Shown here: piece after piece, positions 1 through 55,414 of the stretch
How the letters are laid out: the number at the start of each line of letters is the position of its first letter
How positions within the stretch are numbered: position 1 is the first letter of the stretch
Assembly: GCA_963575745.1 (NCBI GenBank)
Contig: CAUYUJ010000161.1
Location: forward strand, 62,001-117,414
DNA: 55,414 bases
DNA from: Prorocentrum cordatum
Lineage: Eukaryota
Reading direction: 5' to 3'
Notes under the pieces: model-generated
Seen by the model: only the letters and a program-made list of their open reading frames with translations
Told to the model about the DNA's origin: nothing
The model's database searches: none
Translations under genes and position numbers: made by a program

Positions 1-252
1 CGTCCCGTCCAGTGCGCATCTCGGACGATTTCATGTGAAATGCGTCGCGCGTGCGCGCCTACCGCAACAGCGCGGCAGGGCTGCGCGCAAGAGGAAGGTG
101 GGCTGTCACGCTGTGCTGGGTTCCGTACGGATCACGAGGGGGAGGAGGAGGAGGAGGAGGAGGAGGAGGCGGAAGTGGATTTTGCGGAACGAAGTTCTGA
201 AGAAGACAGGCGATGGAGGCGTATTTAGTTGCATGAGACCTCTCATCCCTAG

Positions 253-781
253 GAATTCCAAGTTTTCGCAGTACTTGGCGTCGGTAAAGTTGTTGACGGA
301 TTTCGCGGGCAGGGTCACATCGTTGCCTATGGTCAAGTCGGAGCAGTTCCACGCGGGGCCTTGGCACCGATTCCTCATTGCCACTGTAGTGGTCCGATTC
401 GTCTTGTTTGCCATGTTCATGTATCAGTTGTGGTCCCCAGTGTTACCCTCGGCGGTATTCGTCGCATTGTGGTGCTTTTACGGATATACAGACCGCATGA
501 TGTCGACTTTCTCGGACGTAACATGCGGCGCGTTCGTGGAGATGGCCGACAGGAGGTATGTGTCCCGCTTGACGTTCATGTTCGGTTTCGGGGGGCTAGT
601 CGTGGGCCTTGGCTTCGCTATCGCAGTCGCCTTACCAATGGTACCAGGGGAGACAGAAGTCATTGTCGTTCCTCTCCCTCCATTGCGCGGAAGTTGTGCA
701 ACGCGAGTACCATCACATTCCCTTCCCTCGATAGTTCTGGCCATGCTTTTTGCTTGGGGGGCGTCTGACGTCTGGGACTGA
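253..781 (+). CDS. C-terminal exon(s) of an equilibrative nucleoside transporter (ENT/SLC29)-like membrane protein; 5' exons lie outside the window
   Basis: Frame reads NSKFSQYLASVKLLTDFAGRV...VVRFVLFAMF...WCFYGY...RRYVSRLTFMFGFGGLVVGLGFAIAVAL. Four hydrophobic helices with a DFxGR motif and a terminal GxxxG helix resemble ENT TM8-11. AG|G acceptor at 251-253. The 3' end is uncertain: stop at 781 or a donor near 640. Confidence 0.6.
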
Positions 782-1264
782 GGATGCACCAGGTGTCGAT
801 GAGGGGATGGGTCTTCCGAACTTCGACAATGGAAAGCATCTCCAGGCGTGACCGAGTTCTGATTCAGGTTCGTTGTGCAACCGTCTTGCTCCTGCCCGAT
901 GGCCAGTGTAGGGGTCCCTCGATTGTTTCGGCCAATTTTTCCCAGCGTGGCAGGGCCACATTCACAGTCGGACGGGGCCAGGACGAGGATCAATCTGTTC
1001 CAAAGCGTTCCGGGACGCTCACAGGGCGTTCCAGAACGCTCTGAGAAGGCCGCGGCGCCCGAGGCATCCTCCTGAACCGCTGGATCGCGAAGATTCTCGA
1101 CTTATCCTCGCCCGATGTTAGCCTCGTCCTGGCCTCGACTTACACAGGATCTGGAGCTTAGTGGGCCCCGGAAACGGCAGGGCCGTTTTTTCACCGATTC
1201 CATAAATTATCCTGGCGAAGGACCCAACCATATGCAATTGTGAATACTGCAATTGTGAATATCT

Positions 1265-2920
1265 TCTCGGTGGAGCCCCCTACGGGGCCACGAAACGTAC
1301 GAGGGGTGTGCCGAAATGGGTGTGCGGGACGCATGCGGGCACACCCACTGGGGCCTTCGGTGGAGCTCCCTATGGGGCCACGAAACGTGTGATGGGGTGG
1401 TGTGCCGAAATGGGTGTGCGGGACGCATGCGGGCGCGGGCACTGGGGCCTTCGGCGGAGCTCCCTATGGGGCCACGAAACGTGTGAGGGGTGTGCCGAAA
1501 AGGGTGTGGCTGACGCATGCGGGCGCGGGCACTGGGGCCTTCGGTGGAGCTCCCTATGGGCCACGAAACGGGTGAGGGGTGTGCCGAAAGGGGTGTGGGT
1601 GACGCATGCGGGCGCGGGCACTGGGGCCTTCGGTGGAGCTCCCTATGGAGCCACGAAACGTGTGAGGGGTGGGCCGAAATGGGCGTGGCTGACGCATGCG
1701 GGCGCGGGCACTGGGGCCTTCGGTGGAGCTCCCTATGGAGCCACGGAACGCGTGAGGGGTGTGCCGAAATGGGTGTGGGTGACGCATGCGGGCGCGGGCA
1801 CTGGGGCCTTCGGTGGAGCTCCCTATGGGCCACGAAACGTGTGAGGGGTGTGCCGAAATGGGTGTGGGTGACGCATGCGGGCGCGGGCACTGGGGCCTTC
1901 GGCGGAGCTTCTACTATGGGGCCACGAAACGTGTGAGGGGTGTGCCGAATTGTGTGTGGGTGACGCATGCAGGCGGCAGCACTGGGGCCTTCGGCGGAGC
2001 TCCTATGGGGCCACGAAACGTGTGAGGGGTGTGCCGAATTGGATGTGGGTGACGCATGCGGGCGGCAGCACTGGGGCCTTCGGTGGAGTTCCCTATGGAG
2101 CCACGAAACTTGTGAGGGGTGTGCCGAAATGGGTGTGGGTGACGCATGCGGGCGCGGGCACTGGGGCCTTCGGTGGAGCTCCCTATGGAGCCACGAAGCG
2201 TGTGAGGGGTGTGCCGAAATGGGTGTGGGTGACGCATGCGGGCGCGGGCACTGGGGCCTTCGGCGGAGCTCCCTATGGAGCCACGAAACGTGTGAGGGGT
2301 GTGCCAAATGGGTGTGCATGCGGCCGCGGGCATGGGCCTTGGTGGAGCCCCTATGGAGCCACGAAACGTTGAGGGGTGTGCCGAAATGGGTGTGCGTGAC
2401 GATGCGGGCGGCAGCCTGGGGCCTTCGGCGGAAGCCCCTATGGGGGCCACGCAACGTTGGAGGGATGGGTGCGAATGGGTGTGCGGACGTTGCGGGCGCG
2501 GGCACTTCGGTGGAGCTCCCTATGGAGCCACGAAACGTGTGAGGGGTGTGCCGAAATGGGTGTGGGTGACGCATGCGGCGCGGGCACTGGGGCCTTCGGT
2601 GGAGCTCCCTATGGAGCCACGAAACGTGTGAGGGGTGTGCCGAAATGGGTGTGGGTGACGCATGCGGGCGCGGGCACTGGGGCCTTCGGTGGAGCTCCCT
2701 ATGGAGCCACGAAACGTGTGAGGGGTGTGCCGAAATGGGTGTGGGTGACGCATGCGGGCGCGGGCACTGGGGCCTTCGGTGGAGCTCCCTATGGAGCCAC
2801 GAAACGTGTGAGGGGTGTGCCGAATTGGGTGTGCGTGACGCATGCGGGCGCGGGTATTGGGGCCTTCGGTGGAGCTCCTATGGGGCTACGAAACGCTGTA
2901 CTGGGTGGGTGAAACGCAGG
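1265..2920. repeat. 90-bp tandem satellite, ~18 units
   Basis: Unit ggggccacgaaacgtgtgaggggtgtgccgaaatgggtgtgggtgacgcatgcgggcgcgggcactggggccttcggtggagctccctat recurs at 90-bp spacing (e.g. 1623, 1713, 1803). Confidence 0.97.
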
Positions 2921-2928
2921 GAAGAGGG

Positions 2929-3222
<294 letters not shown>

Positions 3223-3335
3223 GCAGGAGGGAGGGGGCAGCGGGAGGAGGAGGAGAAGGAGGGAACGCGGGGCACCGTCTCTTCAAAACGAGGACCCAAC
3301 ACCACAGGATGGTTGGGAAAAATGTTTCTTGAAAA

Positions 3336-3515
3336 TGGAAACGGCAAAAAAACGGCGACCGGAAAGGCAAAAAACGGCTCCAGGATTGGAACCGGAGCCA
3401 GAACCGGTCAAAAAACGGCGACGGAACTTGTCAAAAAACGGCGTCGGAACCGGCAAAAAAACGGCGTCGGAACCGGCAAAAAAACGGCAACACGGAACCG
3501 GTAAAAAAACAGCCC
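3336..3515. repeat. ~23-bp degenerate minisatellite (aaaaaacggcgtcggaaccggc)
   Basis: About 7 recurrences of aaaaaacggc...ggaacc. Confidence 0.85.
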
Positions 3516-4142
3516 GTTTCCAGGGCCCGCTAAGCCCAAGAGGACCCCGAGATCGCCCTCAGGCGGCGCAAGAGACCACCAGGGCGGCCCCAGCGTGCCC
3601 CAGGCGAGGGAGAGAGCACGCACTGACCCTTCGAGCCCTGCGCCCTCCGATGACCCCCGAGGCGACTCGCACAGGAGCTGCAGTGTCGGAGGCCTGGAAA
3701 TTGGCACCAACACCAAGACAGGGGGCTGCCTCCACAGGGGGAAGGCGATCCTAGATTTTCGGTGTTGGTGGTAATAGTTCGGCCACCCTGGGAGCCAGAA
3801 TATTACCACCATCACCGAGATCGGGATCTTCTTCCCTCCGTGGAGTCACACCGCCGACAAGCGGTCCCCCCTGTGACCCAAAAGGCTGCGGAGAAGACAA
3901 GGGGAACAGAGGGGGAAGTGAGACGGATGCAAGCAAGTGCGGAGGGAGGGTGCAGAGAGACTAACTACGCTTCACATTTGTGAATCCGCGTTGGTGTCAA
4001 TCTCTAGGCCTGCGACAGTGCCTGGCGTGGCCTCCGGCCCGTGGCCGGAGGCGCGCTGCGCCCGGCGGGGGTGGAGAGGGCCCCACGCGTGGCAGGCCCT
4101 GTTAACCTCGGGCGGGAGGCCGGCCGTGGCCGTGGCTGATAA

Positions 4143-4513
4143 GTCGGGCCTGTCCCCCTACGGTAGGTTCGTGTCGTGTCGACCGGCGGCGACCCCGCCA
4201 GCGGCGTTCAACTTTGAACGCCGCGGGCGACCCAGAATCGTTCGATGTGGAACGATTTGGACGTTTCGGAAACGGCCGATCGTTCAAGGTTGAACGATCC
4301 CCGCGGTGTCAGAAACCAACGCCGAAGTCGGCACGACACGGACCTGCCGTACGGGGGCATTTCCGACGAAAAATATAAAAGGTACCCCGAAAGTAGTCCA
4401 AAAATGGTCTCGGCACTCTTTTTTTGAGTTTTTGTTCTGACCTTTTCGAGGTTTTTGTTGGGGGTGCTTTTTCTTTTTCGTCGAAAATCCCCGTGTAGGG
4501 GGACACGCCCGAC
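4143..4513. mobile_element. MITE family C (TIR gtcgggcctgtccccctacggggg...ttccgacgaaaaa), with a nested insertion in its left TIR
   Basis: ~40-bp TIRs. Other copies at 21994-22162, 22760-22926, ~31700-31843 (right half) and ~35160-35314. Several copies are followed by TTAA. Confidence 0.8.
4161..4349. mobile_element. Nested Tc1/mariner(Stowaway)-type MITE with TA duplication
   Basis: TA|cggtaggttcgtgtcgtgtcgac...gtcggcacgacacggacctgccg|TA. Removing it restores the family C TIR. Confidence 0.8.
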
Positions 4514-4530
4514 ATGAGCCGTGGCCTTGG

Positions 4531-4695
4531 TGAGGGGGCCCTGGGACATCTAAATAGATAGACACAAGTAACAGGATCCCCCATATTTTCCAATGTTTTC
4601 TGGGTGTTCGCCTTCCCCCCGTTTCCCATATTTTCCCATATCTTCCCGGGGGTCGACGATTCATCGTGTCTGTGTGTGTGTTTGTTTCCTCCTGA
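4531..4695 (-). mobile_element. ~165-bp dispersed element family B (tcaggaggg...acacagacac...tatgggaaaatatggga...tgtgtccctggggccccttca)
   Basis: Homologous copies on + at ~9747-9920, 10152-10314, 15450-15612, 15818-16019, 18205-18360, 22190-22352 and 31190-31361. Confidence 0.85.
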
Positions 4696-4842
4696 CTTGG
4701 ATCTAGATGTGGCGGGTCCTCCTCGGGCACCCGCTCGGGGGCCGCCCCCGAGCGCCGGCGGGGGTGCCATCCCCACGACTGGCGGGGTGGGGTCAACCAG
4801 TGGCGAAGCGTCCTGGCGTGCCTATAGTTGGAGGTTGATAGA

Positions 4843-6641
4843 TTCTACAGGCTTACGCCACATCCGCCGACCCCTTCTGTGACTGTTGCGAGGCCAGGAG
4901 TTTCTGGCCAGCGGCTTCTTGTGTGAGGGTGCGGTGTCGCGCGCGGGTGGTGGCAGATACGTAGGGGGTCCAAATGTTTGCGTGATGCCGGTGGTCTGGG
5001 GCGTGTTTTGCGAGCGCCTTGCGTGCTGTGCACCCGGGTGCGGGGTGTCCTTCTGGGAGGTCGGCCTTTCGACCCTCAACCAAGTGGAGGAGCACCGGAA
5101 GACGAAAGGAGCAAGAGTAGCGTGCAGAAGCTGCGATCAGCGAAGCATCACCGCGAAAAATGTGGCAGATGAGTCGAAACGGGTGAAGAGGCTGTTGACG
5201 TTCGCAGCGCGCACGAAGCAGTTCGCGTAGCAGCAGCACACTAGCGCCTAACAAGATTGTGAGCACGTCGCGAGGAAGAGCAAGGCTGCATGCGCGGAGT
5301 GCATTGCAGTTGGCTTGACGGCTCGCAATGCGGAAGCGTCTGGGGGTCTTTGGGAGGCCTCCTGGGGGCCTCTTGGGGGCTCCTTGGGGCGTCCTGGCGG
5401 CCTCTTGGGGGCCTCTGGCGGCCTCTTGGGGCACTCTTGGGGCCCCCTGGGGCTCGCGGGGGCGGAAAGCTGGATCTTTGAATTTGTGGTTGCCCTCTTG
5501 GGCCCCTCTTGGTGCCGTCTTGGAGCCTTCTTGGGCCGTCTTGGGGACCTCTTGGGCCGTCTTGGGGCCATATTGGGCCGTCGTGGGGCCGTCTTGGGGA
5601 CCTGCTTGGGCCGTCTTGGGGCGGTTTTCGGAGCCTCTTGGGCCGCCCTGGACCGTCGGAAAACCCACGAGGCGAATTTGTAAAAACTATACGCTTCACG
5701 AAGGAAAGGAGCCAATTTTTGCGTCTAGGGACCCTCTTGGGGCGCATCTTGGAGGGCCCTTGGGGGCGTGTTGGGCCAGCTGGAGGCCATCTCGGATGTC
5801 TTCGATCGCTCTTGGACCGTGTGGGACCATGTTGAGCTCTTTGGGAAGCCACTTGGAGCGCTCCTGGAGCGCTCTTGGGGCCGTCTTCGGGGCTCTCTTG
5901 GGCCGTTTTCGGCGCCTCTTGAGCCGTCTTGGCGCCCTCTTGGGCTGTCTTGGGGCCCTCTTGGAGGCTTCTTGGACCGTCTTGGTGCGGTCTTGGGGGC
6001 CTCTTGGGCCGTCCAGGAGCGTCGGAAAGCCCAAAAGGCGAATTTGTGAAAAATGCACGTTTTACGAAGGGAACGGGCCAACTTTTTGCGTCTAGAGGCC
6101 CTCTTGGGGCGCATCTTGGATGCCTCTTGGGGCCTCTTGGGGGCATCTTGGGCCGTCTGGAGGCCGTCTTCGGTGTCTTTGATCGCTCTTGGACCGTCTG
6201 GGGCCATATTGAGCTCTCTTGGAGGCCACTCGGAGCGCTCCTGGAGCGCTCTTGGGGCCGTTTTCGGAGCCTTCTTGGGCCGTCTTGGACGCCTGTTGGC
6301 CCGTCTTGCGTCTAGGGACCCTCTTGGGACGCATCTTGGAGGCCTCTTGGGGCCTCGTGGGGACCTCTTGTGCCGTCTAGGAGGCCTCGTAGCCCGTCTT
6401 TGGGCCACCTTGGGCGTCTTGGAGCGCTCGTTTGGCGTCCCGGGGCCATTTCGAGGCCACCGGAGGAGTCCTTGCAGGATTTTCGGGAGCGGATGACCCC
6501 CCCGGGGGAATCGGGGGAATCGGGGGATTTGCCCGGACCCCCCCCCCCCCCCCCTCCAAATCGACCGGACTGGGTTCCCGGGGGAGGGGTTTGGGGAGGG
6601 GGAAGATCTCACACGCCGATGAACCCCAAGGGGTCGGCGGA
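4843..6641 (-). mobile_element. Helentron/HINE-like element family G, copy 1, with internal CTCTTGGG-type compound minisatellite
   Basis: Inverted 12-mer TCCGCCGACCCC (4863-4874) / GGGGTCGGCGGA (6630-6641). Hairpins at both ends. The 5340-6460 interior consists of 9-11-bp ctcttggg/gtcttggg units in a ~360-bp higher-order repeat. Confidence 0.55.
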
Positions 6642-7322
6642 CCTCCTACCCTGACACGTCGATTAAGGAATTTGCCGTTTTCGGTTCGCGAGAGGGCGTC
6701 AGGGCCGTCATTTTCGCGGGTCCAGGTCCGTCGGTTTCGGCCCCAAGCCGTTTTCACTAAGGGGAGGCTTACTAAAGGGAGGTTTGTCCACCGCCGACAT
6801 AGGCTTGTGGAGGACGATCAATGGAGAGGAAGCATGTTGCCAATAATGTCTTGATGTCTACAGCATGTGTTAAACATGGTTTGACCATGTGAAACACATG
6901 TTGCGAACATGTTTAGGACATGTTTCCGACATCATTAACACATTTTAAATTCAATGATCGGACTGTTAGGGTGTCCATTGTCGTGGCATCTACAACCATA
7001 GGCCTACCAAGCAGTGTTCTACGAACCATTTTTGTTGTTTCCACGAACTGCTCTTGGAACATTTCTGGCCAGAACGGTCTCGTTTTGGCACATCGGGCTC
7101 ATGTTCCAAGGACAGGGACCCAGAGATCCGATGTCGTGATTTTTTCAATACGCGGCCCCCAGAAGTCTCGACCCATTCCCCAGGACCGGTGTTTCATCCT
7201 GAGTCGTTTTTTGACGGTCCCGAGGCCCGGCGGGGGCCCCTAAGGGCAGAAATTTGCGACAAAAACTCCGTCTTGATTTTTTCAATGCGTAGGATCTCTG
7301 GGGAGGGCGGAGGGCTCGCCGC

Positions 7323-7710
7323 GGGGGAAGCGGGCCCTGGCGGGGAAGCGGGTGCCCCCGGGGGTCCTCCGCGCTCGGGCCCTCGGGGCCTCCCAACGGG
7401 CCCCAGAGGCCGTCGCAGAACGGCGCGGAGGCTCCTCCCGGGGGAAGGCCCCCAGGAGGGGAGGAGGAGGAGGAGGAGGAGGAGGAGGAGGAGGAGGAGG
7501 AGGAGGAGGAGGAGGAGGAGGAGGAGGAGGAGGAGGTGGAGGTGGAGGAGGAGGAGGGAGAGGCGGAGGAGGAGATGTGGACCGGGACCGGGAGGCGGGC
7601 GGCGGCCGCGGTCGGCGAGGGCCAGCGGGGCTCAGGGACCCGTTTCCCTCAGGGGAAGGCCCCAGGATTCCAGGATCCAGGACCCGTTTCCCTGAGGACC
7701 CGCTTCCCCC
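7323..7710. mobile_element. Possible MITE with GGGGGAAGCGGG / CCCGCTTCCCCC TIRs enclosing a (GAG)n tract
   Basis: 12-bp inverted termini plus internal repeats of the TIR motif. Confidence 0.45.
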
Positions 7711-7802
7711 ATGCTAAAGAGAAGGGGGAGAAGGAGGGAGGCCGGGTCGCTGGCGTCGTGGTCGAAATGGGGGCAGCAGCGCGCGGAAACCCAAGCGGAG
7801 AG

Positions 7803-7824
7803 CTTGAGCCAAAACGCTTGCGGA
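7803..7824 (-). other. Relict dinoflagellate spliced-leader sequence
   Basis: Minus strand TCCGCAAGCGTTTTGGCTCAAG, 18/22 identical to DCCGTAGCCATTTTGGCTCAAG, with the last 12 nt perfect. Confidence 0.6.
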
Positions 7825-8166
7825 AGGCGAGGGGTGGGGAGGAGGAGGAGGAGGAGGAGGAGGAGGAGGAGGAGGAGGAGGAGGAGGAGGAGGAGGAGGT
7901 CCAATGTAAACCCAAGTGTCATCCACGATGTTGGAGTAACCCACCCACCAAGCTCCCTCTTCATAGGCCCCTACAACGGTTCATTTCCGTTGATGGAACT
8001 GCCTCGTTGAAAGGCACTCGTGTGATAATCCGGGGCGTCTTGACGATTCTGAATCGTGCCAGAACGCCATTCCTAGGACTTCAACACAGAGAATCAGCTT
8101 ACCTGTTGCACCCGCATCATCCGAAATCCTTCCAAAACACCATTTCTGGTACGTTGATGATGGGAA

Positions 8167-8520
8167 TCCGCGAAACTCCTGCAAAGTTTTAAAGACGAAT
8201 GTGCGCCGCGCTATGGCGAGAGCTACATTTTGAAAACCAATCGCCCTAAATCCGTGAAACTCCTGCAGATTGTTTAAAACGAATGTGCGCCGCGCAATGG
8301 CGAGAGCCACATTTTGAAAACCATCCGCCCTCAATCCGTGAAACGCTTGCACATGTTTTAAAACGAATGTGCGCCGCGCAATGGCGAGAGCCACATTTTG
8401 AAAACCATCCGCCCTCAATCCGTGAAACTATTGCAATTGTTTGTTTAAAACGAGCCGCGCAATGGCGAGAGCCACATTTTGAAAACCACCCGCCCTCCAT
8501 ACGTGAAACTGTTGCCAACG
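8167..8520. repeat. ~84-bp tandem repeat, ~4.2 units
   Basis: tccgtgaaac...aaaacgaatgtgcgccgcgcaatggcgagagccacattttgaaaaccatccgccctcaa at ~8167, 8251, 8335 and 8419. Confidence 0.93.
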
Positions 8521-8630
8521 TTTAAGCTTCAGAGCCATGAAGGTGAGGAAGTCTTAGGCGAAACGCCCGGCCCGCCCTACAAACTGGCCTCGGGGTGTGA
8601 CAGGGAGAGGTTATCTATGAGGAAAAGGAA

Positions 8631-9000
8631 TGAATAATGATGATGATGATGATGAGGAGGAGGAGGAGGAGGAGGAAGGAGGGAGGAGGGAGGAGGGAGG
8701 AGGGAGGAGGGAGGAGGGAGGAGGAGGAGGAGGAGGAGGAGAAGGAGGAGGAGGAGGAGGAGGAGGGGAGGAGGAGGGAGGAAGGAGGAGGAGGAGGAGG
8801 AGAGGAGGAGGAGGAGGTGGAGGGGGTGGAGGAGGAGGAGGAGGAGGAGGAGGAGGAGGAGGAGGAGGAGGAGGAGTAAGAGGAAGAGGACGAGGAGGGA
8901 GGAGCAGGGAGGACGAGAATGAGGTGGAGGAGCGAGGACGGGAGAGAGGGAGGAGGAGGGAGGGAGGAGCGAGGATGGGGGAGGGAGGGCGGGTGGGGAG
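8631..9000. repeat. (GAT)n-(GAG)n purine-rich microsatellite
   Basis: Direct reading. Similar (GAG)n/(CCT)n tracts at 7456-7575, 7838-7898, 12930-13070, 16227-16460, 17965-18057, 19225-19610, 20030-20165, 25690-25830, 32045-32200 and 42120-42880. Confidence 0.95.
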
Positions 9001-10443
9001 GCGGTGGAGCGCGGCGGGCCCGACGGCAGGCGCAGCACGTGGGGGAGACCAGGATATCCCGGTTTGCGTTCGCCGTGGTGCCCAGCGCGCGGGCGCTCGT
9101 CGCAGGCCCGGGCTTCCCAGGGGGCGCTGGCGCGCCCAGCTCTGGGGACCACGGCGCCGCCCGTGCTCTGCGGGCCGCGGCGCACCGGTTCGTGCTCGGG
9201 ACGGACTGAGCGGCGGGGCGCCGTCGAGGGTCGGGGGTGTCCACGTGGGGGGGGGACGACTAGGGGCCCAGACCCCCCCCCCTCGCGTCATGACGAGAGC
9301 ACGGCGGGAGCTGTTTTGTTGCCACGTTCGGGCCCTGAGGACCCTCACCTGGCCTCGGGGGCTGTCAGGAAACCTCGCAGGACGAGAAACAAAAACGAGT
9401 CCCAGGTAATGAGGCGAGACCCCTGGAGGCTGGCGTTATGAAAACATCGTGAGGTTGGGGGTCTGGGTGGCTGGATATCATGGCCAGTGCCATGACATTC
9501 GAAGAAGGAAGGGTGGGCATAAGCACATACTTTTGGAGCTTCGCGCGAGTTTCTCGGATCGGTGCTGGGCCCCGGCGCCCGGCGCGCCTGGGGTGGTCCA
9601 GCGCCGATCCAAGAAATCGGCGCGGCCCTCCGAAAGGTCATGTTTATCCAACGCGTTGTCCTTCTGTCGGAGGGGGGTACTGCGTTAGGGGGGTGGAGAT
9701 CATGGCCAGGGCCATGGTAGCTCTCAGAGTTCACGGCCCTCTCTTCTCGGAAGGGAAAAAACACAAAGACGCACTTGATCGTCGATCCCCCGGAGAATAT
9801 GGGAAAATATGGGAAGTGTGGGGGGGGCGAAACGAAAATTATGAATATTTGGATCGATGTGTATATCTATATATATATATATACAAAAGGGAATATTGGG
9901 ATCAGCGCGTTCGTTGGACCCTCGTCGTCGCACACATGCCTCGGGCCAGGCCATTCTCTGCCAGAAGACGGCCCGAGAAGCCCCCAAGACGGCTTCCCGA
10001 AGGCCCCGACACGGCCCCGACATGCGCCTGCGCCCCTCCGGCATGCGTCCGAGAGGTGCCTAAGATGGCCGGGAAGCTGTGCAGTTCTGCCCCCGAGAAG
10101 CCAACGTCGTCCAATTTGACGGGCCTTAGGCAGCCCCATTAGAGACCACACTCAGGAGGGGAAAAACACAGACACAATCAATCGTCGATCCCAAGGAAAA
10201 GTATGGGAAAATATGGGAAGTGGGGGGGGGAAGACGAGAACCCGTAAAATGTTGGGAAATATGGGGAATCATATTACTTGTGTCTATTTGGTTGTGTGTC
10301 CCAGGGTCCCTTCACACACTAATTACCCCAAGATGCGACAAGAGTGTCTCAAGAGGATCCCGGCACGGCGCGAGTCGATGAAATTGCATCTGGCTTCTTG
10401 TAGGTATTCGAGCATTGTAGCATTGTTGCCTTTCGGCCCATAC

Positions 10444-10638
10444 TCGGGCCGGGCGAAAGGGGGGGATTGGGAAAGGGGGGGTTACGAAATTTGCTGCATA
10501 CTGCTGGTTTCGGCTTCACCGAGGGGCCCATTCCTCGATACATGGCCGCCTCCGGCGCTGGGAGGCGCCAGGAAAATCAGCTACGTGAGCTGACTCTCAA
10601 CCCCCCCCTTTGCTATCCCCCCCTTTCGCCCGACCCGA
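10444..10638. mobile_element. MITE with ~38-bp TIRs, TCGGG...CCCGA termini
   Basis: tcgggccgggcgaaagggggggattgggaaagggggggtt ... aaccccccctttgctatccccccctttcgcccgacccga. Flanks are CATAC / CACAC. Confidence 0.75.
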
Positions 10639-10785
10639 CACACGGTCACACGAATACCCGGGGGCAGCCAGAGAGGGCACCGCGGACGACCTCCTGGCAT
10701 TGGAGTAACCCGGGCTGCAGTCGCTGCGGAAGGCGCAGTGATATTTCTCAGCGAGCCCCATGCTCAAGGTAACGTTTTTGTCTTA

Positions 10786-10991
10786 TCGGGGAAGCGTAAG
10801 ACCCGGGTTTGCCAGGACTCGGGTTCGCCATCGTTTTTTGACGACCGCGCCTCGGATTTTGACGAGGAGGAGTTTTGTGGGATGTCTGCAGCGGGAGGCC
10901 TCGTCAAAATGCAGGCTCGGCCTCGTCGTTTTTTTGACGACCTCGTCGGGGATTTCCGAGTCCCCCGTACCCGGGTCTTACGTCTCCCCGA
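10786..10991. mobile_element. MITE family E, copy 1
   Basis: TIR tcggggaagcgtaagacccgggt / acccgggtcttacgtctccccga, flanked by TCTTA on both sides. Near-identical copy at 34776-34979. Confidence 0.88.
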
Positions 10992-11540
10992 TCTTACCGC
11001 AGCCTGCCAAAAGATAACGTTTTTGTTTTGCCGCAGCCCGTCCCCCACCCCCGGCACCCCAAAAAAGAAAGACAGAAGAACAGACACATCCAGGTATATA
11101 CATGCATGTGTACAGACACCAGCATGCCAGGATAACTCCCTACATACACTTGCAATCGCTATTGTAGCGACTCTGAGCTTGGCGTAAGAGATCGCAGGAT
11201 GACAGCACGACTGTCCAGAACGATTGGTGGAGGGTAGCGGTAGGGGGGGAGGGGAGGAAAAGGCGGCAAAGGACAGCATGTTGAGGATATTAGGCGTGCT
11301 GTTGAGCCCCCTGGTTTCTTCCATGGCCCGCGCGTTGATATTCGCATGTTGCACACATGCGGGCAGTTGGTCTCAGGCTGGCGGGCCTGGGCTCATCAGC
11401 TCGAAGGTGGATTCTGCTATTGCCAGCGTTCGTATCCTGACAACAAGATGTCTGACTGTTCGCGGCCGCTCGTAGTCGTTGGCACGGCGTGGTCTTTCGG
11501 CTTAACGATCATGGTTATTCCTTCCTCATCACCCACCAAA

Positions 11541-11681
11541 CCACCCCAACCCAACCCGAGGGCTCAGATTTACCCTCGATTTCCAGTGGGGGGGGGGGTC
11601 GGGAAACATAGAAAAAACACATGTGGAACCCTTAACCCCCCCCCCAACCCGAAATTCGGGTCTTCGGGTTGGGTTGGGGTG
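11541..11681. mobile_element. Small MITE-like inverted-repeat element
   Basis: 19-bp perfect inverted repeat ccaccccaacccaacccga / tcgggttgggttggggtgg. Confidence 0.7.
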
Positions 11682-12613
11682 GTCGGCTAGGTAGTCGCTT
11701 CCCCCCTGCCATGTCTGGCCCCGCCGACCTGCCCTGCCACACGCCGCACCCTATCCTTCCCTGCCCTGCCATTTTCCGCCCCACCCCGGCCAACGCCGTG
11801 GACACGCCGATTCCAACCCTGCCATGTTCCGCCCCGCCACAGCTGTGCCCACGCCCAGCAGTGCCGAGCGCAGTGCTTTTTTTCGGAGAGACAGCTGAGG
11901 GCGGAGGGTCTGTGGGGCTTCTGGATGAACTCGCACGTGGGAGCAGGCGATCCTTCAGCGATGTCTGCGGGCCTGTGAGGGACACATACTTCCAATAGTA
12001 CGTCTTTCCACGTGACAGTGGCATGGCTTTTTCTGGACCCCCCCCGCTGAAGCGGATATCATTGATCGTCTCCCTCCTCCCCGCCTCTTGCGTCTTCCCA
12101 TCCGCACTCTCCCTCATCATTCCTCCAAGGAGTAGTACTGCTAGGTGCTCTGACGGAGAACCGTCAGTGCATGAGGTTTGAAATGGCATGGATCGCGACT
12201 TTCCCCAGATGCTAACACTCTCTCATACAAATATGATTGGCCCAGGCTACGCGCACTTGAGCGTCAGCTGCGGAACATCAGGCCTAGGGGCAAGTGGCCG
12301 AAGTTCTGACGTTGCAGGATCCGACGATGGCAACACTGAGCCGACGAATGCTAACCACGGACTTGTGGTCCCATCCTCCAGCCTTCCTCCCCCCTTTCTC
12401 CTCCACCCCGTTCTCTCTCCCGCCCCACCTCCCCCCTCCTCGCCCCCTCCGCCACCCGCGCCTCCCCTTGTTTGCTGCCTCGCTGGGGTCCGTGTGCTCT
12501 CTCTCTCCCCTGCCGCCCGAGGCCCGGCTGACCACCGTCTCCCCAACTCAGGAACTCACCTCGCGCGCAAACTTCGACTTCGACGCTTCTGCTCCCGCTC
12601 CCCTTCTTCGGAG

Positions 12614-12771
12614 GAGCGCCAACAATACACCACCACCAGCCCTGGCCAGGTCCATCTTGGGCCCTGGACTGGTGCATGGACCTTCAGGCTTGGGCCAGGA
12701 GGGCCTGCAGACCAGCCCAGGGCCCAGGATAGGCCTGAACAGGGCTGGTGGTGGTGTATTGTCCGGAGCTC
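12614..12771. mobile_element. MITE-like foldback element
   Basis: 23-bp perfect inverted repeat acaatacaccaccaccagccctg / cagggctggtggtggtgtattgt, with further imperfect internal pairing. Confidence 0.75.
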
Positions 12772-13946
12772 TCCCATTCTCGTCTCCCTTCCGTCGATGA
12801 CTTCCTCCACTCCCCTTCCGCTGCTCCCCGACGCCCAGCCACGCACCCCCTCCCGCGTCCTCTGTCCTTCCCTCACCCCCCCCCCGTCATCCGCCATCTC
12901 TGTCCCCTCTCGTCCCCGACACTCCTCCCCCTCGTCCTCCTCCTCCTCCTTCTCCTCCTTCCCCTCCTCCTCCTCCTCCTTCCCCTCCTCCTCCCCTCCT
13001 CCTCCTCGTCCTCATCCTCCTCCTCCTCCTCCCCCTCCTCCTCCTCCTCCTTCTCCTCCTCCTCCTCCTCCCGCGTCTCTTCTCCAAAACGGTGGGGACG
13101 TTCGTCAAGGGATGTGCCCTGGAGGCTTCAGACCCTGGAGGATCCCTTATCCAGTAATGGCGGTGGTGACACCCACAACCAATCTGCGATTGGAGTTCCA
13201 TAGGCTTCCAAACCCTCGAGCAATGATCCAATGGTTCCTTATCCAAAACCCTCACGGTACCTCACATCCCCTACCCCGTGTCCCTCTTCTCCCCATCCCT
13301 TACCTCGTTCTCCTCACCGATCCCTCCCCAGATCGCCCTCCGCCGGCCCAGTCGCGGGTGCGCTTCCGGACCTCCTTTAGGAGGGGCATCTCGGACCGCT
13401 CATTCAAGGCTCCAGGCCGCGGCTGCCGGTTTGGGTATGCATCGTCCTGTCACCGCTGTGTATGTTTACGTGTGTGTGTGTGTGTGCATCTCTCGTTAAT
13501 TTCTCTCTATCTCGCTCTTTCTCTCTATGTTTCTCTTTCTCTGTCTCTTTCGCTCTCTCTGTGCCTGTCTCACGACACGACTTTTGTGTGCATATGCGCG
13601 CCAACGTATTTCAGACATGCACATGCGTACGAAAGCGATTGCACATTTTGGTCAGCGGCGATGGCGAGCGCACAGCGCACATCGCGTTCTGGTAGCCGAC
13701 GCCACTTCACTTGCAAACGCGTAGGCACGCATGCACGTACATACGTGATCACGTATGCCAATGACGTTTCAGAGCTCCATCGTTTTGCTCTGTGGTCACT
13801 GTTTTGGAGCAGGAGATCTTTCCATGCCCCCCCCGCCTCCTACTCCTGCTGGAACTGCAGGGGGAGGAGGACATTTGGAGGGAACAGAAGGACGAAGCAG
13901 GGAGGAACGGGGGAGCCGTGATCGGGCAGCGGAGAGCAGGGGGCAA

Positions 13947-14122
13947 TCGGCGGGCACAGAACGGCATAGCATAAACTGTTCCGCCGATCGGGGGCGATTG
14001 TCCTCGGGCGGCTGGACATTGCACACCCGACATCCGCCACCGTGGGGGCCTAAACCTTCCAACCGCCCTGCGACAGGCGCCCCCGACGGTGGAACAGTGT
14101 ATGCTGTTCTGTTCTTCACCGA
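13947..14122. mobile_element. MITE-like element with ~50-bp imperfect TIRs, TCGG...CCGA ends
   Basis: agcataaactgttccgccgatcgggggcg vs cgcccccgacggtggaacagtgtatgct. Confidence 0.65.
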
Positions 14123-14727
14123 GCGCGTTCCGCTGCTTGTAAAGCGCCTGCTGGCAGAAGTCCGAAACGGTCGTGTCTCCCCCTGTCGTGGATCGGAAGT
14201 CCCTCGCGGGGCGGATCCAGGCCATTTGCGAGTAGTTACGCTGCGGCTCGTGGGACGCGCTCGTCCAGTTCTATATGCCCCCTCGATGCCCGAGGCAGGG
14301 AGGAGGGAGCATCCAGCATGGGCGGTGGGGACCCCCCCGGCGCGGTGCTCCGCCGACGCGCCGCTGCCCCCGGGGGGCGCCCGCGACCCCTCCGAGGTCG
14401 GTTCGGGGAGGGTGCCCACCCTAGCGCTCTTCGCGCCTGCTGGGTGCCCTCGTGCCTCCCGGGGAGGGTGCCCCCCCCTCGGCTGTCCTGTCTGCTTTCT
14501 GGCCGACGGAAGGTCTCCTGGTCCCGCAGGATGCTGCTCTGGCTGGAATCCCACTGCAGCCCAGCGAACACAGCTGCCCCTTGTGCTTCCAGGGTTGCTC
14601 TGCAGCCCCCGGCGGCGCGCTCGCCCTGCCGGGCACAGCGGCTCCCCAGCGTCTTGGCCCGCCCGCCCCCGCGGCGTGGCTCAGGCGAGGAGGGGCTGCG
14701 CAGAGGGGCGCCACGCGGGCGGCGGCG

Positions 14728-14832
14728 ATGGCGGCCGCCGGCCACCGGCCCGCGCGCCGCACTGCGGCTGCGACGGCGCTGGCGCTGCTGGCGGGCGCCT
14801 GCTGGACCTTGCCCGGCACTGGGCCCGGCGAG
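14728..14832 (+). CDS. TPM-domain gene, putative exon 1 (signal peptide)
   Basis: MAAAGHRPARRTAAATALALLAGACWTLPGTGPGE has a basic N-region plus a hydrophobic core. GAG|GC donor. Candidate trans-splice acceptor CAG|G at 14684. Confidence 0.55.
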
Positions 14833-16104
14833 GCCGCGGGCGATCTCTCGCAGTGCTGCTGCTGCTGCCGATGCCGCTGCTGCCGTTGCCGCCTCGCCCG
14901 GGTGGTTTCTGCCAGGCCGTTGCCGTTGCTGCTGGGGTGTTTCTGCTGTTGCTGCTGCTGCTGCTGCGACTGCTGCTGCTGGTGCTGAGCTGCTGTTCCT
15001 TCGTCTGCGTCTCCTCCTCCTCCTCCTCCTCCTCCTCCTCCTTGTCCTCCTCATTGTTTAACTGCTGCACTTGGTCGTCCAGTTTGTTTTCTTGCTGCGC
15101 TGCAGGATTTGCTTTTTCGTCCGGGTCTAGGGGAGGTTACGTTATGCAGACTTCCAAGGCTTTTGCTTGGGTTGATTCCGGGAATGTTCGGCCGCCGTCG
15201 GGAAGAAGTGGTGCCGAGGTAGGCTGGCTGTCCTGGTTTGGCGTGTCCGGAGGCCCCAGAGGGACGAGGGGGCGCCGGGGGCGCCGCCGGCCAGTCTCGC
15301 CCGGCCCTCCGCCGAGCACTGCTCCCGTGCGCGGTGGCGCCGATACCTGCGCCACCCGTGGAGGCGCGAAGAGGTGGTCGCGTGCTCCTGGCAGGAGGGC
15401 AGGCTCGCAGGGGGGATCGCGCCAAGCCCTCGACCCCAGGGCGACCAACATCAGGAGGGGAAAACAGGCACAGGCAGAATTCATCGTCCACTCCCCAGAA
15501 GAAATGTGGGAAACCATGGGGAGTGGGGGGGAAGGCGAAGAACCAGGAAGTGTGAGACAATACGGTGGGTTGCTTGTGTGTGTGTTTCTTTGTGTGTCCT
15601 TGGGCCCCTTGACAACACGCGTGCTCTTGGACCCTCGATGGTCCCACCCGACCGGCCGCGCACGGCCTCGGGCTGCGCCAAAGGAGCGACAGGAGGAGGA
15701 TCGCGCTGTGCGCGCCGCTGCCTGGGCCACAGGCTGGCCTCCTCCAAGGGGGCGGCGCGAGGGCGCGAAGAGGTCACGCCTCGCGGGGCGCAGTGCGCGA
15801 AGTTGGAGATGCTCTTCTGGGAGGGGGGTGGAAGCACACAGACACAAACGATCGCCGATTCCCAGGAGAGTATGGGAACATATGGGAGTGGGGGGGGAGG
15901 CGAAACTCGAGAAAATCTGGGAAGCGGGGGGAAGGCGGAACTCCAGAACATGTGGTAGAACAGGATGCCTCTTGGGACTCGTGTCTATTCATCTCTGTGT
16001 GTGTCCCTGGGCCCCTTCAAACTGGAGTTCCTCTTCCTTCGCCTTCGCGCCCTCGCCCGCGTCGCGGGGCCTTGCCTTCCTTGCGCGCCCTGCAGAGGCG
16101 CGAG

Positions 16105-16163
16105 GCCGCGTCGCGGCCGCCTTCTGCCAGCCGCCGGCCGCCTCCGCTGCCGGCGCTGCGGGG
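16105..16163 (+). CDS. TPM-domain gene, putative exon 2 (transit peptide)
   Basis: AG|G acceptor, GC donor, AASRPPSASRRPPPLPALRG. An alternative acceptor at 16098 gives another open frame (ARGRVAAAFCQPP...). Confidence 0.4.
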
Positions 16164-16489
16164 GCACCCGTGCGCGCTCCGGAGAGGCGCAGGGGCGGCA
16201 CCAGAAGCACAGGCGGCAGAATTCAGAGGGGGAGGAGGAGGAGGAGGAGGAGGCGGAGGAGGAGGAGGAGGCGGAGGAGGCGGAGGAGGCGGAGGGAGGC
16301 GGAGGAGGAGGAGGGAGGCGGAGGAGGAGGAGGAGGAGGCGGAGGAGGAGGAGGAGGAGGCGGAGGAGGAGGAGGAGGCGGAGGAGGCGGAGGAGGAGGA
16401 GGCGGAGGAGGCGGAGGGAGGCGGAGGAGGAGGAGGAGGAGGAGGAGGAGGAGGAGGAGGGCAAGCTGAGACAGCTGCACAGTCGCTCC

Positions 16490-16650
16490 GAGGTACGAGA
16501 TCGAGGTCGTTTCCGGGAGGGTGCGTTGGTGTTCTTCGGTGCTTGTTGGACGTTCTTGTGCGTGTTGGGGCAGGGCACCCTCGATCGTCCTGCAGTTTGG
16601 GCCGGCGGAGGGCCTCATGTTCTCTAGGGATGTTCTTCTGTCCTGGGTCC
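16490..16650. repeat. Dispersed ~160-bp repeat, probably a retroelement fragment
   Basis: Aligns by eye with 37532-37685 and more weakly with 14392-14545 (gaggtcggttcggggagggt...gggcaccctcga...ggatgttcttctgtcct). Confidence 0.7.
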
Positions 16651-17784
16651 GACTGTAGCTAGGCTGTGGGGGCCCCCTCGTCGCCACGGCTGGACGCAGC
16701 TCGGAAAGTTGGTGCGTTCGGACCCCAGGGTGGGTCTGGGGATTGATGTTGCGCTGCCATTGTCTCAACACACTCTTCTCCGAGCAGTCGGGTTCTGTTT
16801 CAGTCCTGATTCCTCTCATCGAGCCCACCCGTAGGGTCGGTCGGCTCCTTTCTCAGCAAACAGGGCGTTGGGACTCGCTGGTGCTAGAAGGCCATGCAGT
16901 CGGAGAACTGCAGAGGAAGCGGAGGAAATGGAGGCGGTGTAGGATCTGGCGACAGAAGCGTATGTTTTGAACGAGGAGTGCGAGGAGAACGAAGAGGATG
17001 ATATGTAGTGTGATGAGGCGAAGGCAGAGGAGGCAGAGGAGGAAGGCGAGGAGAAGTGAGCGGAGAGTGGGATGGAGTATATAGTGGAGGCGGCAGATGA
17101 GGGGTGGGGAGGGGAGAGTGGAGGTCCTGGCCTCTTTTGGGCCCACCTGCGCGCGCATCGGCCGCGGCCTCGCGCGCCCTGACGACCGCTCGCTAGCGCC
17201 GGGGCGCGAGCACCTATGCCCGCATCTTTCATTGGGGGGAGGCGCGTAAGAGTTGGAGGGCGATCATGCTGCCTTAATGAGCATTCGAAGTGTAGTGCTC
17301 ATAGCTTGCGAGGCACAGTCAAAATTCATGGTAAGGATGCGTTGCTTCATCAAGGCTGTCCTTGGACCCTTGATTGTCCGACCCATCTTGAGCCAATGTT
17401 GACGCCCAAGGAGCTCCAAATGGCCATTGGGCCTTTTAGAGGTCCTGCACCCTTACCTTCTTGTGGAGTTTTGATGTAGTTTGCTGTATCTGAACCTTTG
17501 GTATGTCCAGGGCGTCCAGGGCGTTCAGTGGGCTACGGAGCGGGAGTGGCGGGACGACCAGCGGAGTAGAGACTCTCAGGGCGTTCGGTTGGCCATGCTG
17601 GAGCTCGAGTGGCTTGCTGGGTGGAAACGGTGGAGGAGGAGGGGGAGGTGGTGGAGGAGGAACATGAGGACGAGGGGGTCGAGGAGGAGAAGGAGGACGA
17701 GGAGGTGGAGGACGAAGAAAAAAAACGTGGTGCGCAACTCGAGGGAGGGGCGACGGAACCTCTTGCGGCTCCCGCGCGCGGCAG

Positions 17785-17827
17785 GAGCGAGGCGGGGCGC
17801 CGCGGCGCCGCGGCCGCGTGGCTGCCG
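17785..17827 (+). CDS. TPM-domain gene, putative exon 3
   Basis: CAG|G acceptor, CCG|GC donor. SEAGRRGAAAAWLP contains a twin arginine, and the phase is compatible with exon 2. Confidence 0.4.
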
Positions 17828-18077
17828 GCCGGCCGAATGACCCCCCACGGAGGAGACCCCCGGGGGAGCGAGCGGCGGCATTGCCCTGGGTCCGCCGCCT
17901 CCTCCTCGGTCCTCTTCCGCATCGGTATTCCCCCTCGACCCTTGTCCCCCCGATCTTGTTCCCCATCCTCCTCCTCCTCCTCCTCCTCCTCCTCCTCCTC
18001 CTCCTCCTCCTCCTCCTCCTCCTCCTCTCCTCCTCCTCCTCCTCCTCCTCCTCCTCCCACTAGTTTCGGCTCGCGAG

Positions 18078-18152
18078 GTGCTGTCCCTGTGGGTGCGCCT
18101 GCCAGCGTGGGCGAGGGGCCCCCAGCGCCCGCTGAGACCAGCGCTCGGCACG
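18078..18152 (+). CDS. TPM-domain gene, putative exon 4
   Basis: AG|G acceptor. VLSLWVRLPAWA-RGPQRPLRPALGT has an AxA cleavage-like site. ACG|GC donor in phase 0; 3' boundary uncertain. Confidence 0.4.
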
Positions 18153-18471
18153 GCGGCTCCCAGAGAGAGACAGCCGAGCCGCCGCTCGGCTGGTCGCGCC
18201 CTCTTCAGGAGGGAAAAAAACACACAGACACAATTAATCTTCGATTCCCAGGAAAATATGGGAAAATATGGGAATTGGGGGGGAAGACAAAAACCCAGAA
18301 AATATATATGAAAATATGGGGACTATTTTTATTTGTGTGTATTTATTTGTGTGTCCTAATTTCCCTTTACCTCTGCACGCCTGGGCGGGCAAGTCCACTG
18401 CCCGCCTGCAGGCCCTGCTGCAGGGCGCGGCCGCGCAGCTCGATTAGCATTCCGGCAGGTCAGCAGGGACT

Positions 18472-19000
18472 ATGGTGCCGAAGCTTCCTGAGCCGCATGT
18501 GCAGCCACGTGTTATACGAGGCGACGAGTTCCCGCTGTGGGGACGATGGTACTGTGGGGCGAACCCAAAGTGGGTTTGCAGAATCACATGGCGGTGCGGC
18601 AATTCGGCGCCAGCACGGATCGTAAATGCGGCCAAGAAGACGGACAAGATGGCACAGGAGGCAGAGGCAGTTGGCAAGAATTTCCCGTCCACGCCCAACC
18701 GTTGAGCTGGTTTACGCACCAAGTTGGTGCCATGGAGCCCCAAGGCGACGGACGTCAGCAGGCTGCAAGAGGAGCTCAACCGGACGGTGGCCGAGAACAA
18801 GAAGCTCAAGGGTTCGCAGGACGGCAAGATGGACGTGGACGACGGCAACGAGACCAGCGGCGTCGGTGGCAACGGCGCGCTGCGTAAAGAGATCATCGCC
18901 AAGATCGCGTGGTATGAGAATTTGGTGCAGTGTTTCACAGACATCAGGGACACCGACATGGTGGAAACGCTCAAGCCCAAGATCGGTGCATACCGATGGC
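18472..19000 (+). pseudogene. LINE ORF1-like remnant (degenerate zinc finger plus coiled coil)
   Basis: WYCGANPKWVCRITWRCGNSAPARIVNAAKK, then across a stop DVSRLQEELNRTVAENKKLK...LRKEIIAKIAWYENL. Confidence 0.45.
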
Positions 19001-19228
19001 GGCTTCGACCCTCTCGACCAAATCGACGAGGACGGTGCATGGAGAAGCTGGGTCACGACCCAATGGAGTGGCCGGACAGCTTCGCCAACGCCCCCTGATG
19101 TGGAGCGCTGCCGAAGCGGGCGGCCGCGTTTCAGCCTGAGGCAAACTGCGTGCGCGCGGCGTGTGCTTCATGCATTCATTCCTCCTCCTGATCCTGACAA
19201 GTCTGCTCCTCTCGTCTCCTCAACCGCT

Positions 19229-19263
<35 letters not shown>

Positions 19264-19607
19264 TTCGTCCTCCTCTTCCTCCTCCTCTTCCTCCTCCTTC
19301 CTCCTCCTTTTCCTCGTCCTCCTCCTTCTCCTCCTCCTCCTCCTTCTCCTCCTCCTTCTCCCTTTCCTCCTCCTCCTCCTCCCATTCCTTCTCCTCCTCT
19401 TCCTCCGCGTCATCCGCCTCCTCCTCTTTCCAATCCTTTCCCTCTTCCTTCAACTTTTCGCCCGAAGGTTCCGCCGCCGCCTCCTGCTCCTGCTGCTGCT
19501 CCTGCTCCTGCTCCTCCACCTGTTCCTCCTCCTCCTCCTCCTCATCCTCTTTCTTTGAATCCTCCCCCTCCTGATCCTCCTTCTCGTCCTCCTTTTCCTC
19601 CTCCTCC

Positions 19608-19629
19608 TCCGTAGCCTTTTTGGCTCAAG
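19608..19629 (+). other. Dinoflagellate spliced-leader sequence integrated in the genome
   Basis: TCCGTAGCCTTTTTGGCTCAAG is a 21/22 match to DCCGTAGCCATTTTGGCTCAAG. Confidence 0.9.
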
Positions 19630-21099
19630 GTCGAACCATTTGTCGCGGGGGCTCGAGCTTGTGGTCCCGCCGCCGTACGACAACCATCGAGAGAGCGCCC
19701 TACGCTTCGCGCGCGCTCGGCATCCAAAACATCACGTCCAGTAGACCGCATTTGGTTTGTAAGCGGTGCGGTGCCGACAGCTGGATCTATGTCAGTAATA
19801 AGGCCGAGCACTGTCAGTTTTGTGGTTTGGCGTTTCCCTGTCGCGGTCATGGTGATCGCTCCACGGCCAAATTATCAGGCTGATGTACCAGGTGGTCGTG
19901 TCAAAGGTCGTCAAGGAGGAGGCACATCGGGAAGAGGACGTCAAATATTTGTTGAGAAGGGGCAGGGTTGTTGGCACGGCGCCTGCACACAACGCACGTG
20001 ATGACGGCGATGCTGTCGATGCTGCTCCTGACCCTCCTCCTCCTCCTCCTCCTCCTCCTCCCTCCTTCTTCCTCCCCCTTCCTCCCCCTCCTCCTCCTCC
20101 TCCTCCTCCTCCTCCGCCTCCTCTGCCTCCTCCTCCTCCTCCTCCTCCTCCTCCTCCCTCCTCCGCCAGTCAGAGGCAAAGATAGGGTCAGGGGCGGGCG
20201 GCCTAACATTCAATCCCGGGGAGCCTGCTTCTGTGGGCCCTGCTCGGAACGATCTGCAACACATGGAATCTCTCCTGAAGGCCCGCACTAGGTACACTCA
20301 GATATTCGAGTTTCTGTCATCTCATGTTCTTGTTCGGCGTGAGTTTTATAGCGTGCGCGCCACCGTTGAGAACATGAAGCAACGCAAAACTGAACGAATG
20401 TCTGCGGACCAGCCCCGTGCCCAAGTTCAGAGTCACATTGAATCACGGCCAAACTGCAAAGAGCAGAGATGAGTATCCAAATTCTCGGGTCTCCGGTGGA
20501 TGTTACCATTCAGAAGAAGGACGAGATTACTGCGCGCCGAGATCGTCTCCAATAATATTTGGATCATTGGCAATGCCTGAGCCCGCCCCAGGCGACGGTA
20601 TATCTGCCGCGGGGGTTTTGGAAAAGTCTATCGGCGGTGATTCCCCCAGCAGCGTTGGCTTCTCCGCGTGCTGCACAAGCCCGGGCCCAGTTGTCATCCC
20701 TGGCCCCATCCGGGGACTGGCACCTGTAGACCCAACGCACAGCCCACTCGAAGGCGCAGCCTCGCCCCCGACGACGACGTTGGGACGATATCAGCGACGA
20801 AAACGACGCCAGCATCGGTGGTCAAGATGACGACGAGGATGATGATGGTGACGATGCAGTTGGAATGGATTGGGACCTACAGCTCGCATGGCAGCACGGG
20901 GGTCGCGATTTGCCCCCCCGCATGGTGAACACTTCGCGCAGACCGCCGCCCAGTGCTGGCCACAGAGGTGGTAACCCTGTACAGGATCCGCCAGTACCAC
21001 GACCAGATCTACCAAGTAAAGGGGGATGCGGAGGAAGAGATAGTGAGAGCTATGTTTTCCTCTCCCGTCGCCGTTGTCGTCACTGGCGCCATCGGCGAC

Positions 21100-21765
21100 C
21101 TCGGTCTTGGCATATAGCTACCACTAATGTCATTACTTGGCCCCGTGCTCGTGAGTTTCTCAGCTCCACGTCCTACGACGTCTATTTGCTACAAGAGCTG
21201 TTGACAGGTGAGGAAGCTGTAGAGACCGCAATGTCCGATGTCAGCTCTTGGGGTTACCATTCCTTCCTGCGGCCATCTGTCCTGGCCCAGGCGGCAGGAC
21301 AGTCGGCGGGAGTCGGGGTGGTTCCCTCTTGGGCCTACGGCGTGCAACCGCTGCAGCTTGGCATCGAGCAGTTTCCACCCCTGGAGAAGGTAATTTGCAT
21401 CGCAAGACAGACATGGCATTGTACAATTGGACATACTTGTCTTCAGCGTTAATATGTACAGTGGTAAGGGTGATGACGCCCTGGCTAAGACTACTCATCT
21501 GCAGTTGCAACTTGCTGCCGTCCAGCGCGCGGCTTCTACTTCATATATGGTTGGGAGGCTGGCAGATGTCACCGGCGCAGCTCGCAGCATCGGGATGGCC
21601 TGACCTCGCGCAGGGCTGCATAAAACAACTCACGCGGAAGACGCGGACATCTCGCACGAGGACCATTGTTGCATCGTTTATTTTGTTGCTCATCAGTTGT
21701 TAGCGGCCGGCTCGACCTGCGAAGCGCGGCCCAGCGCGGCCATTGCAAAACGTGAGCCCGCTGCA
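21100..21765 (+). pseudogene. APE (exonuclease III-like) endonuclease domain of LINE ORF2, frameshifted
   Basis: IATTNV...DVYLLQE...SAGVGV, then in other frames VFSVNMY, LGGWQMSPAQL and YFVAHQLL. These match the APE motifs xNV, QE, GV, Y, GDxN and DYF. Confidence 0.8.
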
Positions 21766-22476
21766 CTGACGGTGGCGGGGTCCTTGTGAACAAGGCTTGC
21801 GCCTTTGATTCGGCGTGCCCCAGATTTCTTGTGCCATTGGCCAATGGGCGCGCTCCCGAACATCTCGCCGATTGAAATGCCCAACCCGAGCTTCTCGCTG
21901 GTCTCAACGACCTCGACTTTCTACAAGTTGCCGCGCCTCGCTGGGCGGAACTGTCGGCTAAGGATTTCTGACGTCAGATGGATCCAGAATCATGTCGGGC
22001 GCGCCCCCCATACAGGGGGATTTCCGACGGAAAAAATACACCAAACATGCCCCGAGAAGGTCGAACACGATTCAAATAATAGTCCCCACATTATGTTTGG
22101 ATCATGTTTGGGGCACTTGTTATTTTTCGTCGAAAATCCCCTTGTAGGAGGACAGGCCCGACTTAAATCCAGATCTTCATGGCAGATGATCAGGAGGAAA
22201 AGAAACGCACAGACACAATTAATCCTCGATTCCCAAGAAAATATTGGAAAATATGGGAAGTGGGGGGGAAGACAGAAACCCAGAAAATATGGAAAAATAG
22301 AGGGAATCATTTTATTTGTGTGTATTTATTTGTGTGTCCTGGGGCCCCTTCAAATGAGGCCAGCCGCCGTCGACTGCCCATTCTCGTGCTGCCACGAGTC
22401 GCCGAGGCCGCAGTCGGACCACTTTCGCGGGCCGCCCATGGAGGCCCCGTTCTGCGCGATTGCCCTCGGTCTTCTA

Positions 22477-22713
22477 GGCCTCCTAGATGGGGTCGGAGTA
22501 GATGGGGTCGGAGGATCGTGCTGCATTGTTCATGTATCGGCGATGTGTTTCGATGCGGAGCCCGATGTGCTTCACGTCTACGTCGCCACTGCATCGCCGA
22601 CGTCGTCGATGCATCGCCAGTGCATCGCCGATGCATCGTCGATGCATCGCCGATGTATCGCCGATGCGGCGCGATCCACCGACCCCATCTACTCCGACCC
22701 CATCTAGGAGACC
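22477..22713. mobile_element. MITE with ~40-bp TIRs and TCTA duplication; internal gcatcgccgat repeats
   Basis: TCTA|ggcctcctagatggggtcggagtagatggggtcgga...ccgaccccatctactccgaccccatctaggagacc|TCTA. Confidence 0.85.
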
Positions 22714-23299
22714 TCTAGGTCTTGCATTTTCGGGCCAGAGGTTCGAGAGCCAGCGCGAAGTCGGGCGCGTCCCCCTACGGAGATTTTCGACGAAAAATGA
22801 AAAATGTACCAAAACTACCCCGAAATGCCAAAAACATATTCAAAACATAGTTTTCAGCTGATTTTTTGGGAGTATGTTTGGTCTATTGTTTCGTCGAAAA
22901 TCCCCCTGTAGGGGGACAGGCCCGGCTTAAGTCAGCGCTAAGTTCGCGCGCTTGCAGAGCGCGCCGATGTCGCCCCAATCCAGGAGAAGGATCGCGCCCT
23001 AGGGAGCGGGACTGGCGGCGCGAGCAAGTCCGTCGCATTTCTGCCTCATCGGTTGAAGCAGTCAATGCCCTCGCCGGCCAGCTCGACGCAATGGCCGCGG
23101 ATGCCGAAATTGCATCGCCGAAGGTTCGCCATCAGCAGCAGTGCGATTGGGCGCTCGCCGCAACGTCACAGGGTTCGGCAGCCGCTTACAAGTGCATCCG
23201 CGGGAGGCCGCCTGGGCAACTCTTCGAGGTGAAACCGGAGATGGATTCAAAAGCCCCCATCCCCGCAGCGCCATCTTCATTGCCGTGAAGAGTCCAGGC

Positions 23300-24610
23300 A
23301 CGGTGTCTGGGGCGTCGGCAGGGCAAGCGGCCCCCGGACTTCCCCCAGTTGACGCCCGAGCAGCTGGGGTAGCTTACCCCGCCAATGCCGCGGGGCCAAC
23401 GACGGGTGTCAAAGCGGCGCATGGCGCGCGCAGCAGTGAGTCGTGACCACATTCGCCCCCGGCACCTTGCGCCTCAGCCCGGCCCAGCGCCCTGGGCGCG
23501 CGCGAGGCCATGGCGAGCCGCGTTGCGAGCGGGCTCTGCGCCGCCAGTTCTCGCCCGCGCCGGATTGCCTGCCATCGCCGAGCCTGCACTTGGAGATCGA
23601 CTTGTTGTTGCGTTTTCCACATTTGCTCGCTCTTGCACCAAGTGTTTTCGGTGGTCTTGGGGATCGCAGCGGGCTCGCGAACGCGGATGCCCGCGCCTTT
23701 TCTCGGGGCAGCTCGGAAGTCTTCGATTCAATGCGTCCGGCGGCAGATTGTTTTTCATTGGGTTTGCTCATGCACGGGGGCGGGTATATTGCAGTTTCTT
23801 ATTGAAGGCCTTCGAGGATGTATTGCGTCGCATTCTATTGGAAAAGGCTACCAACTTAGCCTTTAACTTGGTTCGGCTGCTTCTCTCGATAGCGCCGCGT
23901 CGCGGGCCAGGGCTGGCGCCGACGCGCGGCGTGCCAGGGCGCGCGGCACAGTCAACGCAAGCTATTGTTGCTGGATGTGACTCTGCTGACTTGCTCACGA
24001 GAGCCATGCTGATCCCTGGCGTGGATAAGCTATTTCAGCAACGCCAGCGCGCATTCGCTGGAGTCGCAGCTGATAATGTTCAGCGTAATGTTATTGTCAC
24101 CTTGCGTCGTGAGCTGGAACGCGCCCCCGTGGGTGCCACCGACAGAACTCGGGCGCTCCAGGCTGCTGGAGTACCCGCGTCTCTGAACCCTAACATGTAG
24201 TTCTTCCTTGCCGCGGGCCCTGAGAGGGCAAAGGAGGTCGTGTCCCGCGCGCCAGATCTCACGGGCTTCGATGCCGCGCGCGGCGCGGAATCTGGGCACT
24301 GATTACATTGCGCGGCCATCCTGGGTCGCAGTCCAGCGCGTCAGGAAGCATCTTCTGGAGGGGAGTGCCACGCGCGATAGACGTCTTCCCAACCTTCGCA
24401 CAGCTGGCTGGCGAGCCCAGCCGATGCTGCGACCTGCGCTAGGTTCCACGACGCTGCGTGGCGCCGGCGTCGCGGGCTTGCCCATGCAGCGCGCGCGCGA
24501 GCTGAAGCAGCGCTATCATGCAGCACTCGGCACGCGCGCGCACAGGTGTGCGATTTGGGATCTGATCCCGCACTACGCCCAGCAGTGCCAGCGCGCGCGG
24601 ACGTTCTGAC
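23300..24610 (+). pseudogene. Reverse transcriptase domain of LINE ORF2, degenerate
   Basis: LLKAFEDV (DxxKAFD), QAIVAGC (motif 4), VAADNVQ (decayed YxDD) and ARNLGTDY (motif 7), in the expected order and spacing. Confidence 0.75.
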
Positions 24611-24866
24611 CGTGTGGGCTCCTCGGCGGGATGGAGTCCCGTCGGAATTCTTGTACTCGATGAAAGCCTGCCATGGGCGAGTCGGAACGTCACTGCCGAG
24701 ACACCTTGGCGTGATTTGCGCGGCCCAGCATCTCTAGCTGTTGCAGCCTAGTTGAGATTGGGTGGGTCTGTAGCAATTCCCACTACCTGGCTCGCAGTTC
24801 CTGGGGCGCCTGTTGACAATGCGCCGTTGGCACCTCGCGACCTGTCTGCACTTGTCGCTCGGGAAG

Positions 24867-25074
24867 CGTGCGTGCGTGTGCGTGCGTGTGCGTGCGTTTG
24901 CGTGCGTGTGCATACGTGTGCGTGCGCGTGCGTGCGTGCGTGCGTGTGCGTGCGTGTGCGTGCGTGTGCGTGCGTGTGCGTGCGTGTGCGTGCGTGTGCG
25001 TGCGCGTGCGTGTGCGTGCGTGTGCGTGCGTGTGCGTGAGTGTGCGTGCGTATGCGTATGTGTGTGTGTGTGTC

Positions 25075-25110
<36 letters not shown>

Positions 25111-25291
25111 CGTGCGTGTGTGCCTGCGCGCGCGCGTGCGTGCGTGCGTTGGTGCGTTGGTTCGTGTGTGTGTGGGTGTGTGCGTGCGTGCGTGCGTGCG
25201 TGTGTGTGTGTGTTTGTGTGTGTGCGCGTGTGCGTGCGTGCGTGCGCGTGCGTGTGTTTGTGAGTGCGCGTCCGTGTGTGTGTGTGTGGTG

Positions 25292-25332
<41 letters not shown>

Positions 25333-25484
25333 TTGCGTGCTTGTGTGTTGCGAATGTGTTTTTGTATGTTGTGTGTTGCATTTTTTTCTCGCCCGACATG
25401 ACCTACGCCGCGCCGCCACGCGCGTGGCAACGATGCCAAACATTGTGTCCGTGTTTGTGTACGTGCTTGTGTGTGTGTGTGTGT
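24867..25484. repeat. (GCGT)n/(GT)n microsatellite
   Basis: Direct reading. Confidence 0.97.
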
Positions 25485-25935
25485 GGAATTCCGCACTTTC
25501 CGCCAGCGGAGGAAAGGGGCCTTCGAGAAGTAAACGGGCCCGCGGTCCGAAAGTAAAGGCAGCGGTGGCCGGCCGGCCACCGCTTGCGGAGGTGGCGCCG
25601 CACGCGGGGACCTAGCGAAGGCTGGCTGCCGTCCGGCCGAAAGCCCAGGGGGCGACCTTGCTCCCTGTCCGCCTTCGCCGCCTCCGCCCCCTCGTCCTCC
25701 TCGTCCTCCTCATCCTCCTCCTCCGCCTCCTCCTTCTCTTAACCCTCCTCCTCCTCCTCCTCCTCCTCCTCCTCCTCCTCCTCTGCCTCCTCCTCCTTTC
25801 CTAATCCTCCTCCTCCCCCTCTCCTTCCTCCTCGCCCCCAGCCCACCCCGCGCTCCCCGCCAGCCGAGGCTGTCCGCCCTCGCGGGCGGCGCGGCGCCAT
25901 GCGCGGCGCAAATCGTGTCGTTCAGCGACGTGAAG

Positions 25936-25995
25936 GATGGGGACGCCGTGGCGTCCTACGCCTTCGACGTCGCCGAGGCGCAGATCGCCGACGAG
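25936..25995 (+). CDS. TPM-domain gene, exon 5
   Basis: AAG|G acceptor, GAG|GT donor. DGDAVASYAFDVAEAQIADE joins the next exon to give IADEGQMLS, resembling the TPM start motif VxDxAxxLS. Confidence 0.65.
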
Positions 25996-27053
25996 GTGCC
26001 ACCCTTCAAGCAGTGGCGAAGCGTCCTGGCTTGACTAAAGGCCCACCAAAGAGTGTTCTGGAGCCTTTTGTGGTTGGCACGACATGTTCCTTGGACATTT
26101 CCTGTTGAGGCGATCTTCTTTTGACACATTGGCCTTCTGTTCAAAGAACACTCATTGTCTTTATGATTAGAGCATGTCTGGGTTCGAAGAATATTTCGTG
26201 GTAGGCCTACAGGAATGCCGGGACGGTCGGCCCTTGTTCAAACTTTGTTCTCAGAAGGCGCGATGGCATCTGAGAAGCCCCGACGCCTGAAAAGGCCAGC
26301 CCCCTCACTCCCCCCTGGGCTCGCCGCCGACAAGTAGTTCAATTGAGATCTTGTCTGTGTGTTGACGTCCCAGGGAGGTCGAGAGCTTCAGAGCGGCGGC
26401 GGTGAACGCTCGCAGCCAGAAAGTCTACATACAGCGCCGCGCCGCTCAGCGGCCGTGCGATATCGACGACTCCAGTTCCTATTTCGGGTTTCGTAGAGGG
26501 GGGGTCATCCCAAGATGGGGTTCGGGAACGAACCTAGCTGCCCCTTCTTTCAGGAGCCGTTTAGAGCAAATTTGGTCACAACCCCACCAGTGTCCCTACT
26601 CCATCTGTTTGTCCCCCCGACTGTCGGATTCGGCTGGTGAGCGCCTATCGATGAGGTCGACGAGTTCGACCGTGGTCGGGCTCCATCGACATATTCGACT
26701 TCGGCAGCATCGACGCGGTCGATTGATCTCGCCTTTCGCCTCGTCTGTGCGCCGCGAATTGAGATGGGGTGGACCGTTCATCCGATTCGATTCGATCTGT
26801 CTCCGACTTTGGTGCAATCGATCATCGAGTAAAGGAAGTGCGATTAGGAATACGTAGCACCCCGCAGTTGCGGATAAGAGTCAGGGGGTGGCGAGGACGT
26901 CGGCAGTCTGCGAGGTTCTGAAGAAGCCCGCCGCAGGCCTTCATTGTTTCGTCGAAGCAATGTGGGTGGGTCGCGGGGTGGGTCGCGGGTGGGTCGCGGG
27001 CCAGGTCGCGGGGGGGGGGCGACGACAACAACAGCAACAACAACAGCAATAGT

Positions 27054-27095
<42 letters not shown>

Positions 27096-28015
27096 TACTA
27101 GGACGTGGGGACACTCCGTTCTCACCAGTGCCAGGGTTTTCATAGGAGGCGGGCAATACCCCCACTTTGTGGGGGGGGCCGGTTCAAGCTCTACCAAATT
27201 TCCAAACGACTCTTCGCCACCACCCACACCCAGCTTCCCGCCCTATGACGTTCGGACACTTCACTTCGTGGCATGCGGACGACCGTGGCTACTATTCAGG
27301 GCCCCGCGGCCGACGACGACGGCGTGCGCGCGCGAAGAAAACACGACCCGCATGGTATTATTTGACAGGGATGATGGCCCTGGCAGGTGCGCAACCGTTG
27401 TTGCAGAAGTTCGAAAAAGTTGCTCGCAAAAGCCCGTTTGATAGAAATGTTTAAAAAATGTTGGGTTTCCTACGAATCCGCAAGAGCGCGCGGGATGAAA
27501 TTTTGACATTTTTTTTTTCAAAAACCATTGGTTTTTTGATGGTTTTATGTTAAATTCGCTACGAAAACTAAGGTTTTGGAAGGATTTCGTCTTGCGCGCG
27601 CGAATGTTCACTTTTTTTTTTGTTTGCAAGGGATTCTTGAAGTTTGGTTATGTTAGAACAAGAAATGTCCACTTTAGCTCATTTTTTGCAAGGGAAAGCG
27701 GGCGTCAACAAAACAACCGGATCCGGACACCCACGTTTTGCCTGAGATTTCCTCACGAAAATGATGAAAATGTGGCTGCGGCCTAGGCGCGGCGGGGGGG
27801 GCGCGCACCAGGGGCCTCAACAATAATTATTCTTTAGAAGAAATAATGTTCAACAACAACAACAACACTTGCAGCAACACCAACATCAACAACAACACCA
27901 ACAACAACGACAACAATCTGCACCGCAGAAACTCCCTTCAGTCACGCGCCCAGGGATATTGAATGACCCTTCGGCCCCCTCACTCTGACTGAGGAGATGA
28001 GGAGTTGCGGGGGGC

Positions 28016-28069
<54 letters not shown>

Positions 28070-28122
28070 AGGGGGACGGAAGGGGCAAAAAGGATCAAAT
28101 TGATCGTGGGCGTCCCCACAAG

Positions 28123-28256
28123 GGCCAGATGCTGTCCGATAGCGCTCGCGGCTACCTGACGCAGGTGGCCGCCAAGCTGGAGACGAATGCGCGCACCAAG
28201 CTCTTCTTGCTAACGGTGCCAGAGTTCTCTGCGGCCGACGGCGCAGACGTAGAGAG
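28123..28256 (+). CDS. TPM-domain gene, exon 6
   Basis: GQMLSDSARGYLTQVAAKLETNARTKLFLLTVPEFSAADGADVE(R). AG|G acceptor, AG|GA donor. Confidence 0.75.
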
Positions 28257-28831
28257 GACGTTCATCCTCTGTCTCCAGTTTCTCATCCTCCAACTCCTCT
28301 CTCAACTCCTGCTCCTCGTCGCTCTGTTTTCGCTTCGATGCTGACATTCGCATCAAGCCACGCTTGTTGCGCTGGATGGGAAGCAGCCTCTAGGGGAGCA
28401 GCCTATCACACACGCGCCAACAGGGTTGACGGTTTTCGTTTGACGTCCAGTAATGTTCCGTGCATTTTACCAATTGGTTCATGAACTTGGCGCGAGCCGA
28501 TGGGGATGTTTCCCATTCTTTTGAGAAGTGCATCGGGGCCCGCGTAGCTTAGCAGTACTAGCATGGTATAGCAGATCATGTTCTAGTATCGAGTGGCACA
28601 TCTCTGCATACTATCGTGTTCCGTCGCAGTACAACATGGCATAGCATGGCATCGGTGGTTGGGAAGTGGGAGATCTTGGGGGGTGTTTGGCCCTCTTTTG
28701 ACCGCTTTGGGGCCCTCTTGGGCCGCCTTGGAGCTCTCTTGGGCCGCCCTTGATCTCTTATGGGCCGTCTTCACCCCAGTGCTTGCACCATGCAGACTGC
28801 TTGAAGTGCATTGCACCACGCATGTTGTATC

Positions 28832-28881
<50 letters not shown>

Positions 28882-29139
28882 TGACGGGGGCGAACGGTCA
28901 TTCACTGCCTCTGGGCGCGTGGCTGAAGTGAGGTTCTGCGGTGCGGATTGTAGTTGTTGTTGATGGTGATGGTGTTGTTGTTATTGTTGCTGCTGTTGCT
29001 ATTGCTGTTGCTGTTGTTGTTGCTGCTGTTGTTGTTCAAAAGGGCACATTGGGGGCCAGTTGCTCCCCCCACCACCACCACCACGCAGAACAACGCACAA
29101 CGCCGGGAGAGCCCGAAGGGGCTCCGTGGCGTTGCGCGT

Positions 29140-29455
29140 TTTTACGCCCTGATAGGCGCGCCCCTCACGAGGATCGTGGCCCCATAGGGAGGGAGCTCCA
29201 CCGATGGCCCCAGTGGCAGAGTCCGCATGCGTCCCCCAGCCCATAGGCATACCTCTTACGATGATCGTGGCCACATAGGGAGCTCCACCGAAGGCCCCAG
29301 TGACATGATCCGCATGCGTCCCCCCGCCCAGTTCGGCACGCCCCTCACGAGGATCGTGGCAACATAGGGGGCTCCACCGAAGGCCCTAGTGGCATGGTCC
29401 GCATGCGTCCCCCCGCCCATTTCGCCGCACCCCTCACGAGGATCGTGGCCACAGG
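29140..29455 (+). repeat. Diverged subfamily of the 90-bp family A satellite, ~3.5 units
   Basis: cccctcacgaggatcgtggccacatagggagctccaccgaaggccccagtg...cgcatgcgtcccc, preceded by a (GTT)n tract at 28950-29036. Confidence 0.85.
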
Positions 29456-29499
29456 AAGCTACTCCTACACCTACAACTACAACAACAATCATTTTACCC

Positions 29500-29720
29500 T
29501 CACGCGCGATGTTTCCATACGAAGCAAGCGACCATCATGATAACCATCCCCATCATGGGGGAGTATTGTTTTATAGCGGGGTCAGTTATTCCCATTCTCA
29601 GATCTCCCGCCCAATGAGATCTTGCAATCACTTCCCCCGTGGAATTATAACATTTCGCGTCGACAACGCATGCCCGCGCCTTGCTGCGCCGGTGCGAGAC
29701 CGCCAGTGGAGCCCCAGCCA
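29500..29720 (-). pseudogene. Possible DIRS-type RNase H remnant
   Basis: CVVDAKCYNSTGEVIARSHW...SPMMGMVIMMVACFVWK loosely resembles the DAS...W...IxxLE...W pattern. Confidence 0.25.
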
Positions 29721-29866
29721 AAGGTAAAGCACAAGGAAGTATCGAGCGACAGGATTGCCTTGGTGGGGATGGGGGCTGTCGGCGGCGAGGCAAGGACCTG
29801 GCCCTGAATATAGAGGGAGGAAATCTCGAGCAGGGCCGCTGTTGTTGCTGGGAGCGGCGCCAATGC

Positions 29867-30660
29867 AGTCAACGCACCCCTTCCGCACCACCATGATTTT
29901 GCCCTGCTTGCTCTCTCTCCTTGCCCGCGCTGTCCGCCTGCTGTACTGACTTATTCTGCTCCCGCAGCTATATACTTTGGCTCTAGGGAAACGGAAAAGG
30001 AGCGAGCCTGCGGCGCGCGCGCGTGCGTCGGCTGGCGGGCCGGCTCCTCCCTTCAGTGCTATTTTAGTGTATGTTTGACGGCACGATCCCTTCTTATCCA
30101 CGTCATCTGCGGAGCCCACTGACCGTGAGATATCATCGGAACATATTGCAGGGATTACGAATATCCAGGCAAAAGACGGGTTATCGGCCGAAACGACGGC
30201 ACAGCCGTTCGTTTCGCAGAGCATGGGATCTCAAGAAGGAACGCTCGGGCGAACGGAGGATCGAATACCTTCCGAGCGTAACACAAGCATCAGCGCCTCA
30301 GCGAGGCGACAGAAACCTCTTAATATTCCCAGCAAGAAAGCATCATAGACTATGATCGATTTAACAGAAAGGGATTCCGTTTGACTCAGTGACAAGATCC
30401 AGAGGGCAACGCTCGAGCGGAAGGTCTGGCACAGCCAGAATTTCCGACGCGGGACCCTCTGATTTGGTGTCGATACACCCTGGTTTTCGGCCATCGATCG
30501 ACTTAGATTTCGAAATGGAGAAGTTGTTGGATCATATCCCCATCGAGACATCAGGCGCTGAAAGTCTGGGCGCCGAGCACGCAGCGCAATATACGTTGGT
30601 TTTTCTTTCGCTGACTGGCTTGAGGACGGTGCAGGAAAAAGGGGAGGACGCAGACGACGA
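29867..30660 (+). mobile_element. 5' end (terminus, leader, decayed ORF start) of an unclassified retroelement-like repeat, copy 1
   Basis: The first ~420 bp align closely with 45345-45765 and share the same sharp left boundary agtcaaYgcaccccttccgcaccacca. Confidence 0.6.
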
Positions 30661-30717
30661 CTGACGGAGACGACGATTCGAACAGACAAACCCCTCGCAC
30701 ACGCCGACCGGGTGGTG

Positions 30718-30753
<36 letters not shown>

Positions 30754-30825
30754 TTTTGCGCCACTTAGTTTGCACCACAAGTGCTGCTTCACATTCCAAT
30801 GCCATCCCATATGCTACTCTTGGCA

Positions 30826-30943
30826 TCGCTCGGGCGTGTGCATTTTCCCTTCGGCGAGGACCATCGAGGAGTATCCTCGATCATTTAGCGAAAAAGCCGC
30901 GCACGAAACCGGAAACAAACACAGGGAATGCACGTCCGAGCGA
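30826..30943. mobile_element. MITE family F, copy 1
   Basis: tcgctcgggcgtgtgcatt...aatgcacgtccgagcga, flanks TGGCA / TGGCG. Second copy at 44053-44170. Confidence 0.75.
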
Positions 30944-31436
30944 TGGCGAGCACTCCGCGTGCACTGCAGCACGCAGGTTGCACCGCATACCCTGCACCAC
31001 GTGCGCGGCAGCCGACAGGGGGCAGTACCTCGGGCGTCGCGTAATGGGGGGTCATAAGTGGGGGGGTGACGAGGGTGGTCCGGAAAGGTACCCGAAGGGT
31101 ACCTAGACGAGCCCCTTTGGGCTCCAGAGGAGCCCGAAAAGGGCAGGAAAGGGGACCGTTTCCGACCCCCCCATCTATGACCCTCCAATTGGAGGCGGGG
31201 GGGGGGGGGGGGAAAACACCGACACAAGTAAACGGCGGCTTGCATAAATTATGGGAAAAGATGGGAAGTGGGGGGGGAAAACAAAAATCCAGAACATATG
31301 GGAAAATATGGGGAATCCTCTTATTTGTGTCTATTTATTTGTCTGTCCCAGGGCCCCTTCACATTCAGCCGCGCCCACGGAGCACGCACAGCGCGCGTGC
31401 ACGCTCCCGGCCTCGGGGCCCGCGGCCGGCCACGAG

Positions 31437-31533
31437 GACGCAGTTCCTGCGCACCATGCGCCTCGGCCTGGGCATCGATTCGCAGAGCGTGCTGCTCGTG
31501 GCCGACCGGCGCTCCCGCGCTGGGCCGCTGCAG
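31437..31533 (+). CDS. TPM-domain gene, exon 7
   Basis: (R)TQFLRTMRLGLGIDSQSVLLVADRRSRAGPLQ. Phase-2 start matches exon 6; CAG|GC donor. Confidence 0.75.
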
Positions 31534-32459
31534 GCCCCGAGGGGGGCACGGCGGGGATCGAGGGCCCCCAGACGGTGTGGTGCCCACGCCGTGCGGTGAG
31601 TCGGTGGGGGTTCGGGGTCACCGCACGGCTCTGGGGCTCGAGTCCCTCTCCGAGGACGTCTCGGGCGATGGGGGCCTGCGGGGTGCCAAGACCGTGCGGT
31701 GAGGTCTGGGGGGGGAATTCAAAAATAGTCGGAAAATAGTCTGGGCACTGTTTTTTGAACATTTTGGGGGCATCTTTTCTGAGCATTTTTTGAGTATTTT
31801 CCATTCTTCGTCCAAAAACCCCCTGTAGGGGGACAGGCCCGACCTAAGTCTTGGGGGACGTCGAGGTCACCGCACGGTCTGTCACCGCACCGTTTTGGGA
31901 CTCCAAAGGGGAGGCGGGGGCGCAGTCGAGGAGGCTCTGGGGCAGGGCGCGTCACCGTCGAGGCGACGCCGGGTTCGCCGTCGGATGGGCCGGGTCAGAC
32001 GCTTGGCCCTGGGCCGCTCGGCTGCTCCCGATCTCGCGGGGAGGGCGAGGGGAGAGGGGGGGGAGGAGGGGGAGGAGGGGGAGGAGGAGGGACGAGGAGG
32101 GACGTGGAGGAGAAGCGACGAGGAGGGGGAGGGAGGAGTAGGACGGGAGGGAGGAAGAGGAGGTGGAGGAGGAGGAGGAGGAGGAGGAGGAGGAGGAAGA
32201 ACAAGCATACGTCATGACGTGGGGGGGAGGACGAGCGGCAGTAGCAGGAGAACGATCAGGGGTGCGAAAGAGAGGAGGAGCAGCATGAGTGAGAGCAGCA
32301 GCAGGGAAAAAGGGGGGGCGCGGCGCCCGAAGTGAGCAATGTCTCCCTGGGTGCGGATCTGCATAGATTCCACATTCCACGACCTCTGCCGCAATGATTA
32401 TGCTTCGAGCGATCCCCACCGAAACCTTCGACGTTTGATTCCGAAGGTGCGCGCGCATT

Positions 32460-33040
32460 TCATTGTCATGGTGTGTTATGTTATGCTCTGCGATGTTGTC
32501 TTGTGAGGTGTGGTGTAATGTCGTGTTCTGCACGGCAAGCTTTGCCATCGCTCACGGAGTTGATATGTTTTGCTATATGACATCATCTGACGCCGCGCTC
32601 TGTCATGTCATGCTGTGTCATGGTATCGAATGGTGTGTGCTGCGATGCTGTGTTGTGGTGCGGTTTGTTCAGTCATGGTACACCATATGAATATGTGATA
32701 TAACACTGTGCAATGTTGCGTTATGGTATGTGATGATATGTCAAAGTTTGTGTAAGACTATAAGACTATATATAGTAGCATGCCATGTGTTGTTGATGCG
32801 ATACGATTTGATTTGCCCTGGTATGTAATGATATGGCATGGTATGTGCTGCTATGTTCAATTAGGTGTTGATGCATTATTGTGTGCTTGCGTTGTCGTGT
32901 TATGTAATGAGATGTGATGTGGTGCGCTGATGTGGCATGCACTGCTCTGTCATGGTATGTGGTGTTACGATGTGGTTTGTCATGGTGTGGTATGTTGCAC
33001 TCAGGTATGTTATGTTCGGTGGTGTGGCGTGGTGCTCTGC
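32460..33040. repeat. Degenerate ~5-bp (TGTNA/GTATG-like) AT-richer microsatellite
   Basis: Periodic tgtga/tgtta/ggtat/tatgt units. Confidence 0.75.
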
Positions 33041-33049
33041 TCCGTTATG

Positions 33050-33380
33050 TGGGGGGCCTGGGGATCTTCGGCCGCGGCGCGCAAAGTGGGCGAGTCGGCG
33101 CGGGGGCGGGATCATCCCGGATCATTGGGGGCCCGGGGGCCCGGTGGCCGCGGCGCGCACGGCGGGGGGGGCGGGGCCGCCGGGGATTATCGGGGGCCCG
33201 GGGATCTGGCGGCCGCGGCATGCAGGGCGGGGGGGGGCGGGGCCGCCAGGGATTATCGGGGGCACGGGGGCTTGGCAGCCGCGGCGTGCAGTGCGGGGGG
33301 GGGGGGCGGGGCCACCGAGTATGGTCGGGCGTCTAGGGATCAAGCGGCCGCGGGGCGCAGGCGGGCGGGCCGGGAGGTGC
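33050..33380. repeat. ~65-bp GC-rich tandem repeat
   Basis: gggattatcgggggc...ggccgcggc...gggggggcggggccgcc recurs 4-5 times. Confidence 0.75.
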
Positions 33381-34394
33381 GGCCCCAACCTGTCTGGCGG
33401 GAAAAAGATTTGATCATGGCGAGGGAACAAGATCTCATCCTCGGGGCTTCCAACTGCGCGCGAAAGTTATGGAACCTAGCCCGCGCCATTTCCATTGAAG
33501 GGCCATGGCCGACGAGTGGCTCATAATATTGAACAAGAGTGGTCTTGCCGTCCCTGTTGGCGAGATGGAGCGGCGCCATGCATGCCCAGCGCATATCGGC
33601 GCGTTTCGCGCGAGACGCGCTATTCTGCCGTGTAGAGACCGCGCGGTAGGATTCAAAGTGCTTAGCGCTTGGATTTTTTTGGTCGCAGTTGCACGGGCGA
33701 AGTAGTCCATGGGATCCGCAAGGCCTGGCGAACTTGAGTTGCACATGCGAATGCAGTGGCAATCCGCGAGGTTGGTCCTCGCAGGCGCTTTAGACCATTG
33801 TGTCCGCCGTGTCCTCGGATACTATTTGGGAAGATTGCGCCTCGCAGCCTCCGTCCTGAGCAAGGCATCCAAATGCCGCTATCCGATGTTTAGAAGAAGA
33901 TTTCGCCCCCCAGTGGCAGACGCTGCAGCTGAACATATGACGACTGCCATGTCTATCGTCTCCGAATTGCAACAGGCGCGAGATTGAGGCCAGGACACAA
34001 TCTTGTCGCCGCCTGTCACATGTCTGGGCTGGCCACCTCCAACCTCTCGGCGTGGCCTCTAAGGACAGAGTCGCCGATCGTGTGTCACGTTACCACGATC
34101 GCACGTGGATGTCATCCCATGGAGAGATGGCTCGGGTCCCAAATGCATCACAGCACTGCCGGGATCTGGGGATGGAAGCGCAGCCAAGATTGGCCCGCCT
34201 TACCTGGCCGATAGCGTTTCTAGAGGGATGGTCATTGAGCGTGGCTTGAGTGGGGTCATACACTCAGATATATGTTGCTTCTGCCCTGCATTCAGTATAA
34301 TGTGCGCCGTCGGTCCCTGGTTGCATTCAGCATGACGACTACGAAACTGCACGACACGTCACGACATGTCGTCATTGTCGTCGCCCCCTGGTAC

Positions 34395-34725
34395 TGCAAG
34401 ACACTTACGCAGCCCCCCCTCTGTCATCCGCAAAAGGCTGTCGCCGTCGTCGTCCCGCGGGACCGCAAGACGCCAACGCAGCATCCCCCTTCCAGCAGGC
34501 CATCCGCAACGGGCCGTCGTCGTCGTCGTTGTCGTTGTTGGCAGTCTTTCGGAAGTGCAAGACACCCACGCAGCGCACCCCATTCTGTCATCCGCAATCC
34601 GTCTTCTTCGTCGTCGTCGTCCGCCGTCGCCCCAGGACGCACCCGCAGCCCCCCCCCCATGCCATCCACAGCCTGCCGTCGTCGTGTTCGCGGCCGTCGT
34701 CGCCCGTCTGTCGTCGCCACCCCGA
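34395..34725. repeat. ~75-85-bp degenerate tandem repeat
   Basis: caagacac...acgcagc...gtcatccgcaa...gtcgtcgtc recurs ~4 times. Confidence 0.7.
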
Positions 34726-34775
34726 GTGTATGACGCCCGCGCCAAGGGGGCGCGAGGTGGCTTCGACCACTCCGA

Positions 34776-34979
34776 TCGGGGGAGCGTAAGACCCGGGTTT
34801 GCCAGGACTCGGGTTCGCCATCGTTTTTTGACGACCGCGCCTCGGATTTTGACGAGGAGGAGTTTCGTGGGATGTCTGCAGCGGGAGGCCTCGTCAAAAT
34901 GCAGGCTCGGCCTCGTCATTTTTGACGACCTCGTCGGGGATTTCCGAGTCCCCTGTACCCAGGTCTTACGTCCCCCTGA
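34776..34979. mobile_element. MITE family E, copy 2
   Basis: Near-identical to 10786-10991; flanked by TCCGA on both sides. Confidence 0.88.
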
Positions 34980-35428
34980 TCCGAGTAGGCGCCCCCGCCG
35001 CTCCGATGTGTCAGCCCTCGGGCCTCCCCCGGCCTCTCCTGTGGGCCGGGGGGCCATCCCGAATATTGTCGTCCCTCGGTGGGCCGAGCTCCCTGGCCTG
35101 CCCTCTACGGGGGCCACGGGGCCGGCGAAACTATGTGTTCAATCGTCCCCTTAATTTTGAGCGGGCCTGTCCCTCGAAAGGAGGAAAATTCCAAAATAGT
35201 CCATAAGAATAATCTGGGAACGAATGTTTGATTTTTGTTTGGCCATTCGGGTCGCATGTTCTGCGTATTTCTAATTTTTCGTCGAAGATCCCCCTGTAGG
35301 GGGACACGCCCGACTTAACCTTAGTTTTAAGGAACCATTCCCCGCCATTAAACCATCTGCGCCCAGACGACAGGACGGAGGAGGGCACGGATGGCGGAAT
35401 GCGCCTGGGAAGTCCACCAATCGCGAAG

Positions 35429-35490
35429 GTGAGCGTCGGGGACCAGGTGTCTCCCGCCGTGAGCAAGGAGTTCGTCGCCAGCGTGCAAAG
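35429..35490 (+). CDS. TPM-domain gene, exon 8
   Basis: VSVGDQVSPAVSKEFVASVQ(R). AAG|G acceptor, AAG|GA donor. Confidence 0.75.
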
Positions 35491-35583
35491 GACCCCGCAA
35501 CCTTAGCGAAGTTGTTGTCCAGAGCCGCCCCCCACCACATACTGTATATTTTGGCTCCCCGTCTCGCCCCGTTCGTGACTCGA

Positions 35584-36046
35584 GAGGCTCACGCCGTTCC
35601 GCCAATCCCCAGATGAGAAGATGCGCGGTTTCCGACATCCTTTATTGTGTGCTGTTAGCCACGTCCCGTCGTGCTGCCTGCGTGCAGTTGTTTCTGGTAA
35701 GTTCCCTTCTTCCTCCGCGTCTGCTGCGGGGGTTCGAGAGCCTTTTAGGGGCTTCGGGGGCGCCCTCTGGGGGTCTCTTGGGGGCATCTCGGGCGAAGCA
35801 TGCGCGGCTTGGGCCATGTTGTGGGGTTCGCTCTCTTGGGCCTCTCCGGCTCCACTTCGGGCTTTCTGAAGTATCTTGTTGGATGTTCCAGGGGCCCTTT
35901 GGGCAGTCTCGGGGCCTTCTTTTTCTGGGGGGGGCTCGTCTTGGCCCAATCGAGGGGGCGTTCTCGGGCCGTCTCGTGGTTCAGAACACCGAACTGGCGA
36001 GAGTGCGAACGTCGTTGAAACACCAACGGGACACACGCACACACAC

Positions 36047-36077
<31 letters not shown>

Positions 36078-37392
36078 TACATACATACATACATACTACA
36101 TACATACCTACATACATACATACAAACATGCATGCATACATACATACATACATACGTACGTACGTACGTACGTACATACATACATACATACAGGCACACA
36201 TGCATGCATACATACATACACACACACACGTACATGCATGCATGCATGCATACATACATGCAGACATACATACATACATCAAAGGGGGTAGTCGGCCGTC
36301 TCGTGGTTCCGAACACTGAATTGGCGAGAGTGCGAGCATCATTGGCAAGCCAACGGGAACACATACACACGTACATGCATACATACATACATGCATGCAT
36401 GCATGCATGCATGCATGCATGCATACATTGATACATACATACATACATGCACGCAGACACACACACACATACATACATACATACATACATACATACATAC
36501 ATACATACATACATACACATATTTGCATATACACACAACATTCATGCACACATACAGGCATGCATCCAAACATACAGACATACAGACATACATACAGATA
36601 CACCCATGCATACATACATGCATACCTGCAAACATACATGTATGTACATACATACATACACACATACATACATGCGTACGTACGTACGTACATGCATGCA
36701 TCTATACATACATACACCTGTATGCATGCATGCATACATACATACACAAGTACGCACGTATGTACGTACGTGCGTGCAGCTTTACCTACATACACACATA
36801 CATACAATCCAGTCCAACCCAATACAAAACACTACAATACATGCATGCATGCATGCATGCATGCATGCATGCATGCATGCATGCATGTATGTGTGTGTAT
36901 GTACGCATGTCTACATACATGCATGCATACGTACGTGCGTACATGCATGCATTCTGGCATACATGCAGACAGGCAGGCATACATACGTGTGTGCTTATAT
37001 ACATCTATGTACATACACATGTACATACGCAAACTGTGTTGGCATCTTGAGGCCGGCGTGTGCGTCTGTTCGGGCCTTCTTCAGGCGATTTCCAGGCTTC
37101 CCGAGCCGTCTTGAAGCAATGCTGAGTGTGTTGAGGCCTCGCTGGCGCGTTGAAGCCCTTCTTGAGCTGTCTCAGATGACATTCTGGACAGTTCGGCGGC
37201 CGCGGGTACGCATTTGGAGGCTCCGAGGACCAACGAGGTGCACCAGGGAGCTCGTTCACCCGCCCCCCTCCCCCCCTGCACGCCCACCCCTCTAACGACA
37301 TTTTGGACTCCAGGGGAGGGGAAAGGAGGGAGGGGGGACAGCCAAGTGTTAAGCACGCCTGTTCACCCCCAGCCCGCGGGTGTCGGTGGATC
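35584..37392 (-). mobile_element. Helentron/HINE-like family G-related element, copy 2, with (ACAT)n/(GCAT)n interior
   Basis: Left end gaggctcacgccgttccgccaatcccc resembles 4849-4874. Right end cacgcc...gggtgtcggtggat resembles 6612-6641. Contains ctcttggg units and a 70-bp unit duplicated at 35967 and 36294. Confidence 0.45.
36030..37030. repeat. (ACAT)n/(GCAT)n/(ACGT)n tetranucleotide microsatellite
   Basis: Direct reading. Confidence 0.97.
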
Positions 37393-37967
37393 TGCTATTG
37401 CTCTTGATCTCTCGATGCCCCTCACCCGCTATTCCCGCCGTCGGTTTTGATAGAAGGGCCCGTGGAAAGTTTCATCGACGATCGTGCCGCGCACGAAGGA
37501 CAAACACATGTATCACCAGTTACGGTCGGACCGAGGTATAAGGTCGAGGTCGGTTCGGGGAGGGTACCATAATGTCCTTCGTGCTTGTTAGATGTTCTTG
37601 TGCATCCTGGGGGAGGGCACCCTCGAATGTTTGTCAGTTTGGCCAACGGAGGGTCACATGTTCTTGAAGGATGTTCTTCTGTCCTACATTCAAAACGCAA
37701 AGTAAGGGTAATATAATTCCCAGGGTTACCCTTGCATCCTTCCCCTTCAGCCCAACCTATGCCGCTTTCGTTGGCCGCGCCCCGCTCGCAAAGTAACGAC
37801 GTGGCCTTACAAGGCCCTTGCATCCTTATCGTGCGTCCCTATGATACGGGTTGACTGTAGGTCCAGCCGTATCATCGATATAGTAGTGGTAGCGGAGCAA
37901 AGGTTCCTCGTGGAGCCTTTCGGAGCGCCGTGCCGCATTCCGTACCCACTTCGCCGGTGTTTGCATC

Positions 37968-38235
37968 GAAGTACCCCCGAGGGCCCCCCAGGGCTTTCCA
38001 GTACCCCCCACTGCCCCCCAGTGCCCCCCAGTCCACTCCAGTGCGCCCCAACACGTCCCAGTACCCCCCAGTACTCCCCATCACCCCCAGTACCCCCCAG
38101 TACCCCGAAATACTCTCCATTGCGCCGCAGCACCCCCCAGTACCTTCCAGAACCTCCTGGACCCCCCCGCACCCTCCAGCACCCCCCAGCACCCCCCAGG
38201 GCCCCCCAGGCCCCCCCCAGTACCCCCCAGCACCA
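37968..38235. repeat. ~10-bp minisatellite (gtacccccca)
   Basis: Direct reading. Confidence 0.85.
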
Positions 38236-39834
38236 GCCGAGCGGTTCCCGTACACATCTCACGTTGGTGATGACAGTAGTTCCGTTGTACGTCCTCGGGT
38301 ATTTGAGGCCGGTTGTGCCGCCCATCAGCACAAACACAACGTTTCCGACCTGTTAACGAGGTGCCTGCATTGCCGACTGCGCCGGCCACATCTACCCCGA
38401 CTCTTTCGGGGATGGTTGTGCCGTGGACGTATGCTACGATAAATCTGGCTTCGTTAAACTGGCAGTACCGCCAGATTTCATATCGAATACATTGGTTACA
38501 TAGAGGTTGGCCGCGCCGCCCACATTAACGATTTGATGTTCACCAACATGATCGGCAATAGTCATTCGGACATTTGAACCAGATCAAGTTGGAGTTTCGA
38601 CCAAGCGCGATGGAGATGTTACATTATGGATGCCAACTTGTGGAAACTCAGAGATACGTGGAATTTCCGCAACGATTGGCACCACATCGATCGCGCAAGT
38701 TACAGGGGGCGGCTCGGCCAGCAACGCGCAAAATGGAGGCACGCGGGGTTCACCCGCCCAGACACGACAAATTGGAGATCTCATCATAGTGGAAAGCTGA
38801 CGGAACTGCTGAGGGATCGACAACGCGCGCGCACGCCCCCGCGGTTGCTCGAACAGTGGAGGTCAGTGCAGCAGGCCGATGCGCTTGAGTCGCAGTCGAC
38901 GACGGGGCGATCTGAGACGAGACGAGGCGAGCGCATGACAGGTCGCCAGGTTCGAGACCCGAACACGCTCGACGACGCGGCAGGCTGGCCCCTGCAGCCC
39001 ACGAGCAGGCTCAAGGCAGAGCGACACGAGCACGCCATTGGCAGCATGCCCCACGAGCATTGCAGCTTGGCTCGCGCCCGAGGCCCGGCGGCGCACTTGC
39101 GCGTGCGCGGGAGAGAATTCGTGCCACCCGCCGCTGCGATTGCTGCATTCATCTCCCACATCCACGTCGGTCGGGCCAGACATGTCACCATCATTGCGCG
39201 GAGGGCGCTCCGCCAACTCGGTGGAAGACCCCGCAGAGGACGAGGGCGACGACGACGGTCGCCAGGGCCACGCCGACGACAGACGTGCGCTCAATGCGTT
39301 CAGCGCGGGGTCCGAGGAGCAGGGCGCGGACGTCGCGAAGTTCCCGGCAACGACGACGCAGCGCTGGTCGAGGCGGCGGCGGCGCCCGGCCATCGCCGCG
39401 CAGGCCGAAGCCGCGGGCCCGCGTGAATGCAGGCATCTGGCCATGAGAATGATCACGGCCGACGAGCGCGAGCTTCCATCGACGCAATCTGGGGGGGGGG
39501 GAAATTGGAATCATAATTTCGCATTGCGCACGTGTCATGTCATTTGCGCACATGTCATGCCCCAGACAGCCCCGAGCAGTCACATGGCGCAGCGCGCGCG
39601 CGCCGAGCCGACGTGCGCGACAAACTCGGTTTAAATTCTGCGCCGCTTGGATCGCGCCTGGGCGGCGGCCCTGCTGCGCCCCTAATTTAGTAAAGAGTGG
39701 CGCGCCCGAGTGTCCGACCATCCGACCCGAGCGAGTGCCCGATGGGTCTCAATTTTTCTCAATTGTCATAGGTGGTGCAAATTCACGCGCCGAGTGCACC
39801 CCGATGGCGGTCTAAAGCGGCCTCATAGGTCTCG

Positions 39835-41125
39835 GAGCCGAGCGCGCCCGCGCGTATTGCAGCTTCTCACAGCGACGCGAAACCCACGGCGCCGAGCGCA
39901 CGCGCGTACTTCGCGCAGTCTGAGAGTGCTCCGAAACCATGCGCGCCGAGCGCATCCGCGCGTTTCACTGAGTCTCAGAGCGCCGCGAAACCCGCGACGC
40001 CGTGCGCACCCGCGCGTCTCGCGCGGACTCGCAGCGACACATAAACTCCCGACGCCGAGCGCATGCGCGCTTAGTGCTCCGAAACCCGGCGCGCCGAGCG
40101 CGTCCGCGCGTTTCATTAAGTTTCAGAGCGCCGCGAAACCCGCGGCGCCGAGCGCACCCGCGCGCCTCGCGCGGTCTGACTGCGACAGTAAACTCTCTGC
40201 GCAGAGCGCATCCGCGCGCTTCGCGCGGTCTCAGAGTGCTCCGAGACCTTGCGCCCGGCGCATCCGCGCAGTTCAGCAAGTTTCAAAGCGCCGCGAAAGC
40301 CTTGGCGCCGAGCACATTCGTGCGTCGAGCGCGGTCTCACGGCGCCGCGAAATCTTCGGCGCCGAGCGCATCCTCGCGCTTCACATTGTCTCTGAGTACT
40401 CCGAGACCTTGGGCGCCGAGCGCATCCGCGCGCCTCGCGGGGTCTCTCGGCGCCGCGAAACCCTCGGTCCCGGGCGCGCCCGCTCGTCTCACGCGGTCTG
40501 ACAGCGACAATAATTTGTCGGCGCCGAGCGCAGCCGCGCGCTTCACGCGGCCCCAGCATCCGCGCGTTTCACTGAGTCCCAAAGTGCCGCGAAACCCTCG
40601 GCTACGAGCGCGCCCGCGCGTCTCGCGCGGTCTCGAAGCGCCGCGAAATCTCCCGCGCCGAGCGCTTCGCAATTCCGAAACCTTCGGCACCGAGCGCATC
40701 CGCGCGTCTCGCGGGTCTTCACGGCGCCGCGAAACCCTCGGTCCCGGGCGCGCCCGCTCGTCTCACGCGGTTTGACAGCGACCTTAAATTTTCGGCGCCG
40801 AGCGCATCCGCCCGCTTCACGATGTCTCAGGGCGCTCCGAAACCTTGCGCCCAGCGCACCCGCGCGCTTCACTAAGCTTCAAAGTGCTGCGAGGGCCTTG
40901 GCGCCGAGCGCGCCCGCGCGTAGAACGCGGTCTCGCAGCGCCGCGAAATCTTCGGCGCCGAGCGCATCCGCGCGCCCCACGCGGTCTCTGAGTACTCCGA
41001 GACCCCGGGCACCGAGCGCATCCGCGCGCATCGCGGGGCCTCGCTGCGCCGCGCAACCTTCGGCCCCGAGCGCGTCCGCGCGCCACGCGGCGAAATCTTC
41101 GACGCCGAGCGCATCCGCGCGCCTC
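39835..41125. repeat. ~53-bp degenerate tandem satellite (gcgccgagcgcatccgcgcg...gaaacc), ~24 units
   Basis: The core gcgccgagcgcatccgcgcg recurs throughout with alternating spacers. Confidence 0.9.
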
Positions 41126-42432
41126 GAGCCCTCTCGGGGAACCCTTAGGAGCCCTGGGACGCCTCTTGGGGCCATCTTGGAGGCCATCGATCAACGGGGG
41201 GGGTCCAATGCCCCCCCTGGGGCCATCAAAATCACCGAAATGGGCTCAAAACATTGGTATAATCAATGACTTTGGCCTTCTCGCCAAGACCATCTTGGAC
41301 GCTCTAACGGCCCGCGGGCCCCCCGAGCAAAAACCCAGGAAGGGAGAGGGGGGGGGACCTACCGGAAAGAAATATGTTTTCGGAAGAGGAAAGGAAGCTA
41401 TCGTTTGGTCACCTTGGCCCAGTGGGCTGTGGGGATTGCTTCCCCCAAAACCGTCAGGATTCCAGCCGACGCCGACAATGACGCGTTTCGACCGTCGGAA
41501 TAGCGCTTCGGCAGACGAGAGGGAAACCTGCGCGCGCGTTGCGGCGGGCCGGGCTTGCTCGCGGCAGCCGAGACGGAGGGCGGCGCGTAGCGTCGCTGGA
41601 CGTGGGGAGGTCGATGGTCCGGGGCCCACACATGCGCCGCCAGCGCGGCCTGCTTTTGTTAGCTATGCAAGTTGATTGGGCTACTGTTTCGGCGGTGGAT
41701 AGCAAGGCGTGCCGAATCACGCGACGACCGCAAGTCGTTTGCGCGGCCCCATTTGGGCGCGCGGCTCCCTGCGCAGAAAACGACCCATTAACGTTGTGCA
41801 TTTTGAGGGTTGGCTTATCAAGCTTAAATTATGGTAAGGGGGCGTTGTTTTGAATGCCCCCCTCCCCCCGGATGACACTGGAGTATTTGGCAGCATGTAT
41901 TCTCGACCGAACGAGGCCGCCATCTGCGTGCATGACCACGTGACATGTATGTTCGCTTGGCGCGGGCAGACAATGACGGCCCCTGTCTGGGCCGTCGCGC
42001 ACATGTTTGCGGAGCCCCACCAGCCCATCCAGAAAGGATGTCCAGACGAGATTCTTCGATCAGGGATATGGAGGAGAACGCAGTGGAATAAAGGGCTGGG
42101 TAAGACGTCTGTCATACCCAAGAGGAGGAGGATGGAGGAGGAATCGGAGGAACGGGAGCAGGGAGATGGGGCCGGGGAGGAGGGAGGAGGGAGGAGGAGG
42201 ATTGCGGGTGAGGAAGAGGAGGGGGGGAGGAGGAGGAGGAGGAGGAGGAGGAGGAGGAGGAGGAGGAGGAGGAGGAGGAGGAGAGGAGGAGAGGGAGGAG
42301 AGGAGGAGAGGAGAGGAGGAGAGGAGGAGAGGAGGAGAGGACGCGAGGAGGCGAGGAGGCGAGGAGGAGAGGAGGAGAGGGAGGAGAGGAGGAGAGGAGA
42401 GGAGAGAGGAGGGAGGAGGGGAGGAGGAGGAG

Positions 42433-42463
<31 letters not shown>

Positions 42464-43847
42464 GAGGAGGAGGAGGAGGAGGAGGAGGAGGAGGAGGAGG
42501 AGGGAGGAGGAGGAGGAGGAGGGAGGAGGAGGAGGAGGAGGAGGAGGAGGAGGAGGAGGGAGGAGGAGGAGGAGGAGGAGGAGGAGGAGGAGGAGGGGGA
42601 GGGGGAGGGGGAAGAGGGGGGGAAGAGGGAGGAGAGGAGGAGGAGGAGGAGGGAGGAGGAGGAGGAGGAGGAGGAGGAGGGAGAGGAGGAGGAGGAGGCG
42701 GAGGGGAGGAGGAGGAGGAGGAGGAGGAGGAGGAGGAGGAGGAGGAGGAGAGGAGGAGGAGGAGGAGGAGGAGGAGGAGGAGGAGGAGGAGGAGGAGGAG
42801 GAGGAGGAGGAGGAGGAGGAGGGGGAGGGGGAGGGGAAGGCAGGGGGAGGGGGGTAGGAGGGGGAGGGAGAGGGGCAGGGGGAGCCTGTTGGGGCCTCTC
42901 GGGGGGTCCATTGGGAGACTCTTCTTGGAAACCTCTTGAAGGCTTCCTGGGGCTTCCTGGGGCCTCCTGGGCGCCTCTTGGGGCACTTTCGGGAGCCATC
43001 TTGGAGCCATCTTGGAGGAGACTGATCAAAGAAGGGAGGCTCAAGTAGGCTCCGCCCCCACAAGGCCAACATAGGCCCAATTCCCAAGGAAACTCAATGA
43101 TTTGTGCTTTCTCTCCGAGGCCATCGTGGACGCTCAAACAACCCGCGAACCCCCCCCACCTTCAGACCCAGGGGGGGAGGGTAATTCCCTCCTCGAAGCG
43201 GACGGAGGGGGCTGGAAGCGGAGACCCGTTGAGCCAGTTGCGCCCTAAAAGGGTTGGTGCAACTGCCGCCTGGTGGCGGCGTATGTCTGCGGGCACCGGA
43301 GATGCCGGAAACTGGAGCATATACATTACCAGTGGCGGGCGGTTTTCAATCCCAGGACTTTTTTGAGGTTCGGGGACGACGCTGGGGTGGTGTGGTGTAT
43401 ACTTCTTCCCCCGTTTTCCCACGGAAAGAACGAACAATGTATACACCAGGATCCCGTGTACACCAGAAGCCGCGCTCCTGTGCGAATTTCGGCGCAGGGT
43501 CGGGAAAATCGTCGGTGTATAGAGTTCGTTCCCCTAAGATCAAGGGCGCCCTCGAGGGCGCGAAGTTATTCTCGCTTCGCGGTTCGGCTCCGATTCTTCC
43601 TCCTCCTCCTCTTCTCCCCTGGGAGGCGGCGCGAGAGCGCGAAGTTGGGAGCCCTTGAAGATGGGCCAGCCCCACCCCTCCTTGCCCGCACTGCCCCGTC
43701 CAGGTTGAAGATTCCCGGTGCGCGGCCCCGCGGGGGAGCGGGGCGCGGGGCCGTGCACGCGCCCCGCCCGTGCGGGCTGCAGGGGGGGGGGGGTCGGGGC
43801 GCGGTGCCGCCGCGAGCGGTGCTCGCCACCAGTGGCAGCCACTTCCC

Positions 43848-44011
43848 TCGATTAGGGGGCCACGTGCGAACCCTACCCCTACCCCCCACGATCTTTGAGA
43901 GGGGGGGTGGGGGTTCACTTCGCGCGGGAGCGCCCGAGCGAAGTGAACCCCCCCCCTCCCCCTCAGAAATCGTGGGGGTAGGGGTAGGGTTCGCACGTGG
44001 CCCCCTATCGA
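43848..44011. mobile_element. Near-perfect 164-bp palindromic (foldback) MITE
   Basis: tagggggccacgtgcgaaccctacccctacccccacgat...gggttcacttcgc / gcgaagtgaaccc...atcgtgggggtaggggtagggttcgcacgtggcccccta. Confidence 0.85.
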
Positions 44012-44334
44012 TGCTCCTCCTGCGGCTGATTTTTGGCCCGAGGATCTTGGCCTCGCTCGGACGTGCGCATTTTTTTCCCGGCGAGGACCATCGAGGACCA
44101 TCCTTGGCCATCGAGCAGAACAAAAAGCGCACGAAACCGAAACACGCACGGGAAATGGACGTCCGAGCGACGGCAAGGGATTGGCCTCGCTCCGACCCGC
44201 TCGGTGCTCCGGTTTAGCGGGTTGAGCACGCCAGTCGCCACATCAGTCAAGCCGCTGCCAGTCTGAGCGATCCCACGACCGAGCTACAGAGACCTCTGGT
44301 GGAACAGAGGGGCAGGCCGGGGAGGGCAAGTCTT

Positions 44335-44504
44335 GGGCGACGCAATCTATACATATCCACTGCTCCCTGGCCAGGCCCATCCTGAACCCAGGAGCTGTGT
44401 ATACGCCCTCCTGGCCAAACCAGGAGGGCGTGGCGTATACACAGCTGCTGTGTTCAGGATGGGCCTGGCCAGGGAGCAGTGGATATGTATAGATTGCGTC
44501 GCCC
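44335..44504. mobile_element. Near-perfect 170-bp palindromic MITE, PIF/Harbinger(Tourist)-like ends GGGC...GCCC|TAA
   Basis: gggcgacgcaatctatacatatccactgctccctggccaggcccatcctgaac is mirrored exactly at the right end. Confidence 0.85.
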
Positions 44505-44588
44505 TAAAGTCAAAGGGACAGAAGGGGAAGGGAGCCAGGCTGGAGCAGCGCGAGGGCGGGGCGGGCACCCGCTGTTCGATCTCCCGAG

Positions 44589-44700
44589 GACGTTTGGCAG
44601 CCCCGATTTTGTGGCCAAGGCGGGCTCCGAGGGTGCGCTCAGGGCCGCATTCGAGAACCTCGCGGCCTGCATATTTCGGGCCCACGTCAGGGCGAAATGA
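44589..44700 (+). CDS. TPM-domain gene, exon 9 (last, unless it splices at CGG|GC near 44679)
   Basis: (R)TFGSPDFVAKAGSEGALRAAFENLAACIFRAHVRAK*. Phase-2 start matches exon 8 and resembles the TPM C-terminal helix. Confidence 0.7.
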
Positions 44701-44734
44701 GGGGGGGGAGCTGGGGAAAGCTGATTGGACTGCG

Positions 44735-45200
44735 GCAGTGTGTTTCGTATCGGTGCCCAAACCACTTTTCCTGCCATCATTGTTCTCCCGCGCTTTCGAA
44801 CCATGCTCATAATCATGGGGCGATCCCCACTGCTGAGTTCGAGGGGAGTGGGCCTACGTGTCTCTGGGGCAAAGATATTCTGAGTAATCCGGGTGGTTCA
44901 ATACGCCCCTCACGCCAGAAGAGTTGCCTGATGCATCCGAATGAATGCCCACATGTGGGACTATGGTACATTTGAGTGGCAGCGCCATGGCTGCCCGTTC
45001 CAACCCACAGCGCCACCAGTTGTGCATTCGAGTTTGCATGCATTGGGCGAGCGATATTTGCAGGACAGGCAACGTGCACGTTCAGTTCCGTGAGGCTGGG
45101 GAACACACATGCTTGCGGCCCCACATCGTGGCAGCCCACTGCTGTGGGTGGCGACTGTTCAGGGGGGCGCAGCAGGCCGTGACGTGTGACACCTCGTGTC
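44735..45200 (-). pseudogene. DIRS-like RT-connection/RNase H remnant
   Basis: HNWWRCGL...VGIHSDASGNSSGVRGVL, then in another frame MAGKVVWAPIRN. This resembles the DIRS pattern WW...TDAS..G.G...GxxV...DN. Confidence 0.4.
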
Positions 45201-45344
45201 TCGAGGCCTCGGGGAGCCGCAGCACGTGACACACCCTTCCGCATCGTGTCGGCGGTTCCCGTCTCGTCGCCGTCGTCGTCCATCCTCTGATTAGGTGGTG
45301 AGACACGCATCATGACTTATCATTTGTACGGTAGGAGGCGATAG

Positions 45345-45765
45345 AGTCAATGCACCCCTTCCGCACCACCAATCATTCGCCCTGCCTGCTCTCTCTCCTT
45401 GCGCGCGCTGCCTGCCTGCTGTACTGACTGACTACTTCTGCTTCCGCAGCTATACTACTGTGGCTCTAGGCAAACGGAAAAGGAGCGAACCTGCGGCGCG
45501 CGCGCGTGCGTCGGCCGGTGGGCCGGCCTCCTCCCTTCAATGTTACTTTAGTGTATGCTTGACGGCACTATCCCTTCTTACCCATGTCATCTGCGGAGCC
45601 CACTGACCATGAGATACTGTCGGAACGTATTGCAGGGATTATGAATATCCAGGCAAAAGATTGGTTATCAGCCGAACGACGGCGCAGCCGTTCGCTTCGC
45701 AGAGCATGAGATCGCAAGAAGGAGCGTTCGGACGAACAGAAGACCGAATACCTTCCGAGCGTAAC
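45345..45765 (+). mobile_element. Copy 2 of the 29867 element (3'-truncated)
   Basis: Colinear alignment by eye. It retains the ATG of MSSAEPTDHEILSERIAGIMNIQAKD. Confidence 0.65.
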
Positions 45766-45794
45766 GAAAGTAGAGGCGCCGCCTCAGGCTTACT

Positions 45795-46345
45795 TCTGGC
45801 CTCTGAGGCATGGGCTCTCTCGCCCTCACCGCGGCGCTTTTTGGCCAGAGCAGCTACACGAACCATTTCGTGTCCCGTCCCGGTCGTGCCGCCCTACTAT
45901 TGGCCTCTGAGGCATAAGCTCTTTCGCCCTCCCCGCGGCCTACTATTGGCCAGCGCGGATGGACGGGCCATCAAGTGCCCCGCCATGGTCTTTCCACCTC
46001 AAGCTTAATATTGGCCTCTGAGGCATGGGCTCTTTCGCCTTCTCCGCGGCCTGCTATCGGCCAGTGCGGACAGACGGACCATCAAGTGCCCCGTCATGGC
46101 CAATCTACCTCAAGCCCACCCTTGGCCTCTGAGGCTTGGGCTCTCCCGCCCCCCCCGCGGCCTGCTATCGGCCAGCGCGGACAGTCGGGCCACCCAGTGC
46201 CCCGTCATTGTCAATCCACCTCGAGCCTATCATTGGCCTCTGAGGTTTGGGCTCTCCGGCCCCCCCCGCGGCATACTATTGGCCAGCGCGGACAGACGGG
46301 CCATAAAGCGCCCCGTCCAGATCTTTCTGCCCGAGGCCTGCCATT
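45795..46345. repeat. ~111-bp tandem repeat, 5 units
   Basis: tggcctctgagg at ~45797, 45901, 46012, 46123 and 46234. Confidence 0.92.
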
Positions 46346-47959
46346 AACTTTTGTGGCGCGAACTCTCTCCACTTGGCCACAGGGCGCCCTCTACTCGGCC
46401 CCGTCCAGGTCAATCTGCTTGAGACCCCCTCGTGACCTGCGCGGCACGGGCCCTATCGCCCGCTTCGCGGTCAATCCGGACAGGCGGTCTATCGAGCCCA
46501 CCACTTGCCTCTGCGCCATGGGCGCCATTGCCGTTCCCGCTCCGCCCGCGCCCCGCGGCACCGGCGCAACGCGCATCAGCGAAGGTCGCGATCAGCGCAA
46601 CCACCGCGCGGCGATTCGCGCGCTTTCCCGCGACGTCCGCAGCGCGCCATTTTATTGGCAGCGTCAGCGTTGAATACGTAAAAGTAGGGTCACTTCTTGC
46701 AGCGCTGTCCGAATGGCTGGGCGCCGTGGCGGCATGGTGCGCGCGGCAAGAAATAGGGGCGGTCGAAGTCCCAGCGCAAGCGAAGGCGATAGATTCCGCA
46801 CACGACCAGGAAGCCACGACTGTGAAAAAGGCGTTTTTTTCGCCACGTGCACTGACGCAGCGCAGAAGTTGCGGCCCAGTGCCAACGCGTCTGCGGAGGC
46901 CGGCGGTCGTGCCAGGCGCTCCTCCGCGGTTTAGCGCGCGTCGCGCCAGGGCATTGCGCGCGTCAATTTGGCGCGTTAAGGCCCAGTCAAGCGACCGCCC
47001 CCCCCTTTAAGTTTCGTTCAGTGCGTCGCCCGAGCGTCGCCCGTGCGCCGGCCCTGGTTTGCGTCTCTGTCCCGAATCCCGGCCTCGCAGAGTGCGTTGG
47101 CGACATAGTGCGCGACTTCGGAATTTCTCTCTGGCGATATATAGGTTTCCGACGCCGGTGCACCAGCAGCCATTTTGGCGGTCGCGGCGCTAGTTCGACG
47201 GTCCACCAACGCGTTCTGTTTCCAATTCGGCGCAAGAGGATTTGCTGGTGCGCATTTTCGGGGGCGCCAACCGTTGCTGAGGACGAAGACCCCTCGCGTT
47301 CATTGGGGGCCGCGCGCGTCGCGCCACGGTGGGGGTGACGCCACGTCGCGCGACGCGGCGCCACTTCGCCCCGTCGCATCGCGCCCCGCACCCCTATGTC
47401 GTTTCGCGCCAATCCTCCTGCCCCCCCCCCTCTTCCTTCCTCTTCCCCTCGTCCAACGCGCTGCGCGTTTTGTCCCGTTTGCGAAATTTGCATTCAGCTC
47501 TTCGGGGCAGGCTGCCGTCCTGTCCGCCTCCCTACTCGCCCCCGTTGTCCTTCCACCCTCCTGGAACTTCTTCTCGCCCTCCTCGCTCCCGCCGCCCCCC
47601 TTCGATAGCCTTCCATCGCTCCCGCCGCCGCTGCGCCGCCCCCGCGCGCCCCCTCCTCGCCCGTCCGTTCCCTTTTCCGCCCGCTCACTTCTATCCTCTT
47701 TTTCCCCCCGATGCATCGGCGGGCGAGACGTCGCCAAATTGCCGCAGCGACACCGATGTTCAAATTCTGACGGGGCGCGCTTGACATGGATTAGCCCGTG
47801 CGCGCTGCATCTCCACATCGCCCATTGGTCCCCTCGCGTTCGTTGTTCTCACGTGCGTGTCTCGCTATTTCTACGATTGCCGCGCGCATCCCTTGATTGT
47901 TTCGCAAGCGGGCCGCGCAGTTCACGCGCCGTCAGAAGTCCACGGCGCCCTTCGAGCGA

Positions 47960-48190
47960 TTCGCGCGCGACCTGCGCGCGACGCGCGAACGGCTCGAGCG
48001 ACGCACGCGCGACGCACGCATGACTCGCGCGCGACGCGCGCGCGCGACGCACGCCGACCCGCGCGCGACGCACCCCAGCCAGCGCGCGACGCACGATCGA
48101 CCCGCGCGACGCACGCGCCACGCGCGCGAAGCAAGCGCGACGCGCGCGCGACGCACGCGCGACGCACGCGCGACGCATGCGCGACGCAGT
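47960..48190. repeat. 11-bp-like CG-rich minisatellite (gcgacgcacgc)
   Basis: Direct reading. Confidence 0.8.
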
Positions 48191-48513
48191 CGGGACTTTG
48201 CCCGCTCCTAGCATTTTCCCGAACAGCAATGCGCAACGGCCGCCGGCCCGCCGTGCTTGCGCCGTGCACAGGTGGCGGCGGCTGCATCCTTCCTTGCGCC
48301 AGGATGGGCGGTGATTGCCATTGTTCTTCCCCTTTTCCTTCATCGTCGTCCCTCCTCTGTCGTCATTCCTCCTCCTTCGTCCTCCCTCCTGCCTCGTCTC
48401 CCTCTCTCCTCCCCTTCTCCTCCTCCTTTCTAACGGCCCCCCTCTGTCTATCCCTCCCCCCTCCTCTCCCGTCTTTGTGTTTTTCCCCCCTTGTCACCCC
48501 GTGTCCATCGTCA

Positions 48514-50616
48514 TTTGTTCCCGACCATCCTGTGGTGTTGGGTCCTCGTTTTGAAGAGACGCCGCCCCGCGTTCCTCCTTCCTCCTTCCTCCTCCTCCCC
48601 TTCCTCTCCCCCCCCCCCCCCCCCCCCCCCTCCATTCATTCCATTCACACCCCCTCACACGTTTCGTGGCCCCATAGGGAGCTCCACCGAAGGCCCCAGT
48701 GGCTGCGCCCGCATGCGGTTCCATTCTGGCACACCCCTCACACGTTTCGTGGCCCCATAGGGAGCTCCACCGAAGGCCCCAGTGGCTGCGCCCGCATGCG
48801 GTTCCACCCCCATTCTGGCACACCCCTCACACGTTTCGTGGCCCCATAGGGAGCTCCACCGAAGGCCCAGTGGCTGCGCCCGCATGCGGTTCCACCCCCA
48901 TTCTGGCACACCCCTCACACGCTTCGTGGCCCCATAGGGAGCTCCACCGAAGGCCCAGCGGCTGCGCCCGCATGCGGTTCCACCCCCCATTCTGGCACAC
49001 CCCTCACACGTTTCGTGGCCCCATAGGGAGCTCCACCGAAGGCCCCAGTGGCTGCGCCCGCATGCGGTTCCACCCCCCATTCTGGCACACCCCTCACACG
49101 TTTCGTGGCCCCATAGGGAGCTCCACCGAAGGCCCCAGTGGCTGCGCCCGCATGCGGTTCCACCCCCCATTCTGGCACACCCCTCACACGTTTCGTGGCC
49201 CCATAGGGAGCTCCACCGAAGGCCCCAGTGGCTGCGCCCGCATGCTGGCACACCTCACACTTTCGTGGCCCCATAGGGAGCTCCACCGAAGGTTGCGCCC
49301 GCATGCGGTTCCACCCCCATTCTGGCACACCCCTCACACGTTTCGTGGCCCCATAGGGAGCTCCACCGAAGGCCCCAGTGGCTGCGCCCGCATGCGGTTC
49401 CACCCCCCATTCTGGCACACCCCTCACACGTTTCGTGGCCCCATAGGGAGCTCCACCGAAGGCCCCAGTGGCTGCGCCCGCATGCGGTTCCACCCCCCAT
49501 TCTGGCACACCCCTCACACGTTTCGTGGCCCCATAGGGAGCTCCACCGAAGGCCCCAGTGGCTGCGCCCGCATGCGGTTCCACCCCCCATTCTGGCACAC
49601 CCCTCACACGCTTCGTGGCCCCATAGGGAGCTCCACCGAAGGCCCCAGTGGCTGCGCCCGCATGCGGTTCCACCCCCCATTCTGGCACACCCCTCACACG
49701 TTTCGTGGCCCCATAGGGAGCTCCACCGAACGCTCCAGTGGCTGCGCTCGCATGCGGTTCCACCCCCCATTTCGGCACACCCCTCACACGCTTCGTGGGT
49801 GGCTCCATGGGGAGCTCCACCGAACGCCCCAGTGGCTGCGCTCGCATGTGGTTCCCCCCCCATTTCGGCACACCCCTCACACGGTTCGTGGCCCCATAGA
49901 GAGCTCCACCGAAGGCCCCAGTGGCTGCGCTCGCATGCGGTTCCACCCCCTTTTTCGGCACGCCCTTCACACGTCTCGTGGCCCCATAGGGAGCTCCACC
50001 GAACGCCGCAGTGGCTGCGCTCGCATGCGGTTCCACCCCCCATTTCGGCACACCCCTCACACGTTTCGTGGCTCCATAGGGAGCTCCACCGAAGGCCCCA
50101 GTGGCTGCGCTGGCATGCGGTTCCACACCCCATTCTGGCACACCCCTCGCACGTTTCGTGGCCCCATAGGGGGCTCCACCAAAGGTCCCAGTGGCACTGC
50201 CCGCTTGCGTCCGCCACCACCCAGCACAGCCCTTGTTCCCTGCGCTTCACCCACCCAGAACAGCGCTTCGTAGCCCTATAGGGAGCTCCACCAAAAGGTC
50301 CCAGCGGCACTGCCCGCATGCGTCCGCCACCGCCCTGCGCAGCCCTTGCTCCCTGCCTGCGTTTCACCCACCCAGTGCAGCGTTTCGTGGCCCCATAGGG
50401 AGCTCCACCGAAGGCCCCAGTGGCACCGCTCGCATGCGTCCGCCACCGCGCAGCACAGCCCTTGCTGACCGCGTCTCACCCACCCAGTACAGCGTTTCGT
50501 GGCCCCATAGGGAGCTCCACCGAAGGCCCCAGTGGCACCGCCCGCATGCGTCCGCCACCACCCAGCACAATTGCGGCATTCAGAATTGCATATGGTTGGG
50601 CCCTTCGCCAGGCTAA
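48514..50616 (+). mobile_element. Helentron/HINE-like family A, copy 2, with ~21 units of the 90-bp satellite
   Basis: ttcccgaccatcctgtggtgttgggtcctcgttttgaagagac...(CCT)n...array...aattgcatatggttgggcccttcgccaggctaat. Both ends are reverse complements of the ends of copy 1. Confidence 0.75.
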
Positions 50617-53554
50617 TGTTTTCTCCTTCGGCCCCCCTTGCACGGCCGCGGCGCGTCGCCGCGAGCGGCGCCCCCGCCTTCCGCGAGCGGCCCCGCCGCC
50701 GGCGGTGGAAGAGGAAGATATAAGAGGAGAAAAGGAGGGGGGAAAAGAAAGGGGAGGGGGGGGGGCAGGGGCGCGAGGCGGGCGCGGCGGCAAGGGCGGC
50801 CCGGCAGGGGAAAGCGGGGGGAAGGGCGGAGGACGGAGTGGGCGGGTGCTTCTGTAATGGTCATGTTGGTGATCATGGTCGTGGTCGCGTTCGTCGCCAT
50901 GGTCGCGCTGGCGGCGGTCGTGCCGCTGGTGGTTGGCGGGCTCGCGGTGGTCACGTCGGTGATCGTGTTGGTGTCGGTCGTTGTGGTGATCGCGAGATGC
51001 GTGGTGGTCGTGGTGGTGGCGATGGCGGTAAATGGTGCCGGTCGTAATCGTCGCGGTGGATGTGGTTGCGGTCGCGCATGTTTGTGGTGATCGTGGCGGT
51101 GGTAGTTTTGGCGCTGGCGGCGGTTGCGGCGCCTGTGGCGGCGGCTGCGGGAACCTGCCGGCCCAGCGCCGGGGTGCGTTCAGCAGCGTCGCTGGGTTTG
51201 TAATGTTACAGGGATATGCTGATCTGCCGAGGTGGCCCAGCGGCCGCCTTCTTCTCGCCAAGAGGGCCGCAGCGTGGGCGATTTTCTTTTTTCCGGGGGC
51301 GACCGGCCTTTTCAGCGGTCGTGGAGAGGGCGACGCGCGCGCGGTCCGCCCCGCGGGCGTCCGCCTCGCTGGCGACGCACTCTCCAAACGGCCCCCTTGC
51401 GAGGGCGACGCGCGCGTTCGAGAGGGCGGCTGGCCTTTTCGGCGGCCGACGCACGGGCGGCGCACGGGCGACCAATGCGCGACGCACCTCCTGTCGCGAA
51501 GGGGGGGGGTCAGCGCGCCGGTCGTCTTACTCGGCCTTCGCAATTCGGCGGCCGAGATCGCGAAGCAGCCAGCGCTTGCGGGATTACCGCAATCTGGATG
51601 GCCCAGGCGCGCCCGTCGGCTCGGCGCCGCGCGCGCGGCTCCCGTTCGCGACAGCACCAAAATGACCGATTGGCTCGCCTCCGAGGCGCGGAAATCAGAG
51701 AAACGCGCGGTTGCAGAGCCATCTGTTTTAACCGACACGAAGCATTGGCTTCCGGCCTGGGCGGCCCCCGGCGACGCGCATGGCGCAGACGACGAGCCAG
51801 GGGCGTCGAAAGTAGTCAGGGATCTCGCCCGCGCCCCTGGCGCCGCCCCGGCGAACGGCCCAAAGAAGGGCGCGTTTATCACGAGCTGGGCGATTGCTTG
51901 GCAGCGGCGGCGGCGCGCCGCAGCGGGTCTCTGCCGCGGGGCGCGCAATCGCAGGCGCGGAGCTGCGGCCGCGGCGCTCGGCCAGCCCCCGCCGCGCGCG
52001 ATCGTGCAGCACCAGGAGGCAGTCATGACAGTGGCCAGTCAGGCCCGCGCTCGCGGCCAGCGCGCGGGAGCGCGCGCGCCTCGCAGCATTTCGCGCAGGC
52101 GGGGACAAAGAAACGACGCGTTCATCTGGCGCTCATATACGACGAGGTCGCCCGCAAGAGCTGGGCGGGGAGGGCGATCGCGGGGGTTCAGAGTTCAGGC
52201 TCAACCAGGCGGTGGGGGAAATCGACCGCGCATTGCTGGGCATCGCCGAGACATTTACGACAGCGGCGAAGCTGACGCGGGGCCCGCGGCCAAGGCGGCG
52301 CCGCTTGAGACGGGCTCAAAGGGCGGCGCCAATGGGGCCTGCAAGGGCGGAAGAGCTGCGACGCAGTACTGGAGCAGCCGCCGCTGCAGGGGGGCTTTCT
52401 GGGGCGAGGGCGGCCCTATCAAGGGCGGCTCCAGCTGGGGCAGGGGGGCCGGGCGCTCGCGGCCCCAACGAGGCGAGCAGCGGAAGCCCAAGACACCGCC
52501 GCGCCCCGCGAAGCGCAAGCCTTAGCGTCGGCTTCGCGCGGGTGACACAGAAGAAACGCGCCGAATACCTTGCTCCGGCGCGCTCCGGGGCCGCGCCGCG
52601 CGAGTTCGCTTGCTCACCGCGCGCGCGCGACAGGCCAGCAGCGCGGGCTACCTGCCCGCGCTGCTGGCGAGGAGCGAATATTGCGCGAGGGCGCGACCTC
52701 GAATTCGCCGAACACTCGTCGGCTGCGATCGTACTTTTGCTCTACGGACGTCTTACGTCGGCGTTGCTTCGCGCGTCAGTTCTCACGCAACGCGGCGCGA
52801 TGCAAGGCCCGCTTCCGCGCCGTAACTGCGTGGGCGGTTAAAGGGCCCCCCGTTGGCCGACAGCTCGGCTCGCGCGCCGTCTCACACTGCAGCAGCCACG
52901 GCAGACGCGGCTTGTTCCGAGCGCTCACGTTCGGGGGAGCGCGCGCGACCGATCGGGCTGGAGTGCGCGCGTTCGTCGGGGGACAATGCGCGCCCCCCCT
53001 GCGATTCCATCGCCGCCTAGCGGCCGCGCGCGGCAGCGTTGCCCGCCGCCCCCCGCGGCTCCGTCTGCGTCGCCTGCGCCGCCCCCGCCACCGACGGGGC
53101 GCAGGGGACAGGTGCCGGCACCACTGGCGGCGCCGTCTCAGCATCACAAGCGCGCCGCAGTGGTGGTAGGCTCGCTGAGATTCTCCGCGCGGGCTGCTGG
53201 CGCTCGGGCGTTTCCCTCAATTACATGGGTCGAGAAGAGCTCGAGGGCGACGCCATGCCGGAGGCGCTGCAGGCAGGCCACGCACCTGCGCGCGTGCCAG
53301 GTTAGCTCTCGCGTCAGGGGAGCGCGCGCGCCAGCGGTGGCTGGCTCCGTCGTCCGGTGCGTTCGGGGCTCGCGTGCGCTGCCACCAGGGAGGCGGCGCG
53401 GCTCGCGCCCGCGCCCGCCGCCCCCTTGGGTCGGCCTTCAGCGGGCCGTGTTTCCGCGCGTGCCACCTAAGCGGACCATGTTTCCGTGCGCGCAGCTGCC
53501 GTCGCGCGCAGCTTGCATTGGGTGTCCTGCGTCGTCGGCAGCAGCGTTCGGGTT

Positions 53555-54220
53555 CGCAGCGGGCGTCAGGCCCGTGCGCTGCCCCCTCGCCGCGCGCCGC
53601 GGTGGCGCCCACCACGGTGTGGCTCTGCCCTTGCTGCGGCGCCCGCGAGGGGGCGCGTCGCGCCCATCGTCGGGGCGCGACGCGCCTGGGCGCTCGTCGA
53701 CGCCAGGATTGCGGTAGGCGCACAAGCTCGCTTGTTCGTGGGCACAATCCGCTGGGGGGGCAGCGGGGGGCCGCGCGCGGCCGGCAGGCGACGCGCGCGG
53801 CGCGCGTCTTGCGGCAGGCGTGCGCGCGAAAGGAGGGGGCAGCGCGCGCGCCCTCGTTGCGTCGCTGCGCAGGCGAAGCTCGCAGGTGCGCGCGCGGCCC
53901 GTCGGGGGCGCGGGCGCGCCGCGGCGCGGCGCAGGTGTTCGCAATTGCCGCGGGCGCGCGCAGGCCCGCTGCCCGTTGGGCCCCCCCACCCGCCCACGCC
54001 TGGCCCGTTGCGTCGCGCGTGTTGGGCGCGACGGTGGCGTTGCGTTCAGGGGTGTCAGGCCCGCGCGCCGCCCCCTCGCCGCGCGCCGCGGCGGCGTCCA
54101 CCACGGTAGCAGTGCCGCGCCGCAGCGGGCTCTGCCCCTGCTGCGGCGATCGCGAGGGGGCGCGTCGCACCCATCGTCGGGGCGTGACGCACCTGGGCGC
54201 TCGTCGCCACCAGGATGGCG
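53555..54220. repeat. ~160-bp diverged direct repeat pair (53555-53713; 54045-54220)
   Basis: gtcaggcccg...ccccctcgccgcgcgccgcgg...cgcgagggggcgcgtcgc...ctgggcgctcgtcg...ccaggat is present twice. Confidence 0.8.
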
Positions 54221-54609
54221 CTTGGTCGGCGCGCGACGGTGGTTGAACATTGTCGACGCGCGCGGCCCGCGTGGTCTGATGTGACAGAGTGGCCAAGCAC
54301 AAATGGTTGTCTTCAGATTCCAGCGAGTGCGCGGGCGCAGAATTCAAGTGTTCTTTGCATTGATAACGCTTGCTTTCTTGTAGCTGTTGACTAGCAATGT
54401 GTTGCAAGTGTTGATCAAGCATTGGTGTGTGTGTGTGTGTGTGTGGGGGGATTTTGAGGTTCGCGCGACGGCGCGCGCACGTGCCCCGTGATGCACGGCT
54501 GACACGTGATGTTTAGCAACATATATCTTAGATCAACGCACGTGGACCGCATGGAGCTATATGACAGGGATGGCGGGGGGGGGCGATACCAGCCTGGTAG
54601 GGATCATCT

Positions 54610-55090
54610 GATTTCGTATGTACGGTGAGCGATCGTGCGGAAGCAAACGCCCACTGCGATACCCCAACGGCGGGGCGAAGTGCGGCCTCGGAAACGATCG
54701 AGCTTATCATTCTCGAGGAGATAGAAAGGATCATAGATGTGGTGCAAGCTACAGTGGGGGCGCGCATCAAGAAACCATATGCTTTTCGTCTGGGTGTCCT
54801 GGGTTTCTTCGCTCCGCGCGCTGCGCGGCGACTTCCCGCGTCCGTTGCAGGAGCTGCTGCGTTCAGGGTGCTCTGGGTGTCCCCTCCGGTGCACCTCGCG
54901 CGCGGGTTTTCAAGGTTGGGTTTCTTACGAGGGTTTCTTGCGGCCGCGCTCGCACTGCATGTGAAGTTTGGGCCAGCGCATGGGGCGCTCACGAGCTACA
55001 TGGCGAACGCCCGGCAGACCCAGTCAACGCACGTGGCGCCCACGAGGCAGCATTTGGTCGGTACGCGGCACAACCTCCAAGTTGTTAAAA
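54610..55090 (+). pseudogene. Possible decayed C-terminal region of a LINE ORF2
   Basis: RRLPASVAGAAAFRVLW...ARGF...HGALTSYMAN loosely resembles the region leading into the C-terminal zinc knuckle; the cysteines are lost. Confidence 0.3.
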
Positions 55091-55414
55091 AACAAAAGCA
55101 AGAACGTGTAGTGCAAACCGTTTCGGGGGCACGTGGCGCATGCAGTGGAAACCGCATTCATAGTGTTTGAGTCGTCTTCCCCGCGCCACCAGGGGGATGA
55201 AAATGGTCAGGGTGAGGAGGAGCAAGGGAAGGCAGAGAGGGAGACAGGGGCGCAGGCGGAAGAGGAACAGGATAAAAATGAACATCGCAAAAAAAAAAAA
55301 AACACGCTGATCAGAGTGAGGATGACTTATAAGAGGAAAAGATGACGAGGACGAGGACGAGCAGGCGAAGGATGAGTAGTTGCGGGGGGGAAACGCAAGA
55401 AAATGGCAGGGGAC

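Follow-up and report, generated by a model that had tools for sequence, protein, structure and literature searches.

Dinoflagellate mRNAs receive a spliced leader (SL) by trans-splicing, and dinoflagellate genomes are rich in gene copies with SL relics. A different association is that of SLACS, CZAR, CRE and NeSL, which integrate into SL RNA genes, thereby dividing the SL exon, and encode a restriction-like endonuclease. The DinoSL-relic retrogenes were described by Slamovits and Keeling in 2008, as cited in the accessible text of PMC3229502. In the excerpts of Song et al. 2017 (PMC5585692), the reverse-transcribing machinery behind SL-relic copies is called unknown, and the GO term 'RNA-dependent DNA replication' is enriched among relic-bearing genes. 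A 2018 review favours an LTR element as that machinery in its accessible sections (PMC6050394), and the corresponding part of a preprint states that retroposition and retrotransposition appear independent (10.1101/783902). Among trypanosomatid LINEs, the L1Tc/ingi elements share a 5' leader of 77 nt, Pr77, which acts as an internal promoter of unspliced transcripts, according to the accessible portions of PMC1874656 and PMC8190864. Our search of the full-text literature, with subscription journals outside its coverage, did not turn up any LINE described as having an SL at its 5' end. Here, we analyzed a candidate locus of this kind in a window of 55,414 nucleotides, by which the whole stretch of DNA is meant.

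Results

A spliced leader at the 5' junction

Positions 19608-19629 (+) read tCCGTAGCCtTTTTGGCTCAAG, which is 21/22 identical to the dinoflagellate SL DCCGTAGCCATTTTGGCTCAAG. The sole mismatch was T for A at SL position 10 (window 19617). This was the only match when both strands were scanned at ≤3 mismatches, so that no second SL was found anywhere in the window, and matches appeared in 0/100 shuffles. The first three SL bases, TCC, also continue the phase of the (TCC)n array that precedes them, leaving 19 bases unambiguous. On the + strand, this array forms a polypyrimidine tract of ~380 nt that is continuous into the SL. The near-exact SL that the sequence-only reading had placed where the pyrimidine tract stops was thus confirmed, and its orientation is sense relative to the LINE domains. 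The coordinates of all features are collected in Table 1.

Table 1. Features of the window element and of its intact relative L152.
Feature	Location	Strand	Basis or detail
(TCC)n array, imperfect	19229..19610	.	5' flank; Tandem Repeats Finder and sequence
Dinoflagellate SL, element 5' terminus	19608..19629	+	21/22; unique match, shuffle test
5' leader/UTR	19630..19757	+	L152-leader identity and junction-pattern scan
CxxC-x14-CxxC zinc-ribbon motif	19758..19823	+	motif in frame 19575-19883; weak Pfam zinc-ribbon matches
(CCT)n array	20033..20164	+	inside ORF1-like region; poly-proline in one frame; Tandem Repeats Finder
Remaining ORF1-like and inter-ORF region	20170..21086	+	several frames; position and architecture only
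APE (ExoIII-like) endonuclease	21087..21780	+	split over three frames; 3-sequence APE model
Clade-profile match	21093-21323	+	profile positions 11-81, E 1.3e-5
Nested later insertions	21985..22935	.	~0.95 kb of repeats
Two palindromic MITE-like copies	21994-22169 and 22758-22933		~175 bp each
165-bp repeat	22190-22355		5 other copies in window
Palindrome	22476-22714
Pre-RT, reverse transcriptase, post-RT region	22974..24868	+	reaches profile position 933 of 1450
Clade-profile match	22998-23252	+	E 7e-7
Clade-profile match	23397-24092	+	E 1.2e-21 (RT)
Clade-profile match	24268-24564	+	E 5e-10
Clade-profile match	24632-24745	+	E 0.006
(GCGT)n/(GT)n array, element break point	24866..25345	.	Tandem Repeats Finder
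L152 5' flank (AGAGAGAC)n	1-116
L152 SL core	117-137		21/21
L152 ORF1 start	ATG at 231		RanBP2 zinc finger, passes the Pfam cut-off at E 1.4e-7
L152 single ORF	1358-8965		Exo_endo_phos 5e-9, RVT_1 5.4e-11, RNase_H 1.3e-5
L152 3' end	A6 at 9000-9005, (AG)n at 9005-9074

Endonuclease, reverse transcriptase and state of the copy

Searches with the window's own ORFs against Pfam and PDB sequences detected neither APE nor RT. A phmmer search with the read-through frame 22935-24200 returned 22 matches (best E=3e-33), and RVT_1 was present in 11 of the 14 relatives scanned. A clade profile of 1450 positions, made from 7 sequences of relatives, matched the window on the + strand only, with its segments in order. 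Compared to PDB, this profile matched the R2 RT (E 8.9e-15), L1 ORF2p (8.7e-10) and exonuclease III (1.9e-5), and Exo_endo_phos passes Pfam in the relatives. The 3-sequence APE model recovered four colinear pieces, at 21087-21347 (E 3.1e-6), 21400-21555, 21551-21613 and 21634-21780, and residues 28-107 of protein P0012 gave further support for the APE. These profiles upheld the colinear APE and RT that had been proposed 3' of the SL on the same strand, and the CxxC..CxxC motif is present between the SL and the APE.

Two stops and no fewer than two frameshifts interrupt the region from pre-RT to post-RT. Over the whole copy, the frameshifts number at least five, with 2 in-frame stops, and nested repeats occupy ~0.95 kb. 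Profile positions 934-1450, which hold the RNase H and a C-terminal zinc finger, are absent, the 3' third having been lost at the (GCGT)n array. Neither the profile nor the comparison of relatives with the window gave a clade match past 24877. Since the 3' end is missing, the 3' UTR, tail and target-site duplication are not readable in this copy. Positions 19608-24868 (+) are probably a single non-LTR retrotransposon (LINE) copy that is dead and has lost part of its sequence. Protein sets derived from transcriptomes contain close relatives of its RT, which means that the family is transcribed somewhere. No host gene was recognisable around the element, which the sequence-only reading had placed in sense orientation within an intron of a TPM gene model.

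The ORF1-like region

The frame that holds the CxxC..CxxC motif contains no ATG, and Pfam gave only weak zinc-ribbon matches (E 0.016-0.03). This motif occupies the place of the N-terminal RanBP2-type zinc finger in ORF1 of L152 and of a second relative, L120. Both relatives have a Pro/Gly-rich linker 3' of the zinc finger, at the place matching the window (CCT)n array. Further downstream, 20170-21086 includes an open frame of 100 aa (20170-20472), a stretch of acidic residues (~20790-20860) and, adjoining the APE, a stretch rich in Arg. Word-based protein searches found no homologue of 19630-21086, BLASTP of the region against L120 ORF1 gave E 0.63, and an ORF1 model of L120 and L152 failed to pick the region out. 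By its CxxC motif, position and layout, the region is a candidate ORF1 of the element.

An intact relative and the junction signature

L152 is an intact relative, with an element of 8.9 kb in a sequence of 9096 bp. Its layout is (GA)n, SL, leader, zinc-finger ORF1, one ORF with APE, RT and RNase H, A6 and again (GA)n. Because (GA)n bounds L152 on both sides and the SL starts it, the SL is its true 5' end. The SL lies at the exact junction of element and microsatellite, a layout that is clear-cut in L152 and recurs in the window. Homology was found between the L152 ORF1 and the L120 ORF1 that precedes L120 ORF2 (E 1e-5). A direct BLASTP of the window RT against L152 ORF2 gave E 0.53, and the kinship of these two runs through intermediates only.

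In both SL-bearing copies, the only two known, the SL is followed by TCGNAC; in the window this is TCGAAC at 19631-19636, the conserved leader start of the clade. The 30 bases 3' of the window SL were identical to the L152 leader at 18/30 positions, which ranked 1/155 among distinct SL-downstream sequences. The runner-up reached 15/30, and 22 of 11,882 null pairs reached 18. At the matching place, L120 reads CCGTAG-N16-TCGCAC. The pattern CCGTAG-N15-16-TCGNAC occurred at 3 distinct places in the 2,363,830 bases (2.36 Mb) scanned, and all 3 lie in sense orientation upstream of the ORF1 of a clade member, with none elsewhere in the scan. The SL/TCGNAC junction is common to very divergent members. 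By sample, the LINE-first set of 6 loci contained 1 that was informative at the 5' end (L120), which is without a canonical SL. A LINE was present at 1/23 SL-first loci from genome contigs and at 0/119 viral loci.

An SL-like stretch, CCATTTG..GGCTCGAG, lies inside the 5' leader at 19636-19657 (+). The sequence-only reading took this stretch for a possible older relic. A truncated relic (CCATTTTGGCTCAAG) stacked right behind the SL would be a mark of repeated cycles, but a fit of the stretch to it requires a 6-nt spacer and a 7-nt insertion. The gapped pattern is expected ~4.5e-4 times per 40 nt, although this pattern was defined post hoc, and the Smith-Waterman score of 15.5 was under the 95th percentile of the null (16). 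The same stretch can also be aligned to the L152 leader.

Discussion

Proposed origin of the SL leader

From the comparison of the window with L152 and L120, we estimate a probability of about 0.75 that the 5' leader of this LINE clade derives from the SL; such elements would be copied from leader-capped RNA. Counting against this reading are the lack of an ORF1 homologue, the indirect kinship of the window RT with L152 ORF2, the small number of SL-bearing copies, the non-canonical segment of L120, the GT after the window SL and the missing 3' end. The layout of this clade is zinc-finger ORF1, APE endonuclease, RT and RNase H, and it is found in dinoflagellate-type DNA. The template RNA would receive the SL by trans-splicing, as other dinoflagellate mRNAs do, and would carry it at its 5' end. 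The SL-capped RNA would then be reverse-transcribed to its very end, and the resulting cDNA would be integrated into a microsatellite.

It is plausible that the terminal AG of the SL serves as an acceptor and so permits promoter-free spread. Such reuse of the AG is compatible with the conserved SL/TCGNAC junction and with the apparent lack of stacked relics in both SL-bearing copies.

A more far-reaching version is tentative and, in our judgement, rather doubtful. A whole dinoflagellate LINE clade would have taken the host SL as a heritable 5' leader, with the terminal AG before TCGNAC as trans-splice acceptor. Read-through transcripts would be cut and capped at the first base of the element, a promoter being unneeded. 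The same machinery would insert into microsatellites and thereby drive the large-scale retroposition of SL-tagged host genes, an engine long sought.

Alternative explanations

The strongest alternative, although unlikely, is that an ancestral element of the clade gained the SL a single time and passed it on as ordinary element DNA. Transcription would then begin upstream or at an internal start, and the present copies would not be trans-spliced at this site. A junction common to divergent members is what inherited sequence predicts. Furthermore, L120 has intact ORFs and a diverged SL segment, with 9/21 identity to the SL: CCGTAG is kept together with 3/15 of the remaining bases, and no AG precedes TCGCAC. 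Because this segment is diverged and non-canonical, the leader may simply be inherited, at least in L120. However, the SL core is retained at 21/21 in L152 and 20/21 in the window beside a leader that is only ~60% identical between the two, where neutral drift should have produced divergence as in L120. This near-canonical SL next to a diverged leader suggests that active lineages renew the SL by trans-splicing, or that selection keeps it. Selection on an encoded SL could also give the same combination.

Two insertions in one (TCC)n tract are a considerably less probable account. A short retrocopy, SL-tagged and derived from a host mRNA that encodes a small zinc-ribbon protein, would span 19608-20032, and an unrelated LINE would begin past the (CCT)n array, at ~20165. 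(TCC)n/(CCT)n sequence does flank 19608-20032 on both sides, SL-tagged units directly preceded by a microsatellite are common (4/12 evaluable non-viral SL sites), and 19630-21086 has no sequence homology with any LINE ORF1. However, CCT arrays are frequent here (4 in 8 kb), no A-run lies 5' of 20033, and the order of zinc finger, Pro-rich linker and rest of ORF1 is that of L120 and L152. The bases after the SL are closest to the leader of a LINE, and in the sequence scanned the junction pattern is confined to the 5' ends of LINEs. Together with the SL start of L152, these last two observations support the proposal of the sequence-only reading that the SL forms the 5' terminus of this LINE and is not part of an unrelated retrogene.

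Least probable is that unspliced SL RNA or a (pseudo)gene for SL RNA supplied the SL, either by a template switch of the RT onto SL RNA at the close of cDNA synthesis, for which U6-L1 chimeras in mammals are the precedent, or by insertion of a LINE next to or within an SL gene, in the manner of SLACS, CZAR and NeSL. GT, which serves as donor dinucleotide in SL RNA genes, comes directly after the window SL, and the SL-like second stretch follows; the accessible text of PMC6616646 describes SL RNA genes with the SL and then the GT donor, and also 'tandem SL' genes. However, the L152 SL is followed by TC, neither GT nor GC, with the same leader start; 4/4 SL RNA gene contigs read SL+GTAC with a U-run ~30 nt on, both lacking in the window; a microsatellite instead of an SL gene array precedes the window SL, which is complete and unsplit; the endonuclease is of the APE type; and there was no Rfam match and a fold z of 0.01. 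As a candidate in itself, an SL RNA gene was rejected: GT is present, but GTAC start, U-run, second SL in the window and Rfam match are not.

Significance

LINE copies that start at an SL, end in an A-run and lie in microsatellites would mean that target-primed machinery copies SL-capped RNA end to end in these cells. The preferred reading, an SL-derived leader copied from capped RNA, offers a concrete candidate for that machinery, and the clade profile and the SL/TCGNAC signature can be searched in any assembly or Iso-Seq set. Counts of 'retrogenes' from SL relics would also take in retrotransposons.

Comparison with known systems

Like the DinoSL-relic retrogenes, the window element begins with a DNA-encoded SL and has apparently passed through SL-capped RNA and reverse transcription. 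The relic-bearing genes under the enriched GO term may include SL-headed LINEs. In contrast to those retrogenes, the RNA copied here would be the retrotransposon's own, the SL/TCGNAC junction is conserved across divergent elements, and neither of the 2 LINE copies shows a clear truncated relic of 15 nt abutting the SL, unlike typical recycled genes such as L138.

APE-type two-ORF LINEs such as L1 (8sxt, 8c8j) share with this clade the N-terminal ExoIII-like endonuclease, the RT and an upstream ORF1 with a coiled-coil-like region, as well as a short A-tail (in L152) and many dead copies; the nearest solved RT is that of R2 (8gh6). The clade differs from L1 by its RNase H, its Cys-rich C-terminal region, the N-terminal RanBP2-type zinc finger of ORF1 and the microsatellites that flank it, and its 5' end is a host SL instead of a promoter-bearing UTR. 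The trypanosomatid L1Tc/ingi elements are likewise LINEs of a trans-splicing host with a short 5'-terminal leader common to divergent elements, but in the accessible portions of PMC1874656 and PMC8190864 Pr77 is a promoter, whereas the leader of this clade is the SL itself. In SLACS, CZAR, CRE and NeSL, retrotransposon DNA also adjoins SL sequence. However, the window SL is whole and lies at the element's own 5' end, and this complete SL, the microsatellite flank and the APE endonuclease rule out a SLACS/NeSL-type element.

The spliced leader at the probable 5' end of the window element

The dinoflagellate spliced leader (SL, DCCGTAGCCATTTTGGCTCAAG) was matched at 21 of 22 bases by tCCGTAGCCtTTTTGGCTCAAG at 19608-19629 on the forward strand, with a variant T at 19617. 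An imperfect (TCC)n array, which forms a polypyrimidine tract of about 380 nt, runs directly into this SL, with SL bases 1-3 in phase with the repeat. The window is about 60% G+C. The position assigned by the sequence-only reading, an SL at the exact end of a pyrimidine repeat, was thus confirmed.

Domains and decay of the window element

Pfam and PDB sequence searches with the window's own reading frames detected neither APE nor RT, even at E = 10, and among 130 long ORFs over the whole window Pfam found no credible domain. Relatives were obtained with P0001, the frame at 22935-24200 with three stops replaced by X. In a phmmer search against 1.84 billion representative proteins it returned 22 hits (top hit P0002, E = 3e-33); RVT_1 was present in 11 of the 14 hits scanned with Pfam, and RNase_H also in one. 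By tblastn, the relative P0012 (1482 aa, APE and RT) aligned to the window at 21114-21353 (aa 28-107) and 22995-24095 (aa 386-766), and the alignment of a second relative, P0003, reached aa 513 of 970 at 24868. An APE model of three sequences matched four colinear pieces in three frames over 21087-21780 (best E = 3.1e-6). Furthermore, the clade profile (seven sequences, 1450 positions) matched in order and on the forward strand only. Compared with solved structures, this profile matched R2 RTs (E = 8.9e-15), human L1 ORF2p (8.7e-10) and exonuclease III (1.9e-5). Because of the RT relatives, the colinear tblastn alignments, the APE model and the profile matches, the window element is classified as an APE-type non-LTR retrotransposon. 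The proposed colinear series of ORF1, APE and RT held for APE and RT through relatives and profiles, while its ORF1 had no detectable homologue.

The window copy is dead. It contains at least five frameshifts, two in-frame stops and nested repeats totalling about 0.95 kb. The element breaks off after profile position 933, at a (GCGT)n array (24866-25345), and all that would follow is absent, including RNase H, a Cys-rich C-terminal region and the 3' end. The closest relatives of the window RT pieces, P0005 and P0010 (50-57% identity), are labelled in EukProt as 'Pyramimonas sp. CCMP1952', a prasinophyte transcriptome; these may be dinoflagellate-type sequences in that data set. Another relative bears the source label Karenia brevis.

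Within the 1.4 kb separating SL and APE are a (CCT)n array, an acidic run and, at 19758-19823, a CxxC-x14-CxxC motif; the zinc-finger frame has no ATG. Protein homologue searches with 20170-20472, with 19632-19883 and with the window APE ORF found none, and the ORF1 model failed to pick out this ORF1-like region.

Positions of features in the window, in the intact relative L152 and at other SL-adjoining microsatellites
Sequence	Feature	Position	Strand	Remark
window	imperfect (TCC)n array	19229-19610		runs directly into SL
window	clade-profile matches (profile positions)	11-81, 348-433, 479-712, 771-868, 897-933	+	E = 1.2e-21 for 479-712
window	nested repeats in LINE	21985-22935
window	MITE-like palindrome, ~175 bp, nested in LINE	21994-22169, 22758-22933		also 4355-4517, 31720-31851, 35191-35318
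window	~165-bp repeat nested in LINE	22190-22355		five more copies: 18205, 10152, 31217, 4531-4695, 15450
window	240-bp perfect-type palindrome nested in LINE	22476-22714		built of 11-bp unit
L152	full contig	9096 bp
L152	5' microsatellite (AGAGAGAC)n	1-116
L152	SL core	117-137		21/21
L152	leader			93 nt, then ATG at 231
L152	ORF1			RanBP2 zinc finger, Pfam E = 1.4e-7, above curated cut-off
L152	single open frame	1358-8965		Exo_endo_phos 5e-9, RVT_1 5.4e-11, RNase_H 1.3e-5
L152	3' end	A6 9000-9005, (AG)n 9005-9074		short 3' UTR
several	SL-adjoining microsatellites	L126 1-38, L129 1-32, L141/L152 1-116, L143 1-34, window 19229-19610		repeat types (GT/GCGT)n, (CAT)n, (GA)n, (ACAG)n, (TCC)n

Search for other copies

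Metagenome contigs scanned with a three-sequence RT alignment yielded six loci, and no SL-like 21-mer at up to 4 mismatches was present in any of them. Only L120 among the six reached the 5' region. Its intact ORF1 (352-1329) encodes a RanBP2-like zinc finger at the N-terminus, then a linker rich in Pro, a long region resembling a coiled coil and, last, an acidic tail; an intact ORF2 ending at 6874 follows.

The exact SL 21-mer was found in IMG/VR contigs (119 stretches, without the window's LINE clade in any) and in prokaryote MAG contigs (23 stretches, evidently eukaryotic or viral contaminants). One of these 23, L141, had a clade APE match downstream of the SL in sense orientation. Locus searches with P0012 in viral and metagenome contigs and with alignment A3 in viral and genome contigs returned nothing, and MAG G001 held no second clade copy. 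Five further MAGs gave a single match, L155 (G004:C78, 7111 bp). This contig is open from end to end in a single frame (2369 codons), which encodes an RT of the window's clade; it lacks a 5' end and is uninformative on the SL, and its bacterial MAG also contains the SL-bearing contig L130.

A motif, R[IL]GEAxxPGP, is conserved upstream of APE in L120 (~1750-1790), L152 (~4840-4880) and another locus, L122 (~990-1030); the window remnant, RGGNPVQDP (~20962-20990), is doubtful. The L122 version, GEAENPGP, is reminiscent of the 2A-like NPGP ribosome-skipping peptides reported for some non-LTR elements.

The SL as the probable 5' end of the LINE

The full contig of L141, L152, carries an intact 8.9-kb relative. 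Microsatellites of like kind lie on both sides and delimit one insertion, which at its 5' end physically starts with the SL. The L152 ORF1 is homologous to that of L120 (E = 1e-5), and therefore the SL-proximal ORF belongs with the LINE.

The window element and L152 are, by sequence comparison, distant and related only through shared intermediates: a direct BLASTP comparison between the window RT and L152 gave E = 0.53, and tblastn of the L141 ORFs onto the window gave no match. Nevertheless, TCGNAC follows the SL in both, with one extra G between in the window. An earlier local alignment of the two leaders was weak, its score being reached by 88 of 5000 shuffles and exceeded by one unrelated locus, and a test anchored at the SL was used in its place. 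Among 155 distinct SL-downstream sequences, L152 was the window's best match, with 18 of 30 bases identical without gaps against 15 for the next best; of 11,882 between-locus pairs, only 22 reached this value. The stretch aligning with the L152 leader is overlapped by the possible older SL relic at 19636-19657, itself an ambiguous match. The pattern CCGTAG-N15-16-TCGNAC, taken from the window and L152 and then run on 2,363,830 bases (both strands, loci partly overlapping), had just three distinct occurrences: window 19609, L152 117 and L120 243. All three are upstream of a clade-member ORF1 in sense orientation. L120 retains CCGTAG and TCGCAC at the right spacing, with the 15 bases between diverged and 9 of 21 SL bases identical overall. 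These comparisons showed a LINE clade with an SL, or a putatively SL-derived leader, at a conserved 5' junction.

The CCT arrays on both sides of 19608-20032 make a separate SL-tagged retrocopy, lying beside an unrelated LINE, a serious rival. However, the window's SL-downstream bases are closest to the L152 leader and in the bases scanned the junction pattern is confined to clade 5' ends, so the 5' ends shared by the window, L152 and L120 render such a retrocopy unlikely. The claim that the SL belongs to the LINE, and not to an unrelated host retrogene, was supported by the same agreement.

The evidence likewise disfavours unspliced SL RNA, or a gene for SL RNA, as the source. In all four SL RNA gene contigs, GTAC comes directly after the SL and a U-run lies about 30 nt further on; the window departs from this. 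L152 has TC behind its SL, in place of the GT/GC donor that is named as a criterion for SL RNA genes (PMC6616646). An Rfam search found nothing, and the fold z was 0.01. Membership among the SL-gene-inserting retrotransposons was rejected. A chance match was ruled out, since the SL is the sole match at up to 3 mismatches on both strands of the 55.4-kb window and was matched in 0 of 100 dinucleotide-preserving shuffles.

Proposed route of SL acquisition

An SL at the end of the LINE would arise if the template RNA received it by trans-splicing and was then copied to its end; trans-splicing is described as the established and sole way of SL addition (PMC7245778, PMC5585692). L152 has a perfect SL and the window a nearly perfect one, next to leaders that are only about 60% identical, which points to an SL renewed or under selection in active lineages. 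The diverged L120 segment shows that simple inheritance with drift apparently also happens. According to the sequence-only reading, the terminal AG of the SL could act as an acceptor, by which copies would be cut out of read-through transcripts, no promoter being needed. This proposal fits the conserved junction of SL and TCGNAC, the absence of an abutting 15-nt relic in both SL-bearing copies, and the long polypyrimidine tract just upstream of the window SL. Host-gene checks and the Pfam scan of long ORFs recognised no host gene around the element, which the sequence-only reading had placed in sense orientation in a putative intron of a TPM gene.

Other DNA-encoded SL sites

The IMG/VR stretches (L001-L119, mostly giant-virus MAGs; e.g. 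L024 5001-5121, L011, L106) contain 135 distinct DNA-encoded SL sites, 134 canonical and one (L100) with the window's T variant. Nearly all lie directly 3' of a recurrent, very AT-rich promoter-like motif (e.g. ...tttaaatataaatttta joined to CCGTAGCC). The sequences that follow are unrelated 5' UTRs, and some sites form 50-nt tandem units. Many genes of these viral genomes appear to encode the host spliced leader in DNA, for which a listing-level literature search gave no obvious paper.

Of 12 evaluable sites that were neither viral nor SL genes, 4 had a microsatellite adjoining the SL on its 5' side, as did the window. This suggests that SL-tagged retrocopies, of LINEs or host genes, insert preferentially into microsatellites. 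The L126 array, (GTGCGTGT)n, is of the kind at which the window LINE breaks off. In L134 (5980-6045), two copies of the 19-nt string ttttgcttgcaggcgtgag enclose a lone SL 21-mer, as a target duplication would if just the SL had been inserted.

Contigs L131/L148, L132/L133, L139 and L147 of bacterial MAGs have SL, GTAC[AC]... and a CCTTTTT-type U-run about 30 nt downstream, and their SL RNA genes appear to be genuine dinoflagellate ones; in L132, two copies lie 870 bp from each other. The T-variant 21-mer was also present in long, apparently genuine bacterial contigs, at L135 2011 (-), L146 6001 and L140 6001 (-), L135 and L146 being homologous around it. About one chance 21-mer match is expected in the 596-Gb collection, so in very large searches an SL match alone is no proof of dinoflagellate origin.

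Relation to known systems

SL relics are well known as tags of retroposed genes (PMC3229502, PMC12014239, PMC6050394). Song et al. 2017 (PMC5585692) reported the GO term 'RNA-dependent DNA replication' as enriched among relic-bearing genes, and interpreted this as a sign that the machinery is active rather than as retrotransposons capped with an SL. In a Symbiodinium preprint (10.1101/783902), retroposition and retrotransposition are described as looking independent. No explicit description of a LINE with the SL as its 5' end was found in the full-text literature outside subscription journals. The LINE clade is a concrete candidate for the machinery behind retroposition, and together with the junction of SL and TCGNAC it provides a searchable signature. 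In contrast, the LINEs of trypanosomatids, the other great trans-splicing lineage, are described as sharing the Pr77 leader, which leads to unspliced transcripts.
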